Shown: one piece after another, positions 1 to 64,000 of the stretch
Numbering within the stretch: the first letter of the stretch is position 1
Layout: each line of letters begins with the position of its first letter
Assembly (NCBI GenBank): GCA_965228855.1
Contig: CBDDIJ010000005.1
Coordinates: 1,184,001-1,248,000, forward strand
Direction: 5' to 3'
Source: Candidatus Obscuribacterales bacterium
GTDB lineage: Bacteria > Cyanobacteriota > Vampirovibrionia > Obscuribacterales > Obscuribacteraceae
DNA length: 64,000 nucleotides
Notes under the pieces: model-generated
Seen by the model: the letters and a program-made list of their open reading frames with translations, nothing else
The model's database searches: none
What the model was told of the DNA's origin: nothing
Position numbers and translations under genes: made by a program

Positions 1-2
1 TT

Positions 3-530
3 CAATGTGTCGTTTCCAACGACCCGGAAGCACCAGGATTGCTCATTGCCAAGCAGCATGGTCTGTCAACATTCGGACTTGCCCATAAAGGTATGAAGCG
101 CCGTGAGCACGAAGAAAAGATACTGGAGCACTTGAAACAGTACGAAATCGATTTCATCGTCCTGGCGGGATACATGCGCCTAATCAGTCCGGAGTTCCTG
201 CAAAACTTCAAAGATGACGGCGGCTTCTATCGAGTAGTAAATATTCATCCATCACTACTTCCCTCATTCCCCGGCGTAAGTGGATACGAGGATGCATTCA
301 ATTATGGCGTCAAGGTTTCCGGCGTCACCGTTCACCTTGTCGATGAAGAGCTTGACAGGGGAACGATTCTTGCGCAAGTTCCTTTTCCGCGATTTCCCGA
401 TGACACCCTCACCACATTTAGTGCACGCGGACTTTCGGTGGAGCACGCGCTCTATCCGGCAGTTCTCCAGACAATCGCCAAAGAAGGCGTAAAACTCACT
501 CCCAAGCATAAGGTGGAAGCGAAAAAGTGA
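3..530 (+). CDS. purN: Phosphoribosylglycinamide formyltransferase (5'-partial)
   Basis: Frame is open from the window start (VVSNDPEAPGL). Contains LAGYMRLI, NIHPSLLPSFPG and GVTVHLVDEELDRG formyltransferase motifs. First gene of the pur cluster. Confidence 0.95.
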   Translation, partial: QCVVSNDPEAPGLLIAKQHGLSTFGLAHKGMKRREHEEKILEHLKQYEIDFIVLAGYMRLISPEFLQNFKDDGGFYRVVNIHPSLLPSFPGVSGYEDAFNYGVKVSGVTVHLVDEELDRGTILAQVPFPRFPDDTLTTFSARGLSVEHALYPAVLQTIAKEGVKLTPKHKVEAKK

Positions 531-3500
531 CCAAAACGGCAAATAGCGAAATCGGCACAGAATCAACCTCTTCGTCAGGTAAGACCGAGGTGCTCTCCTT
601 CGCTGTAATCGCGGAAGATGAAAGCAATCTGCCTGTTTACTGGATCAAATACGATCCGGCAGTCACTGGAGAACGGCAACTAATAGACTCCTTGAACGAA
701 ATTCTGGTAGACCCGGTTTTTCAAAAAGGAACCGTAGTCAAGGAAGATCGAATGAACGATCTCCTAAACTCGTTCAAAACAAGCGGGTTTCGATGGCTGG
801 CATTGAAACAATTCTTGCCCGGAGTTACCGATAACCTGGCCCACACAATTGCTGAAGCGTTGAAACTCAAAGGCGTCGACGCATTAGGCGTCGCATCCGG
901 CTCCGGCCACCTGTTCGCTGCCGCCGGTTTCAATACTTCCGAAGAAGTTCAATCTCACGCTCAATATAAACTGTATCATCCGCTCGTGGAAAAGCTGATT
1001 GTAATCGACCTGGACTCATCCTCGAAGAATGCCTCTATCCCAGGATTTCCCGATGTTCTCAGTTCCAAAACCAGACCGCCCGAGACCATTGAGCTTTCGG
1101 GTCTGTCCGATGCGCAACTCGTTTCAATGAGCAAGGAACGCTTGCTTGCTCTGACACTCGAAGAGATGCAAGCAATTCGCGATTACTACGAAAAGAAGGA
1201 AGTTTCCGAATCACGTAAGAAATTGAATCTTCCAGCTGCACCTACCGATGTGGAACTCGAAGTGATTGCTCAGACCTGGTCCGAGCACTGCAAACACAAA
1301 ATCTTCAGTGCGAAAATCGAATACAAAGAGAAGAAAGATTCGAAGGACAATGCTCCGAAGACCTTAAGCGTTGATTCGTTGTATAAAACCTTCATCAAAG
1401 GTGCCACTCGCGAACTTTCTCCACGCCGCCCTGACCTGCTCTCTGTCTTTGAAGATAATTCCGGCGTAGTTAAGTGGAACGAGGACAGCGCAGTGTGTTT
1501 TAAGGTTGAAACACACAACTCGCCATCCGCGTTGGAACCGTACGGAGGAGCATTGACCGGCATCCTGGGCGTCAATAGAGACATCCTCGGTACCGGCCTT
1601 GGTGCCAAACCGATCTTCAATACTGACATATTCTGCTTCGCCCATCCGGATTCGAACCTGGCGGAGCGCCCAAAAATGTTGCCACCGGCAGCGATACCGT
1701 CCGGCGTTCGCAGAGGCGTTCAAGACGGCGGCAATAAGAGCGGGATTCCGACGGTCAACGGCTCGCTCTTTTTCCACGACGGCTACCGTGCGAAGCCGCT
1801 GGTCTTTTGCGGCACCGGAGGCATACTGCCGATTAAACGCGACGGAATCAATCTCTACGAAAAGCATACGAAATCCGGCGATCGTATAGTCATGGTCGGC
1901 GGACGGGTCGGGAAAGACGGCATCCACGGCGCCACCTTCTCGTCCGAATCAATGCACGAAGGTTCACCTGTCACCGCAGTCCAAATTGGCGACCCGTTCA
2001 CGCAGAAGCGCGTCATAGATTTCGTGCTTGCAGCACGCGATAACGGCTTGATTAGCGGCATTACAGACAACGGCGCCGGCGGTTTATCCTCTTCGGTCGG
2101 GGAGATGGCGACCTTCACCGGCGGTGCCTCAATCGACCTCGACGAAGTTCCTCTAAAATATCCCGGTCTCGACGACTGGCAAATCGTAGTATCGGAATCT
2201 CAAGAACGCATGACGATCTCAACTTCTCAAGTCGCGGAACTGAAAGAGCTGGCTGAAGCATACAAAGTAGAAGTCAGCGACATCGGTGAGTTCCACGATC
2301 GCGGATACTTCGAGATCAAACGCGGAGAAAAAACAGTCGGAGTGCTCGATCTGAAGTTTCTACACGATGGATATCCACGTCTGGAATTGCAGGCCGAGTG
2401 GTACCCGATGTCGGAGTCGGAACTAGCCGAAGCGCAGAAATCGCACGGTGAGAACAAAACTACACTGGGAACGAAAACACTGGCAAGATTGGCTTCGGCG
2501 CTCGAAACGAATTCACTGAACACGCAGCTTCAAACCCTGCTCTCACACCCCAACATAGCCAGCAAAGAATTTCTCATCCGCCAGTACGATCACGAGGTTC
2601 AAGGAGCTAGCGTAATCAAGCCTCTGATGGGAACTGCTCAATCCGCACCCTGCGACGCCGCCGTGTTGAAACCGGTATTGAGCGAAGCGGCAGGTCTGGT
2701 GGTTTCAAATGGGATGTGCCCACAGTGGAGCATTCACGATCCTTACCTGATGGCGGTGTCCGCAGTCGACGAAGCCGTTCGCAACGCCGTTGCTGTCGGT
2801 GTCGATCCGGAAACCGTCTGCGTTCTCGACAACTTCTGTTGGCCAGACCCCGTAAAGTCAGAGCGCAACCCGGATGGCGATTATAAACTCGGTCAGCTGG
2901 TCAGAACCTGCCAGGGTCTGTACGACATCTGCATCGAATATGGTGCACCTCTGATATCCGGCAAAGACAGTATGAAAAACGACTTCGATGACGGCGTGAT
3001 CAGGCTTTCGATTCCACCGACTCTGCTCGTCTCCGCGATTGGAAAAACTCCGGACAGTTTGAAAGTCGTGACCATGCAGTTCAAACAAGCAGGCGATTTG
3101 ATTTACATTCTGAGCGCGGGCTCTACCGCTTTGACAGGCAGTCACTACGGCGCTCTGTTTGAATCAGCCGGGACTGCGCTGCCGAGTCTGAATCTCAAAG
3201 CCGCGCACCGACTATATAAAACACTGTTCAAGGCAATCCAAAACGGTCTTGTGAATTCTGCCCACGATACCTCAGAAGGCGGCTTAGCAGTTGCTCTTGC
3301 CGAATGTTGCATCGGAAGCAGTTTAGGCGCAAACCTTCCACTCGAGGACGTCCTTCAAGCAATGAATAAGTCGCGAGAAAACGCAAGCCGTGAAGCGAGA
3401 GTGAAAACGAAAGCGACTGCGCCACTTGATGATTCGATGAAGTCAGCACTGGCACTGTTCGGAGAAGGTCCCGGAACAATGGTCGTAACGGTTTCTCCGC

Positions 3501-3679
3501 GAAACGTTTCGGCGTGGGAGCAACTCTGGGATGATGACTCAATAGTTTCCGCCCATATCGGCACCGTCAGTGGTGACGCTCGACTTCTGATTTCCGGACA
3601 ATCCAGTAACATGCCCGGTATCGACCTGAGTTTAAATCAGCTTAAAACCGCATGGACTGCGCCCCTACCGTTTGACTAA
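527..3679 (+). CDS. purL: Phosphoribosylformylglycinamidine synthase, synthetase subunit (1050 aa, no fused glutaminase)
   Basis: AQTWSEHCKHKIF, KVETHNSPSALEPYGGA, DNGAGGLSS, SESQERM and HDTSEGGL motifs. GTGA overlap with purN. Confidence 0.96.
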   Translation: MTKTANSEIGTESTSSSGKTEVLSFAVIAEDESNLPVYWIKYDPAVTGERQLIDSLNEILVDPVFQKGTVVKEDRMNDLLNSFKTSGFRWLALKQFLPGVTDNLAHTIAEALKLKGVDALGVASGSGHLFAAAGFNTSEEVQSHAQYKLYHPLVEKLIVIDLDSSSKNASIPGFPDVLSSKTRPPETIELSGLSDAQLVSMSKERLLALTLEEMQAIRDYYEKKEVSESRKKLNLPAAPTDVELEVIAQTWSEHCKHKIFSAKIEYKEKKDSKDNAPKTLSVDSLYKTFIKGATRELSPRRPDLLSVFEDNSGVVKWNEDSAVCFKVETHNSPSALEPYGGALTGILGVNRDILGTGLGAKPIFNTDIFCFAHPDSNLAERPKMLPPAAIPSGVRRGVQDGGNKSGIPTVNGSLFFHDGYRAKPLVFCGTGGILPIKRDGINLYEKHTKSGDRIVMVGGRVGKDGIHGATFSSESMHEGSPVTAVQIGDPFTQKRVIDFVLAARDNGLISGITDNGAGGLSSSVGEMATFTGGASIDLDEVPLKYPGLDDWQIVVSESQERMTISTSQVAELKELAEAYKVEVSDIGEFHDRGYFEIKRGEKTVGVLDLKFLHDGYPRLELQAEWYPMSESELAEAQKSHGENKTTLGTKTLARLASALETNSLNTQLQTLLSHPNIASKEFLIRQYDHEVQGASVIKPLMGTAQSAPCDAAVLKPVLSEAAGLVVSNGMCPQWSIHDPYLMAVSAVDEAVRNAVAVGVDPETVCVLDNFCWPDPVKSERNPDGDYKLGQLVRTCQGLYDICIEYGAPLISGKDSMKNDFDDGVIRLSIPPTLLVSAIGKTPDSLKVVTMQFKQAGDLIYILSAGSTALTGSHYGALFESAGTALPSLNLKAAHRLYKTLFKAIQNGLVNSAHDTSEGGLAVALAECCIGSSLGANLPLEDVLQAMNKSRENASREARVKTKATAPLDDSMKSALALFGEGPGTMVVTVSPRNVSAWEQLWDDDSIVSAHIGTVSGDARLLISGQSSNMPGIDLSLNQLKTAWTAPLPFD

Positions 3680-3689
3680 AGGAGACTCG

Positions 3690-4469
3690 ATGAAAGCGCC
3701 CAAAGCGATAGTAATATCCGGAGATGGTATCAACTGCGAATCTGAGACTCGCTTTGGACTCGATCTTGCCGGCTTTCAGTCGCAAGAGATTCACATCGCC
3801 GCCCTTCTTGCCAATCCGAAGATTTTAAACAATTTCTCGCTACTTGTTTTCCCAGGCGGATTTTCATTCGGCGATGAAATCGCAAGTGGCAGGGTCATCG
3901 CCATCAAATGGATGGAAAAACTCAACGAGATTACAGCGGAGTTCATCGACAGAGGAAATCTGGTTATAGGCATTTGCAACGGTTTTCAAATGCTGGTGCA
4001 GATGAATCTCCTGCCGGAAATGAAAACACCAGGCGAAAAAATTGTCAGCCTGGTTCATAACTCGGGCGGGCGTTTCATAAATCGCTGGGTGGAAATGACG
4101 GTTCCGCTCCACGCTCAAAAAGGTTACTTCGCGTCCCTTGAAAATATCGAACTTCCGATCCGCCACGGCGAAGGTCGCATCCGTCCAGCCGCTGGACACG
4201 AGGATATTATCGAACAACATGGCGTTCTGAATTACGTCGAAGATATAAACGGCAGCTTTAAAAGAATTGCAGCGCTTACGAATAGCAGGGGAAACGTCCT
4301 TGGTCTCATGCCGCACCCGGAGGCATTCGTGCGCTTCTCGCAACATCCAGCCTGGACAGACCGCGTTCATCGCGCGAACATTGCCCCCAGTGACGAAACC
4401 TTCGAGGGTCGAGGTCCTGATGGACTGGCGATTCTCAAGAATGCCTGCGCAATGGCGCAAAACAACTGA
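3690..4469 (+). CDS. purQ: FGAM synthase glutaminase subunit
   Basis: PGGFSFGD, GICNGFQ (catalytic Cys) and GLMPHPE motifs. AAGGAG RBS precedes ATG 3690. Confidence 0.95.
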   Translation: MKAPKAIVISGDGINCESETRFGLDLAGFQSQEIHIAALLANPKILNNFSLLVFPGGFSFGDEIASGRVIAIKWMEKLNEITAEFIDRGNLVIGICNGFQMLVQMNLLPEMKTPGEKIVSLVHNSGGRFINRWVEMTVPLHAQKGYFASLENIELPIRHGEGRIRPAAGHEDIIEQHGVLNYVEDINGSFKRIAALTNSRGNVLGLMPHPEAFVRFSQHPAWTDRVHRANIAPSDETFEGRGPDGLAILKNACAMAQNN

Positions 4470-4483
4470 GTGAGGAGAGGATA

Positions 4484-5497
4484 ATGGAGCCGAAAACCTA
4501 CGCCGAAGCAGGAGTCGACATTCACAAAGCCGACGCATTCGTCGCAAGATTGAAACACTCGGCGCGCCGCGACGGTCACAAGCGGCTCTGGCCGGCAGCC
4601 GGCGGTTACGCATCCGTTTACCCCGTCGCCGGCAACCTGGCAGTTGCCCTCACCACCGATGGTGTCGGCACCAAGTTGCTTCTCGGTCTCGAACAAAAAA
4701 AACTCGACACCATCGGTATAGACCTGGTCGCCATGTGCGTCAATGACCTCCTTTGCGTCGGAGCCACCCCGGCGACTTTCCTCGACTATTACGCGACTGG
4801 GAAACTAGACGAACAGCTCTCTGACGACCTGGTAGCAGGTATTATCGAAGGCTGCGATCAATCAGGAATGCTGCTTGTGGGTGGGGAAACCGCCGAGCTT
4901 CCCGACCTCTACCAGCACGGACATTTCGACTTAGCCGGCTTCGCCATGGGAACGGTTTCGCGCGAAGCGTTGATCACCGGGGAAAACCTGAAGCCAGGCG
5001 ATAAAATAATCGGTGTCGCATCAAGCGGCGTGCACTCGAATGGTTTCTCTCTAGCCAGGAAACTTATTGCTCAAGATCACCCGCTGCGTCAGACCCTTCT
5101 TACGCCGACGGCAATCTACGCCCAGCCAGTGGTGAGGCTTTCGAACGAATATCCGGGCGCTATAAAGGGTGCCGCTCACATCACCGGCGGTGGCTGGACA
5201 AACATTACGAGGCCAAATAAGTCGCTCGGATATGTGATTGAAAACCACCTCCCTGTGCCGGAAGTAATGAAGTTTATGAGCGAGACAGTCGCTATAGAAG
5301 AGATGTATAAAACATTCAACATGGGCATGGGATTCTGCATAATGACCGATGCCGCTCATGTCGACAAAGTGATTGAGACCTTCCAGGCATCACAGTTTAA
5401 CGCGATGGTCGTTGGAGAAATATTTGATAAGAAACCGGCTCTAACGATTAGAGGAGTCAGTCAAAAGGAGATCGTGTTTGCGACATCCGCGAAGTAG
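4484..5497 (+). CDS. purM: Phosphoribosylformylglycinamidine cyclo-ligase (AIR synthetase)
   Basis: TYAEAGVDI, TDGVGTK, GGETAELP, SSGVHSNGFSL, HITGGG and TFNMGMG motifs. Confidence 0.97.
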   Translation: MEPKTYAEAGVDIHKADAFVARLKHSARRDGHKRLWPAAGGYASVYPVAGNLAVALTTDGVGTKLLLGLEQKKLDTIGIDLVAMCVNDLLCVGATPATFLDYYATGKLDEQLSDDLVAGIIEGCDQSGMLLVGGETAELPDLYQHGHFDLAGFAMGTVSREALITGENLKPGDKIIGVASSGVHSNGFSLARKLIAQDHPLRQTLLTPTAIYAQPVVRLSNEYPGAIKGAAHITGGGWTNITRPNKSLGYVIENHLPVPEVMKFMSETVAIEEMYKTFNMGMGFCIMTDAAHVDKVIETFQASQFNAMVVGEIFDKKPALTIRGVSQKEIVFATSAK

Positions 5498-5603
5498 AAG
5501 TTAAAACGATCCGAGCTGCCTGATCGAAATGAAACCACTAAACTGAAAATTCAAGCCCAAACTACAACTACCGCACCGCATCAACGCCACCAAGGAGAGA
5601 AAA

Positions 5604-7196
5604 ATGCCGACCGCACTAATCAGCGTCTCAGACAAAACAGGATTGATCGATTTCCTGAAGGAGCTTCGCAAGCACGACAAAGACTACAAATTCGTAGCCA
5701 CCACAAGCACCGCCGAACACCTCAAGGAAAACAAAATCGACTGCATCACAGTTGAGAGCATAACGAAGTTTCCAGAGATTCTGGGCGGTCGCGTCAAGAC
5801 ACTGCACCCGAATATTTTCGCAGGCATCCTCGCTCGCGCCACGGATGAAGATCGCGCGACTCTGAAGGAAATCGGTTTAGAAGAAATAGATATGGTTGTC
5901 GTCAACCTGTATCCGTTTGAAAAGAAACTGCAAGAAGGTCTTCCCGAGCCCAAGATGATTGAGCAAATTGACGTCGGCGGTCCTTCAATGATCAGAGCGG
6001 CGGCGAAGAACTTCGATCGGGTCGCGGTCGTTTGCGATCCGGAACAGTATAAGGCGGTTCTTGAAACGATGACCGCCAACTCTGGCAAACTCACCAAAGA
6101 CTTCCGCCGGGAACTCTCATCCCAAGCCTTTCAACGGACCATGCGCTACGATACTGCAATCAGCGGATATATGTTGGAGCGCGTAGCTGCTGCAAAGACG
6201 GCCGAGTCGTCCAACGGCGATTCAAAAGCGATGCCTGAAAATGTAAGCGTCAGTCTCGCCCAGCACCAAAAACTCCGGTACGGCGAAAACCCACACCAAT
6301 CCGCAGTTTGGTACGCTCCGAATAGACACCACGCCGCCTCCTCCGACATTAGCTTTCCTCCTTTCGAACAATTGCAAGGAAAGGAAATGTCGTCTAACAA
6401 TATCGTTGATACCTTCGCATTGGTAAAGTTCCTTCGCGAGATGGACGACCCTGCATGCTGTATCATCAAGCACAATAATCCATGTGGAATAGCGCGCGGC
6501 AAGACTTTGCACGAAGCATTCACCAAAGCACACCAGACCAATCCGGTCTCCGCATTTGGTGGCATCTTCGGTTTCACAAGCGAAGTTACAGAAGAGATCG
6601 CAAAAGAAGTAACGAAGGATTTCATAGAAATCGTCGCAGCTCCGTCGTTTAGCAAAGGCGCAATGGACGTGCTTTTGAAGAAGAAAAACGTTCGCGTGCT
6701 CAAATTCAAGCAGGGCGTTCTCCAGCATCAAGAATCAGACAAATGGCATGCTCGCGACCTGCAAGATTTCGGTTGGATAATCGAGCGAAGCGATGAACCC
6801 GCCCCGCCGGTGGACAACTTCGAATGCGTTGCCGGCACCTATCCAAGCGACCTGAAGGACGACATCAAGTTCGCCTGGGGCGTCGTAAAACACCTGACTT
6901 CAAACGCCATCTTCATCGCTAAAGATGGCGTATCACTCGGCTTCGGCATTGGTCAAACCAGCCGAATCGCCAGCGTCAAAATTGCTCTTGAAGAAGCTGG
7001 TGAAAAAGCAAGAGGCGCAATCCTCGCAAGTGATGCCTTCTTCCCTGCAACCGACAACATCGAAGAAGCTGCAAAAGCCGGTATCAAAGTTATCGTCCAA
7101 CCAGGCGGTAGCATCAAGGATCCGGACGTTATCGAGGCTTGCAAGGAAAAAGGAATTACGATGCTCCTGACCGGGCAACGTTGTTTCAAACACTAA
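5604..7196 (+). CDS. purH: Bifunctional AICAR transformylase / IMP cyclohydrolase
   Basis: [42 protein letters not shown] and QPGGSIKD motifs. AAGGAG RBS. Confidence 0.97.
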
Positions 7197-7230
7197 AGCG
7201 AACTCAACAACCCATAATTCGAGGTTCAAA

Positions 7231-7758
7231 GTGGTTGACAATAAACAGATACAAGTCGGAATCGTAATGGGAAGTTCATCCGATTACGAGACGATGAAGC
7301 ATGCCGAAGACATACTGATTGAATTCGAAGTGCCATACGAGATTCAGGTAGTCAGCGCCCACAGAACCCCGAAACTCATGTACGAATACGCCGAGAAGGC
7401 AAAGTCCAGAGGATTGAAAGTTATCATTGCCGGAGCAGGTGGCGCCGCCCACCTGCCCGGCATGATTTCGGCCATGACACCGCTGCCGGTGCTGGGCGTG
7501 CCTGTGAAATCGAGAGCTTTGAACGGTTTAGATAGTCTGCTATCGATTGTTCAAATGCCCGGTGGCGTTCCAACCGCGACATTCGCGGTTGGAGAGAGCG
7601 GCGCCCTCAATGCGGCCCTCTTCGCCGTACGCATGCTGTCATTGACTGACGATGACCTGGCTATCAAGCTCGACGAATTTATCGTAAAGAAGGCAAATCA
7701 AGCACTCGCAGGAAACGAAACTGTTCAAGCTCGCATAAAATCCGGAGAATATCTGTAA
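7231..7758 (+). CDS. purE: N5-CAIR mutase
   Basis: [25 protein letters not shown] and [10 protein letters not shown] motifs. Confidence 0.97.
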
Positions 7759-8972
7759 TGAAACGCGTCGGAATCTTAGGCGGCGGGCAACTCGGGATGC
7801 TCCTCGCTAACAGTATTTTTACGCTGGGCGGTCGAGTCAATGTCTTCGACCCGGACCCGGAAGCGCCCGCCTGCAATCATGTTAAAAACAGCATCAACTT
7901 TCCCTGGATGAACTACGATGCTCTCAATAATTTTTTCGACATCAGTGACGTCGTTACATACGAATTTGAGAATGTGGAAAGCGCCCCGCTAGTCTCCCTC
8001 GGGCATCTCAAGCCCATCTACCCGAGCGTCAAGGTTTTAAAAACCTGCCAGGACCGCGCTCTGGAAAAGAAGTTTTTACTCGCTGCCGGACTGCCACATG
8101 CTAATTTCGTGGTAGCTGATTCGGTGGCACATCTCCGTGCGCAAGCGAACCACATCAACTTTCCTTGTATTGTCAAAACCGCTCGCGGCGGCTATGACGG
8201 CAAGGGACAGTTCAAAATTTCCAGCAGAGAAGAATTCCAATCGTTTCTCGATGATCCGAAAAACGACTGGTTGGAAACCTTCACAGGTGTTGTTGAAGAA
8301 GTTATAGAATTGGAAACCGAAGTAAGCTGTATCGTCGCGAGGCCGTTAAACGGGGCTCCAGTAGCCTTTCCGATACTGGAGAACATTCACAAAGAGCACA
8401 TTTTGGACATAACCGTCCTCCCAGCACGAATTCCAAACTCTGTTCAAAAGAACATAAAAGAAATCGCCATTGAAGCCGCTACCAAACTCGATGTATGCGG
8501 TTTGCTTACCACCGAATTTTTCCTGTCAAAAACCAAAAGCGCAACATCGCCTGGTATCGAATGCGATGGCTGGTTTATTTATATAAACGAGTTCGCGCCC
8601 CGCCCGCACAACTCCGGTCACGTGACTACGAGCGCCTGTTGCATGAGTCAATATGATGCGCTTGCTCGTATCCTCCTCGACGTTCCGCTTCAGGAACCAC
8701 TCGTGATTTCAACGGGAACGTTTTGCATGATGAACTTGCTCGGTGATGTCTGGCTTTCCCAGGGTTCAAAAGACTACGATGCAAAGCTTGATTTGTCTGC
8801 ACTACGCGACCACCCTCAAGTTCTCGATGTCGTCATTTACGGGAAGAGAGAGCCGCGCGCCAAACGAAAAATGGGACACTTTATCACCTACGGCAAGACT
8901 CCGGAAAACGCAATCGAAGCGGCTCACGCCTTTCGCAACAGTCTGAAAAATACCAAAGTGACCGCATCGTGA
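7758..8972 (+). CDS. purK: N5-CAIR synthetase (ATP-grasp)
   Basis: GILGGGQLG, GGYDGKGQ, NEFAPRPHNSGH and YGK..R..RKMGH motifs. TAATG coupling to purE. Confidence 0.96.
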   Translation: MKRVGILGGGQLGMLLANSIFTLGGRVNVFDPDPEAPACNHVKNSINFPWMNYDALNNFFDISDVVTYEFENVESAPLVSLGHLKPIYPSVKVLKTCQDRALEKKFLLAAGLPHANFVVADSVAHLRAQANHINFPCIVKTARGGYDGKGQFKISSREEFQSFLDDPKNDWLETFTGVVEEVIELETEVSCIVARPLNGAPVAFPILENIHKEHILDITVLPARIPNSVQKNIKEIAIEAATKLDVCGLLTTEFFLSKTKSATSPGIECDGWFIYINEFAPRPHNSGHVTTSACCMSQYDALARILLDVPLQEPLVISTGTFCMMNLLGDVWLSQGSKDYDAKLDLSALRDHPQVLDVVIYGKREPRAKRKMGHFITYGKTPENAIEAAHAFRNSLKNTKVTAS

Positions 8973-9056
8973 CGGGACCGTGGTAGTTTTCACATAGATT
9001 TTTTGAAACTATTTCAGCATCATGTAGAGACTCGAATACTCGCGAGGTTTCTCAAC

Positions 9057-10370
9057 ATGTGTGAATTTTGCACCGGCAACGTAAAACTCGAACACTCTTC
9101 AGCCAACTCACCTGGCTCCGATTCGCAGGCAGGCAGTGAGAAGAAAACGGCTGACGACGCTCGCAGCGCCCTCTCGCTCGATGCAGATCTGGCGAAACCT
9201 CCAAATGAGACCGATGCAAAACAATCTCTTCTGAAGATGTACGGAGTAGAAACTCGCGACCTCGACGGCGGTCAAACCGAATTCTTCTACCGAGCCGGCG
9301 GCCACGACAATGTGGTTTTACGGACCGCATCCGATGCTGATAGCCTCGCAAAAGCCCCCGATCAACTGGACAAAATCGTTCAACAACGAGTCGACTCAAT
9401 CGAAAAACAATTCAAAGTCACTATTGCGAAACCAGGTGAATTCGCGACAACAGCGGAAGTTAACGACGATGACTGCAAGCCCGTTGCCGGCGAGAAGGTT
9501 TATGCTCGTCAGGGCACGCTACCTGTATTATTCGGATTAGAAGAGGGTTTGAAGCAGTCGCAACCCAGCCAATTTCTTGCAGATGGCAAAGAAGGAATTA
9601 AAATCTATCTGCTCGATAAACAAGCTGCTCCCGATTTCTACGGGGGACGCAAAATTCAAGGCACTTACAGATTCAAAAGTGATAACGGAAAACCGGTAAT
9701 CTTTATAACTCCGGCAGGCCAGGAACAGCCGGCGACCTCGAAAGATACGTTGAAACCTGGTGACCGTAATGTTGCATGGATTACGACACACGAAATTGCG
9801 CACAACAGTCAAAGTATTCAATGGGGTCGAGAGACTCCCGAAAACGTGGCGGTTGCACTGGGCTGGGAGAAATATCAGCACAAAAGTGGAGTAACCGTTT
9901 TCCCGTTCATCGAAGGCAAAAATGGTGATCTGTATTTCAACGGCTCCGACTCGTGCAAAACACCGACTACCTGGTTCTCAATTCACAAAACAGGTTGGCC
10001 GCTGGATGCAAACGGATTACCGGTGAAATCAATTGCGGAAGCAAGCAAATTCACAAACGAAGAAGTGATGGATCGCGCCAAAGTCCGCCCGAGTACCTTC
10101 TATTTCTCAAGCCCTTTTGAAGAGATGGCCGAAGCGATTACGTCATACAGATATAGCCCAGAGAGCCGCGCTCAGCTGTTTAAGCAATCGCCGAAGCTCT
10201 ATGAAATCACGGCGGAATACGATAGGAAGGAATTAGCAGACTTCTACGGAAAAGATTGGTCGTGGAACGCAAAAATGGTACGCACGCCGGATGGACATGT
10301 TGTTCCTCGCACCCCAGACTCAGTTAGGCAAATAGACGAATTTGAAAAGCAACTTCGCGCAGGCGGATAA
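9057..10370 (+). CDS. Hypothetical protein with HEXXH zincin-like motif (putative metallopeptidase)
   Basis: THEIAH motif plus downstream FEEMAEAITSY helix. ATG 9057 has a GAGGT RBS (the ORF track starts at 9003). Confidence 0.6.
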   Translation: MCEFCTGNVKLEHSSANSPGSDSQAGSEKKTADDARSALSLDADLAKPPNETDAKQSLLKMYGVETRDLDGGQTEFFYRAGGHDNVVLRTASDADSLAKAPDQLDKIVQQRVDSIEKQFKVTIAKPGEFATTAEVNDDDCKPVAGEKVYARQGTLPVLFGLEEGLKQSQPSQFLADGKEGIKIYLLDKQAAPDFYGGRKIQGTYRFKSDNGKPVIFITPAGQEQPATSKDTLKPGDRNVAWITTHEIAHNSQSIQWGRETPENVAVALGWEKYQHKSGVTVFPFIEGKNGDLYFNGSDSCKTPTTWFSIHKTGWPLDANGLPVKSIAEASKFTNEEVMDRAKVRPSTFYFSSPFEEMAEAITSYRYSPESRAQLFKQSPKLYEITAEYDRKELADFYGKDWSWNAKMVRTPDGHVVPRTPDSVRQIDEFEKQLRAGG

Positions 10371-10480
10371 GCAAATTCGGATTTCAAGCAGTTTACAATG
10401 AAACCTCAGCGAACAGGCGGGGCTTGGTTGTGTTTTTCCGCCACGCTAACGGTTTTACTTCTTCTATAGAGGACTAGACT

Positions 10481-10696
10481 ATGACGATGACATACGGTGC
10501 AAGAAACAAAATCAAAGGCAAAGTAATCGACGTCAAAAGCGACGCCATTATGTCGCAAGTGAAGTTCGAGACCGCATCCGGCGAGATGTCTTCAGTCCTC
10601 ACGACAGAGTCTGTGGAAGACATGAACCTTCGCGTCGGCGATACAGTGGAACTGGTGATTAAGGCAATTCACGTACTTCCCGTCAAACACACATAG
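10481..10696 (+). CDS. TOBE/Mop-type molybdate-binding protein (molbindin-like)
   Basis: GARNKIKGKV...SVLTTESVEDMNLRVGDTV..VIKA matches the Mop/TOBE pattern. GAGGA RBS. Confidence 0.85.
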   Translation: MTMTYGARNKIKGKVIDVKSDAIMSQVKFETASGEMSSVLTTESVEDMNLRVGDTVELVIKAIHVLPVKHT

Positions 10697-10701
10697 AGAA
10701 A

Positions 10702-10725
10702 CTTGCGCCACCGGAGTGGCGCAAG
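10702..10725. terminator. Intrinsic terminator hairpin between convergent genes
   Basis: CTTGCGCCAC-CGGA-GTGGCGCAAG is a perfect 10-bp stem with a short T-rich tail on the minus strand. Confidence 0.7.
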
Positions 10726-10750
10726 CGGAGACGTGGATTAAACTTTCGAA

Positions 10751-11590
10751 TTAGTGTTTCGCTCTGAAATCGATTGGCTGGAATTCGTACAGGTTTTCAG
10801 CAACGTATTTCGCGACGGAAGACATCATCGGATTCTTCACGTTTTGCATTTTCGTAACTTCATTTAGCTCGAGAACTCCATTCTTGTTTCCGTTAGCATC
10901 AAGCTGGTCGGCATAGACTTTATTGAATTCCTGAGCAAATCCGCCCATCAAATCCTTTTGACGAAGCTGTTCTGCGATCATGCTCCATGACTTTTGCCGC
11001 TCATCAGCCGTCTCAAGAGGGAAACGCTTGGAGACGTCAGCTAAAAACTTTAAGTAAGCGCTCTTATCGCCGCGTTCCAAATTGTTTTCCAGCCGTTTAA
11101 TAGAATCATTGGCATGGTCTTCCGGACTCGCCATCATTACGCGATCGGCATAGAACTTGCGTTCTCTTGCGTCTAAACTGTTGCGCTCGGCATCATTCTG
11201 GTCCGACCATCCTAGCTGAGCCGCGTCCTTGAAGTTCTTAGAAGACTCAGCGGCGAGCCCCTTCCAGACCATATCTTGGGCATTTCGTGCGATACCGTCT
11301 AATTCGTGCTTCTCAACCGTTCCATTTCTACCACCGATCAAGGCTCCATTCTCCAGCATCCACTCGGCCGCGACTTTCGGCAGAGTACCATTGTCTTCAA
11401 GCTTCGTGGAAATCAACATCCACATATCCTCTCTCTTCTGCGGATCTTCCGTAGTCTTGAGAAGTTGATGCGCTTCTTTGTTTAAAACATCATATGCACC
11501 TTTGAGATCGTTATGGTCGACTTTGTCTTTCACATCTTGTGCAATTTTCTCCGTAGTCAAAGGTTCACGATCGAATTCAGCGTTGGGCAT
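10751..11590 (-). CDS. Hypothetical protein with internal duplication and EF-hand-like loops
   Basis: 279-aa ORF with two similar halves (WMLISTKLED/WSMIAEQLRQ; GGRNGTVEKHEL/ANGNKNGVLELNEV). Confidence 0.6.
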   Translation of the reverse strand: MPNAEFDREPLTTEKIAQDVKDKVDHNDLKGAYDVLNKEAHQLLKTTEDPQKREDMWMLISTKLEDNGTLPKVAAEWMLENGALIGGRNGTVEKHELDGIARNAQDMVWKGLAAESSKNFKDAAQLGWSDQNDAERNSLDARERKFYADRVMMASPEDHANDSIKRLENNLERGDKSAYLKFLADVSKRFPLETADERQKSWSMIAEQLRQKDLMGGFAQEFNKVYADQLDANGNKNGVLELNEVTKMQNVKNPMMSSVAKYVAENLYEFQPIDFRAKH

Positions 11591-11715
11591 AGTCTTGGGC
11601 TCCGTGCGAGTGATGGTTGGCGATCACCTCAGGGGTGGATAGCAACATGATTGACCCGCTGCATAACATTGACGTAACATAACCCGGGATGGGGTTTTGG
11701 CGCTCATGGTGTTCC

Positions 11716-12387
11716 GTGTCCAAGATATTAATAGTCGAAGATGATCTGGAGATGGCAGGGGTCGTAAAGGACTCTCTGGCAGGCAATATGTTTACCGTCG
11801 AGATGGTGCACACCGCCGGCGATGCCACAGAATATCTAAAATCTGTCGACTACGATCTGATTATTTTGGACTGGGAACTTGGAGACCAGACCGGGCTGGA
11901 GGTTTGCAGGAACTACAGACAGAATGGCGGCTCGGCACCGATTCTGTTTTTGACAGGCAAGACAGAGATAGAAGATAAGATGGTCGGGCTGGATGCTGGC
12001 GGCGATGATTACCTGACGAAGCCATTTCATGCAGGAGAACTGATCGCGCGCGTCCGAGCACTGCTTAGACGCCCGTTGATAATAGATTATAAACCGCTTG
12101 CAATACGAGACCTGGAGTTGGATATCGTCAATCACACTGTGAAGAGAAATGGCGAGGAGATAAAGCTCTATCCAAAAGAATTTTTATTGTTAGAACTGTT
12201 TATGCGAAACCCTCAGCGTGTTTTCTCAGGTGACTACCTGCTCAGCAAAGTCTGGCCGACAGATTCGGAAGCCTCAATCGAGACGGTGCGTATGACTATG
12301 GTCCGATTGCGACAAAAGATAGAAGCTGACCAGAATAACCCGTTAATTCGCACCATCCGCGGTGTCGGCTACAGATTGGACCCGTGA
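11716..12387 (+). CDS. OmpR/PhoB-family response regulator
   Basis: [13 protein letters not shown] and DDYLTKPF receiver motifs; winged-helix LRQKIE...[11 protein letters not shown]. Start is GTG 11716 or ATG 11689. Confidence 0.93.
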
Positions 12388-12391
12388 ATTC

Positions 12392-14251
12392 TCAAGCCTC
12401 AGGTAGGGAAAACCAGAAGGTACTACCTTTACCCTCTTCGCTTTTCACGCCAATTTTTCCACCGTGCTGTTCCACAAGAGACTTGCATATTGCCAGGCCA
12501 AGACCGAAACCGCCAGCTTTGCGGTCGCGCTGAGCATCGACTTGTTTGAATCGTTCGAAAATTGTCGCTTTCTTACTTTCCGGAATTCCGGTGCCCTCGT
12601 CGGCGACAGAGAATTCGGCTGATGTAAAACCTCTGTGCGCGATTATAGAAATGGTTCCGCCCTCGGGAGAATACTTGACGGCATTGGAAACGAGATTTGT
12701 TAGAACCTGAACGATGAACGACTTATCGCATTTGATCGTTCCATCCTCCGGAGTTATCTTTGTCTTTAGAACAATGCCCTTCTGTTCGCACAACTGATTG
12801 ACCGATTCGACCGCCCCCTGCACCAGCTCGGATATCCTTTCCTCTTCAATCCGAAGTTCCACACGTCCCTCATCAAGCTTCTCGACGGCTAGCAGCCTGT
12901 CTACCATCTCAAGCAAGCGTTGTGTGTTTCGCAGCGCGGTCGAGATTTTCTGAGAGAGCTCGTCAGAGAGGGCACCGTACTGCCCCTGTGAAGCTAGTTC
13001 GAGCACGACGCCTACGGTAGTCAGCGGCGTCCGGATATCGTGACTCGCCATTGAATAAAATTCTCTCTTCAGCTGTTCCAGTTTATAACGCTCGGTCTCG
13101 TCGATAACAGTAACGAGAACGTACTTGCCATAAGGACCTTCGCACTGCGTAGCAGTTGCAGCTACGGGTATGATCTCCTGGTCGGCCGAAAGAGCTTCTA
13201 GCTGGATCATTTTCTCTACGCCGGCCTTCAACAGCAGGGATAAAGTGGAGTCCTCTTGCTTAGCGGGTCTCATGAACAATTTGTCTAAAGACTGTCCAGC
13301 GATGGAGTCGTTATCGCAGGCAAACAATCGTTCTGCGCTGGTGTTGATTGACTCGACCACACCGCTTTCGGAAGTGACAAGAAGTGCTGCTGGAATAGAT
13401 TCCAACATAATCTCGAGCTGCTCCTTCCCTTCTTGCAACTGCTCGGTCATCGCCCTTTCTCTGATGCGCAAGGCAGTTATGGTCTCGGCCATATCGTGAA
13501 AAACTTTATCGAGATCTCCAAATTCGTCGCCTGCGTTCAACCGCTCCAGCAAAGGCTCTCCCGCCCCGAAGCGAACAGTATTTTCTTTAAGCACATTCAA
13601 CTTGCGCACTGTTCCAAGCACGAAAAGTGACGCAAAAGTCATCGCAAGGATTGTGTTTAGTGCCACTGAGATATTGGTTGTCTGCGCGACGCTTGAAACG
13701 AAACCTTCTTGAGGAACCTCAGCAGCCGTCACTTCTTGCTGCGCCTTTTTACCAATGTCTCGGAATAGAAGGAAAAGGCTTCGAGCGGATTCCCGCAGCC
13801 TGACGTTTTCTTCCAGCCCCTGAAAAATTGATGTCACCTCAGAATCAGGGTCGGGATTAAACTGCGACCTGGCCAGATCTGAGAGAAAACGCTTCGAGTG
13901 CTGGCGCAACGTATTCGCGCCGACGTGGTCACCTGTCTTAACTTCTATAATGTCTGCAAGTTCGGCTGTTTGCTTCTTTATCTTTGCGTGATACTGATGA
14001 TAGTACTTATCGGTTCCAGGAGTGCCATACATTTTGTATTGCATCAGCGACTGAAAACCGAAAAAGGTATTGAGAAAAACCTCGTTAATTTTATTGACTA
14101 TGTCACGGCGCACAGTGAGTTTGCGAGCAGTTTTCTGTAGCTCGGACGTCTGCTTGGTCAGGTGCGCAAATATGACAAACTGGACCGCCACCGGGAGCGC
14201 CACCATGAGCATGACGAGCGGATAAAGTTTTAACTGGGGGAACCTGGCCAT
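12392..14251 (-). CDS. Sensor histidine kinase (TM-HAMP-PAS-HisKA-HATPase)
   Basis: [10 protein letters not shown]-box, [11 protein letters not shown]-box, DEGTGI and GFGLGLAI G-boxes, two TM segments. Convergent with the regulator. Confidence 0.93.
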
Positions 14252-14650
14252 AGTTGCTCGCCGGAAGACAGATCTCAATTATAGAGCAGCCGGCTAGTGT
14301 AGTGCTATCCGACTCAGGCGCAAGTCTCAATTATTCCGCACAGACCTGAGATAAAACATTCAAGTTTCCAGAAAGCAAGGCGTAGAATCGCCAATTCTCG
14401 TTAACGGTTTCCAGATACTTCAGCACCAGATGTGGTGACCCGTTAGCAGCCGCAGATGATGCAATATATTCCAAGACATCTATTCCCTTTTGAATTGACC
14501 AGCGTCCTGTCAGTGCTTCAGAAACAGCTACAGCAGTGAGCGCATCAGAGCGATTTGCTTATTCTCAAGCGTACTTGGGTATTAAGTCAGAACTATGCAT
14601 GCGATTCGGTTTAAGCAAGCATTTTATCGTTGCTGAGGTTGGGAGGAACT

Positions 14651-15895
14651 ATGATTCGAATTATGCGACTGCTCGTGCTCGTCTGGTTCGGACTGGTTGT
14701 ATCGTGCGTCTCAGCATTTTGTGCTGACGGAGCTCAGGCGGTCGCGCTGTTCAAGCAGGGGAAATACAAGGAATCGCTGCCTCTTTTTGAGAAGATTGTC
14801 AGAGAGAAACCGAATGACGTCAACGCTATCTACTATTACGCCGTCGCCTTGCATCGGTCCGGCAAAGTCGTGGAGGCGAAACTGAAGTACTATGACCTCA
14901 TGACCAGATTTCCAGCCACTCCCGCCGGACAGCAGGCTGTCAAAATTCTGTTTCCATCAGGTGCTCGAACCGCTGCGTCGTCGCACGGCTCGCGGCAATC
15001 CGGTTCTCAGGAGCAACGAGCTGGCTTCGCATCAATCAGACACGGTCGCGAAACTGAATCGTCGGACTATTCTTCACTGCCCCATGAAGCGAGAGTCTAC
15101 TTCAAGAGGGAAGGAAATTCTTTGTTCGTCGATGCCCAGGTCAACAATCGCCCAATCACAATGGTATTTGATACAGGCGCAGAAATGTGCGCATTCGGGA
15201 AAAATCACCTGCGGGAACTCGGAATTCAGCCTCCGCAGGGGGCTCCGACAGGAATGGCGTCCGGTGTAGGCGACGGGGGTCTCATAGGGACCTGGACCAT
15301 GAGAGCGGACATCAAGCTGGGCGGGATTCTCAGGAAGAACATGCCGATCAGCGTCCAGGAAAATCTACCTGGCTCGCCCCTTCTCGGGCAGACGTTTTTC
15401 AAAGACTTTCGATACACAATCGATAATGGAGCCAATTCAATTCACTTCGTTATCAAACAACCTGCGACGGCCGTTGCTACAGCAACCAGAGGCTACTCTC
15501 CGAACGCAGCAATGGCAGACAGATACGCCGTGCCGTTTACTCTAGAAGGCAACGAAATGATCGTGACTGCGGAAGTCAACGGAAGAGCAATCCCGATGAT
15601 CTTCGACACAGGCGCGTCGACTACGGTCTTCACCATGAGTCACATCAAACAATTAGGTCTCAATTACAATGAGGACGAAACGGAAGCAGAGCGCCACGTT
15701 GGTATCGCCGGTGAAACCGCCGGTTTTAGCTTTCCAGTTTCAAGAATGCGCCTCGGTCCCATTGAGAAATCGAATTTCAGAATCAGCGTCACGCAAGGAA
15801 TGAACGGTCATCCGCTTCTAGGTCAAACATTCTACGGCGACTGGCAGTACAGCATCGACAACGCGAATAAGGTAATTCACTTCTTGCGCCGGTAG
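14651..15895 (+). CDS. Secreted TPR protein with two retropepsin-like aspartic protease domains
   Basis: Signal peptide, TPR-like helices, two FDTGA motifs each followed by PLLGQTF. GGAGG RBS. Confidence 0.85.
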   Translation: MIRIMRLLVLVWFGLVVSCVSAFCADGAQAVALFKQGKYKESLPLFEKIVREKPNDVNAIYYYAVALHRSGKVVEAKLKYYDLMTRFPATPAGQQAVKILFPSGARTAASSHGSRQSGSQEQRAGFASIRHGRETESSDYSSLPHEARVYFKREGNSLFVDAQVNNRPITMVFDTGAEMCAFGKNHLRELGIQPPQGAPTGMASGVGDGGLIGTWTMRADIKLGGILRKNMPISVQENLPGSPLLGQTFFKDFRYTIDNGANSIHFVIKQPATAVATATRGYSPNAAMADRYAVPFTLEGNEMIVTAEVNGRAIPMIFDTGASTTVFTMSHIKQLGLNYNEDETEAERHVGIAGETAGFSFPVSRMRLGPIEKSNFRISVTQGMNGHPLLGQTFYGDWQYSIDNANKVIHFLRR

Positions 15896-15942
15896 ACCCA
15901 ACCACTGAAAAAGCTATTCAAAACGCAGGCATAGCAGCACCA

Positions 15943-18735
15943 TTAATTGGAAGTCTTGGCTTTCCTGGCAGCCTCAGCGACTTGCTCTCGCTGAACAGCT
16001 TCACGTTTTGCAGTAGCCTTAGCGAGTCGTTCTTTAACGAGCGCCGCTTCAACTGAGCGATTCAATCCGGTCAAAAACACATAACGCTCCTGCAGCAAGC
16101 CCTCAAGCACGAAAATAGAGGAGTATGGACCTTCCATCTGCTTGAGTCCTTCGGCGTTTGCGAGCAATGCGCGTTCGTATTCGTTCAGAGAGAAAAGCGA
16201 AGCGGCATACTGGCAAAGAGCCGCTGCAAGAGACTGACAACTCTCGTCTGATGGCTCTCTCCGCACCATCTGTCGAAGCTCAGCAACGGCAGCCTCGAAG
16301 ATCGGCAACGACTGTTTGAACTGATTCAAACATCGAAGACTGTCGGCATATTGGGAGCGTGCTGAAGCTTGCCGAACCAGAGAGACAGTTTTTATATCCA
16401 TAAGTCGACGCGCCCACGATTTCGCCTTTTCAAACTGTTGCTCTCGCGAATAATTACCAATAATCACTTTCATGCAATCGTAGGCGGTGAGACTATCTTC
16501 AGCTGAGTCCGAGCGCACGGCAAGCCACTTCTTCAGAACCGCTTCAGCGCCTTCAAACTTACCGACGGAACAGTAGTATCCGAAAAGCTGATTGAAACCG
16601 ACCCTCCGTAGGTTCGAATCAGGCATCGCCTGTGACATCTTAAACGCATTTGTAAAGTATTTTTCGGCCGCCGTCCTATTGCCGAGTCTGAATTCAAGCG
16701 CCCCACAGCTAAACATTAGCTGACATCTGAACTGCTCTTTAGCAGGACCTCCTCCACCGTGTTCCAGAATATTCAGCATCAAGGTCTGCAAGGAGAGGGC
16801 TTTACGAACATCATCCGATTTTCGTGCGCGGTCAGCAGCTCTACTGAATGTACTAAATATCTGCGGCGATGATAAGAACTTGCACGTTGGATGTTCCTGT
16901 GCGAATTTTGTCATTGCATCAAATGAAATCAATTTCGATGGAAATGTCAGTGTGACATCGTACAACCTGGGAAGATCTACCAGCTTTGCCAGACCCGCAA
17001 TGGTGACCTCCGTGGCTCCCAAACTCAGCTGCTCAAGTTTTTTAAACTTCCGAATCGTAGCGACAGTCTTATCACTGATACCGGTGTCCTCCAAGTTCAA
17101 GTGCTGAAGCTGTTCTACATCCTTGAGCTGCTCGAGGGAAGTAACGAGAGTTCCATTCAATTTTAGAGAACGAAGATTCTTCAATCCAGAAAGATACATC
17201 AGACCTTCGTTTCCGATTGGCATTGATGAAGCATCAATATCTTCTAGACTCTGACAATTCTGAAAAACACTCATGTCCTCGTCGAGCAAAGGTCCGTATA
17301 CGAAGATTTTGACCTCTTTCAATCCGCCAAGTATCTCGCTCTTCAATCTCGCGACCGTGCGCTTGCGATTCTCAGGAGTTGCTTCATTCCGGTTTGCTTG
17401 GCGAGCCTCTTCCAAGGTAGTCGGCCATTTTTCACCGCCGGCAGTGAAGAGGCCTAGTTTGCCATTGCCCGAGCCACCGTTCGCTGACAATGGCAACGCG
17501 ACACCTTTTTCCATGTCCTCACCCAAGCCAGACTTCGTCAATTTCGCCAAAGTCTTATCAATTTTGTCGCCATGAAGTTCGGGATCCGCTAGCGTATCAG
17601 AGAGCGACTCGAATCTTAGTGGCTTAGTCTTTTCTGGCTTTGGTTCTGACACAAACATTGCCACAGAGACACCAGCCACCACCAGCAGTATCACAGATAC
17701 AACTCCGACTGTAACCTTGCCGGATTTTAGCGACTCAAATGGAATCAACCTGATGTACCCGAACTCTGCGGCATCTTTATCCGCAGGATGAATTGTCCCG
17801 TCCTGGACAGACGACTGATTCGCAAGACCTTCAATTGTCTCAATCTCTGCATCAAGAAGCTGAGCTACTTCCGCAGCGCTTGTAATTCGATCCTCCGGAT
17901 TTTTTGCTATGAGCTGGTCGATTATGCTTAAAACCCCACTGCTAAACTGTTCCCGCAGCAATGATCTTAGTGGTCGAGGCTTAGCATTCTGATGCAACAA
18001 GAGCGTTTCCACAGCATTCTTGCCAACGAAAGGTGGTTGCCCCGCAATTGCCTCATACATCACGCAGCCGAGAGCATAAAGATCAGATCGCGCAGTTGCC
18101 GGCTCCCCGCGACTCTGCTCTGGACTCATATAAAGGGGCGTCCCCGTAAGGGCTGTTGTGGTTCGCTGCTCCACACCGCCGGCAGTGGCACCGACGTTTT
18201 TGGCTAGTCCGAAATCAACGACTTTAGTATCAAACGAGCCATCTTCGCGCTCAACGATCATGATGTTTCCGGGTTTAATATCGCGATGAATAATGCCGTT
18301 ACGGTGAGCGCATTCGAGCGCGTCGGCCACGTCTGCAAAAATCGAGAGAAACAGATCAATCGGCAGCGGTCCCGCTTCTAACACCTCTGCAAGCGTCTCT
18401 CCTTCAATGAACTCGATTGCCATGTACGGCACTCCGTCAGCCGATAGACCGAAATCGTAAACCGTGGCGATACTGGGATGAATCAAGCGCGAAGCGGTTT
18501 TCGCCTCATTTTGAAAACGAACGAGTAAATTGTCTTCACGAGCGTGAGCATGCAAAACCTTTAGCGCAAGCGTCTTGTCCAGGTTCATATCACGGACTTT
18601 GTAAACCTGCCCCATACCACCGGCGCCCAGACAAGAAAGCACTTCGAAGCGCCCGAAGACCTTTTGACCGACCTCGAATACTTCTTCGCCGCTTCCGGCA
18701 GAAGGTAACTTATCGTTGTTTAAATCAGCGCTCAT
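15943..18735 (-). CDS. Ser/Thr protein kinase with TM, leucine-rich repeats and TPR-like C-terminus
   Basis: LGAGGMGQVY, ALK, HRDIKPGN, DFG and GTPLYMSPEQ motifs. TM near residue 345, followed by LxxLxL repeats. Confidence 0.92.
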   Translation of the reverse strand: MSADLNNDKLPSAGSGEEVFEVGQKVFGRFEVLSCLGAGGMGQVYKVRDMNLDKTLALKVLHAHAREDNLLVRFQNEAKTASRLIHPSIATVYDFGLSADGVPYMAIEFIEGETLAEVLEAGPLPIDLFLSIFADVADALECAHRNGIIHRDIKPGNIMIVEREDGSFDTKVVDFGLAKNVGATAGGVEQRTTTALTGTPLYMSPEQSRGEPATARSDLYALGCVMYEAIAGQPPFVGKNAVETLLLHQNAKPRPLRSLLREQFSSGVLSIIDQLIAKNPEDRITSAAEVAQLLDAEIETIEGLANQSSVQDGTIHPADKDAAEFGYIRLIPFESLKSGKVTVGVVSVILLVVAGVSVAMFVSEPKPEKTKPLRFESLSDTLADPELHGDKIDKTLAKLTKSGLGEDMEKGVALPLSANGGSGNGKLGLFTAGGEKWPTTLEEARQANRNEATPENRKRTVARLKSEILGGLKEVKIFVYGPLLDEDMSVFQNCQSLEDIDASSMPIGNEGLMYLSGLKNLRSLKLNGTLVTSLEQLKDVEQLQHLNLEDTGISDKTVATIRKFKKLEQLSLGATEVTIAGLAKLVDLPRLYDVTLTFPSKLISFDAMTKFAQEHPTCKFLSSPQIFSTFSRAADRARKSDDVRKALSLQTLMLNILEHGGGGPAKEQFRCQLMFSCGALEFRLGNRTAAEKYFTNAFKMSQAMPDSNLRRVGFNQLFGYYCSVGKFEGAEAVLKKWLAVRSDSAEDSLTAYDCMKVIIGNYSREQQFEKAKSWARRLMDIKTVSLVRQASARSQYADSLRCLNQFKQSLPIFEAAVAELRQMVRREPSDESCQSLAAALCQYAASLFSLNEYERALLANAEGLKQMEGPYSSIFVLEGLLQERYVFLTGLNRSVEAALVKERLAKATAKREAVQREQVAEAARKAKTSN

Positions 18736-18887
18736 TTAAGCGTCGCGCTATCCTCAACCAGTTGCGATTTCGGACTAATTCAATGGGTTACCTTAACTGC
18801 CAATCATTGTAGTGATCGAATTATGACATATACTTGACTAGCAATTCGACAAGCGTCTAAATAACGCGATTGCGGCTCTTAGGAACC

Positions 18888-20207
18888 ATGAACAAACTGG
18901 AAAGTCCAACCCTAACTGAAGCGGCGCCAAACACCTCAGGCGCTCAGCTTGTGGCTACCAAAAGCGACGCAGAGCCCGGTGGCGGCTCAGCTACAACGAG
19001 AATTTCGACGCCGGAGAATACCTCGCAAGAGGATTCAGCCCTTAGTAACGAAACCCAAGTCCCACACGCTGCTCATCGAGGAGACATAAAGGCGCTTACG
19101 GCCCTGCGCTTCTTTGGCGTTTTCTGGGTTGTTATCGACCACTCCCAAGGCGCTTTTGGTTGGCTTGCAAAAGCCTGGGAAGGTGTTGCCCTCTGTCAGG
19201 CAGTGACTTTCTTTTTCGTCTTATCCGGTTTCGTTCTCACGTATAACTACTACAATCTTCACGAGCCGAAGAAGATAATTTCGTTTTACATAGGCCGATG
19301 GGCGAGACTTTGGCCCATTCACATGATCGGCATTGCGCTTCTGATTGGCTTGATGCCTGGAATTTTCAAACCAACGAAAGACTTGATGCCGATGTTCATC
19401 GCAAACGTTGCATTGATGCAATCGGCGATTCCAATTTTGAAGTATTTCTACTCGTACAACGCTCCGTCATGGAGCGCGTCTACGCTCATCATCTTGTACA
19501 CAGCATTTCCGGCACTGCTGGTGCTGCTGAGAAGAAGTTGGTTGGCACTTGCCGCGGTCACCACATGCGGTATCGTTGGCTCCATAGCGCTCGCCAATTA
19601 TTTAAACGTTCCCGAAGCCGATCCACTAGCTGTTTCTTCACTGGGATTGCTGTATGTCAGTCCTGTTTCAAGACTTTTCGACTTTGCGACAGGCATGCTC
19701 GCCGCAGTTGCTTATCGCAACTATTTGCGGTTTAAACACATCGGCGTCGTGCCAGGCACAATGCTTGAGATTGGAACACTCGCCGCCGTTTCATTCATAG
19801 CGGCAAATAGTTTCAAATGGCGCTACGCGTGCATCGACTGGGCGGGCCCACACGCTTCGTACTGGCTGCAGAACTGCGGATTCGCACTTGCTGGATGCCT
19901 TTTGCTGGTGGCAGTGTTCTCGATTGAGGCCGGTCTATTGTCGAAAGCGTTCCGCCACAAAGTCTGGTTCTTCCTTGGCGAAATCAGCTTCTGCATGTAT
20001 GTCTTGCATACGGTTTTTCTCGTCTACGGCAAGCAGGTCTTACACATGGACGAATCGCCCGCAACCTTCATTGCGTACATCGCGATTCTGATGGTGAGCG
20101 CCTATGTGATGTACAGATTTGTGGAACAACCAAGCCGAGATTTTGCGCGCAACTTTACGCGCAAACACATCTACCGAAGTGAAACGCTTTCAAAAGGCGA
20201 AGGATAA
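18888..20207 (+). CDS. Acyltransferase-3 (OafA/YrhL family) membrane O-acyltransferase
   Basis: LTALRF...DH, AVTFFFVLSGFVL, RWARLWP, LGEISFCMYVLH and VEQP motifs. Confidence 0.9.
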   Translation: MNKLESPTLTEAAPNTSGAQLVATKSDAEPGGGSATTRISTPENTSQEDSALSNETQVPHAAHRGDIKALTALRFFGVFWVVIDHSQGAFGWLAKAWEGVALCQAVTFFFVLSGFVLTYNYYNLHEPKKIISFYIGRWARLWPIHMIGIALLIGLMPGIFKPTKDLMPMFIANVALMQSAIPILKYFYSYNAPSWSASTLIILYTAFPALLVLLRRSWLALAAVTTCGIVGSIALANYLNVPEADPLAVSSLGLLYVSPVSRLFDFATGMLAAVAYRNYLRFKHIGVVPGTMLEIGTLAAVSFIAANSFKWRYACIDWAGPHASYWLQNCGFALAGCLLLVAVFSIEAGLLSKAFRHKVWFFLGEISFCMYVLHTVFLVYGKQVLHMDESPATFIAYIAILMVSAYVMYRFVEQPSRDFARNFTRKHIYRSETLSKGEG

Positions 20208-20286
20208 CCGCATAAACACGTCGAAAACCAGAGCCGTGTCTACACACGACGGTCACGAGCATTGAAACACCAAACCAGACGCGCTC

Positions 20287-20745
20287 CTAATATGGTGGCA
20301 TCATCGTGGGGCATTCTTTGACTTTTGCAGCGATCGAAGCATGTTCGTCCATAAATGTTGGTCCGAACTCCGCTGCCGGAATTAGCACGCGCTCTTGCTC
20401 ATGCGCAGCAACAGCTTGATCCGCCCAGGCGTCATAAGGGAACATCGAAGGGTTATGTTTGCGATACCAAACTTCCAAACCTTCCGGCTTCCAAACTAGC
20501 ACCACAGGTAGTGGCTGCTCTTCCTCATACTTCGATTTAAAATTGGTCAAAACTGACTTCTGCAGCTTGACAGTCACACCACCTGGAAACACTTTCACTT
20601 CATGGTTCGCCAGGTGATCGACGATTTCCGGAGTTCCCTTCGCGACCGCGACGAGAACACTGTCACCCTGCTTGCACCAGGGTTGCGTTTTCAAATATTC
20701 AATCAAGGATTCCGCTGATACCGCTGCGCCTTCAGTTTCTGACAT
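20287..20745 (-). CDS. Hypothetical protein
   Basis: 152-aa ORF filling an intergenic gap; no family recognised. Confidence 0.65.
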   Translation of the reverse strand: MSETEGAAVSAESLIEYLKTQPWCKQGDSVLVAVAKGTPEIVDHLANHEVKVFPGGVTVKLQKSVLTNFKSKYEEEQPLPVVLVWKPEGLEVWYRKHNPSMFPYDAWADQAVAAHEQERVLIPAAEFGPTFMDEHASIAAKVKECPTMMPPY

Positions 20746-21018
20746 AGTGTTGACTCTTTGACTCTTGACGACGAACCGAACTCAAACTTATTGCAGTTTA
20801 CTCTCCTGACCACCGGTCTTCCTTAAATACGAGCTGTCAGGGTGCGAGAGGTTCTAGAAGGGGTCTGATAAAGAGATTTGGGCGCAGTTTTGGCTCTGAA
20901 AGGTTTATATTCGGAGCCTCGTGGAACATCTAATTGTGATTAGGAGTGGTGTTGAGCACTTTGGTGACCACTCTTCGATGCCGGAGCGATTTCCGTCGGG
21001 AAATCAGGAAAGGACCGT

Positions 21019-23259
21019 ATGGCTAAAGTCTGCTCTCTTTGCAACAAAGAGTACAAAGGCGCAACTTGCCCGGTGTGTACGGAGACCGGTGTCGACGTGA
21101 AGAAAGTATTGGAGTCGGAAAAAGCGCAAATGGAAAAGAACGATTCAGCACCTCCAACCGCATTTCTTGTGGATCTAGTGTCAAACCGGAAGATTCCGAT
21201 CACGACGCCCAGATGCCGGGTTGGACGTGACGATCTCAATGACATCGTCATCAGCGGTGACCAGTCAATCTCTCGATTTCACTTCATCATCACGTATGAA
21301 AACGGTCAGTACATGACCCAAGATGCAAAGAGCCGGCACGGCACATTTTTGAATGGAAACCAGATAGGCGGCCCCGAACCAATCAACGATGGTGACGTCT
21401 TGAAAATTGGCGTTTCTCTCTTCTGGTTCGTCATCGAATCCGCCGCTGGAACCGAGAAGGAAGAACCGCTTCCGCCGGTCGACGTAGAGAAGGCTTCCGG
21501 TTCAGAAGACATTTCAATGAAAACCGGAGGCGACTACAACTATTCAGCGGAGAAAGAGCTTTCCGCAACCCAGGAAATTAGCATCATTTCGCCCGAAGCC
21601 CTCGCCCAATACAGCTTGACGAAGAATGCAGAAGACGAAGCTTTCGAACCGAAGGAGCCGACGGAAGAGGTTTCAGCAGAAGCAAAAAAAGAAGAGGAAC
21701 TGAAATCCGAATCCAGCGACGAGAAGAAGCCCGCCGATGAAGCGGAGTCTCCGAAAGCGGAGGAAGACACCGCTGAGCCGAACAAGGACGGCGATGCGAA
21801 GGCTGAAGCGGAGAACGGCAAGGACGAGGAAAGTCCGAAATCCGAAGAAAAATCCGAAGAGAAACCTGAGGAGAAATCCGAAGATAAGCCTGAAGAGAAA
21901 ACTGAAGAGAAGAAAGACGAAGAGCCCGTCGCCGAGGAATTCAAGCCTGAAAATAAAGACTCTGACGAAGAGAAGACAGAAGATAAAGAAGATGACAAGT
22001 CAGAAATCGTTGATTTTGAGCCCACCGCGGATGAGGACTCCGAGTCCAAGAACAAAGACGACATTGAAATCGCAGTCAAAGACTTGCTCGAACCGCTTCA
22101 ATCCGAAATCGAAGCATCGCGCGAAATGGTCCGAGACGCTCTGCGCAAGGGCGAATTAAAGTCCGAACCAGATAGCGATAACGAAGAAACAAATGAAGCT
22201 GAAGAAGCTGACGAAAAGAAGGAAGAAGAGCCAACTTCGTCCAGTGAAGATGAGAAATCCGAAGACTCCGATAAACACTCGGATGACGAAGATGATAAGG
22301 AGGAGCAACCGGAGTCGCCATCTAAAAATGACGATGATAAACCGGAAGAAACAGCGAAGAAAGATAATGAAAAATCGGCAGAAGCAGAGACATTGGAGAA
22401 AATTGCTGAAATAATTGATGATTCATCGAAGTCGGATTTGACTGATAAACGTGACGAAGGTCCTAGCGTCTCCGCGGATCATATCGAAACTGAGTTATCT
22501 TCCGAACACGAAAAGGCGACCAACGGATTAGATGAGGACATAACAACAGTGAGCCAGATGGGTCCAACTAATGTACCGGATTGGTGCAAACGATATTTCT
22601 CAGACGAACTCAAGCATCTGAACAAAGAGCTTGACACTCTGAACGATCAGATAAAAGCGTATCAAGACAAGATTCGCAAAATCGAAGGTCAAGCGGCGCT
22701 TACCAAGGGCATCCGCAATACACTTCTGACGAGCGATGGCGATGATTTGATTGAAGCCTGCAAGAAAGTTCTTGGTCTTGCCGGCTGGAAGGTCACGCAG
22801 TCAGAAGAAGACAAACACGAGTTTTTACTCGAGCATGAAGACGAGAAAGTAGCAATCGCTAGAGTTATTTCAATCAAAGGCGCGGCGGAAAGAAGCCACC
22901 TGGGTCAACTCACGATCTCGCAAACCCGCTTCTGGTGCGAGAAGGGAATCGAGCCCAAAGGGGTGTTAATTGTCGGTCGAGTAAGTGATAAATCACCGAA
23001 AGAACGCGGCGAAGACACTAATGACGAAGTGCTCGAATACGCAAACATGAAAAACGTGTGTATCATGAACACGCTCCAGCTGCTCGCACTTTACCGCGAC
23101 ATAGCTTTGAAGGACGGCAAGACCGGCGAATTGAGATCGTCTATTCACGATAGCAAGGGTTGGCTCAAAGGCTTTGACATCGAACCCGGTGATGATATCG
23201 TCGACGAAGATGGAGAAGGCAGCAAAAGCAAATCGCTAAGTTCGCTGCTATCAGCCTAA
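21019..23259 (+). CDS. FHA-domain protein (Zn-ribbon, FHA, acidic disordered linker, coiled coil, REase-like C-domain)
   Basis: CxxC..CxxC N-terminus; FHA core VGR...ISRFH...SRHGTFLNG; E/K/D-rich middle. AAGGA RBS. Confidence 0.85.
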   Translation: MAKVCSLCNKEYKGATCPVCTETGVDVKKVLESEKAQMEKNDSAPPTAFLVDLVSNRKIPITTPRCRVGRDDLNDIVISGDQSISRFHFIITYENGQYMTQDAKSRHGTFLNGNQIGGPEPINDGDVLKIGVSLFWFVIESAAGTEKEEPLPPVDVEKASGSEDISMKTGGDYNYSAEKELSATQEISIISPEALAQYSLTKNAEDEAFEPKEPTEEVSAEAKKEEELKSESSDEKKPADEAESPKAEEDTAEPNKDGDAKAEAENGKDEESPKSEEKSEEKPEEKSEDKPEEKTEEKKDEEPVAEEFKPENKDSDEEKTEDKEDDKSEIVDFEPTADEDSESKNKDDIEIAVKDLLEPLQSEIEASREMVRDALRKGELKSEPDSDNEETNEAEEADEKKEEEPTSSSEDEKSEDSDKHSDDEDDKEEQPESPSKNDDDKPEETAKKDNEKSAEAETLEKIAEIIDDSSKSDLTDKRDEGPSVSADHIETELSSEHEKATNGLDEDITTVSQMGPTNVPDWCKRYFSDELKHLNKELDTLNDQIKAYQDKIRKIEGQAALTKGIRNTLLTSDGDDLIEACKKVLGLAGWKVTQSEEDKHEFLLEHEDEKVAIARVISIKGAAERSHLGQLTISQTRFWCEKGIEPKGVLIVGRVSDKSPKERGEDTNDEVLEYANMKNVCIMNTLQLLALYRDIALKDGKTGELRSSIHDSKGWLKGFDIEPGDDIVDEDGEGSKSKSLSSLLSA

Positions 23260-23270
23260 AAGCTGAGGGT

Positions 23271-23290
23271 AGTCGCAGAAACTCGCGACT
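23271..23290. terminator. Possible terminator hairpin between convergent genes
   Basis: AGTCGC-N8-GCGACT stem just after the FHA gene stop; weak U-tract. Confidence 0.4.
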
Positions 23291-23386
23291 GTATTCGTCG
23301 CTAAACAAACTTAGAAACGCACTCGCCTCGGTGAGTGCGTTTTGGTATACATCAGCGATGCGCAGTCAGTGCTCGGCGCAACAGAT

Positions 23387-25648
23387 TCAGCGGTTCCGCT
23401 TTGATTTCCTGGAGGTCTTCTTCTTGGAAGATGAACTGCCAGACGGTGACGCGCTTGACTTGGCTTTTGGAACAGAGGAAACTGCGGACTCCTTCTTGGT
23501 TGCTTGCACTTCCTTGCTTGCCTGCGCTTCTTTGTTAGCCTCCGCCTGCTTGGACATGTACGAGTAGCCGACCCATGCAATAGCGATCGCAAGAAACAAA
23601 GTGACCAGCGTCTTGATTTTTCGGCGTCGGAGCGTTTGAAGAATGGAATTCCTGGTCACTACCGGATCTTGGCCATCTCGTACACTTGCTGGATGAATCA
23701 GTTCTTGAAGCTCACTATCATGTTTAAAAACAGACTGCGACTTGTCACGCGAATTTTTCGAGACGGCGACCCAGTTTTCAGGCTGGTCGTCCGCGAGAGA
23801 AGAACCACCCGTAGTGGCAACTCTGTCATTCCGAACCATCTCATCGCTTAATAAACCAGAAGCACTGGTCGTACTCATGATGCTTGTGCCGCTGGATGAA
23901 CTGTCGCTTAAATCAGGTTCGGGGAAAACAGGTTCAGGAACGTAACCGCCCTTTTTTGAGAACTCACCGCTAGCCTGGTAGTTGCTGTTGCCTGCCGAAA
24001 CACTACTGGCGCCGGGAGAAAACCCGCCGCTGCTGGTGGAGGCTCTACCGCTGGTCGACGAGAACCCTCCGCTACTGGAGGAGAATCCACCGCTCTGAGG
24101 CGATATGCCCGGATTGTTGAAAGAACCGTCCCCAGAGTCGCTTCTAGGAGAATTATTGCCGGTTGTGGACGGCACATCGTTGCTGGGAAAGTCTTTCAAA
24201 TCATTGAATACAATGCCGGTGCCAGTGTAAACTCCACTGCCTGTGTCTTTGTTAGAAGGGAAGCTGCCTATGCCTGGTACCGGCGTCTTGGGCGAAATCG
24301 GTTTCTTTGCAGCATCACCGTTCGAAGCAGGTACGACAGTGCCACCACTGGCGGTGCCCGATCCCTGAGCAGAGAAAGAATTCGTGCTGGTCGAAAACAC
24401 GTTGCTACTAGAGGAGAAAACACTGCTGCTCGAAGAGAAGACATTACTGCTCGATGAAAATCCAGAGGCAGCTGGTGGCGGTGCCCCGGCCGCAGGCAGA
24501 CCTCCACTACTGGATGAGAAGCCGGAACTACTCGACGAGAAGCCACCACTATCGGTACCAAGTAGAGTTCTCGGAACCGGCGGTGCTGGAGAACTTCCAT
24601 TAGCGCCAGGAGGCGGCGCCTGGGATCGCTGGCCGGCAGTGCCGACGTCACCTTTGGCACCATTGTTTGTCTTTAAGCTGTCGCCCGGGAGATCACGGAA
24701 GGACCTGGGGGCAGACGGCGATAGTCCCTTGACGGATTCTCCGGCTGTGGCCCAAGTTCCAGAATCAAGCCCTTCTTCGGCTACTATAGGTTTCATCTTT
24801 TCAGACGCCAGGGCTCCGACCACCGCATCCCCCGATGGGCTTTTGACGGACCGCTCTTCAACCTTCTCAGATTGCGTCTCAGCAGCAAGAACCGGAGGAG
24901 GAGGTTCTGGACTAGCCGATACTTCAGTCGGCTCCTGAGTCTCTGACAGCGACTCCTCATTCGGAGTTGCACGCGAGGAAACCGAATCCGACGCGATTTC
25001 CCCGACGGACTCGGCCGGATCCGGTTCATCAACAATAATTGGTTGGTGGTCTCCGGTCTCCACCTGGGATGGGGAGGTCGCATCCAAGATTGGCTCAGGT
25101 GCCTCAGCGCTAGATATCGGTTCAGAGACTGAGACCGGTTCATGATCTCCAGTCACGACGGCCGAGGCGGTAGCTGACGGCTCAAGGTTCGCTGGCTCGG
25201 ACGCAGCCACCCCTGCATCCACGGTGACTGCCGCGACTGAGATCGGCTCATGGTCGCCGGTTATTTCTGCCTTGCGGTTCTCCACTTTCGAGCGATTTTT
25301 AGAGCGTCGATTGCGGTTTTTCTTCCGGCTTCGCCCCGCAGACTTTGGTTCATGCGACTCGCTTTCATCAACCGATATCGGTTCATGATCGCCGGTAATT
25401 ATTTCTGAAGCCCGCGGGGACGAATCGTTTTCGGGGGCTTGCGCCGAAGAGCTGTTTTCCAAAACTATCGTTTTGGGTGCCTCCACATCAAGCGGTTTGG
25501 CAGACTGATTTGACTGCGGCTTGTGTCCGGACGCAGGAGGCGATGAGCAGGCGCATTTGACCGGCTTGAAGACCCAAGCCTTCGAAGAACCGGAAACAGT
25601 TGCGCCTTTATGTTTGCCACACTCCGGGCAGACTTCTTTATCTGACAT
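23387..25648 (-). CDS. Low-complexity membrane-anchored protein (N-terminal Cys motif, TGDHEP and FSSSS repeats, single TM, basic tail)
   Basis: 753-aa ORF beginning CPECG...W.F...CAC. TM LVTLFLAIAIAWVGY near the C-terminus. Confidence 0.75.
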   Translation of the reverse strand: MSDKEVCPECGKHKGATVSGSSKAWVFKPVKCACSSPPASGHKPQSNQSAKPLDVEAPKTIVLENSSSAQAPENDSSPRASEIITGDHEPISVDESESHEPKSAGRSRKKNRNRRSKNRSKVENRKAEITGDHEPISVAAVTVDAGVAASEPANLEPSATASAVVTGDHEPVSVSEPISSAEAPEPILDATSPSQVETGDHQPIIVDEPDPAESVGEIASDSVSSRATPNEESLSETQEPTEVSASPEPPPPVLAAETQSEKVEERSVKSPSGDAVVGALASEKMKPIVAEEGLDSGTWATAGESVKGLSPSAPRSFRDLPGDSLKTNNGAKGDVGTAGQRSQAPPPGANGSSPAPPVPRTLLGTDSGGFSSSSSGFSSSSGGLPAAGAPPPAASGFSSSSNVFSSSSSVFSSSSNVFSTSTNSFSAQGSGTASGGTVVPASNGDAAKKPISPKTPVPGIGSFPSNKDTGSGVYTGTGIVFNDLKDFPSNDVPSTTGNNSPRSDSGDGSFNNPGISPQSGGFSSSSGGFSSTSGRASTSSGGFSPGASSVSAGNSNYQASGEFSKKGGYVPEPVFPEPDLSDSSSSGTSIMSTTSASGLLSDEMVRNDRVATTGGSSLADDQPENWVAVSKNSRDKSQSVFKHDSELQELIHPASVRDGQDPVVTRNSILQTLRRRKIKTLVTLFLAIAIAWVGYSYMSKQAEANKEAQASKEVQATKKESAVSSVPKAKSSASPSGSSSSKKKTSRKSKRNR
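24020..24545 (-). repeat. Imperfect 21-nt repeats encoding (G/V)FSSSS(S/N/G) heptads, in three clusters
   Basis: Encodes GFSSSSSGFSSSSGG, GFSSSSNVFSSSSSVFSSSSNVFSTS and GGFSSSSGGFSSTS. Confidence 0.75.
25030..25400 (-). repeat. Four dispersed TGDH(E/Q)P(I/V) peptide repeats
   Basis: ITGDHEPISV twice, VTGDHEPVSV and ETGDHQPIIV in the translation. Confidence 0.75.
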
Positions 25649-26040
25649 GCGACTCGGGCACCTTTTACCTCATTAATTTAGTACCCATCCCATAGACCTT
25701 GCCAAACGAACAGTTAAGCAATTTGCTCTACTGCCGCAACCTGGCGCCAGCAAAGGCTCCGGCCTCCCGGAGGGCGGAAATGCCCGAGGGAGAGATAAGA
25801 CGGACCTTTCAGCAAGATAAGCGAAAGTGGCTTGGTTACTGCCTTTTAACATTCACGCTCCCCGTTTTTGCAAAGGCTATGTTAAAAACAGAATCAGCAC
25901 GTTTGCTCTGAAGGGCAGCAAATTTTTTCAGCACTGATTTCTCTCCTCTCCAAAGAAGACTAAGTGCTTTCAACCAGACAGAAAGGACTCGCTATTTGCG
26001 GGTTCTTACGTTGCAACGCAGAAAGTTCGAGGTATGTTTG

Positions 26041-26916
26041 ATGGTTCGAAAATGGCAGATACTCTGTTCGATGATTCTCGCGCTCACGTTCGCATTTCCT
26101 GAAAGTGCGTTCTCAGCGGTTCGCAAGCATTCGGTTAGCACTAAAAAAGTCGCTCACACAACAAAAAGGAAGTCGCACAAATCGTCGAAAAAGGTGGCTT
26201 CGCGTAAAAAAACTCGAGCGAAAACCAAAGTTGCAACCAGAAGATGGCGCACCAAAGTTGCCACATCAAATATGATGTGGTCTGCACCTATGAACACCAC
26301 TCCACTGAGCCCAACGCTGAGCGCTCGAATGAAGGCGAATTTTCAGCGAGGGCAAGCAGGTCGGTACACGCCGCAGGACATGGTCCGCGCCAGAGTGTTC
26401 TCGAACGCGCCATTGCTAGGCGGAATAAAGCCGCGTACAGCAATAGTCAAAAACTTGATCATTCACTCGACCGAGACTGCAAAGGTCGCGGACGCTAAAA
26501 CTGTCGTGCATAGCTGGAATAGCGGAGGATTGAGACATCCGGGAACACAATATCTTGTTGACCGCGACGGCAAAATCTATCAAACGGTCGACCCCAAATA
26601 CGCCACCATTCATGTCAATGAAAAGCGAACCATTGGTGGTATCACCAATGACAACAGCATCGGCATAGAAATAGTCCGAACAGGCAAGCAAAAGTACACG
26701 CAAGTGCAGCTCGCTTCTCTAGTTCAGCTTGTGGACTATATTCAGGAGCGGTTTCCAATCGCCAAAATTTATGGGCACGGACAGATTCAACCGAGCAACC
26801 GCACAGACCCGGTCGCGTTCAACTGGAATCTGTTCTCGAAAAATCTTGCTCATATCAACGCGGCATCAACACAAACCGCTTACAGAGAAGAATCAAGAGA
26901 GGACAACCAGGGCTAA
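26041..26916 (+). CDS. N-acetylmuramoyl-L-alanine amidase (Amidase_2/PGRP-like), secreted, with basic N-terminal arm
   Basis: Signal peptide, K/R-rich region, IIHST, YLVDRDGKIYQ, NSIGIEI and GH.....RTDP motifs. Confidence 0.88.
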   Translation: MVRKWQILCSMILALTFAFPESAFSAVRKHSVSTKKVAHTTKRKSHKSSKKVASRKKTRAKTKVATRRWRTKVATSNMMWSAPMNTTPLSPTLSARMKANFQRGQAGRYTPQDMVRARVFSNAPLLGGIKPRTAIVKNLIIHSTETAKVADAKTVVHSWNSGGLRHPGTQYLVDRDGKIYQTVDPKYATIHVNEKRTIGGITNDNSIGIEIVRTGKQKYTQVQLASLVQLVDYIQERFPIAKIYGHGQIQPSNRTDPVAFNWNLFSKNLAHINAASTQTAYREESREDNQG

Positions 26917-26944
26917 AACTATCAATGTTTTTTCCGATGAAACC

Positions 26945-26984
26945 TCGCCCTCGAAGGCGCCGCCGCCTCGAGGGCGACTTCTTT
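26945..26984 (+). terminator. Intrinsic terminator after amidase
   Basis: TCGCCCTCGA...TCGAGGGCGA stem followed by CTTCTTT. Confidence 0.7.
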
Positions 26985-27082
26985 GCACCCGGACAAGGTT
27001 TTGGCTCAAAGAAGGACAGCCGTCCTAACTAGAAAGATTTCTCAGTTTGGGTATAACCTTGAGGAATCAAACGGGCAAGCCG

Positions 27083-28594
27083 ATGTCAGAAGACACAAAA
27101 AGCGTCGAAGAATTGAAACTGAAAGTAAGTGACGAAGTCACCGAATCTAAGCCAATCCAGGAAGATTCGTCCCGCCTCAACGTCCCACCGGAAGGTTTAA
27201 ATCCGTTTTCCGACATCGTCATAAATGAAAATCTTGAAGTTCTGGAATTTATCGGCAAAGGTGGCACCGGTCAAGTCTATAAGGTCCGCGATAAGACGCT
27301 GGATGAAATATTTGCCGTAAAATTGCTGCGAAGAGATTTGATAGTCGACACGCAGACGGTGAAGCGTTTCGTCCAAGAAGCAGAGACCGCCGCCAATCTT
27401 TCGCATCCGAATGTCGTAAGCGTGTATGGTCACGGAGAAGCTACCGACGGCTCCCCGTACATAACAATGAACTATATCGACGGCGAAAACCTGGCTCAAA
27501 TATTAAAACGCCAACATTCACTTAATTGGCAGACAATAGTCGATCTTTTCATACAGATTTGCGATGGTCTTGAACACGCTCATCAACAAGGTTTTATTCA
27601 TCGTGATCTGAAGCCGAGCAACATCCTTGTAAGCACCATAGGCGGTATCGAGTTGGCTCACATCGTCGATTTCGGCATCGCCAAAGTGATGGCTTCACGA
27701 GGGGATACGTTGAACACACTTACAGTCAGCGGTGAATTCCTCGGCACCCCCATGTATATGAGTCCGGAACAATGCCTGGGACAGAATGTCGATAAACGAA
27801 CAGATATCTATGCCCTCGGCTGCATGATGTTCGAAGCCCTGAATGGCGCCGGACCATTTGCTGGAGCGACTTCTGTCGAAATGATAGCGAAAAAGATGTC
27901 CGAAGATTCTCCCAGGCTTACGGCAGAGAACATACCTCCCCCGATGAAAATGGTCGTGGCTTGCTGCATGGCTCGCCAGGCTTCTGATCGATATTCCGAC
28001 ATTGCGAGCCTGAAGGAAGACCTCAAGGCTCTCCTTGTCGGAGAGAACCCCAGGAATGCTCAAATCAAAGTCGGCGTAGATGGAAACACAGGCGGCCGCA
28101 GGATGCTCGCGGCAATTCTCGATTACGCGTTCATAACAACTGTTACAAGCGTGACTAACATCTTCTGCCTGATCGGGCTGGCATTGACCACTACCGGGGT
28201 GAAAACCGACCCAGGCAAGTCAATCCTGGCGGGCGTGGCTCTAATTATCATGTTCGTGCTTCCGCCGTTCTTGAGCACCCTCTACTATGTCGCTTTCGAG
28301 AAGATTCGCGGGGCTACTCTTGCTAAGCAGCTGTGCGGGCTCTATATTACAGACGCGGCAGGCGGCAATTTGACATGGACTGCATCTCTTCTGAGAAACA
28401 CCATGAAGTTCGTCATCGTTGTCATTCTGCCGCTTCTCGGCTTAGTCGGATTTTTCATGCCACAAGCCGCCTGGGGCTTGCTCACGGCCTCGGTATTTAT
28501 AGGGCTGAGCGGCTACATTACGGTACGCTCGATAATCAAACACAGACGTCTGCCCTGGGATGTGATAGCCGGCGCCCAAGTGCGCAGACGTTAA
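27083..28594 (+). CDS. Ser/Thr protein kinase fused to RDD-family membrane domain
   Basis: GKGGTGQVY, HRDLKPSN, DFG and GTPMYMSPEQ motifs. C-terminal RRMLAAILD...GATLAK...LLRN...WDVIAG RDD pattern. Confidence 0.88.
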   Translation: MSEDTKSVEELKLKVSDEVTESKPIQEDSSRLNVPPEGLNPFSDIVINENLEVLEFIGKGGTGQVYKVRDKTLDEIFAVKLLRRDLIVDTQTVKRFVQEAETAANLSHPNVVSVYGHGEATDGSPYITMNYIDGENLAQILKRQHSLNWQTIVDLFIQICDGLEHAHQQGFIHRDLKPSNILVSTIGGIELAHIVDFGIAKVMASRGDTLNTLTVSGEFLGTPMYMSPEQCLGQNVDKRTDIYALGCMMFEALNGAGPFAGATSVEMIAKKMSEDSPRLTAENIPPPMKMVVACCMARQASDRYSDIASLKEDLKALLVGENPRNAQIKVGVDGNTGGRRMLAAILDYAFITTVTSVTNIFCLIGLALTTTGVKTDPGKSILAGVALIIMFVLPPFLSTLYYVAFEKIRGATLAKQLCGLYITDAAGGNLTWTASLLRNTMKFVIVVILPLLGLVGFFMPQAAWGLLTASVFIGLSGYITVRSIIKHRRLPWDVIAGAQVRRR

Positions 28595-29040
28595 CGCATA
28601 GACACCCTCTTTTGAAAGACTCGCACAACCTCAGGCTTAGGCTCCTCAACTTGGATATATCTGCTGAAACCTCCATAGAGGAACACGGCGCCAACCAGCA
28701 AATGCGCGACACTGTCAGCCGTTCCGAACTCCAGGTCTCCTGGAACAATACTGAGCAAATGGTTAGTCGCCCCCATGCCATGCATCAATGGTACTCCGGG
28801 TGGTGCTATTAAACCAATCACGCCGAGCGAGCCGTACAAGGTCCCCATCACGTAACAAAAATTCTTGGCAGCCAGATAAGAACCGAAATAGCCAAAGTAA
28901 ACAGCCAAAACACCGGTCGCCAGGTTCACCATGTTGTGACCCACGCTCAAGTGCATTCCAAGAAAACCCGGCGCTACGAAACCAATCAACCCGACGGCTA
29001 CGAACAACAGGCCGAGACAAAGACATACTACCCTGGCCAT
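28591..29040 (-). CDS. DUF4383-like small membrane protein
   Basis: Four TM segments; GLIGF...HNMVNLATG...D..AHL pattern. Confidence 0.7.
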   Translation of the reverse strand: MARVVCLCLGLLFVAVGLIGFVAPGFLGMHLSVGHNMVNLATGVLAVYFGYFGSYLAAKNFCYVMGTLYGSLGVIGLIAPPGVPLMHGMGATNHLLSIVPGDLEFGTADSVAHLLVGAVFLYGGFSRYIQVEEPKPEVVRVFQKRVSMR

Positions 29041-29163
29041 GACATAACTCCCTAATACCTTTCATACACTCCAATAGCACATCCAAACTCATCATTGCGG
29101 CATCAGTACTCGAGACTGTAATATCAGATAGCGGCTTCACGCCCTCTCTTTGGATTGATTAGC

Positions 29164-29871
29164 ATGTTGAAACGCTTCGCAAAACCGGTCATGATAGCAG
29201 CGGCATTAATGCTCGTTCCGCCCGCGGCGACAGCGCTGAAACCGGGGTCAGGAGGCGGGAAAGTTAACAGTGCAGCCTGGGAAACAGAGCGAATCTACAA
29301 CAACTGGGGAAAACACAAAATCGTTTTCTCCAGAAGTTTCTTTCGCATGGATGATCCCATCCGCGATTTTTCGATCGTTACGTCGGGTCCAGATTGGATT
29401 GTTTACTATTTTTCGGACAAGAAGAAAATCATCTATTCGACACCAATAACCCGTCCAAGACGCAGTTTCAGTGAGCGGATGGGTCTTCTCACGGGTGGTC
29501 GCGATCAAGACCCGACACACTGGCAGAAAGTCGGCAAGGCGAAATTGCTCGGGCAAGAATTTGACCATTATCGGCTGGCAAAGGACAAGTCCGGAGCCCC
29601 TCTCCAACGGGTAAGCTTTTGCGAGCTCTTCACGGCTTCAATGAAGGTGGAGCCTCAAGTCAGCAAAATGTTCGCAAATCTTTTTGACAGTCCTGACATG
29701 GGAAGTGTTCCAATTCGCATGCTTACGGGAACTCAGCGCTCCCATCTCCACATGGATACACTGTCGTTAAAGCCAACCGTGGTGTCGCCGGCGATGCGCG
29801 CCATTCCCAAGGGCTACAAGAAAGTTCCGAACGCCGAAGCGGTTATGTTCGAAGACCCCTCGTTTTTCTGA
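29164..29871 (+). CDS. Secreted hypothetical protein (DUF4412-like)
   Basis: Signal peptide; C-terminal IPKGYKKV motif seen in this class of beta-rich proteins. Confidence 0.6.
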   Translation: MLKRFAKPVMIAAALMLVPPAATALKPGSGGGKVNSAAWETERIYNNWGKHKIVFSRSFFRMDDPIRDFSIVTSGPDWIVYYFSDKKKIIYSTPITRPRRSFSERMGLLTGGRDQDPTHWQKVGKAKLLGQEFDHYRLAKDKSGAPLQRVSFCELFTASMKVEPQVSKMFANLFDSPDMGSVPIRMLTGTQRSHLHMDTLSLKPTVVSPAMRAIPKGYKKVPNAEAVMFEDPSFF

Positions 29872-29881
29872 TCCGAAGTTA

Positions 29882-30652
29882 CTACTCTAATCCAAGAGCA
29901 CGCGTAGCTTTGATGTGAAATGTTTTCGAGCAAGTCTCGATAAATTCAGCACTCGAGATGTTCATAGCCTTGAGGACTTTCTTGTGATCGAAGACAAAAG
30001 CAAAGCAGGCTGTGTAAAAAATCATGCACCATATGTAGTGAACGAGGTGTTTTACAGCCCACGGATAAGACCGCAACTGCTCGGAAAGAAACTCGGTGTG
30101 GAACTTCAAGTGCATGATCTCATCAAGCACGATAAGCGAGAAGACTTCTTCCAGGGGTTTGTAGTCCACCTTATCAGCTACGTATTTATAAAAACATTTG
30201 CCGATTACTTCTGCCACCAGAAGTATCAAAAGTTCAGTTTTAAGATGTAACAGGCGGCGCATACAAACGAATGCAAAGTCCGTCCAGTGCCAGCTCAAAA
30301 GGTTTCCATTCATGGCAAGAATCACTTGTGACAGAATCTGCGCATGCGACTGTTCCTCTTTGATGAACATATCTACGCACTGAACGTACTCAGGATCGCC
30401 ATACTTCTTCGCGTACTTGCGGAGATGGCGCCCTTCGCCGGTCTCGCCAATTTGAAAGCGTTGCAGCGAACTGATGAGAGAAGCCTGGAGAGATTCATCG
30501 AGAGCAATCTCATTTGGCAATCTAACAGCAGGTCGCAGTTTTCTATTCTCTTCAAAGTACCTGCGCCATTGCGACGAGTCGAAGGTCGTCGTCGGCACCG
30601 AACGTCTGGAAAGGTCTATTGACGTATCGGCTGTGAGTGGCTGGCTGGTCAT
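29882..30652 (-). CDS. Ferritin-like (di-iron) domain protein
   Basis: FQIGETGEG, EEQSH, AEVIG..FY and DEIMH carboxylate/His motifs. Start ATG 30652 with AGGA upstream. Confidence 0.8.
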   Translation of the reverse strand: MTSQPLTADTSIDLSRRSVPTTTFDSSQWRRYFEENRKLRPAVRLPNEIALDESLQASLISSLQRFQIGETGEGRHLRKYAKKYGDPEYVQCVDMFIKEEQSHAQILSQVILAMNGNLLSWHWTDFAFVCMRRLLHLKTELLILLVAEVIGKCFYKYVADKVDYKPLEEVFSLIVLDEIMHLKFHTEFLSEQLRSYPWAVKHLVHYIWCMIFYTACFAFVFDHKKVLKAMNISSAEFIETCSKTFHIKATRALGLE

Positions 30653-30876
30653 TCCTACATCCTTTCGCGGCATCGCGAACATGCATCTAGTCTGACCATA
30701 GCACGGCTTCCGATGCGAAAGATGCAAAATAAATCGATTAAAACCCAGCCCTTACGCGATGCTAACACTCCTCATATAAATCAATAACACAATCAATATC
30801 GGGTACATAATTCTTTGACCAGTTGCTGTGATAATCTTGAAGTCTTCAAGTCTCCGCCGGAGCCCGATTTCCGCCC

Positions 30877-33800
30877 ATGAATTTCGTCCAGATCATCGCC
30901 ACGCTTCGCAAGTTTGGTAATTATCTGGCGGGCATTTTCCCAGCCCTTGTCGGAGTCGTAGACTTCTTTTCAAAACAGTTCCAAAAGATTCTCAAACACC
31001 CGCTCATCGCCCCCTGGTGGGACAAATTCGCGGCCACGCCTTTTGCAAAATCAGTTTGGAAACTATTAGAACGCTTCTATTGGCGGACCTATTCCAAAGA
31101 TCGCCTCGACCTCGAAGAAGCGCCTCCCGCGACCCTTGGCCTGTTACGCCCGTTATTTCAAATCTGCGCATTGATGTGTGTTCTCATTCCGTTAACTCAG
31201 TTTGAGATCTGCCCGGTGACAGTCGAAGCTTTTTCCGGATTCAAGGGAGACGCGCCCGCCTGGTCTGTTTGGCTGTGGCTTCTATTTCTTCCATTTGCCT
31301 GGGCCGCCTTGCTGGTAGGCACAGCTATTTCAAACAGAATCGCATTTTCGCTGACGGCGATCGCTGCAGCGAACGTCGTCATGACGACCGTGATCCTGAT
31401 GCCGAGGAGTTTTTTCAACACCCTCCTGCCTGCCTCGATACTAATAGGTTTGGCGCTTTGCGAGAGAACGCTGCCACGTACCACGCGTACGAACAAAATA
31501 ATGAGCGCACTGAATCTGGCTATATGCGGTTCGGCAGCTGCCATACCGCTTATCATACTTACGCCGATTCGCCCCTGGCTTGGCACCTTTGTGAAACTCC
31601 CCGGCGAATACATCAGTATCGGAGGCGGTATCATACTCGGTGTTTTATTAGGAACAGGTGTTGGTTTATGGTCTCGGCTACCGGAAAACCATGAGCGTCC
31701 GTTCTTCCTTAGAGGGGCGGCCATGAGTCTTTCAGGCTGCGTTTGGACAATCGTATCACTTCTTACGGTTTTCCTTTTCGCCGGAGTCGGTCGCGGAGAT
31801 CTCGGTCAGTCCGGCGGTTTAATACTTACATCACTGGAGCTAACCACCTCGTATCTATGGCCCATCTGGTATTTCATCGGCGTCGGTATTCTGCATAAGC
31901 TAATGGGCAGCAGCAAAACGTTTGCATCAGCCATTGAAGGAATGCTGCCGCGCGTAATATTGGCACCGCTTCTGGTGCTTGGTCTCCTGGCCGCCCTGCT
32001 GTTCGCACTGAGCGAACGCTTATGCCTTTTTCTCTCGGCGCCCACAACTGCACCAGCCCTGCAAGCGACTTTGCCCTTCTTCTTTCAAATGTACAATGTT
32101 TCAAAACCGTACATATGGAGCAATCCGCAAAACGTCATTTCAGTTCATTGGTTGACCTGGGTTTTACTATTCGACGGGATCGTCATTTTTGTTCTAACAG
32201 TCCAGAAGCGACTTACCAGCGCAGCACTCGTTCGCCTGTTGTTTCTCACCGCCTTCGCTGCGCTACTGATCTGGGAATACGTTTTTCAAATGACGTCATT
32301 TATCAGAGCGCCAGGGCATTCGGTAACAGCATTGTTCTTCTTTGCAATCTGGCTGCTGTGGCTAATGCACACAGTGGGCTGGGGAGTTAGTTCGAAATCC
32401 TCGCCATGCTGGCCCTCAGCAGGCAGGCTGGCGATTTACAGCGGAATCGCCACGATTGCTCTTCTCGATATTCACGCTCGCTCTGCCTGCAAGGACTTCA
32501 AGCTCATGAACGAGCTCTTCCTGACGATGTTTCGTGGCGTCATTGATGTGGGTTTGCCATACTATTTTCTAGTTTGGACTTCTAAAAAAGTCGAGAACAT
32601 TCCTGTCAAAATCTCTACTTTACTTGGGCTCTTTTCGCTTGGTGCACTGGCTTCTTTCCTGTTCAACGCGCTTGAAAAGCTTGCCGCCGCAAGTTGGAAT
32701 GTTCCCGGAATGTTGCGCCTGGTCAATCTGCAATATGAACAGCTGAAGAACACAGGTTCTCCGAACATTGACATAATCGTGCCACCTGAATGGTTCTTTA
32801 TTCGCGCCCTTCTCTACATCGCGTTGCTCGCGCTCGTTTACCTTATCGCGCGCATCAGAGTGGAGGGCACCGCCCGCGGTTCGCAAACGATATTGTTTGT
32901 CCTCGTTGCTTTTGCAAGTGGCATTGCCTCGTTTTCAAAAACGCTTTTAGAGCTGCCGATCCCGGGCGAGGCGAGGGCACTTATTGCTCCGAGTTCGCAG
33001 GAGCTGCTGTTCAACTGCAATTTGTTTCAGTCTTACGCTTCTTATTGGATCCCCGCGCTTATACTGGGCGCAGCACAAATCGGCAAAGAAAGCAGAACTC
33101 TGCTGTTCGCTATTCTGACACCGGTGGCGGTGGCTGCTCATTTTGCAATTTCCTGGCTTTATGGAGAACAAGAAGTCTACCTGCGAGCCTGTGATTCACT
33201 CTACCTTGTGACAGCAGCCGTCGCGGGCATTTTTGTGATTCTAGTCGTCATTGCGCTCGAAAGACTCAAGCCTTCCGAATTTGATGAGACGAAGCCTGAA
33301 TTTGTTTCACAATCAACGCTTCTGACGCCAAAAACCTTTGCGGCTCTGGTTCTCACGGCCGGATTGATCGTTGGAAGCATGGCTATTGTCAAAACTAACA
33401 TAAGTCTCGAAGACCGGCAGCTGGCGGCTCTGGATCATCTTGTTGCCATGCCGCCATCCTGGCAAGACCAGGCGAAAACTGGAGCCCCTTCGGACCAATC
33501 CATTGCAACTTTCATGCGCCCGTCCGAATCCACGGGCGTCTCGCTGATGCAAATCGGCACCGTGCCTAGCGACCCGGCAGGAACACAAGCTCTTTTGAAA
33601 CAACTGCTCCTGAAAGCTGTTCAAAGTGGAATGTATCCAAACTTCGCAGTACTGGGCATCGAGTCATGGGGCAGATATTGCCCCAATGCCCTGTCATGCT
33701 CATTCTCATACGACACTCTCCAAGCACCGGTGTCTCCCCGCTCGGGAATTTCGATTCTCATTCCGCGAGACGGAGGCAAGACGGAGTTTTACACAGTACA

Positions 33801-33885
33801 CACGAATCCGTCAGACATAGCGATTGAACAAGCTCAGCTTGCCCTGATGATTAGAAAAGTGCGCGATAAATTGCAGCACCGATAA
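30877..33885 (+). CDS. Large polytopic membrane protein with soluble C-terminal domain
   Basis: 1002-aa ORF with roughly 20 or more hydrophobic segments by eye; no family recognised. Confidence 0.75.
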   Translation: MNFVQIIATLRKFGNYLAGIFPALVGVVDFFSKQFQKILKHPLIAPWWDKFAATPFAKSVWKLLERFYWRTYSKDRLDLEEAPPATLGLLRPLFQICALMCVLIPLTQFEICPVTVEAFSGFKGDAPAWSVWLWLLFLPFAWAALLVGTAISNRIAFSLTAIAAANVVMTTVILMPRSFFNTLLPASILIGLALCERTLPRTTRTNKIMSALNLAICGSAAAIPLIILTPIRPWLGTFVKLPGEYISIGGGIILGVLLGTGVGLWSRLPENHERPFFLRGAAMSLSGCVWTIVSLLTVFLFAGVGRGDLGQSGGLILTSLELTTSYLWPIWYFIGVGILHKLMGSSKTFASAIEGMLPRVILAPLLVLGLLAALLFALSERLCLFLSAPTTAPALQATLPFFFQMYNVSKPYIWSNPQNVISVHWLTWVLLFDGIVIFVLTVQKRLTSAALVRLLFLTAFAALLIWEYVFQMTSFIRAPGHSVTALFFFAIWLLWLMHTVGWGVSSKSSPCWPSAGRLAIYSGIATIALLDIHARSACKDFKLMNELFLTMFRGVIDVGLPYYFLVWTSKKVENIPVKISTLLGLFSLGALASFLFNALEKLAAASWNVPGMLRLVNLQYEQLKNTGSPNIDIIVPPEWFFIRALLYIALLALVYLIARIRVEGTARGSQTILFVLVAFASGIASFSKTLLELPIPGEARALIAPSSQELLFNCNLFQSYASYWIPALILGAAQIGKESRTLLFAILTPVAVAAHFAISWLYGEQEVYLRACDSLYLVTAAVAGIFVILVVIALERLKPSEFDETKPEFVSQSTLLTPKTFAALVLTAGLIVGSMAIVKTNISLEDRQLAALDHLVAMPPSWQDQAKTGAPSDQSIATFMRPSESTGVSLMQIGTVPSDPAGTQALLKQLLLKAVQSGMYPNFAVLGIESWGRYCPNALSCSFSYDTLQAPVSPRSGISILIPRDGGKTEFYTVHTNPSDIAIEQAQLALMIRKVRDKLQHR

Positions 33886-34181
33886 GAGAAGCGACACTTA
33901 CATTGAAGATAGTCGCAGTTATTGCATCGCTTTCCGACCTCTATAACTTGCAAAACAAAAACGAGACTAGAGTGGCGATTTGGGTACAAGACTTATATGA
34001 GGAATCCAGGTATCAATTCTCAGCGGTATCTGTAAAGCCGACTGCTTGTCGACTTTGGAGTCAAAGTTCAAAACGTTATTTGTGCCTCGCGCCGAAAACA
34101 ACGTCAGGTATGCGTTGCGGTTGTGGCACTAGACGCGGTGGCACGACTACAGTATGCTTAATCCCAAGGAATCGTCAGAGA

Positions 34182-34571
34182 GTGGATGATTTGAATTTGA
34201 GCGCAGAAACGCCGGACGTACAGACAAAACCGGTAGACCTGGATGTGCTTTTCGCCACATTTGGAAAACAACTTATTGCAGACTTGCTCGCGGATTACGT
34301 ATTGGAAGCCGACGAGCGCATGGTGCAGCTTTCCGGTGCAATCAGAGACCGGGATATCGAAGCCGTCAATCAGTATGTCCATGATTTAAAAGGCTCCAGT
34401 GCCACCATATACGCTACCGAGCTTACCGAGCTAAGCACCTCTATGGAAGCTTATGCCCGCGGTCAGGAATACACATGGGAAAACATGAGAGAGCGACTCG
34501 ACGCTATCGAGACTGCCTGGAAAGTTACCCGTGAGTTTCTGGCTGTGAATGGCTATTGTGATCCGAAATAG
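34182..34571 (+). CDS. Stand-alone Hpt (histidine phosphotransfer) protein
   Basis: VHDLKGSSATIYA Hpt motif. Likely start GTG 34182 (AAGGA upstream) rather than 33903. Confidence 0.82.
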   Translation: MDDLNLSAETPDVQTKPVDLDVLFATFGKQLIADLLADYVLEADERMVQLSGAIRDRDIEAVNQYVHDLKGSSATIYATELTELSTSMEAYARGQEYTWENMRERLDAIETAWKVTREFLAVNGYCDPK

Positions 34572-34596
34572 TTTCACTTTCGAGTAGAAACACTTC

Positions 34597-35202
34597 TCAA
34601 AACAGCTTTGCGGGCGGGCAGATCCAAAGCACATTCCCACCAAGTTCGACTGCGACCGGTAACCTGGTATCAGGGTCTACGAAACCAGAAACTGTTGTAG
34701 TCTCATTGACTATCGGCTCAGGCTCGACGGTCTGCGAGTTCTCATCGCCGGCCGGAACCAACGGAAGCTCCGGCAACTCACTCACACAACTTTTGATAGA
34801 CTCGATAGGAATGACCTCGAACCTCTCCACTCCGTCGCCGACAGCAAGGTCTAAAACACAATTCGTACCGCCGCCTTTCTGACTGACCCTGTATGCTCCC
34901 GTCATCAGCAGGTCTTGCTTGGCACCGGATTTAACCAGATCCGATGATCGCTGCAAAAACTTCATTCGTTTCACAGCAAGGAAATAGGCCATCACGAGGA
35001 AAAGCGGTATTTGCAAAATAAAAGCCGTCATCGCCTTCAATAACAACTGATTTTTTGCCAGGTGGGCCAAGCCCGACGGTGAGCCGTAAAATGCAAAAAA
35101 TGTTAAAGCCGGAAGAACGGAGGTAAGGACAAGACCCGTCGCTAGAAACATGTAGCGCAGATAGAGATCCTTCAAATCTGAATGTACGGTTTCGCCTATC
35201 AT
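34597..35202 (-). CDS. Hypothetical membrane protein
   Basis: Two N-terminal TM helices and a soluble C-terminal domain. Confidence 0.65.
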   Translation of the reverse strand: MIGETVHSDLKDLYLRYMFLATGLVLTSVLPALTFFAFYGSPSGLAHLAKNQLLLKAMTAFILQIPLFLVMAYFLAVKRMKFLQRSSDLVKSGAKQDLLMTGAYRVSQKGGGTNCVLDLAVGDGVERFEVIPIESIKSCVSELPELPLVPAGDENSQTVEPEPIVNETTTVSGFVDPDTRLPVAVELGGNVLWICPPAKLF

Positions 35203-35297
35203 CCAAGCAATTCCATTCGGCTAATTCATTCACCCATGATACTACGGCCAAAACCAACCTCCTCAAGAAGTGGTTATCGAACGATTACAACGCAGAT

Positions 35298-38240
35298 TTA
35301 TTGGACTAAGTTGTTCAGCAGACGCGCATGTTTTTCAAGATCGTACGCAGCCGACGCTGATAGTGTTGTCAGCTTGGAATGGGCACCTATCACTTCGACC
35401 TCGAATTCTTGCTGTGTCGCATCAAGCAACTCAAGCCCGGATGAAACCATTCCAGGAAGTCGCAACTCAGAGGAAAGCTCACGATCCATTCGATGAAATC
35501 CCTTTTGACTTATGGTCACACCTGCAGACGAATTGGTTAAAAGAACACCCATATCAAACGAGTTCAAATCATAGAGTTTCGCCACAATCAAATCCGCAAG
35601 AACCCGTCTCTGCTGCCGTTTTAAAACAGCCTTATCCGCCGCTTGGAACACCTCCAGGGACAACCCCATCGCCAACAATTCACGACAATAACGCAGATCA
35701 TTTAACGCCAACTCGCCCGCCAGGACCGCGAGCCGTCTCCATAGCGAAGCATTCTCCTCGTTTAAAACGGGAATTGGGCACTCTTCGATAACAAAGTAAT
35801 TAAGGTTGTTGCCGGCCATTTTTCTGCGGATTACATAATCAAATACAAAGCTATTCAGACACGCGCAAAGAGCCAGCGAGTATTCGAGCGGCGAGAGCAA
35901 ATTGTTATAAGAGCTACCGGCTTGCAGTTTTAAGACCGGTACCGAGTTGCCGCACGCCACCGCTGACAGTGCTGATGCAATCATGGTCCTGGCATTAGTC
36001 GCACTCCCGACCGCCAGAAAACCAATCTTAAGATCCGTTGGTGAGCAGCGCTGCAAGAAATTGTCCTTGCTGACCAAATATTGTGGTCCCAGACCGCACG
36101 GGAAAGCGGCATCGTTTTCGATGCGACAGCCAGCGCCCTGTCCTGCACCACCTGTCTTAATCCAAACCGCCCGCCTGCCTCGTCCGGATATCCAGCGCTT
36201 TTCGTTCGAATTGAACTGTCCAAGCATTCGCCCCTCATACAGCGGCATGAATACGCTTTCCACATCGTTGAGGTGAATGAATCGCTCCCGACTCGATGAA
36301 ACAACGAGTTGCTCCTCATCGGGCACGAACTCCGCTTGCGAGCAGGTTGAAGTACACTGGCGCCACCCACCGGAAAGCCAGTTTCCATAGCAATCTTGCA
36401 AATAACCCAGCTCCTCTAAGTGGTCGCGTTCGCGAAACAAGTGCGAGTCCAACGTCATGTCGAATTCCCGCTTGTACTCCAGTTGGAAGCCACCATTTAT
36501 GGTGCTACCGAGTAAATCCGCAGAGCTGTAAATCTTTTCAATCAGGCTGAACGCAGCGAGATTTTCCACCTCCGGCAACACTGACCACTTCGGGCTTAAC
36601 GCTTCGATTGTCGAGGCATCCTGTCTGCAAATCGCTCCGCCGAATTCAGTTTCGACAAAACTGGTTTTGCCACCTCTAGTGGCGACAAAAAAACAATATT
36701 TGAACGATCGATGAATATCGAATGTACGATCGGAATTTTCAAATCCTACTAATTTCGTCCAAACATTTCGCTCGATCAGCAAACGCCGCAGGTCGCGCGC
36801 TCCACAATCAGAATAGATTCCGGACGGCACAACCAGAGCGACGCAACCTCCGGGGCGGGCGAGGTAGAACGCTTGCTCACAGAAGAGCTTGTACAAATTT
36901 GTATCGCCTGCACCCTGGCAGAGAAACGGATGAACTTCATCGGTGCATTGAACCGGGGCTTTCCGTACCCATTGCGCAAACCGTTTGTGCTCTTCTTGCC
37001 GATCGCGCCAGTCCGCCGCCAGTTCCGGATCGCCGCTCAACAATTGCTCTTGCGCGGTAATCGCCTCCTGTTTTCCCAAGGTCCAGTAATCCGGCAAAAC
37101 AGCGCCGAAAAATTCTCGGGAATTCGGTTTCTCGATCTCCCAGGGTGGATTACCGATCACCAGGTCGAAACCGGAATGAGAGCTGGTCTTTGAGAAAACT
37201 TCCGGGAATTCGAATTCCCAGTGGAAAAATTTTTGACGCTTAGTTACGGCACCATCGCTTCCGTTTCCACTCGCCACACCAGCGCTTTTTCTATCCAGGT
37301 TTTGAAACCAGGACGCGCACCATGAATCAAGTTTATCCTTTGTGACGCCGGAGCCTTTCTCATCATGCACCTGATCGATTCGACAGCCGATCAGACTGTT
37401 TCCGACTCGCAGATTCGGGAAATCCACGGATGGATTAAGCGCGTAATTGGCCACCTCCGTCCAAAGACTGAGCCGTGCCGCCTCAACTGCCAGCGGGTCC
37501 AGGTCGACACCATAGAGTACATTCCGCGCAATTGTTTCCGCTTCGATGTCCGAGTGCCTGTTCAAAAACTTCAGCGCCTGAATGAGAAACACTCCGGCGC
37601 CCATCGCCGGATCCACGATTCGCAACCTCGCAACATCGCAATGCTCAGAACCAAAAAAGTTTCCATTTCGCGTAGCAGTTTTCGCGACAGACCCAAGAGC
37701 CTCTTCGACAACACGTGACACTAGATGCGGTGGCGAATAGAATGAACCGCCTCGTTTTTTCGAACGATCTCGAATGCGCGCTCGAAGTTTTAAACCTGAG
37801 TGAGCAGAGTTTTCAAAAGCCGGCACCATAGTCAGTACCGCTTCATAGAGACGCGCTATTTCCTGAGCGATATTCACAGGAGGAGCATCCGTAGCCGCAC
37901 TAATGCTCGACAGTCCCAACAAAACAGCATCTACCGCTCGCGCAATAGCCGAATCGAGAAGCTGTCCTGTTTTCGCCAGACTCTCCGTATTTAGTGTAGT
38001 TGGGGCGCTCAGAAGATCTGAGAATTCAGATGATAATCTCCCCCAATCATGTTGCGGATGCGTCAGACGAATCGCGCAAACCCGAAGCAAAGTCGTCACG
38101 GATTGGTGCCAGGCGAGTTCCATGTCCTGCCAGCGCCCATCTGGTGCCATCCGCTCGCCCAGTAACTCAATCAGCGCTGCTAGCGCCTGGATCTTAGGCG
38201 CTGCAGTCCTTTTCCTTGTGGTCTCACTATTAAGCTTCAC
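35298..38240 (-). CDS. N6-adenine DNA methyltransferase, Eco57I/type IIG-like (DISARM DrmMI-like) with C-terminal target-recognition region
   Basis: GSFYSP (motif X), DPAMGAGVFL (I), YGVDLDPLAVE (II), GNPPW (IV). Also PLYEGRM..QF, SATNARTMI and LNSFVFDY. Confidence 0.85.
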   Translation of the reverse strand: MKLNSETTRKRTAAPKIQALAALIELLGERMAPDGRWQDMELAWHQSVTTLLRVCAIRLTHPQHDWGRLSSEFSDLLSAPTTLNTESLAKTGQLLDSAIARAVDAVLLGLSSISAATDAPPVNIAQEIARLYEAVLTMVPAFENSAHSGLKLRARIRDRSKKRGGSFYSPPHLVSRVVEEALGSVAKTATRNGNFFGSEHCDVARLRIVDPAMGAGVFLIQALKFLNRHSDIEAETIARNVLYGVDLDPLAVEAARLSLWTEVANYALNPSVDFPNLRVGNSLIGCRIDQVHDEKGSGVTKDKLDSWCASWFQNLDRKSAGVASGNGSDGAVTKRQKFFHWEFEFPEVFSKTSSHSGFDLVIGNPPWEIEKPNSREFFGAVLPDYWTLGKQEAITAQEQLLSGDPELAADWRDRQEEHKRFAQWVRKAPVQCTDEVHPFLCQGAGDTNLYKLFCEQAFYLARPGGCVALVVPSGIYSDCGARDLRRLLIERNVWTKLVGFENSDRTFDIHRSFKYCFFVATRGGKTSFVETEFGGAICRQDASTIEALSPKWSVLPEVENLAAFSLIEKIYSSADLLGSTINGGFQLEYKREFDMTLDSHLFRERDHLEELGYLQDCYGNWLSGGWRQCTSTCSQAEFVPDEEQLVVSSSRERFIHLNDVESVFMPLYEGRMLGQFNSNEKRWISGRGRRAVWIKTGGAGQGAGCRIENDAAFPCGLGPQYLVSKDNFLQRCSPTDLKIGFLAVGSATNARTMIASALSAVACGNSVPVLKLQAGSSYNNLLSPLEYSLALCACLNSFVFDYVIRRKMAGNNLNYFVIEECPIPVLNEENASLWRRLAVLAGELALNDLRYCRELLAMGLSLEVFQAADKAVLKRQQRRVLADLIVAKLYDLNSFDMGVLLTNSSAGVTISQKGFHRMDRELSSELRLPGMVSSGLELLDATQQEFEVEVIGAHSKLTTLSASAAYDLEKHARLLNNLVQ

Positions 38241-38417
38241 AAAACCCGCTCACAACCATTCGATTTTAAATCTTCTGACCGGAAAGAAACACCCGTCGGG
38301 TCAACCGGCAATTGCGCAGGAATCGGCTACCTGCTAAATTGGCAGAGTGAGCGCATATTTTTGCGCTCGACAACCGATTGTCATACCCGTTCGGAACCGC
38401 AGAGGCGCATATCAAGC

Positions 38418-38795
38418 ATGGCTATCAGAAAAGTTTTGATTGTCGACGACGATCCGGACATCCGCAAAATCGGACGCCTGAGCCTGACCGGGCTCGGTCG
38501 CTGGGACGTCTGCCTCGCATCCTCAGGCAAAGAAGCGCTGCAACTGGCTCCCATCGAACGTCCTGACGTCATCCTGCTGGACATCACCATGGCGGACATG
38601 GACGGTATCGAGACACTCAATAAGCTCAAAGAGCACCCTTCGACAAAAACCACGGCAGTAATCATGACGGCTACGCGCTTCGACCAGAAAGAGATCGACA
38701 TTTGCGTCCAGCAAGGAGCCGTCGGAATTCTCGGCAAGCCCTTCAACCCGATGACCCTGCCCGCCGAAATTACCCAGATGGTCGAAAGTAACTAG
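38418..38795 (+). CDS. Single-domain response regulator (CheY-like)
   Basis: VLIVDDD, ILLDITM..MDG, TA and KPF motifs. Confidence 0.9.
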   Translation: MAIRKVLIVDDDPDIRKIGRLSLTGLGRWDVCLASSGKEALQLAPIERPDVILLDITMADMDGIETLNKLKEHPSTKTTAVIMTATRFDQKEIDICVQQGAVGILGKPFNPMTLPAEITQMVESN

Positions 38796-38805
38796 CTGCC
38801 AGAAA

Positions 38806-41800
38806 CTACTTTTCGCTAGCTTCCAGAGTTCTGGAAGATGGCGTCAATGGCGGTTTTTTACGAAACTTTCGCTGCGCTGCGTCAAGCGCGATGTATACGA
38901 CCGGCGTGATATACAGCGTCAATACCTGCGACACCAGAAGTCCTCCGACTACAACCAGACCAAGAGACCGCCGCGCATCAGCTCCGGCGCCAAAACCAAT
39001 CGCAATCGGCAGCGTGCCCATCAACGCCGCCATCGTGGTCATCATAATCGGGCGAAAACGCACAAGGCATGCCTGATAGATTGCATCAGCAGGTGCCATA
39101 CCTTCATCTCGCTCCTTCTCAAGCGAGTAGTCGATCATCATAATCGCGTTTTTCTTCACGATACCAATCAACAAAATCAGACCGAGAAAACCATAAACAT
39201 CCAGCTCTTTTCCAAATATCAGGAGCATGCCCAGACCGCCAAGACCAGCGGCCGGCAAGCCCGAGAGGATTGTGACCGGATGCACGAAACTCTCGTATAA
39301 CATACCGAGAATGACGTAGATGATTACTGTGGCAAGAAACAGTAAGAATCCCATGTTTGAAAACGACTGCTGGAACGCTTGAGCCTGTCCCTGGAAGCTT
39401 ACCGAAACCTGAGCCGGAACGGTCTTCTTCGCAATCGCGTCAACAACCTCGACTGCCTGGCCGATTGAAAATCCCGGTCTCAAATTAAACGACACAGTCG
39501 CAGACGGAAACTGCCCCAGATGGTTGACCACAAGCGGTCCTACACCAGGAGTAAGTTCGGCGACCTCATTTAACGGAACCATTTTGCCATTGACGGAGCG
39601 CACATATAATTTGGCAAGCTGAACAGGGTCGCGCTGATACCTGGGCGCTAAACCCATCACGACGCGATACTGATTGGATGGCGCATAGATAGTGGAAATT
39701 TGTCGCTGACCATAAGCGTTGGCGAGCGTCTGTTCAACCTGGTCTTGGGTTATGCCGAGAGTAGCGGCAAGATCTCGATTGACCTTAATATCGATCTGCG
39801 GCGTTCCGGTAAGGACATCGGTCGTCACATCCTGCAAGTCCGGCACGTCCTTCAACTTATCGACAAGCGCATCTGTAGCCGCATACAGAGCTTTGGTGTC
39901 CGGTGACATCAGCGTCACTTGATAGGTGCTCTTCGAAGACTGACCGCCAATTCTAATACTGGGTGGAATTTGTAAAAACGACTTTATTCCAGGAATTTTA
40001 GCCAGTTGAGGCCGAAGCTCTTTGGCAATCTCGTCAGCTTTCTTTGTTCTCTCGTGAAAGGGCTTTAGAGAAACAATCATGCGACCCGCGTTAGCGGCAG
40101 AACCTCCGACACTGGACATCACGCCCTCGACATCGGGATGAGCAGCCACTATCGCAGCAACCGCCTTTTGATGTGTGCTCATAGAATCAAAAGAAATGTC
40201 CTGAGCCGCTTCGGTAGAGCCCTGGATCATTCCGACATCTTCAGTCGGCATGAAGCCTTTGGGTACGAGCGTGAAAAGGTAAGCAGTCGCTCCTATAGCG
40301 ATCACCAGAGTCGACAACGTCATAATCGGATGCCGCAGCGAAACCTTCAATGACTCCTCGTATCGGCGCGCCAACCAGTCCCAGAGTCGCTCCATTCCGG
40401 CTAAGAACCCATGCTGTGCATCGTGAGCTCCCGGCTTCAACCAGCGACTCGAAAGCATCGCAGTCAGAGACAAAGAGACAAACCCGGATACGAGAATTGC
40501 CACAGACATAGTGACGGCAAACTCGTTGAATAACCTTCCGACAATACCTTGCATGAGTAGAACCGGCAAGAATACCGCCACCAGGGACAGTGTCATACTG
40601 ATAACGGTAAAACCGATTTCGCGAGTCGCATTTATAGCGGCTTGAAAGGGAGGCTCACCCATCTCGATGTGCCGAACGATGTTCTCCAGAACGACTACAG
40701 CGTCGTCAACTACGAATCCAACCGACAGAGTCAACGCCATCAAGGTAAGGTTGTTTAAACTGAAACCAAGCAAGTACATCGCTGCAAATGTGCCGACAAG
40801 CGATGTCGGAAGTGCAAGACTGGGAATGATCGTCGCCGGCAAATTTCTCAAGAAGATGAAAATGACCGCTACTACGAGCCCAATTGTCAGTGCCAGTGTA
40901 AATTCAACATCCTCGATCGACGCCCGAATCGAGGTCGTTCTATCGTAAAGGACGTCCATACTTACAGAGCCTGGAATTTGATTCCGCAGTTCCGGCAAAA
41001 CGTCTTTTATCTTATCGACGATCTGAACCGTGTTTGTACCAGGCTGCCGCATGATAGCTAAAACAATGGCACGCTTACCGCTGTACCAACTCGCGACTTT
41101 GTCGTTCTCCACACTGTCCGTAATGCTGCCTAATTCGGAAAGGCGAACGGGCGAGCCATTGCGATATGCCACTACCAGCGATGCAAACTGCTTCGCATCC
41201 GTGAGCTGTCCATTAGTTTTAAGCATGAATGCCGAGTGAGGCCCGTACAACGTTCCGGCAGGAACGTTCACATTTCCAGTTTCAATCGCCTGTCTTATTT
41301 CATCGAAGCTGACGTTCCTCGAAGTAAGCGCATCAGGATCGAGCTCAACGCGCACGGCATATTTTTGAGAACCGAAAACATTTACCTGCGCCACACCGCC
41401 AATCATAGAAAGACGCTGCCCTACAGTGGTTTCCGCATACTCACTGACCTGATAAAGCGGCAAAGAGTCAGAACTTAGAGAGAGAAACAAAATCGGCGAA
41501 TCTGCCGGATTCACTTTCTTGTAGGACGGTGGAGTCGGCATCGGAGGCAATATACGCGAAGCCGTGGCAATTGCGGTTTGAACATCTTGCGCAGCTGCGT
41601 CGATATCACGCGTCAGATCGAACTGCAAAGTAATCGACGTACTGCCAAGCGTGCTGCTCGAATTCATCGATGAAATGCCGGATATTGAGGAGAACTGGCG
41701 CTCAAGTGGTGCAGCGACAGCGTTCGCCATTGTTTCCGGATTTCCGCCAGGCAGTGAGGCCGTAACTGAGATGGTAGGGAAATCGATACTGGGAAGATCG

Positions 41801-41904
41801 TTTACAGGCAACTGCGTGAAGCCGATCATACCGAAGAAAACTATGCCCAGCATGGACAGCGTAGTCATAACCGGTCGCCGAATAAAGAGGTCCGAAAAGC
41901 TCAT
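38806..41904 (-). CDS. RND efflux transporter permease (MdtB/MdtC-like)
   Basis: FIRRPV, GFVVDDAVVVLENI, GIVKKNAIMMID and RFRPIMMTT motifs. Confidence 0.95.
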   Translation of the reverse strand: MSFSDLFIRRPVMTTLSMLGIVFFGMIGFTQLPVNDLPSIDFPTISVTASLPGGNPETMANAVAAPLERQFSSISGISSMNSSSTLGSTSITLQFDLTRDIDAAAQDVQTAIATASRILPPMPTPPSYKKVNPADSPILFLSLSSDSLPLYQVSEYAETTVGQRLSMIGGVAQVNVFGSQKYAVRVELDPDALTSRNVSFDEIRQAIETGNVNVPAGTLYGPHSAFMLKTNGQLTDAKQFASLVVAYRNGSPVRLSELGSITDSVENDKVASWYSGKRAIVLAIMRQPGTNTVQIVDKIKDVLPELRNQIPGSVSMDVLYDRTTSIRASIEDVEFTLALTIGLVVAVIFIFLRNLPATIIPSLALPTSLVGTFAAMYLLGFSLNNLTLMALTLSVGFVVDDAVVVLENIVRHIEMGEPPFQAAINATREIGFTVISMTLSLVAVFLPVLLMQGIVGRLFNEFAVTMSVAILVSGFVSLSLTAMLSSRWLKPGAHDAQHGFLAGMERLWDWLARRYEESLKVSLRHPIMTLSTLVIAIGATAYLFTLVPKGFMPTEDVGMIQGSTEAAQDISFDSMSTHQKAVAAIVAAHPDVEGVMSSVGGSAANAGRMIVSLKPFHERTKKADEIAKELRPQLAKIPGIKSFLQIPPSIRIGGQSSKSTYQVTLMSPDTKALYAATDALVDKLKDVPDLQDVTTDVLTGTPQIDIKVNRDLAATLGITQDQVEQTLANAYGQRQISTIYAPSNQYRVVMGLAPRYQRDPVQLAKLYVRSVNGKMVPLNEVAELTPGVGPLVVNHLGQFPSATVSFNLRPGFSIGQAVEVVDAIAKKTVPAQVSVSFQGQAQAFQQSFSNMGFLLFLATVIIYVILGMLYESFVHPVTILSGLPAAGLGGLGMLLIFGKELDVYGFLGLILLIGIVKKNAIMMIDYSLEKERDEGMAPADAIYQACLVRFRPIMMTTMAALMGTLPIAIGFGAGADARRSLGLVVVGGLLVSQVLTLYITPVVYIALDAAQRKFRKKPPLTPSSRTLEASEK

Positions 41905-43286
41905 TGCGGTCGACCAGACATCGTTTGTATCGGTTCAGTGTGCTTGGCACTGGCTTCTGAGGCGTCTTCGCGGCCGGAGATTTCAACTCTCCCACCCTCG
42001 GCCAACTGAATCTGACCATCCGTGACCACTGTGTCACCATTAGTGATACCAGATTCAATTGCAGTCAACCCGTCAACGCTCGGACCAGCTTTAACGGGCT
42101 GCATATGAGCGGTTTTTCCGTTTTTCAAAACCCAGACAAACTGCCCGGACTGTCCGGTTTGAACGGCCTGGGTCGGGATAGCGATCGCATCCTTCAAGGT
42201 TGTCAGAGTTAGTAAAACATCCACATATTTTCCGGGCCACAGCATCGAATCTGAATTATCGAATTCAGCCTTCAATTTAACCGTACCAGTGGTATTGTCC
42301 ACGGTATTGTCGGTAAACGTAACCTTGCCCAGACGCTCGGCGTCATGCCCCTTGAGCAGAACCGCAACACGAAGGTTGTCTTGTTTATATTTCTGAACCA
42401 GCTCAAATTGATCGGCGGGTACGGAAAACTCCACGTAAATTGGGGAAATCTGGTTGATTGTGACAAGAACATCTTCATCAGCACGAACATTGTTGCCTTG
42501 AAGAACCAATATCTTACCTGTTCGTCCCGAGATCGGAGAATTTACGGTCGTAAAATTCAGCTGCACACGAGCGTTCTCCAATACCGCTTTAGCGGAGGCT
42601 AGTTGCGCGTATGCATTCTGAAGATTGGCTTTATCAGCGACGATCTGCGCTTCTGCGTTTTGTATATTTGCTTGTCCGGCCACCACGGTCGCCGCTGTCG
42701 ATTCCATATCTGTTTCACGTCGTTCTGCTTCAACCTCGGATACGGCGCCGGCTTTCGCCAGCGCACCAAAGCGCTGAGCGTTTACCTGAGCCAGATGAGC
42801 CAGAGCCTGATTTTTCGTCTGGTCGGCCTTGACTTGCGCAAGAACCGCCTTGTCCTTATCAATCGCCGCTCTGGCCTGAGCAATCACAGCCTCTTGCTTC
42901 GCGACGTCAGACTCAGCTTTCAAATAATCAGCGCGAGCAGGACGCGGATCGATTGTGAACAGTAATTGCCTGCGCTCGACTGTATCACCTTCCTTGAAAT
43001 GAATAGAGACGATGCGACCACCGATTCTAGCTTTGACGGAAACGGCATTCATCGGGGTGACAGCGCCGATGCTCCTCAAATGAATCGGAATGTCCGCAGT
43101 TTTAGCGGTTGCCACCGTCACCGGTGCCGGAGGTTTTTGAGTTTTTTTCTTCTCTTCATGCCTGGTCAGGAAAACGGTCGCGCAGGCAATAGCGATTACG
43201 AGAATAATCAGAAATACGGCGCGACCGTTGCCGGACTTCTGTTTCTCTTCGACGGATGAAAATGATGGTTGGGTCCCTAGACTCAT
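41901..43286 (-). CDS. RND efflux periplasmic adaptor (MdtA-like)
   Basis: N-terminal TM, lipoyl halves, alpha-hairpin, SPISGRTG, DNTVDNTTGTVKLKA and LWPG. ATGA overlap with the permease. Confidence 0.93.
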   Translation of the reverse strand: MSLGTQPSFSSVEEKQKSGNGRAVFLIILVIAIACATVFLTRHEEKKKTQKPPAPVTVATAKTADIPIHLRSIGAVTPMNAVSVKARIGGRIVSIHFKEGDTVERRQLLFTIDPRPARADYLKAESDVAKQEAVIAQARAAIDKDKAVLAQVKADQTKNQALAHLAQVNAQRFGALAKAGAVSEVEAERRETDMESTAATVVAGQANIQNAEAQIVADKANLQNAYAQLASAKAVLENARVQLNFTTVNSPISGRTGKILVLQGNNVRADEDVLVTINQISPIYVEFSVPADQFELVQKYKQDNLRVAVLLKGHDAERLGKVTFTDNTVDNTTGTVKLKAEFDNSDSMLWPGKYVDVLLTLTTLKDAIAIPTQAVQTGQSGQFVWVLKNGKTAHMQPVKAGPSVDGLTAIESGITNGDTVVTDGQIQLAEGGRVEISGREDASEASAKHTEPIQTMSGRPQ

Positions 43287-43517
43287 TCTGTAACTTTTCG
43301 ACCACATGTAATCGACACGAAAGTCGACGAAATAGTCATAGCATAGTTCCTAATAATAGAACAGACGCTGATCACAACTGAGCGCCTGGTGTGCGGCGTC
43401 TCACTGGCTTCTGCTCGCGCGGCGGCACTGATGTGCAGACAGTCTGCTAAATCAAGAATGGAAACTGAGCGGCGATGGGGTGACCTTTGTCTCTCCACGT
43501 CGATTGGCGCTTAAATC

Positions 43518-44381
43518 ATGACGACAGCTAAACGAAAGAAAGAACCTTATTACTCTGCGATACCATCGGTAAGCAGTCTTCTGAACCCGATTCTCCACGC
43601 GCTTCGAGAGCGCGGTGGGAATGGACCGACTGACAAAGTCACATCAGAACTCGAAAATAAATTTCTCCAGGACGCGACGGTAAACCGCTTCCCTTCGGCA
43701 CGACTTGAAATACACAGCCGACTCAACCGCGCCCTGGAATTGTTGAGTAGAGCAGGTCTTGTCTGTCGCAAAGGTTTGTATTCACTGAAACTTACACCGA
43801 AGGCCCTTGTTGTCCCGGAATCGGCAGTAGAGAAACTCAGCGAAGCGACATTGAGAGAAAAACACTCTGTCGACATTGTGGTGGAGTCAGAGAAGACTCT
43901 TCCGTTACCCGATGAAATCAGCTTAGACATACTGGACTTCTTGTCTCAAGAACCGAAAATGTCTGCTCTGCAAATCGAGGAAAGAGTCCTCCAGAGATAC
44001 GCTTATGACCACGGCATCCTGGAGGCTGAGGAACTGGAGCAAGTGAGCCGAAGAGCTCTCACAGCCAGAAGAATTATAGAGTCAAAACACTTGATAGCTC
44101 AAGATTCCGACGGCATGTTCCAACTGACAAACCGCGGTCGTTCGGTCAATCCGGTGCAAGCGCAGCGGATCGCGAGATTATCGATCGGCACCTACCTTCG
44201 CCATCAACTTTTGAAATTGCGCCTCTTTGTTGAAGAGCAAGCACAGGTTGAAACTAGACGGCACATCGTTGAAGAAATCAGCGCATTCCTGTTCGGTGTA
44301 GGGAGATACTTCACAAAGCCGAAGAATCGCGAACCGCAAGTTGAGTTAATAAGAGAAAAGCAAGCTACTTACAGTGACTAA
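43518..44381 (+). CDS. Protein with tandem Mrr-N-terminal-like winged-helix domains, no nuclease domain
   Basis: IPS...LLNPILHALRERGG...RLNRALELLSRAGLV...LKLTPKA plus a second copy (ILDFL...ARRII...LI...GMFQLTNRG). Confidence 0.62.
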   Translation: MTTAKRKKEPYYSAIPSVSSLLNPILHALRERGGNGPTDKVTSELENKFLQDATVNRFPSARLEIHSRLNRALELLSRAGLVCRKGLYSLKLTPKALVVPESAVEKLSEATLREKHSVDIVVESEKTLPLPDEISLDILDFLSQEPKMSALQIEERVLQRYAYDHGILEAEELEQVSRRALTARRIIESKHLIAQDSDGMFQLTNRGRSVNPVQAQRIARLSIGTYLRHQLLKLRLFVEEQAQVETRRHIVEEISAFLFGVGRYFTKPKNREPQVELIREKQATYSD

Positions 44382-44447
44382 TGCGCTACATAAGAGCAAG
44401 AAAGAGATCATTCACTACCTGTTCCAGACTAGCTGAGGAGAGACAAC

Positions 44448-44552
44448 ATGAACAGACATGCAATTACTACTTACAAACTTGAAGCGCAAGATGTCATCGC
44501 AGCAACCATGTACAGCATGTTGTTGGTTTGCCTGCTTTTCAGATTGGCGTAA
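44448..44552 (+). CDS. Small hydrophobic peptide (34 aa), below the ORF track cutoff
   Basis: GAGGAG RBS 7 nt before ATG; translation MNRHAITTYKLEAQDVIAATMYSMLLVCLLFRLA. Confidence 0.55.
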   Translation: MNRHAITTYKLEAQDVIAATMYSMLLVCLLFRLA

Positions 44553-44603
44553 CTAAACCAACCGACACCACCTGCGATACCGCCAGAACCAGAGGATAAT
44601 ATT

Positions 44604-44900
44604 ATGAATCGCATTGAATACAGATTGATGCAAGTAGCGGAGTCAGTCTCCGGAGCCGTCTCTAACGCCAGCGACACGGCCTTCACTATCGTGGCCGGTC
44701 AGGTTGCAGGAGTCGGTGCAGATTGGATCGACAAAATGTTCCTCACCGAGGAGGACGGCTCTCATTACAAGCAGGAGCTAGATGGTGACGGAGAGCAAGA
44801 AGGAGATGGGCAAGTGCGATCTCTAGACAGGAAGCGCGCCGCACGAATGGCAAAGAAACTATCTAAAAACGTTTCAACACCTCCTGACCTCATAATCTAG
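44604..44900 (+). CDS. Hypothetical protein (98 aa)
   Basis: GAGGA RBS; followed by a strong terminator. Confidence 0.65.
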   Translation: MNRIEYRLMQVAESVSGAVSNASDTAFTIVAGQVAGVGADWIDKMFLTEEDGSHYKQELDGDGEQEGDGQVRSLDRKRAARMAKKLSKNVSTPPDLII

Positions 44901-44928
44901 AAATTTTAACGCGACAAACGACCAACGA

Positions 44929-44957
44929 AAACGCGAGTCACCGACTCGCGTTTCTTC
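44929..44957 (+). terminator. Intrinsic terminator
   Basis: AAACGCGAGTC-ACC-GACTCGCGTTT stem with TTTCTTC tail. Confidence 0.75.
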
Positions 44958-45111
44958 GTAACGCGAACCACCACCCACGGTGCTCAGGTGGGAAGCTGGC
45001 ATCACGAGTGTGACAGACGAGAGAGAGGGAGAGGTGAAAGGGACCTAAGATCGCCAGCACGTCACCGCTGGCGATACCAGCGACAGCCTTGAATAAATCA
45101 AAGCGAGGCTC

Positions 45112-46797
45112 TTAGTTAGGCTTGCCCCAGTACCAACCTTGCCCGTATGTCACGCCCATGTCGATAAGCAGTTCCAACTCCTCACGACACTCAATGCCTT
45201 CGGCGACGAGATCTGAGCCCAGCGCATTCACGACCTTAACGAGGCGGCGCAACAACCGTTCCTTCGTTGGTTCCTGAGCTATGCCTGAGACATACTTGCG
45301 ATCGATTTTGACGATGTCCGGCTCAAGGATTATCAGACTTTCGAGCGAACTTCTGCCGAAACCGACGTCGTCGATTGCAACATGAACGCCCCTGCGTTTG
45401 AGCTCTTGAACGTGATCTCGTAAGTAAGTGGGGTCACCTATAAACTGCTGTTCACTGATTTCAATACAGAATTTGCCCTCTTCCGGGTCAGCCGGAAACA
45501 GCGTCATCAGCCTGTCTATGGGCGTGTCGATAATCGTGGATGGGAATAAATTGACGTGCAGACGTGAATCATTGTTGAACTTCGGATCGGTGCTTGCTGC
45601 AGTCAGACAAGTTTTCAAACAGCGTAAATCAACAATAGTAAGAAGGTTGTACTCAACGCTCACTCGGAAAAGATCGACAGGCATCTCGAAAGCACCTTCC
45701 GGTCCGCGGCTGAGAATCTCATACCCAACGAGTTTTTCGTCAGCAAGATGCAGAATCGGCATAGAAACCGCTCTGAAGCAATCCCCCTTGCGCAACTTCT
45801 CCGTCAACTCTTCAAGAGCGTCTCGGTCGGGTTGACCCTGGCGCTTGTGTTTTTCTCCGGAAGAAACACGGTTTTTGCCCAACAATTTCGACTCACGAAC
45901 GGCCAATCGCACTAACGACAGGACTTCCTCAATCGAGCAGAACTCGTAAGGTAGGGCAAGCACGCCCAAGCTGGCAGTAACACGAATGGTCTCAGACGCA
46001 AGCCGCAACGGACTTTCCGCGACGGACAGACGAATTTTTTCCGCCACCAGCATGCCTTCTGCAAAACGTGTATCCGGCAATAAGAGGAGGAACTCGTCAC
46101 TGCCGATCCTGGCGATGTGATCGGTCGGTCGGACCGTTTCCTTCATGCGCTTGGATATTTCCTTGAGCACGACATCACCGACGCCATGCCCTAGCTGGGC
46201 GTTGATGCGGTCGAAATCATCACAGTCGAGTAGCACTGCGACCAGATTCCAGCCGCCTCGTCTCGCTCTTTCGAATTCGTGTTGGAGAGCTCGTTCGAGA
46301 CCGGCTATGTTTAAACACTCGGTGAGCGGGTCGTGATTGGCTAAAGCCTCCAATCTCGTCGTCGCTGCCTCCAGCCGATCCGATGCTTCCTTCAGTGCCT
46401 CTTCGGCACGTTTTAAATCAATTGCGTATCTCATTGACTGCACAAGCCTCTTGGCGTCGATGGACTCTTTTACTAGAAAATCCTGCGCACCGTTTTGCAC
46501 GGCCTCGTCAACATCCTGGTCGCGTGTGTCGCTAAGGACTACGACAGGTACCGTTGTATGTAACTCTCTCAGTTCGTTTAAAACTTCCAGCCCCTTCTTG
46601 TTCGGCATAGAAAGACTGAGAAGGACTACATCAAAACCCTCTTTCTCGAGGCGCTCCATCCCGTGAGCGAACTTATCAGTCCACTCCATATTGAAATCCG
46701 AACCGGTTGCAGCCTCATCTAGTACGTCGCGAAGAGCCTTTGCCTGGCCCTCATTGTGTTCTATAAGTAGAACTCGCGTTTTTTTGTCGTCACCCAT
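45112..46797 (-). CDS. REC-GGDEF-EAL c-di-GMP turnover protein
   Basis: Atypical receiver; DPLT, D.DDF..IN..LGH..GD, RPTD I-site, GSDEF; EIL, IDDVGFG, VKID, AEGIE and QG EAL motifs. Confidence 0.9.
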   Translation of the reverse strand: MGDDKKTRVLLIEHNEGQAKALRDVLDEAATGSDFNMEWTDKFAHGMERLEKEGFDVVLLSLSMPNKKGLEVLNELRELHTTVPVVVLSDTRDQDVDEAVQNGAQDFLVKESIDAKRLVQSMRYAIDLKRAEEALKEASDRLEAATTRLEALANHDPLTECLNIAGLERALQHEFERARRGGWNLVAVLLDCDDFDRINAQLGHGVGDVVLKEISKRMKETVRPTDHIARIGSDEFLLLLPDTRFAEGMLVAEKIRLSVAESPLRLASETIRVTASLGVLALPYEFCSIEEVLSLVRLAVRESKLLGKNRVSSGEKHKRQGQPDRDALEELTEKLRKGDCFRAVSMPILHLADEKLVGYEILSRGPEGAFEMPVDLFRVSVEYNLLTIVDLRCLKTCLTAASTDPKFNNDSRLHVNLFPSTIIDTPIDRLMTLFPADPEEGKFCIEISEQQFIGDPTYLRDHVQELKRRGVHVAIDDVGFGRSSLESLIILEPDIVKIDRKYVSGIAQEPTKERLLRRLVKVVNALGSDLVAEGIECREELELLIDMGVTYGQGWYWGKPN

Positions 46798-47048
46798 TCA
46801 ATGTCACCAAAAAATTCCGATTGCGTTGCACAAAAACCTCGTCAAACCTGTTTATCAGTCGCTTGCGCCCCCTTCCCACATCCTTGTGCCCAATCAAACC
46901 AATCTTTACCCTGCCCCGATTTGCAAACGCAATCAGCCCTGTTCATGTACTATGGAGCCGGCGTAGGTGGCCCCAATGGTCATTAATGCCCAGATCGTCC
47001 TTGTATGAAACTACAGACCTCACTTACTAATTTCAAGACTCTTCTTAT

Positions 47049-48077
47049 ATGACAAATCAAGCACAGCCTGCCGAGCCTGTAAAACAAGGCAAACAACCAG
47101 TCTGGAAACTGCTTGTCGCTATTTTGTTAGGCGCCGGTCTGCTCTATTTCGCTTTTCGCGGCATAGACGTGCAAAAGATGATGCAGTATATGCAGGAGAT
47201 CAACCCGTTCTACGTTTTCCTCATATTTGCTGTCGGTATATTGAGCCACTTCCTGCGAGCCCTTCGCTGGATTATCCTTTTGAAACCGGTAGCAGAGCGC
47301 AACGTCAGTCTCTGGAATTCGTTTTACGCAGTCATTCTGGGATATGCAGTCAACGTCGTGATTCCCAAAGGCGGGGAGGTTGTTCGCCTGGTCGAGATGA
47401 GTCGGCTGGAGAAATTACCGTGGGCAGCAGTTGCACCGACCCTGCTTATCGACCGATTGCTCGATGTCGCACTGCTGGCGTTGCTGGTCGGCGTGACCCT
47501 GACTGTACTGCCGCAATCCGTGCTTGAAACCGTGCCGTGGCTTGTGCCAGGAGGTATCGGCATGGTGGTGGCAGCTACCGTTGGAATGCTTCTTTTGCCT
47601 AAGCTGTCAGCGATTGTTCGCTGGTTCATGAATCACAAAATTATCAAGAAGGCTCTTCCTGACAAGATTTCGACTATCTTGACGGAAAAGCTCGCTGAAT
47701 TTGAAGTCGGCACCAAGTGTCTAACCAACCCCGTCACGTTTCCAATAATCGCGCTATTGAGCGTGGCGATCTGGGCGTGTTATTGGGTTAGTTTCTACCT
47801 GATGCTCTTCGCGTTCAATATGCAGTCTATGGTGAGCGCAACCGACTGTTTGATCACTTTTACAATTGGAACTCTCAGCAATTTCGTTCCCACACCGGGT
47901 GCCGCCGGTGGTTTCCATCTTTTGGTCCAGCAGGGTCTTATGATTAACGGTCAGGTGAACAAGGAACAAGCACTCGCTTATGCCACCGTTTTGCATATCA
48001 TGAATTACATTGTTGTAAGTTGCGTTACCGCTGCGGTTTGCGTGCTAATACAATCATTCAAGAAGAAATCCGACTGA
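47049..48077 (+). CDS. Lysylphosphatidylglycerol synthase TM / flippase-like (YbhN/UPF0104) protein
   Basis: RALRW, N.VIP.GGE.VR, DRLLD and PTPGAAG motifs; polytopic. Confidence 0.85.
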   Translation: MTNQAQPAEPVKQGKQPVWKLLVAILLGAGLLYFAFRGIDVQKMMQYMQEINPFYVFLIFAVGILSHFLRALRWIILLKPVAERNVSLWNSFYAVILGYAVNVVIPKGGEVVRLVEMSRLEKLPWAAVAPTLLIDRLLDVALLALLVGVTLTVLPQSVLETVPWLVPGGIGMVVAATVGMLLLPKLSAIVRWFMNHKIIKKALPDKISTILTEKLAEFEVGTKCLTNPVTFPIIALLSVAIWACYWVSFYLMLFAFNMQSMVSATDCLITFTIGTLSNFVPTPGAAGGFHLLVQQGLMINGQVNKEQALAYATVLHIMNYIVVSCVTAAVCVLIQSFKKKSD

Positions 48078-48093
48078 CACCGCCAGCGGTGCT

Positions 48094-49101
48094 CTATTTC
48101 TTTCGACGTTCTGTAGACTCTGATGGTTTTGCAGTGGCATTACGCTTAATTTTTCTCTTTGCCGCGGCCAACTTCAGCTCCCGCGCTTCCACCCGTGATT
48201 CCTTCAACGCCGCGGCGGCCGCATCATGCGCTTTGCGTATCGCCGGACTGATCGGCTGGCACTTCGGACAGAAGTGAGAGCTACGACCGGCAAGTTTGAC
48301 ACGCTCGATCCTGGTACCACATGCGGAGCACTTCTCGTTGGTGCGTCCGTAAACATGCGCAGCATTCTGATAGTCGCCGTTGACGCCGGACAGATTCGAG
48401 TAATCTCTCAAAGTTGTTCCGCCAAGCTCGATCGAACGAGACAATACTTCAATTATTTTTTTGCTCAAGACGACAAGCTGTTGCAGTTTCAATTTGCCTG
48501 CTGGCTGAAGAGGATTGATATTAGCCAGGAACAACGATTCGTCGGCATAGATGTTACCAATGCCCGCGATGATTCGTTGATCGAGCAAAGCATTTTTAAC
48601 GGGCTGATTTTTACCGCGAAAGGCGTCGAGCATATACTCGGCCGTCAGGTGCGACAGCGGTTCCACACCCAGAGATGCAATGCCGCTAACAACGTCTTCC
48701 ACGGAGGTTCCGCTGGGTACGTACCAGAGCCGGCCGAACACGCGCATGTCTTCGTAGTGTAACTCCTTGCCACTAACCAGAATGATCCGGACGCGCAAAA
48801 AGTTTTTCGCCACAGACGCATTGATGTCCTTCTCAGTCTGGGGTTTTTCTTTGAGAACCAATCGCCCGGACATGCGAAGATGTACAACCAGCGCCGCACC
48901 CGACGACAAACCGACTATTATGTACTTCCCTCGTCGGGTGGTAGCTTCAAACGTATGCCCTTTCAAAAGCCGCCTGAATGCGTCGACTTCAGGATAGCCA
49001 ATTGAGTCTTTGCGCAGAACTTCGACCGACTTTATCTTCTCGCCGACGATAAATTTGTTTAGCCCACGGGCGACTGTTTCTACTTCCGGAAGTTCTGGCA
49101 T
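48094..49101 (-). CDS. mutM: Formamidopyrimidine-DNA glycosylase
   Basis: MPELPEVE, RRGKY, HLRMSG, LLDQ..IAGIGNIYADE and C4 zinc finger; extra basic C-terminal tail. Confidence 0.96.
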   Translation of the reverse strand: MPELPEVETVARGLNKFIVGEKIKSVEVLRKDSIGYPEVDAFRRLLKGHTFEATTRRGKYIIVGLSSGAALVVHLRMSGRLVLKEKPQTEKDINASVAKNFLRVRIILVSGKELHYEDMRVFGRLWYVPSGTSVEDVVSGIASLGVEPLSHLTAEYMLDAFRGKNQPVKNALLDQRIIAGIGNIYADESLFLANINPLQPAGKLKLQQLVVLSKKIIEVLSRSIELGGTTLRDYSNLSGVNGDYQNAAHVYGRTNEKCSACGTRIERVKLAGRSSHFCPKCQPISPAIRKAHDAAAAALKESRVEARELKLAAAKRKIKRNATAKPSESTERRKK

Positions 49102-49177
49102 ACAACCTCAAAGCTATTTTTCGGCCACACTTTATCAAACAGGGACTTCTGGAAAACGATTCGTTCCATTCAAGTTT

Positions 49178-50272
49178 CTAGATGAAGAAGAACGTCGCTC
49201 CAAGAATGAGATACACGGCCAGGAGCTGCACGCCTTCCATCCAGTTGCACTCACCGTCAAAAGTAATGAACGGAAGAATGATGACTGATACCACTACCGC
49301 CATCACTTCGAAGCCGGAGAAACACAGATCCATGGGGCGACCTATGATAAAACTCGCGAAAACAATCACTGGAGCGACAAACAGAGCGATCTGCGTGGAT
49401 GAGCCCAGTGCGATATTTATGCTCAAGTCCATCTTGTTCTTCAGCGCCATCAAGATCGCGGTGCTGTGTTCGGCAGCGTTACCGATGATCGCGACTACGA
49501 TCACGCCGATGAACATATGCGTCATTCCAATAGCCTGGGCTGTCGCTTCCACCTGTTTAACGAGCAATTCAGCAAGCAGCGCGACGAGCACCGTCGAGGC
49601 ACTCAAAACAATAATGCTGTTTCGCACGCCCCAATGTTCGGTTCCAATCGCCTCTTCGACCTCTACGTCGACCTGTCGCACGTAGAGATTTCTGTGCGTT
49701 TTTAAACTGAAAAACAAACTGAGCAGATAGACAACGAATTGAATGATTGCAATCGCCAGAGCCAAACGGAGTTCTTCACCGGGCGTGACCTCGCCGACCT
49801 GTCTGCCGTAGAAGTGGAATACCGCGGGCACCACCAGACATATCGCAGCCAGGGCGAGCAGAGTAGATGAAGTGGTAGCGGCAGTACGATTGAACTCCTG
49901 GGTTTTATATTTGAGGCCACCAGTGAGCATCGACAATCCCATTACCAGTAGAACGTTTCCGATGATCGAGCCGGTGATAGAGGCTTTGACGACATCAATC
50001 AAACCCGCTTTGAGAGCCGAGAGGGCTATCAAAAGTTCACAGGCGTTTCCAAACGTCGCGTTCAGAAGTCCGCCCATACCGGTGCCGAGTTTGTCGGCAA
50101 GAACTTCAGTAGAACGCCCCATCAAACCGGCCAGAGGCGTAATTGCCAGACACGCCATTAGAAACAGAACGGGAGGCGCCCAATGCATATATTCGCCCAC
50201 AAACGCCAGTGGCACGAAAATCAGCAATAGCTGAAGGAAAGTCTGCGGCGTAACTTTTAGCATCTTATGCAT
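49178..50272 (-). CDS. cax: Ca2+/H+ antiporter
   Basis: [18 protein letters not shown] and GNAAEH...[19 protein letters not shown] alpha-repeats. Confidence 0.93.
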
Positions 50273-50678
50273 CGAAAACTAACCAGAGATTGCGCGGGCT
50301 GGAGCCGCAAACTGCTCGAACAGAGCGATGTCAGAAGACGCGCATGCCCTTCCGACAGAGCGATGATCATACTCGTTAGAGCGATTGGCGCCATTAACTC
50401 ATAGCAAAATCGGAACGCTTGGCAGCACCGCAATTAGTGGCAGCCCGATCACAACGTTTTCATCAAACCGACATCGGCGTATGGTCGAGCCAGAGTCTGA
50501 AAGCCAAGCGGCGAGGGGTTTCGCGCAACTAGTCTCCCGGTAAAACCGTTCGCCGGTAAACGTTTGAAAATTCTTATCTGAAGATTAGCGGGATATTTTT
50601 ATAGATTCAGTACGAACAGGCCTTAACATATGAATTCAAGATCTAAATAAGTCCAGATCTACTTTTGGAGGGTGCCTC

Positions 50679-51962
50679 ATGGTGGCCACGATGCCTAGCT
50701 CGGTTCCGACGATGGAATGTGAAAGTCCGCACTTCCTGATGGCCCAACGCCAACTCGATGAAATCGCCGCTGAAATGGGATTACCCTCACAGTTGCACGA
50801 GCGCCTTCGCTACCCGAAGCGCTCGATGGTAGTGACAATCCCGGTTCGCATGGACGACGGTCTGGTAAAAACCTTTACGGGCTATCGCGTTCACCACGAT
50901 GTGGCTCTGGGACCGGCCAAGGGTGGTATCCGTTTTCACCCTGAGGTGAATCTGGGCGAAGTCGCGTCGCTCGCGATGCTGATGACCTGGAAATGCGCGC
51001 TTATGGGCTTGCCTTACGGGGGCGCCAAGGGCGGCATCAGATGCAAGCCCTGGCAAATGTCGCTCGGCGAACAAGAGCGTCTCACCCGCCGCTACACCTC
51101 TGAAATTATCAATCTTCTCGGACCTGACAAAGACATTCCGGCACCGGACATGTATACGAACGAGCAGACCATGGCGTGGATCATGGACACCTATTCAATC
51201 AACGTCGGTCATACCGTACCTTCTGTAGTAACAGGAAAACCGGTTTCCATCGGAGGTTCGCTCGGACGTCACGAAGCGACCGGTCGAGGTGTCGCCTATT
51301 GCGCCCGTCGAGCCGTTAAGCATCACAATCTCAACGTCGAACAACCGACCGTAGTCGTTCAAGGTTTCGGCAACGTAGGTTCAATCGCAGCCAAGCAACT
51401 CTATTCATCGGGCTACAAGATCGTCGCTGTATCCGATGTACACGGCGGCATCCGCAACGAGGAAGGTCTCGATATTCCGCGCCTGATGGCCTATATGTCG
51501 GAATTCGGTCGAGTCGCCGGCTTCCCGAACTCAACGACAATCAGCAACGCCGAGTTGCTTTCCACCAAGTGCGACATCCTTATCCCAGCCGCGCTAGGAA
51601 ACCAGCTCAAAGAAGACAATATGGAATCGCTCGATTGCAAAATCGTAGTGGAAGGGGCTAACGGTCCGACCAGCCCAGAAGCCGACATTTACTTGCATGA
51701 GAAAGGCGTCCTGGTTGTTCCCGACATTCTCGCGAACGCAGGCGGCGTGACCGTCAGCTATTTCGAGTGGGTTCAGGGACTGATGCAGCTGTTCTGGACC
51801 GAACAAGAAGTCAACGAACGTCTCGAGCAGATTATGGGACGCGCTTGCGATCGAGTATTTGCGCTTTCGCAAGAACGCAATCTCAGACCGAGAATGGCGG
51901 CACTGAGACTTGGTGTATCGACAATCGCTGAAGCAAAACGCCTCCGCGGTTTATATCCATAA
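50679..51962 (+). CDS. gdhA: Glu/Leu/Phe/Val dehydrogenase (glutamate dehydrogenase)
   Basis: GPAKGGIRFH, PYGGAKGG, DIPAPD, QGFGNVG and PDILANAGGVTVSYFEWVQ motifs. GGAGG RBS. Confidence 0.93.
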   Translation: MVATMPSSVPTMECESPHFLMAQRQLDEIAAEMGLPSQLHERLRYPKRSMVVTIPVRMDDGLVKTFTGYRVHHDVALGPAKGGIRFHPEVNLGEVASLAMLMTWKCALMGLPYGGAKGGIRCKPWQMSLGEQERLTRRYTSEIINLLGPDKDIPAPDMYTNEQTMAWIMDTYSINVGHTVPSVVTGKPVSIGGSLGRHEATGRGVAYCARRAVKHHNLNVEQPTVVVQGFGNVGSIAAKQLYSSGYKIVAVSDVHGGIRNEEGLDIPRLMAYMSEFGRVAGFPNSTTISNAELLSTKCDILIPAALGNQLKEDNMESLDCKIVVEGANGPTSPEADIYLHEKGVLVVPDILANAGGVTVSYFEWVQGLMQLFWTEQEVNERLEQIMGRACDRVFALSQERNLRPRMAALRLGVSTIAEAKRLRGLYP

Positions 51963-52160
51963 ACCGAGCGTCCGAGAATAAATCGGCGCAAGACCGCATA
52001 CGTTCGCAAAACCCCGTTCTCATCGAAGCTCTGCGAAAAAGGCTGACGGTAGCGGTACATATTGATTCAACCTGGGAACAAAAGTTTGGAGGTCTCTCAA
52101 GTCCTTTGAGCGCCTTTCTCTGGTAGCCTTAGTAATACTGCTCTCAATACTGGAATTCAG

Positions 52161-53864
52161 ATGTTCGGCGGCAACAAACCCCAAAGTGGTCCTGGTCACG
52201 CACAACAAAAAACGGTTCGTCTGCCAAAACAGATGGCGATCCCGAGTTACGGCGACGTCCAGTTTCTGATGCAGGAAGCGCAGAAAATGGCAGGGCGCAT
52301 TGTTGAGCTTCCCTTTTCGAGCGCTGACAAGAAAACTGATTTCGTATTGTCCGTTCGATATGAGCCACGCGAAATAGATCCCGACCAGTCGATGGATCCG
52401 GAATGGCTTCTCTGGCAGTATTCAGGTGGTCCCGGCAAGATCATGTGGAAGCACCCCTGCCGCGACTTGAGTTTGATTTGTAATTTAATTTTGCAGGCTG
52501 GTGGCGGCGACGCGCTTCAAGACGTAATCCCGTCCAGTGCCATGATGACCGCCGGCGGAACCGGTGACACGCAGGCTAATTCGACGGGCGCATACAATCC
52601 GGTGGCCACGACGAGCGGTTTAGCACCTACGCGCATGACCCTCCCAGGTGCGCCGGCGATGCCGGACAACACCACCATCATGTTCGATCCCCCGAGATTG
52701 GGAGCCAAAGCCACTCTTGAAGGTGACCTGAATAAACTTCAGGTTCCAAACCTTTTGCAATCTATAAATCTGGCCAAGATGACAGGCCGACTCGATATTA
52801 AAACCAAAGTCGATGCCTGCCAGGTGTTTTTCCAGGAAGGAATTCCTCTGCACTGTCAGGTAGCTGACAACCAGGGCGACTCGGCGCTTGCTGAATTGAT
52901 AACCTGGACATCAGGTGAGTTTCGTTTCTGGCCGGACGAAAAAAACAACGACCGTACAGTCAACAAAAGGCTGGACGCTATTCTCATGGAAGGCGTCACG
53001 CTTCTCGACCAGTGGAAGTACCTGGAGACCGCAGGTCTCAAGCAAGAGTCCTGCCTGGTTCGCAAAAATGCGATGATGTCCGAGCAAGAGCTGAGCGCAC
53101 GTCTCGAGAAAGGCGCGCCACTGCCGCTTGAACAACAAATTGAATTCTATGACATGGTCGACAATCGCAACACGCTCTCCGACCTGTTGCGCAAACGCCC
53201 AATGCAAAAGACGCAGTGGGTGCCACTTTTGTTTAACCTGGTCAGCTGCGGTCTCGTCCAGATCACAGACCAGGCGCCGACCCAAAACCGCCTGGCGCGA
53301 CTGAAGTCGATCGGCGTCGATGAGAACCAATTCCAGAGCGTAATTAAAACTCTTACTCGCTCGGAAACAGGAATCTTCAACTACTACGCTTTCATCTATT
53401 TCCTCGAGCAGGAATATCTGCGATACGAGTATTTCAACTTGCCGTTCTCGCTGATTGTTTTCAGCCTTGGAATTCGCAAGGGTGGAGATGATAGCCCGGT
53501 TGTCGAAGCTCTGCAAATGATTGCTATCCGACGGGCCATGCAACGGATTGGCCTGGTCAAACGGCAAATCGATACGCTCGGTCATTATGAGACTTTTGAT
53601 TATGCGCTACTGTTGCCAAACACAAACGCCGCAGCTGCAGCAGCTCTTGCAAATAGAATCAGCGACGTACTACGAGAAGCACCATTATCATCCGATATGG
53701 ACTCCCGAGCTCTGGCACTCGCTTTTGGCGTAGCCACCGTTCCAGAGGACTCGGTTGACCTGGACCGCCTGATTCAAGCAGCAAAACGCGCGCGAGACGA
53801 AGCGAAAAACGGCAAACGCCGTGTGGTGCTCGCTCGCGACCTAGCCCTGCCGAAAGATCAGTAA
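52161..53864 (+). CDS. DUF4388 domain protein with degenerate GGDEF-like C-terminal domain
   Basis: LEGDL...VPNLLQSI..AKMTGRL..F.EG..H DUF4388 pattern. The C-terminal GGDEF fold has HYETFDY in place of the active-site motif. Confidence 0.78.
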   Translation: MFGGNKPQSGPGHAQQKTVRLPKQMAIPSYGDVQFLMQEAQKMAGRIVELPFSSADKKTDFVLSVRYEPREIDPDQSMDPEWLLWQYSGGPGKIMWKHPCRDLSLICNLILQAGGGDALQDVIPSSAMMTAGGTGDTQANSTGAYNPVATTSGLAPTRMTLPGAPAMPDNTTIMFDPPRLGAKATLEGDLNKLQVPNLLQSINLAKMTGRLDIKTKVDACQVFFQEGIPLHCQVADNQGDSALAELITWTSGEFRFWPDEKNNDRTVNKRLDAILMEGVTLLDQWKYLETAGLKQESCLVRKNAMMSEQELSARLEKGAPLPLEQQIEFYDMVDNRNTLSDLLRKRPMQKTQWVPLLFNLVSCGLVQITDQAPTQNRLARLKSIGVDENQFQSVIKTLTRSETGIFNYYAFIYFLEQEYLRYEYFNLPFSLIVFSLGIRKGGDDSPVVEALQMIAIRRAMQRIGLVKRQIDTLGHYETFDYALLLPNTNAAAAAALANRISDVLREAPLSSDMDSRALALAFGVATVPEDSVDLDRLIQAAKRARDEAKNGKRRVVLARDLALPKDQ

Positions 53865-54005
53865 TTTAAAAGAGACCGAGCACAGAATGCAACCGCTGTG
53901 AGCATTCGCAGGCGGAGCAGTGGATTTTTGTTTCTACTGAGCCAGAATGGTTTTGATAAATTCCGAAAGGCTGATTGGTGCGGCATCCCCAGAGATTAAA
54001 TGTCC

Positions 54006-54033
54006 TTGACATCGAAACTGATTCAACTAATAT
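54006..54033 (+). promoter_or_regulatory. Candidate sigma70-type promoter
   Basis: TTGACA-N16-TAATAT about 60 nt upstream of ATG 54093. Confidence 0.45.
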
Positions 54034-54092
54034 AGGAGTTGCAGTTTATGTGCCTCGTTTAATCTTTGACCACATCGCTCTAATACTCGGGA

Positions 54093-55322
54093 ATGGCATT
54101 TTTTAACCACAACCATTCCGGCAGCTGGCCCGAAGTCGGACTCACTGGACCAAATCTAGATAGCACCGCTGGTTCTTCAACCGAATCGCTCAGCTGGACG
54201 GACATACAAAGAGCACTTGATCCAGCATCAAGTCTCAATAAGCTTGACTCCGCCTCAAGCTTGAATGCCATGAATTACGGCAAAGGCGCCTTCGCGCGTT
54301 CCGGAGCCGACTTCCCGAATAATAACTATGATGGCAAGACTGACGCGACACCTGCCGTTCCTTCACTCGGTATCCAGGAATCGCCCACACGCATGCACTC
54401 AAATGACATAACCACTCAATACGGAGAGGGACTCGGTCTCGCTCCAGCCGGCGTTTCGCCCTTCCGCGGGATCGTCGACCAAAATGATTTTTTCAACAGC
54501 GGAAGAAACAAATCAGCTGAACTACGGAGCACCGAAGTCCTGACCGGCGACAATCGGCGGGAAATTGCGATGGATTCAAGCCTGGCTCCTCAACCGGTTC
54601 TTGAAGGACCGGCACGCGTAGTTCTGCCACGACTCAACTCATCGCTTTTACGCGTCATCGGCAATATGCAGAAGCAAAACGCCGACGGAGCTCAACGTGA
54701 GTTGCCGAAAGCATTGACTAATGCCAACGAAACGCCGGACGCTAAACTGGCGATCGGACTGGCGATCGCTCCCGGCGCAGAAGTGCATGACAAGGCACTC
54801 GTAGCCCGAGCAAAGGTTCGCCTGGAGCCGTCCGTCAGGCACGACGCCGAACCGAAGGCGGACGTCGCCGAGGGCAAGCTCAATGCGGAAGAAACAGTTC
54901 AGGCTCGCATCGAGCAGGAAGAAACCAGACCGCTCGCCGACCCTTTCCGGCACGTCTTCGAGCAGCATGCCAAGATCGCAGAAAAGTTCGACGGCAGCAA
55001 TTGCAAGTACGGACGCACCACGCTTCTTCCTGACGGACGCACCGTGACGAGTTCGACAGCATCGGACAATACAACCCTCACCAAAACGACCGGCGAGAAT
55101 GGCGCCAATTCAATGGTTGTGCACGATCGGTATCGCAGACCGACCACCGAGCAGGAGACTATGCCTGACGGAACATGGAAGTTCTCAGAACTCTCCTATG
55201 ATGATTCCAAAGGTATCAAGCCATTCTGCTCGCAAAAGATAACGGTAAATTCCGACGGCACGATGGAACTCTCCAAGTACAACAAAATCGGACAACTCGC
55301 ATCCAAGCAGATATTCGCCTGA
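54093..55322 (+). CDS. Hypothetical protein with C-terminal YD-like beta repeats
   Basis: 409-aa ORF; HDRYRRP, SYDDSKG and KYNKIGQL hairpin-like repeats at the C-terminus. Confidence 0.6.
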   Translation: MAFFNHNHSGSWPEVGLTGPNLDSTAGSSTESLSWTDIQRALDPASSLNKLDSASSLNAMNYGKGAFARSGADFPNNNYDGKTDATPAVPSLGIQESPTRMHSNDITTQYGEGLGLAPAGVSPFRGIVDQNDFFNSGRNKSAELRSTEVLTGDNRREIAMDSSLAPQPVLEGPARVVLPRLNSSLLRVIGNMQKQNADGAQRELPKALTNANETPDAKLAIGLAIAPGAEVHDKALVARAKVRLEPSVRHDAEPKADVAEGKLNAEETVQARIEQEETRPLADPFRHVFEQHAKIAEKFDGSNCKYGRTTLLPDGRTVTSSTASDNTTLTKTTGENGANSMVVHDRYRRPTTEQETMPDGTWKFSELSYDDSKGIKPFCSQKITVNSDGTMELSKYNKIGQLASKQIFA

Positions 55323-55513
55323 CGCTCCTTAGCTGAAAACATCGCCGCGTGCCGTTCCTGAACTGGGCGCGGGATCAGAAAACTTGATGCAAGTTCGTGA
55401 TTACAAGTGCATCGGCGCGATTCGCATCGGTTAAGATAACTGCGCGCGGGAATCTTGTTCACGCGCGTAGTTACGCGTCGAATTAAACTAAAACTTCAAC
55501 AGGTCCGATAACG

Positions 55514-56062
55514 ATGACCTCTAATCACAGTTGTAAAGCCAATGCAACGACAATTTCGCTTGTCCGCGGCGACATCACCAGACAGGAAGTGGACGCAATC
55601 GTAAACGCGGCCAACTCCGGTCTTATGGGAGGCGGCGGCGTTGACGGCGCCATCCACCGCGCCGGCGGACCGGACATCCTCAAAGAATGCAAAGAAATCG
55701 TCGCAGTCCAGGGTAAGTGTCCGGCGGGGCAGGCTGTAATCACAGGTGGTGGCAAGCTGCCTGCGAAGTACGTTATCCATGCGGTCGGTCCTATCTGGCG
55801 TGGCGGCAGTAGCAGCGAAGAAGAGAAACTGGCAAGCGCGTACCGAGAATGCCTCAAGCTGGCAGTTCAATATGAAGCTAAAACTGTCGCCTTTCCGTCA
55901 ATTTCGACCGGCGCCTATGGTTTTCCTACTGATAAAGCTTCTCAGATTGCAATCTCCGAAGCGCGGGAGTTCTGCGCGGGGAATAACAATTTAGAGGAGA
56001 TCAGATTCGTCCTCTTTGACGAACGCACATATGATTTTTTCAAAAGTGCGTTGGATCAATGA
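55514..56062 (+). CDS. Macrodomain O-acetyl-ADP-ribose deacetylase (YmdB-like)
   Basis: GDIT..VDAIVNAANS.L.GGGGVDGAIH, VIHAVGP and AFPSISTGAYGFP motifs. Confidence 0.92.
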   Translation: MTSNHSCKANATTISLVRGDITRQEVDAIVNAANSGLMGGGGVDGAIHRAGGPDILKECKEIVAVQGKCPAGQAVITGGGKLPAKYVIHAVGPIWRGGSSSEEEKLASAYRECLKLAVQYEAKTVAFPSISTGAYGFPTDKASQIAISEAREFCAGNNNLEEIRFVLFDERTYDFFKSALDQ

Positions 56063-56181
56063 AAAGTATCGCGTTCGGGGCACAACCAAATGTGTGTGCG
56101 TTTTTTGACTCGAAGCTAGTCGACGGGTCAATCGGAATCCATTTTTAGCCAGGCTGGGCTGGGGAGCATTTGTAAGAGCTA

Positions 56182-59100
56182 GTGTCGTCATCTATCTTTC
56201 GAAGATTTTCGAGTAGCGCCAGGCTTGGTGACCTTTTGGTGCAGGCAGGCATTCTGACGCCTGCGCAGTTGCAGGAGGCGATGCGTTCATCGCGTTCGAA
56301 GAAGCTGCAAATCGGTCAAGTACTGGTAATGTCGGGCTATATGACCGCCCGCGACCTGCAGATTGTGCTTGAAGCGCAATCCATGTTGCGAGACCGTACT
56401 ATCGACCTCAACCTCGCTATTCAATGTATAAAAGTCGCCCGCAAAATCGGCGGTAATTTCTCGGATGTACTCGAGGATTACGACCAGAACGCCGCTCAGC
56501 GAGCGCGAACCGGCAAGCTCGGAGAGCTGCTGTTCGAAGCTGGTCTGGTAAGCGAAGAAGATTTATCAGAAGCGATGGAACGCAGTGTCAACACGGGCAT
56601 GCCCCTGGGGAGGATGCTTGTTTTAAACCGCATATTGCCCAGCGAAGTTCTTCAAAAAGCGCTTGAAGTACAAGTTCGTCTGCGCGATGAAGTTGTTTCA
56701 CGAGAAGAAGCAATACTGGAGTTACGTCAGGCAGCCGGTCTCGAAGGTGCACCTGCCGAACAACCCAAAGCCGAAGAGAAGAAAAAACCGCTTGTGCGGC
56801 TCGGCGAACTTCTGGTTATGGCAGGCATTCTGACTGAAACCGACGTCATGGATGCGCTTGAATGGGGGCTTGCCAATCAACAGCCGATTGGAGTCGTCCT
56901 GGTTTCGCAGGAGCTTATTTCGAAGGAACTTCTGGACGCAGCGTTGTTTTTCCAGGAAGCTGTTCGCGACGGAAAAATCGACGCTATGAAAGCGTGCGAA
57001 CTGTTGTCGGAAGTTTTCTCTACCGGTGTCAGCCCTGAAGAAGCTCTAGCCGAGGCGGCTCCCAGCAACAAACGCGAAGAACCGGAAGTTCCGCCTATTA
57101 CATATCAGCAATTGCTCACACTCTCGCGTGTTTGCACTGATGAAGATATTGAAAGCGCTTTTGAGTTGAAACGACACGGCGCCGCCCTGATTGGAAAAGT
57201 GCTGGTACTGACGGGCTTAATGGATGTGCCAACACTTCAAGCTACGCTGCGATGCTATCAAATGGTCGCGAAAGGTTGGCTCAATCCTGACGATGCAATT
57301 GCAACGCTCGATTACTGCCTTCACAAGGGTGACCAGATCATTTCATTCGAGCAAGGCTTGCGCGATCTGAAGTGGACGCCGGAAAGCGGGCTCAAGATGC
57401 GTGGCGAAGCCGGCACCGAAAGTAGTACCACTACGCCGAAAGTCTCCGAATCGAAAGCTCAAACCCCTGAAGAAAAGGAAGCCGCTCGCAAGGCGCTCAA
57501 AGAGTCGATTCGCAAAGTCACTGCTGAGGCACTGGGAGAGAGCGCATTGAGTCCAGCATCACCGGCGGAAGCGACAGTAGAAGAGCCGGCTCTCGCAGAT
57601 TCAGATGAAGACGATGATGATGACGAAGAATTCGTTCTGACAAATGTTTTGGAAAGAACGCTCGCCGAATCCGAGGCCGCCTCAAACGATCAGGTAGAAC
57701 AGGCAGAGTCAAAAGCCGCTGGTAAAGCGGCGGCAGAAAAAGCGGCAGCAAGCCTCTCGGAAAAGATTGCGGCGGAACGAGAACGCTCAGAAGCAGCTCA
57801 AGAGTCGGTAGCCGCGAAGAAGTCCGTCGAACCCTCCGCGGCTAAGTCAAAAAGAGGTAAGGACGCGGAGCATGCAGAAGCCGATGCAGAGCCGAAGTCT
57901 GATTTAGGCGCTCCAGCCGAAAGTAAAGCTGAAGCAGAATCGCAGCCGGCGGACGAAGACGACGCAAACGCTAAACCGACTCAAGAAGATAACGCAGACG
58001 AAGACGACGCTAAAGCTGCTGACGATGCTAAAGCCGCAGAAGAAGCCAAAGCTGCGGAAGAATCAAAATTGGCCGAAGAAGCCAGAGCTAAAGAAGAGGC
58101 CAAAGCTGCCGAAGAGGCCAGAGCTGCTGAAGAAGCCAGAGCTGCTGAAGAAGCCAGAGCTGCTGAAGAAGCCAGAGCCGCTGAAGAAGCCAGAGCCGCT
58201 GAAGAAGCCAGAGCCGCTGAAGAAGCCAAAGCTGCTGAAGAAGCTAAAGCAGCTGAAGAAGCTAAAGCAGCTGAAGAAGCTAAAGCTGCAACCGCTGCTA
58301 GCGAGGCCAAGGCAGCAGAGGAGGCTAAAGCGGCAGCCGAGCAAGCGGCTGCTGAGAAAGCAGCCGCCGAGAAAGCACCCTCAGAAGCTTCCTCTTCGCC
58401 AGAACCGGCTTCGGAGCTCGCTCCTGCAGCTAAATCAAGTCGCAAGAAGATGCCGGTTGACATGGATGAAGATGACGATAACGACACCAGAGTCGTCGCT
58501 TCCAGCGAACCATCATTGGCACGAGCATTAAACTCGTTATTTGACAACGGCTTCGACGATGATGAACCACCACTCTCATCGAACAACGACAAACTCACCG
58601 AGCCGCAAGAACGTGAAGCGGCCGAGCCTGCAGAAGAAAACTCTGCTGGTGGCCTCAAAAATCTCCTCCGAGGATTGATCGGTGACGAAGAAGACGACGA
58701 AGAACCCGCTGAGAAGCCGGCGGAAACCGCCAAAGCAGAAGTTTTTGCCGGCAGTACTGCCGCTAAAAAGGCAGCGAACGCAGCATCAAGTGGTAGCGCC
58801 GGTGGTTCTTCCGGCAAAGAAGTAATCGCAAAATCAGACGATGCCGAACCAACATCGACTAACGGCGAGTCCAAGCCGGATTCAGAGCTCAGTGAGATCG
58901 AGCGCGCAGAAGTGAAACTGGAAGAGACTGAGGCGAAAAATGACGCGATAAAAGATGAGGCGGACTCGGCAGAACCTGTAACCGAGCCGACCCCGGACGA
59001 AGTTGCAATTGAAGATATTGCAAAACTGTCCGCAGAACAGCTCCTCGTCGAAATCATGAAAACGGCCCAAAATCCGGAAATCAAAGTCACGTCCAAACGC

Positions 59101-59733
59101 GGCGGCAGATTCTCAGAAACAATCCTGCCCGAAGACGCCAAGGCAAGACAGCTGGCTAAGCTCGTCGGTAAGGAAGCCTCAAAAGATCTTGCTGAAAAAC
59201 TATCATTCGACCAGGCAGGTGAAAAGAGTGAAGAACCAGTAGACACCGCATTCGGACGCCTGGCTGAGACTTACTTTGAACAGGGCAACTACAAGGAAGC
59301 TCAAGTCATTTACGAACGTATGCTCGTCAACCGGCTCAACGAGCTGGGTCCAGACAACCCGGCCCTCGTCGAAGACTACAATAACCTGGCGATGACGCTT
59401 TGTGTTCAGGGTCGCTTTGATAAAGCGGAGCCGTTCATGAAACGAGCTGTCCACCTGTACGAAAGCGCCCCAACCCAAGATCAGATAGAGTTTGCAGACT
59501 ACCTGCACTCACTCGGCACCATCGAATATAAGCTTGAAAAACACAAAGATGCCGAAGAAATAATGCTACGCGTTGTGAGTATCCGACGAGAATCTCTGGA
59601 AGAGGATCACGAGGACATCGGCCGCGCACTGGCAGATTACGCCAAAGTTTTGAAAAAGCTCGGCAAAGACGAATCGGCTGAGTCCATATACAAAAAGGCT
59701 CGCGAAATTTTAAAGAAGCACCGCGATAAGTGA
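56182..59733 (+). CDS. Multi-MshEN-like (RLGxxL..G) repeat protein with charged helical linker and C-terminal TPRs
   Basis: RLGDLLVQAGIL, KLGELLFEAGLV and RLGELLVMAGIL modules; EEA(R/K)AA repeats; kinesin-light-chain-type TPRs (LAETYFEQGNY, NNLA..QGRFDKAE). Confidence 0.82.
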   Translation: MSSSIFRRFSSSARLGDLLVQAGILTPAQLQEAMRSSRSKKLQIGQVLVMSGYMTARDLQIVLEAQSMLRDRTIDLNLAIQCIKVARKIGGNFSDVLEDYDQNAAQRARTGKLGELLFEAGLVSEEDLSEAMERSVNTGMPLGRMLVLNRILPSEVLQKALEVQVRLRDEVVSREEAILELRQAAGLEGAPAEQPKAEEKKKPLVRLGELLVMAGILTETDVMDALEWGLANQQPIGVVLVSQELISKELLDAALFFQEAVRDGKIDAMKACELLSEVFSTGVSPEEALAEAAPSNKREEPEVPPITYQQLLTLSRVCTDEDIESAFELKRHGAALIGKVLVLTGLMDVPTLQATLRCYQMVAKGWLNPDDAIATLDYCLHKGDQIISFEQGLRDLKWTPESGLKMRGEAGTESSTTTPKVSESKAQTPEEKEAARKALKESIRKVTAEALGESALSPASPAEATVEEPALADSDEDDDDDEEFVLTNVLERTLAESEAASNDQVEQAESKAAGKAAAEKAAASLSEKIAAERERSEAAQESVAAKKSVEPSAAKSKRGKDAEHAEADAEPKSDLGAPAESKAEAESQPADEDDANAKPTQEDNADEDDAKAADDAKAAEEAKAAEESKLAEEARAKEEAKAAEEARAAEEARAAEEARAAEEARAAEEARAAEEARAAEEAKAAEEAKAAEEAKAAEEAKAATAASEAKAAEEAKAAAEQAAAEKAAAEKAPSEASSSPEPASELAPAAKSSRKKMPVDMDEDDDNDTRVVASSEPSLARALNSLFDNGFDDDEPPLSSNNDKLTEPQEREAAEPAEENSAGGLKNLLRGLIGDEEDDEEPAEKPAETAKAEVFAGSTAAKKAANAASSGSAGGSSGKEVIAKSDDAEPTSTNGESKPDSELSEIERAEVKLEETEAKNDAIKDEADSAEPVTEPTPDEVAIEDIAKLSAEQLLVEIMKTAQNPEIKVTSKRGGRFSETILPEDAKARQLAKLVGKEASKDLAEKLSFDQAGEKSEEPVDTAFGRLAETYFEQGNYKEAQVIYERMLVNRLNELGPDNPALVEDYNNLAMTLCVQGRFDKAEPFMKRAVHLYESAPTQDQIEFADYLHSLGTIEYKLEKHKDAEEIMLRVVSIRRESLEEDHEDIGRALADYAKVLKKLGKDESAESIYKKAREILKKHRDK
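58003..58290 (+). repeat. 16 x 18-nt tandem repeat encoding EEA(R/K)AA
   Basis: Units such as GAAGAAGCCAGAGCTGCT and GAAGAAGCCAGAGCCGCT counted contiguously from 58003 to 58290. Confidence 0.92.
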
Positions 59734-59997
59734 TGGGCTGTGGGTCTTAAGGTCGGAAACGGCAAGCCACTGAGTATCATCGCAATTTCGCTCTGCTTAA
59801 TAGGAAGCGTTCTATTGTTGGCAATCGCGATCGAAAAGATTCCTCTGGGCACAGCATATGCGGTCTGGACCGGCATCGGCATAATTGGTACATTCGTTGT
59901 CGGCTGTGTTTGGTTAAACGAACCGGTCAATGGAGCTAGAATCGCATGGGCTGCGGTGATAGCCATCGGTGTTATCGGAATGGAATTGAGCCACTAA
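59734..59997 (+). pseudogene. 5'-truncated SMR/SugE(Gdx)-family transporter
   Basis: WAVGLK follows the upstream TGA directly. IPLGTAYAVWTGIG, EP and IGV.G are present; the start and essential Glu of TM1 are absent. Confidence 0.72.
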
Positions 59998-60626
59998 TGG
60001 AAAGAATTGAAAGATGGATAGCTGTTCGCGGTCGCCAATTTCGAGACATCAGGGAAGCACTACGCGCTAGCTCTGCCAGGCAACTTACTTCTCTCAAAGA
60101 ATACTTCGAGGAACGTTCAGACACCAGACGAAACGCGGCGGGAGCAGTCGTCGACGGGCGTGTATATGGCTTCCAGAACGACGACTGGTACATCTTGCTC
60201 ATGGGAAGAAACAACTGGCATTCAGTCGCCGGTGGCGATGCAGTCTCGCTCAGACTATCCGAAGAAAACGGTGAGGTCGTGAATACCGGTGTCGGACTCG
60301 ATTACGAGTGTAGCGATGCACGATTTTATCGCAACAACGAAAAACTCTGGTCGATAATTCACGATGCGAATAAGGGGCAATATCATCTTCAAACTTCAGG
60401 GAAGCTCCCTGATTGCTACGAGCGCATAAAAAATATCGTTCTAGATCCCTCACTTCCCGAACCACCGAAGGATGATTTCAGGTCGCTTGGACGAAAACAC
60501 GACCGTAAAAAATACAGAGAGAGCGCCGTTGAAGTTCCACTTCGCGTGAGCAGAGCGCTGACTGATTACACGTGGTCGATGGGAGTTACCGAGAACGACA
60601 TCATTCACTGTTTCGAACTCGGATAA
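59997..60626 (+). CDS. Hypothetical protein (possible immunity-type protein)
   Basis: TAATG coupling to the SMR remnant; WIAVRG...LS...EVV...WSI.HD...HL..SGKLP pattern. Confidence 0.6.
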   Translation: MERIERWIAVRGRQFRDIREALRASSARQLTSLKEYFEERSDTRRNAAGAVVDGRVYGFQNDDWYILLMGRNNWHSVAGGDAVSLRLSEENGEVVNTGVGLDYECSDARFYRNNEKLWSIIHDANKGQYHLQTSGKLPDCYERIKNIVLDPSLPEPPKDDFRSLGRKHDRKKYRESAVEVPLRVSRALTDYTWSMGVTENDIIHCFELG

Positions 60627-60809
60627 CAGAACGGCTTCGAATAGCAGAAAGCAGCTTGGATATGCTCGAGGATTTGCATCGATCTCGCCGTGATTCGTAA
60701 TGAATCTGCTCGCTTTCTCAATTGCCGTGAATTGAATTATCTTGTCAACGCGCTAATGGCGCGGCTTTGCGCATCGTCTGAATGGGTATCACCATAATGG
60801 GGGAGGATG

Positions 60810-60827
60810 ATCACCCTCTAGGGTGAT
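60810..60827. promoter_or_regulatory. Operator-like palindrome
   Basis: ATCACCCT-CT-AGGGTGAT is a perfect 8-bp inverted repeat in a long intergenic region. Confidence 0.4.
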
Positions 60828-61295
60828 AGTGCTTAATTGCGCTAACTGAAGTTTGAAAAAAATGAGCATTCATGCGTTATTTCACAGATCGAATCATTTC
60901 CGGCTGAAATGAGACTCACGGAAAGGGACGGCAAAAGCCGCTTTCGCAAGCCGCACATCGCAAGACGGCTACGCTGTGCGCTAATCCTTAGATAGAGCGA
61001 AAAAAATTTCTCAATCGGCGGCAAAAAGTCAGGACGAGCTCAGGGTTCCGTCAACGAAACGACGCGGACAGTTTCACCGTGCAAACATGGGCGTTTCGCG
61101 CGTCTTCCAGAATTAGAATCGCGAATCCCAGCCGGTAGCACGGGGTTTAGTAATCTTTCGTTACCTGAATAGCATCCGAGGGCGCCAATTCGTAAAGGTC
61201 AAGTTGCTCAATTCCCGACCGCTATACAGGAGCCAGCGCACCTCAGATACAAGTTTCCTGCCCACTTTCTCAACCGGAATAAACCAGTTATAAGA

Positions 61296-61480
61296 CATCG
61301 AGAACGCAATACAATTCTCGATGATACTACTACTGGTATCACACCGCGCAGATGTGACGGTGGAGACCTGGAACTATCTGATCAGTTACATCGCTGGATC
61401 GCTGCCTGTGTGCGATTCGAGAGTGAGCCCATACTGCGGCTCGCGCTAGGCAAAACACCTTTGCAAGCGCAGCTGCGCAA
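61296..61480 (+). promoter_or_regulatory. Multi-hairpin leader upstream of YD micro-gene
   Basis: Stems CATCGAGAA/TTCTCGATG, TGATAC/GTATCA, GATGTGAC/GTTACATC, ATCGC/GCGAT, GTGAGCC/GGCTCGC and GCAAA/TTTGC. Confidence 0.4.
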
Positions 61481-61513
61481 CCCGATGCACCAAGCCAAAC
61501 AAGGAACGAAAAA

Positions 61514-61660
61514 ATGAGCGACTCCGCAACCTACGAGTACGACACAAGAGGTCGTCTCAAGAAGATCACCTACCTCAACGGTACGACCATCCAGTACAAC
61601 TATGACAACGCGGGCAACCGCACGTCCGTGGTGACGACCTGCAGCGGCAGCGGATGCTGA
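61514..61660 (+). CDS. 48-aa stand-alone YD/RHS-repeat micro-protein (below the ORF track cutoff)
   Basis: AAGGA RBS; MSDSATYEYDTRGRLKKITYLNGTTIQYNYDNAGNRTSVVTTCSGSGC contains two canonical YD repeats. Confidence 0.85.
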   Translation: MSDSATYEYDTRGRLKKITYLNGTTIQYNYDNAGNRTSVVTTCSGSGC

Positions 61661-61676
61661 GCTTGCTGGTACACCT

Positions 61677-61970
61677 GATGTTTGTTTAGTGACGTAATCG
61701 CCTCAGCGGTTTCGTCACACCATAGTAGTTGCTGCGATTTCAATACAGCTGTTTGGTCAGAACTTCAGTAATCGCTGAGGTCCTCCGCAGCTGTTGACGT
61801 TCGCGCTTAGCGGCGCGCAAATCAAAACATCCTCAACCGGCCGCTCGAAAAGTTCTCGAAGAAAATTCCTTATAGCGATTCGCGCCGAGCCGCATCCATT
61901 GAATTGGATGCGGCGTCTTCGTGCGCCCGCATGAGGAGCGAGATTGGAGCGGCCATCAACCGAAAGATGG
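61677..61970 (+). ncRNA. Putative structured cis-regulatory RNA / ncRNA of unknown class
   Basis: Nested stems with loop-loop complementarity (61701-61711 with 61770-61780), then a 116-nt rod hairpin (61839-61954). G-U pairs favour the + strand. Confidence 0.5.
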
Positions 61971-61980
61971 AATCACCAAT

Positions 61981-64000
61981 ATGCCGACAAAAGACAAGCC
62001 GAAGCGTTCCGAAGTCCAGACTCCCGGACTTTACGCCACCCCCAAGCAGCGCTCAGTGAGCCCGAGCGCGGCTCGTCCGATGATCGAAGGACGAACAATG
62101 CCAGGCAACATTTATGTTCCAGGCAAAACCCCCTCTCCCAGAGCAGCGATTTCGGGAGTCTCGGACACGGCGATCGTTTTGAATACGACCGCAAATGCCC
62201 TGGATATTCCCGGCGGACAGGTCGACTTGCTCAACGGACAAGACAATTTGCTCGACGGGCAGGTCGACTTGCTCGAAGGCAAGCAGAACAAACCCGAGAT
62301 TCTGGCGGCGACTTCGCCGGGTTTTGCGAGCAACCGTTCCAGCGGTCCGGAGAGCATCACCGAAATGGCCCGTGCTCTCAAAAACGACGTTGATCTGATC
62401 TTCAACTTCGTCCACGACAACATCGAATTCATCCCGACTTTCGGCAGCCAGAAGGGCGCGCTGGGCACGCTCATCGACGGCTTCGGCAACGCCTTCGATC
62501 AGTCCGAATTGATGATCGCGCTCCTGCGCGAAAGTGGTGCCTATACGTGCAGCTTCCAGTTCGGCGAACTCCAGCTTACCGCAGCACAGGCCGCCGCATG
62601 GCTCGGTAACGACCCGGGCAGCATCTGGGCGGCATCGAACCTGCTGGGTAACCTCGGCGTCCCCAACGAGACGAGCTGGACCGGCACCGAATGGGTTCTG
62701 CGCCTCAGCCACTGCTGGGTGAAGGTTCTCATCGCCGGCACTTACTACCACTTCGACCCGGCGATGAAGGCCTACACGAAGATTGACGGCATCGACCTCG
62801 CCACGGCGATCGGTTACAACGCCACGACCTTCATGTCGAGTGCCACCAGCGGCGCCACCATCACCTCCAACTACGCCCAGAACCTGAATCGCACGAATGT
62901 GCGAAACAACCTGGCGACGATGGCGAACACGCTGGTCACCTACATCAATACGAACGCACCGACCGCGACGACCGACGATATCCTCGGCGGTCGCACCATC
63001 GACAAGCAGACCACCCAGCTGCGCCAGACCGCCCTGCCGTATCTGCGCCCAAGCACGACGCCGACCACCTGGACGGACATCCCGAACAGCTACAAGGCAA
63101 CACTCGGGGTGCTCTATGACACCATCAACGTGAGTTTCTACTCAAAGGACATCCACGGCAAGCGACTCACGCTGTTCTTCAACGCCTCGCATCAGGCTGA
63201 GCTGCGTCTCGATGGCACGCTGATCGCAACCAGCAGCGCTCAGACGCCGGGCAGCTGGAACTCAGTCCTGCTCTCGATAACGCATCCCTATCCCTACACG
63301 TGGTGGGACCAGAGCTTCTGGCAAACGGTTTGGGAAGGCAAGCCCTACCTGATCGCGCAAGCCTGGGGTAATGCCGGTCGCAACATGACCGAGATTCACC
63401 GCGAGAGACTCAACCAGGCGATCTACAACGGCTCGGCGTCCGACTCTGAAGTGGTGCTCGGCGAAGCTCTCTCCGTGCGCTGGCACACCTGGAACTCACA
63501 GAAGAGCTGGACGTGCGACGTCTTCAATCGCATGACCCAGTGCACGACGGTACTCCAGCACCAGGTCGGTATGGTCGGCTGGTACGACACTCCGATTATG
63601 GACCTCGGCGGCATCGAATGGTCGAGCGGCGCCCTCGATAACAACTACGATAACGTCAATACCAACGACACCGCGCTCGCCATGCACGGCATCGCCTTCG
63701 AAGCCGGCACCATCGAGCAGATCTGCGGCATCGGCGGCATCAGCTCAACGACGATCCTCGACAAGGCCGTCCAGGACGGCAAGAAGATCTACCACGGACG
63801 CAGCGACAACTGGTCCGCAAGCGTTCGACCGAACCTGACCAACTACGATAGCCAGACTCTCGATGACATCGAAAACTGGTACCTCAACTATGGTTGGAAG
63901 GTTGCGATTCCTGAGGACGGAAATGTCGCCGTTCAGGACTTCCGAGGTTTCGGCTACTACGCAATCAGTCCCTGGCAGGGCGCAATCGGCATCTTCAGCG
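61981..64000 (+). CDS. Large protein (3'-partial) with N-terminal transglutaminase-like domain; probable RHS/YD-repeat giant protein
   Basis: Open for 673 codons to the window end; absent from the track because it has no stop. Contains ARALKND...FNFVHDNI...GSQKGA.GTL..GNAFDQ..L.IALLRESG...HCWV...FDP, then FE...IEQ....SSTT.LD.A...G..IY. Confidence 0.85.
   Translation, partial: MPTKDKPKRSEVQTPGLYATPKQRSVSPSAARPMIEGRTMPGNIYVPGKTPSPRAAISGVSDTAIVLNTTANALDIPGGQVDLLNGQDNLLDGQVDLLEGKQNKPEILAATSPGFASNRSSGPESITEMARALKNDVDLIFNFVHDNIEFIPTFGSQKGALGTLIDGFGNAFDQSELMIALLRESGAYTCSFQFGELQLTAAQAAAWLGNDPGSIWAASNLLGNLGVPNETSWTGTEWVLRLSHCWVKVLIAGTYYHFDPAMKAYTKIDGIDLATAIGYNATTFMSSATSGATITSNYAQNLNRTNVRNNLATMANTLVTYINTNAPTATTDDILGGRTIDKQTTQLRQTALPYLRPSTTPTTWTDIPNSYKATLGVLYDTINVSFYSKDIHGKRLTLFFNASHQAELRLDGTLIATSSAQTPGSWNSVLLSITHPYPYTWWDQSFWQTVWEGKPYLIAQAWGNAGRNMTEIHRERLNQAIYNGSASDSEVVLGEALSVRWHTWNSQKSWTCDVFNRMTQCTTVLQHQVGMVGWYDTPIMDLGGIEWSSGALDNNYDNVNTNDTALAMHGIAFEAGTIEQICGIGGISSTTILDKAVQDGKKIYHGRSDNWSASVRPNLTNYDSQTLDDIENWYLNYGWKVAIPEDGNVAVQDFRGFGYYAISPWQGAIGIFS
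62215..62277 (+). repeat. 3 x 21-nt imperfect tandem repeat (GQVDLLN/GQDNLLD/GQVDLLE)
   Basis: GGACAGGTCGACTTGCTCAAC / GGACAAGACAATTTGCTCGAC / GGGCAGGTCGACTTGCTCGAA. Confidence 0.8.

Follow-up and report, generated by a model that had tools for sequence, protein, structure and literature searches.

Rhs toxins that carry an inactive transglutaminase domain are already known. The accessible text of Zhang et al. (2012, PMC3482391) describes proteins with an N-terminal transglutaminase fold that lacks a triad residue, an RHS array, a variable tip and downstream immunity-like genes, and has a signal peptide or TM helix immediately precede the domain in every case; a separate YD partner goes unmentioned there, and Ig-type domains figure only as adjacent domains. 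Rhs effectors of type VI secretion systems (T6SS) share the YD shell and core self-cleavage motif, but in the accessible portions of the reports on RhsA (PMC8765631), Tse15 (PMC11461821) and the S. bongori Rhs (10.1101/2024.02.26.582050) their shells are single chains with PAAR, VgrG or clade domains and with N-terminal or lateral openings, and a separate YD filler is not described. Bacterial teneurin-like proteins (PMC13018210, accessible text) are likewise non-T6SS YD-shell toxins with adhesion-type domains and immunity genes, some of them lacking signal peptides and with an unclear delivery route, whereas the accessory domains form part of the same chain, at its N terminus, and the text contains no transglutaminase or separate YD module. 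In their accessible text, Kielkopf 2024 and PMC13018210 name release of the shell cargo and target finding by T6SS-less Rhs proteins as open questions.

Here we analyze positions 60627-64000 of a 64,000-nt window, the whole stretch of DNA under study, from an Obscuribacterales genome. Coordinates are positions in the window, and those beyond 64000 are window-relative positions on the same contig (G000:C5). The locus comprises the following features.

60627..61513, + strand: non-coding upstream region, 887 nt, not conserved as a whole (ORF scan)
61174..61249, + strand: ~80-nt stem-loop-like element, common to G007 and G002 alone
61514..61660, + strand: 48-aa YD panel gene; its product is a single four-strand YD module with CxxxxC at the end (profiles, substitutions, co-fold)
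61661..61980, + strand: spacer with several hairpins, 320 nt (folding against dinucleotide shuffles)
61981..64000, + strand: first third of the Rhs gene, which encodes 1,927 aa (translation, profile matches)
62356..62760, + strand: transglutaminase-fold domain, residues 126-260 (Transglut_core match, fold comparison)
63076..64000, + strand: ~325-aa alpha/beta domain, residues 366-690, ending just beyond the window (predicted structure)
From 64126 (window-relative, G000:C5), + strand: DUF6531 plug of the Rhs protein (profile matches)
66640-66708 (window-relative), + strand: part of the RHS shell, predicted panel site, residues 1554-1576 (co-fold)
67345-67764 (window-relative), + strand: 139-aa Gly/Cys tip after the DPYG/L cleavage motif (translation)
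67963-73979 (window-relative, G000:C5): seven tandem ~240-aa LolA-like genes (GC 0.458 vs 0.597)

An Rhs polymorphic toxin locus

The original prediction placed the 5′ end of an RHS-type toxin locus here, with a co-oriented ORF of at least 673 aa and a transglutaminase-like N-domain, and proposed extending the contig 3′. The large ORF most likely starts at ATG 61981 (an in-frame GTG lies at 61921), has no stop codon before the window ends at 64000 (673 aa) and, rather than ending soon afterwards without YD/RHS repeats, runs on G000:C5 to 67764, for 1,927 aa in total. The extension contains DUF6531, 13 stretches of RHS repeats in a profile search (PF05593), an RHS core (TIGR03696, residues 1717-1789), the motif DPYG at residues 1785-1788 with its site DPYG/L, a 139-aa tip and likely immunity genes. 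Domain order, cleavage motif, variable tip and downstream gene array show this to be an Rhs polymorphic toxin locus. The tip itself, for which Pfam and NCBIfam searches gave no match, is a putative toxin. Tips of homologous loci are mostly unrelated to one another, and their Pfam matches include PF15607, PF14220, PF01541 and PF14040, which we take to be Ntox44, DUF4329, GIY-YIG and NucA/NucB, respectively.

The proposed transglutaminase-like domain is supported by fold comparison. Residues 126-260 match Transglut_core just below the Pfam cut-off (E 2.8e-4) and resemble TglA (Z 11.3, rmsd 3.3, 131 residues aligned) and LapG (Z 10.3). Ala171 (62491-62493) occupies the catalytic-Cys site, while His244 and Asp259 are retained; among 110 aligned rows this site is never Cys (Ser in 53, Ala in 41), and the other triad positions are His in 102/110 and Asp in 110/110. 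The domain would likely serve as a non-catalytic scaffold or in binding. This architecture is already present in the accessible text of PMC3482391, and the proposal that the large gene is a new kind of toxin is not supported. Residues 366-690 have a confidently predicted fold (pLDDT 94.9) with no clear match in a structure search (best Z 4.3), which does not prove a new fold, and a comparison with viral proteins returned nothing at E<=0.001. A pore-forming role for this domain was also weighed, and nothing was found in support.

The N-terminal plug is close in fold to those of T6SS Rhs effectors (Z 11.9-13.9, rmsd 2.2-2.6). With no PAAR or VgrG domain found in it and no T6SS found in the genome (below), the protein does not appear to be a T6SS effector.

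The YD partner and its predicted place in the shell

The small gene fits its predicted description as a 48-aa, two-YD-repeat gene with its own ribosome-binding site: AAGGAA precedes 61514-61660, and the product holds two RHS_repeat stretches (PF05593 E 1.6e-10; TIGR01643 above cut-off). Substitutions relative to nine relatives concentrate at third codon positions (229, against 107 at first and 90 at second positions). Across 87 non-redundant loci with at least 2.5 kb of upstream sequence, which are related rather than independent, a single-module YD partner gene occurs in 81, from several phyla. It lies upstream and co-oriented in 63; the remaining 24 comprise 11 divergent and 7 downstream partner genes, one locus forming the second member of a tandem pair, and five with no partner in view, some of which have short flanks. 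On this comparison the 48-aa gene is a near-obligate, conserved and separately encoded partner of the Rhs gene.

A YD partner is annotated upstream of Rhs in records of two Methylomonas plasmids and a Burkholderia plasmid. The same module also adjoins Sec-type Rhs genes that have no transglutaminase match (L183, L185, L187, L193-L195 and L199), which makes the shell its likely partner. In relatives it is often fused to adhesin-type domains (Ig, cadherin, PKD, RCC1 or collagen-type), which differ freely among kin loci. The gene is routinely annotated yet apparently unstudied: a mostly title-level literature search, with subscription papers largely outside its reach, found none that deals with a YD partner encoded apart from the Rhs gene.

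Co-folding of the two proteins, a check suggested by the original prediction, points to a specific site. With Rhs residues 705-1640 (cut artificially at 1640) and the 48-mer, the score was 0.74, against 0.00 for the best of three controls, and exceeded a pass mark reached by 116/157 solved pairs and 2/215 mismatched pairs. Runs agree in at least 97% of contacts, with partner pLDDT of at least 87 and ~99 confident contacts. The panel is placed, away from the cut, as four strands in antiparallel register with backbone pairing at both edges, closing the gap that separates Rhs strands 1554-1559 and 1572-1576, which are bridged by a 12-residue linker of conserved length; segment 1544-1590 measures 45-53 aa in 61/62 aligned shells and 46-47 aa in 47/62. 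The prediction is thus that the panel fills an opening four strands wide in the wall of the shell, in line with the idea of a separately encoded YD partner. It resembles the shell's own repeats, and the three controls included no other YD fragment, so the pass may simply reflect how similar it is to the unbroken Rhs sheets of solved structures. Over its C-terminal third the shell is colinear with RhsP; the gap therefore does not show up as missing sequence, and it may be common to Rhs proteins in general, with no need for a partner. Inter-chain mutual information over 57 pairs gave no signal: its peak, z 6.9, did not exceed the maxima of shuffled data (6.9-7.8).

Loci lacking an upstream partner might have built the panel into the shell, and 8 of 19 such full-length shells do carry a 42-60 aa insertion at 860-900. 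This possibility was rejected because the insertion is a loop, in most cases with Cys, that belongs to a single subclade and occurs in two partner-bearing loci as well, and because most seemingly partner-less loci have the gene elsewhere.

In Tc/ABC toxins, too, the YD shell of BC is completed by two polypeptides, B and C, joined end to end. The two arrangements are alike in being two-polypeptide YD shells, but here a four-strand piece is predicted inside one chain's sheet; the locus showed no Tc-type A subunit or beta-propeller gate.

Competing readings of the small gene and spacer

We consider it probable, on the co-fold and the census, that these two genes together build one Rhs container, the 48-aa YD panel filling a four-strand wall gap. 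A different reading makes the micro-gene a leader peptide that, with the structured spacer, would exert cis-acting RNA control (attenuator or riboswitch) over the Rhs gene. The spacer (61661-61980) is structured, as was foreseen, with a folding z of -4.8 against dinucleotide shuffles, a value equalled by 2 of 45 intergenic regions of similar size on the contig; many of 18 homologous spacers, as judged by eye, show a GC hairpin, with a U-run in some of them, and the 80-nt leader hairpin is common to G002. However, homologous spacers range from 54 to 363 nt and cannot be aligned, sharing no sequence except between very close pairs. A related contig retains just the 3′ end of the spacer, with hairpin 61889-61914 and the ribosome-binding region, and has 61661-61890 replaced wholesale; an Rfam search gave a best E of 0.53, far below the gathering score. 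Moreover, 18 loci have the partner in divergent or downstream position, and in others it bears a signal peptide or large fusions. The RNA-controlled leader of the original prediction is not supported by these comparisons, and we regard RNA control as very unlikely; instead, the spacer likely tunes the panel:Rhs expression ratio, its hairpin probably setting only the excess of panel over Rhs. The upstream region (60627-61513) is non-coding, as stated, with no ORF over 48 aa, and is likely a promoter or 5′ leader. Its folding z is -2.1, it has no match to sigma-70 or terminator consensus sequences, and no second copy was found in G000. Its ~80-nt element occurs in 3/61 genomes, this one included, with compensatory change in 2/22 pairs across only two independent sequences. 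Separately, no RNA data set was listed as carrying this sequence, and run X1 is probably DNA.

Alternatively, the small gene might have arisen as a copy of shell repeats, selfish or degenerate, left behind by recombination and without a role as a protein. It does resemble those repeats, and degraded copies of the 3′ end of the micro-gene lie in the spacer of L008, but the excess of third-position substitutions, the constancy of exactly one module, the gene's own ribosome-binding site or signal peptide, and its retention across phyla in three gene positions all speak for a protein; this explanation seems scarcely credible, conservation having largely refuted it already. A transient chaperone that templates the last shell turn and then leaves, with fused domains tethering the complex to the cell that makes it and not to the target, would draw on the same genomic evidence as the two-gene container. 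Terminator-like hairpins would yield the small protein in excess, and surface anchoring is proposed for this toxin class in the accessible text of Zhang et al. (PMC3482391). The ~99 confident contacts and pairing at both edges, however, look like those of a stable subunit, and adhesin-type fusions vary freely between kin. We judge a chaperone role unlikely.

Export, downstream genes and a possible mechanism

Both partners lack signal-like stretches here and in most Obscuribacterales, and both carry them in other phyla. By a hydropathy rule (not SignalP), the best 11-residue value at the Rhs N terminus is 1.53, at position 76 of the leader, and 2/120 close homologues reach 1.9. No hydrophobic signal region was seen, in contrast to the class of Zhang et al. 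(PMC3482391, as far as its accessible text goes), and profile searches of the N terminus found no PAAR or VgrG, all as anticipated. Signal-like stretches are present on both partners in 39 of 69 scorable loci, on neither in 22 and discordantly in 8; on a quick tree signal loss maps to only three changes (one is not excluded), so this concordance reflects few events. In G000 (95.3% complete), VgrG, VipB, Phage_GPD, VirB4-type and phage sheath genes were not found, which leaves the export route as unexplained as first stated; the genome has three secretins and a GspE/PilB-like ATPase. No transporter family, judged by eye, recurs over the 22 signal-less loci.

The downstream LolA-like genes are a likely immunity array. 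They co-vary with Cys-hairpin tips, occurring in 5/104 family genomes (E<=1e-12) and always behind such a tip; compared with G007, G000 has one more gene at the front of the array, and its tip ends differently. Other signal-less members of the family adjoin lanthipeptide genes. LanB genes directly follow four of them, with LanC too in three; the C2 paralogue, for example, is followed by PF04738/PF14028 and PF05147. The four LanB-linked tips are short, with 3-12 Cys and 12-24 Ser+Thr, and two contain FDLD or YDID; leaders of class I lanthipeptide precursors carry an FxLD-type motif. A search of the literature, again mostly by title and with little reach into subscription papers, found none on an Rhs-LanB linkage.

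In the two-gene container, panel and Rhs would fold jointly within a single compartment, which here would be the cytoplasm; the core would cleave itself at DPYG/L with the Cys-hairpin tip held inside, LolA-like proteins would neutralize the tip, and the panel would shut a side opening. In relatives, panels with fused Ig, cadherin, PKD, RCC1 or collagen-type domains would display an adhesin on the shell. Lysis or vesicles seem the most plausible exit for the particle, at somewhat less than an even chance, the alternative being an unrecognized non-Sec route. More tentatively still, many non-T6SS Rhs proteins may be two-part containers in which a removable YD hatch is also a socket for swappable adhesins and its loss frees the toxin; in Obscuribacterales the system may have shifted to the cytoplasm, some tips becoming LanB/LanC-modified lanthipeptides, with Rhs as a RiPP carrier-precursor released without a known secretion signal.

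We did not find in print either a near-obligate YD partner or the contrast between signal-less partners here and in most Obscuribacterales and signal-bearing ones in other phyla. How the signal-less Obscuribacterales branch exports its toxins is a puzzle in a lineage that has received little study, and its LanB-linked members may connect Rhs toxins with lanthipeptide chemistry. A wall panel that is made as its own protein, sits at a side opening and can carry adhesins would offer a concrete answer to how such shells release their cargo and find targets, and would imply that functional and structural work on Sec-type Rhs proteins requires the partner gene.

The large gene and its toxin class

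The original prediction placed a gene-poor stretch, a YD micro-gene and a large co-oriented ORF for an RHS-type polymorphic toxin at the end of the window, and each was borne out. The interval 60627–61513 contains no ORF longer than 48 aa, the micro-gene (48 aa, 61514–61660) has an RBS, and the large ORF most likely starts at 61981 and ends at window-relative position 67764, encoding 1,927 aa. The window spans C5:1184001–1248000 of genome G000, and reading further 3′ on this contig recovered DUF6531, RHS_repeat, an RHS core, a DPYG cleavage motif, a variable C-terminal tip and a downstream gene array. Features of the Rhs protein are:

Residues 126–260: Transglut_core, profile match just under the cut-off
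Residues 716–779: DUF6531, family profile match
13 stretches of RHS_repeat, and RHS core: family profile matches
Residues 1785–1788: DPYG
After DPYG: 139-aa Gly-rich tip with C-terminal end CxxxC...CxxxC

The transglutaminase-like N-domain that had been claimed is supported by fold: a model of residues 120–930 (pLDDT 91.6) matches the transglutaminase-like TglA (Z 11.3) and LapG (Z 10.3), and also the Rhs plug of Tse15 (Z 13.9). Cys occupies the catalytic-Cys site in 0/110 aligned rows, with His kept in 102/110 and Asp in 110/110. Polymorphic toxins with an inactive transglutaminase ahead of RHS repeats are known from Zhang et al. 2012 (PMC3482391), the domain "always" lying directly after a signal peptide or TM helix. 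The large gene likewise combines an inactive transglutaminase fold with RHS, although here it is signal-less by a hydropathy rule; it is of this known kind, and the locus is a real member of a known toxin class. Named close homologues carry the source labels Obscuribacterales or Melainabacteria, which makes this lineage the most likely one for the host. Tips are largely unrelated among the best 120 of 276 homologues (matches listed), some having toxin-type Pfam matches. An alpha/beta domain (residues 366–690, window 63076–64000) is well predicted, with a long beta-hairpin between helices of 27–30 residues, and its structural search gave no match above Z 4.3. After DUF6531 the protein carries an inserted helical hairpin, conserved and hydrophobic (residues 775–830; 6303–6470 of L001, the window locus); it is the most hydrophobic segment of the family and is missing from the non-transglutaminase Rhs in locus L185.

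Seven co-oriented paralogues of ~240 aa follow the Rhs gene; their closest family-bearing Atlas clusters are of DUF2092/RseB/LolA types, a lead that carries no E-value. At E ≤ 1e-12 this LolA-like family occurs in 5/104 family genomes, every time behind a Cys-hairpin tip. One family genome, G007, has an N-domain 99% identical to that of the window genome, G000; its tip diverges, most strongly over the final ~25 residues, and the first downstream gene of G000 is missing there, as would be expected for exchange of tip and immunity.

Elsewhere on the contig are another Rhs of 2,265 aa with a different N-terminus (C5:236082–245891), preceded by a 996-aa gene that lacks a YD panel match, and an orphan Rhs C-terminal fragment (C5:1616939–1619089). 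A protein of 1,183 aa encoded at window 56182–59733 has repeats at its N-terminus, a long tandem repeat rich in A/E/K, and a TPR-like region at its C-terminus. In locus L121 an ORF interrupts the Rhs gene; its start resembles a group II intron reverse transcriptase.

The YD panel gene as a conserved partner

A separately encoded YD partner had also been proposed, and a synteny search agrees: the panel gene accompanies most scorable Rhs loci. Relatives, five plasmid loci and 77 genome loci were pooled and duplicates removed, leaving 110 loci, of which 87 had at least 2.5 kb upstream available. Among these kindred, non-independent loci, 63/87 have a one-module YD gene upstream, 11 a divergent one and 7 a downstream one (one 4.7 kb off); one is the second of a tandem and 5 lack a visible YD gene. 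The 48-aa gene of a paralogous pair on contig C2 is 73% identical to the micro-gene, and against nine relatives micro-gene substitutions number 229 at third codon positions vs 107 and 90 at the other two. By these comparisons, the micro-gene encodes a partner protein that has been conserved.

Script classification of 79 upstream partners gave 42 alone, 29 with N-terminal and 8 with C-terminal tags (a few mis-parsed). Among 38 proteins scanned, the YD module is fused to Big_9/cadherin, PKD, fn3, Calx-beta, MBG, He_PIG, galactose-binding, Gp38, RCC1 and collagen domains; in several the fused part has no family match. The module also adjoins signal-bearing Rhs without a transglutaminase match at 7 loci, again kin, in Caulobacter, Methylocaldum and Sphingomonadaceae genomes, and 8 other sphingomonad matches have no Rhs within 1.5 kb. 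In locus L129, one Rhs gene is preceded by a tandem pair of YD-tagged fibre genes that contain collagen, which suggests alternative panels for a single shell. The panel's C-terminal CxxxxC (window 61640–61657) is conserved among Obscuribacterales, whether or not the panel has a signal peptide, and at locus L041; proteobacterial panels do not retain it.

The spacer between the genes (61661–61980) has the predicted length of ~320 nt and folds more strongly than most intergenic regions nearby (z −4.8; 2/45 controls reach it), but it is not a conserved RNA. Eighteen homologous spacers span 54–363 nt and align only within two near-identical pairs, so the idea of an RNA-controlled leader was dropped. 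Spacers have grown by local duplication at L005 and L008, and a related contig replaces 61661–61890 while retaining the panel gene and the final 90 nt. The recurring element is a GC hairpin ahead of the Rhs RBS, in many cases followed or accompanied by a U-run, probably an ordinary means of raising first-gene yield. An ~80-nt hairpin upstream of the panel gene (61174–61249) has counterparts in G002 and G007 only, a sample too small to judge it by.

Predicted panel site in the shell

Shell residues 705–1640 and the 48-mer were co-folded, an alignment being supplied for each. The pair scored 0.74 against 0.00 for the best control, in a set holding no YD decoy; 116/157 solved and 2/215 mismatched pairs reached the mark, counts that are only rough with the alignments used. 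At least 97% of contacts agree between runs, with partner pLDDT at least 87. Panel residues 3–7 pair antiparallel with 1554–1559 and 36–41 with 1572–1576 in the model, so that the four panel strands are predicted to fill a shell gap spanned by linker 1560–1571; other modelled contacts lie at about 1299, 1316–1320 and 1338–1340, and the artificial cut has none. Because the panel is itself similar to shell repeats, the co-fold may be filling in a sheet of familiar type; a further caution is that the region aligns gap-free with RhsP. The segment around the linker keeps its length in 61/62 shells, and the tolerance of large fusions at both panel termini fits the predicted surface position. RhsP reportedly lets its toxin out by a side opening (the Kielkopf preprint, citing Tang 2022), and for Tse15 a lateral cleft close to the N-terminal domain is described (PMC11461821). 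Such a two-part Rhs shell is apparently undescribed.

Signal peptides, export and lanthipeptide-linked tips

Scored by the hydropathy rule on both partners at 69 scorable loci, a signal-like stretch is present in both at 39, in neither at 22 and in one at 8, the last by eye borderline scores or mis-chosen starts. All 22 signal-less loci are from Obscuribacterales/Melainabacteria. In a quick tree of 65 N-domains (3 changes) the signal-less rows all fall within one Obscuribacterales branch, apparently undescribed, and the state may have one origin. One proteobacterial Rhs locus adjoins a T2SS cluster, which fits Sec/T2SS export for that locus. For G000 we tentatively favour assembly in the cytoplasm and release by lysis or vesicles. 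The N-terminal protein leader is basic and Pro-rich (median charge +4.5 in the best 120 of 276 homologues) and could instead be an unrecognised export signal.

Cytoplasmic assembly fits the paralogues linked to LanB, a cytoplasmic enzyme. At locus L003 (G000:C2:580648–590776, − strand), LanC and LanB follow the Rhs gene. The 104 family genomes contain 13 LanB genes, of which 4 come immediately after a complete panel–transglutaminase–Rhs gene (L003, L126, L158 and L159, in G000, G028, G075 and G109; all with LanC except G028), 2 behind RHS-core fragments, and 7 have no Rhs seen nearby, several on short contigs. A lipoprotein-like gene of ~190–210 aa without a Pfam match recurs in L003 (13408–13965, − strand), L120, L126 and L159, three of them LanB-linked; at the loci inspected for its position it precedes the panel gene. 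The four LanB-linked tips have 75–110 aa, 3–12 Cys and 12–24 Ser+Thr, and one begins FDLD immediately after the cleavage motif; at least 3 Cys occur in 13/65 other parsed tips. From their composition and setting, the LanB-linked tips are possible Rhs-borne lanthipeptide precursors.
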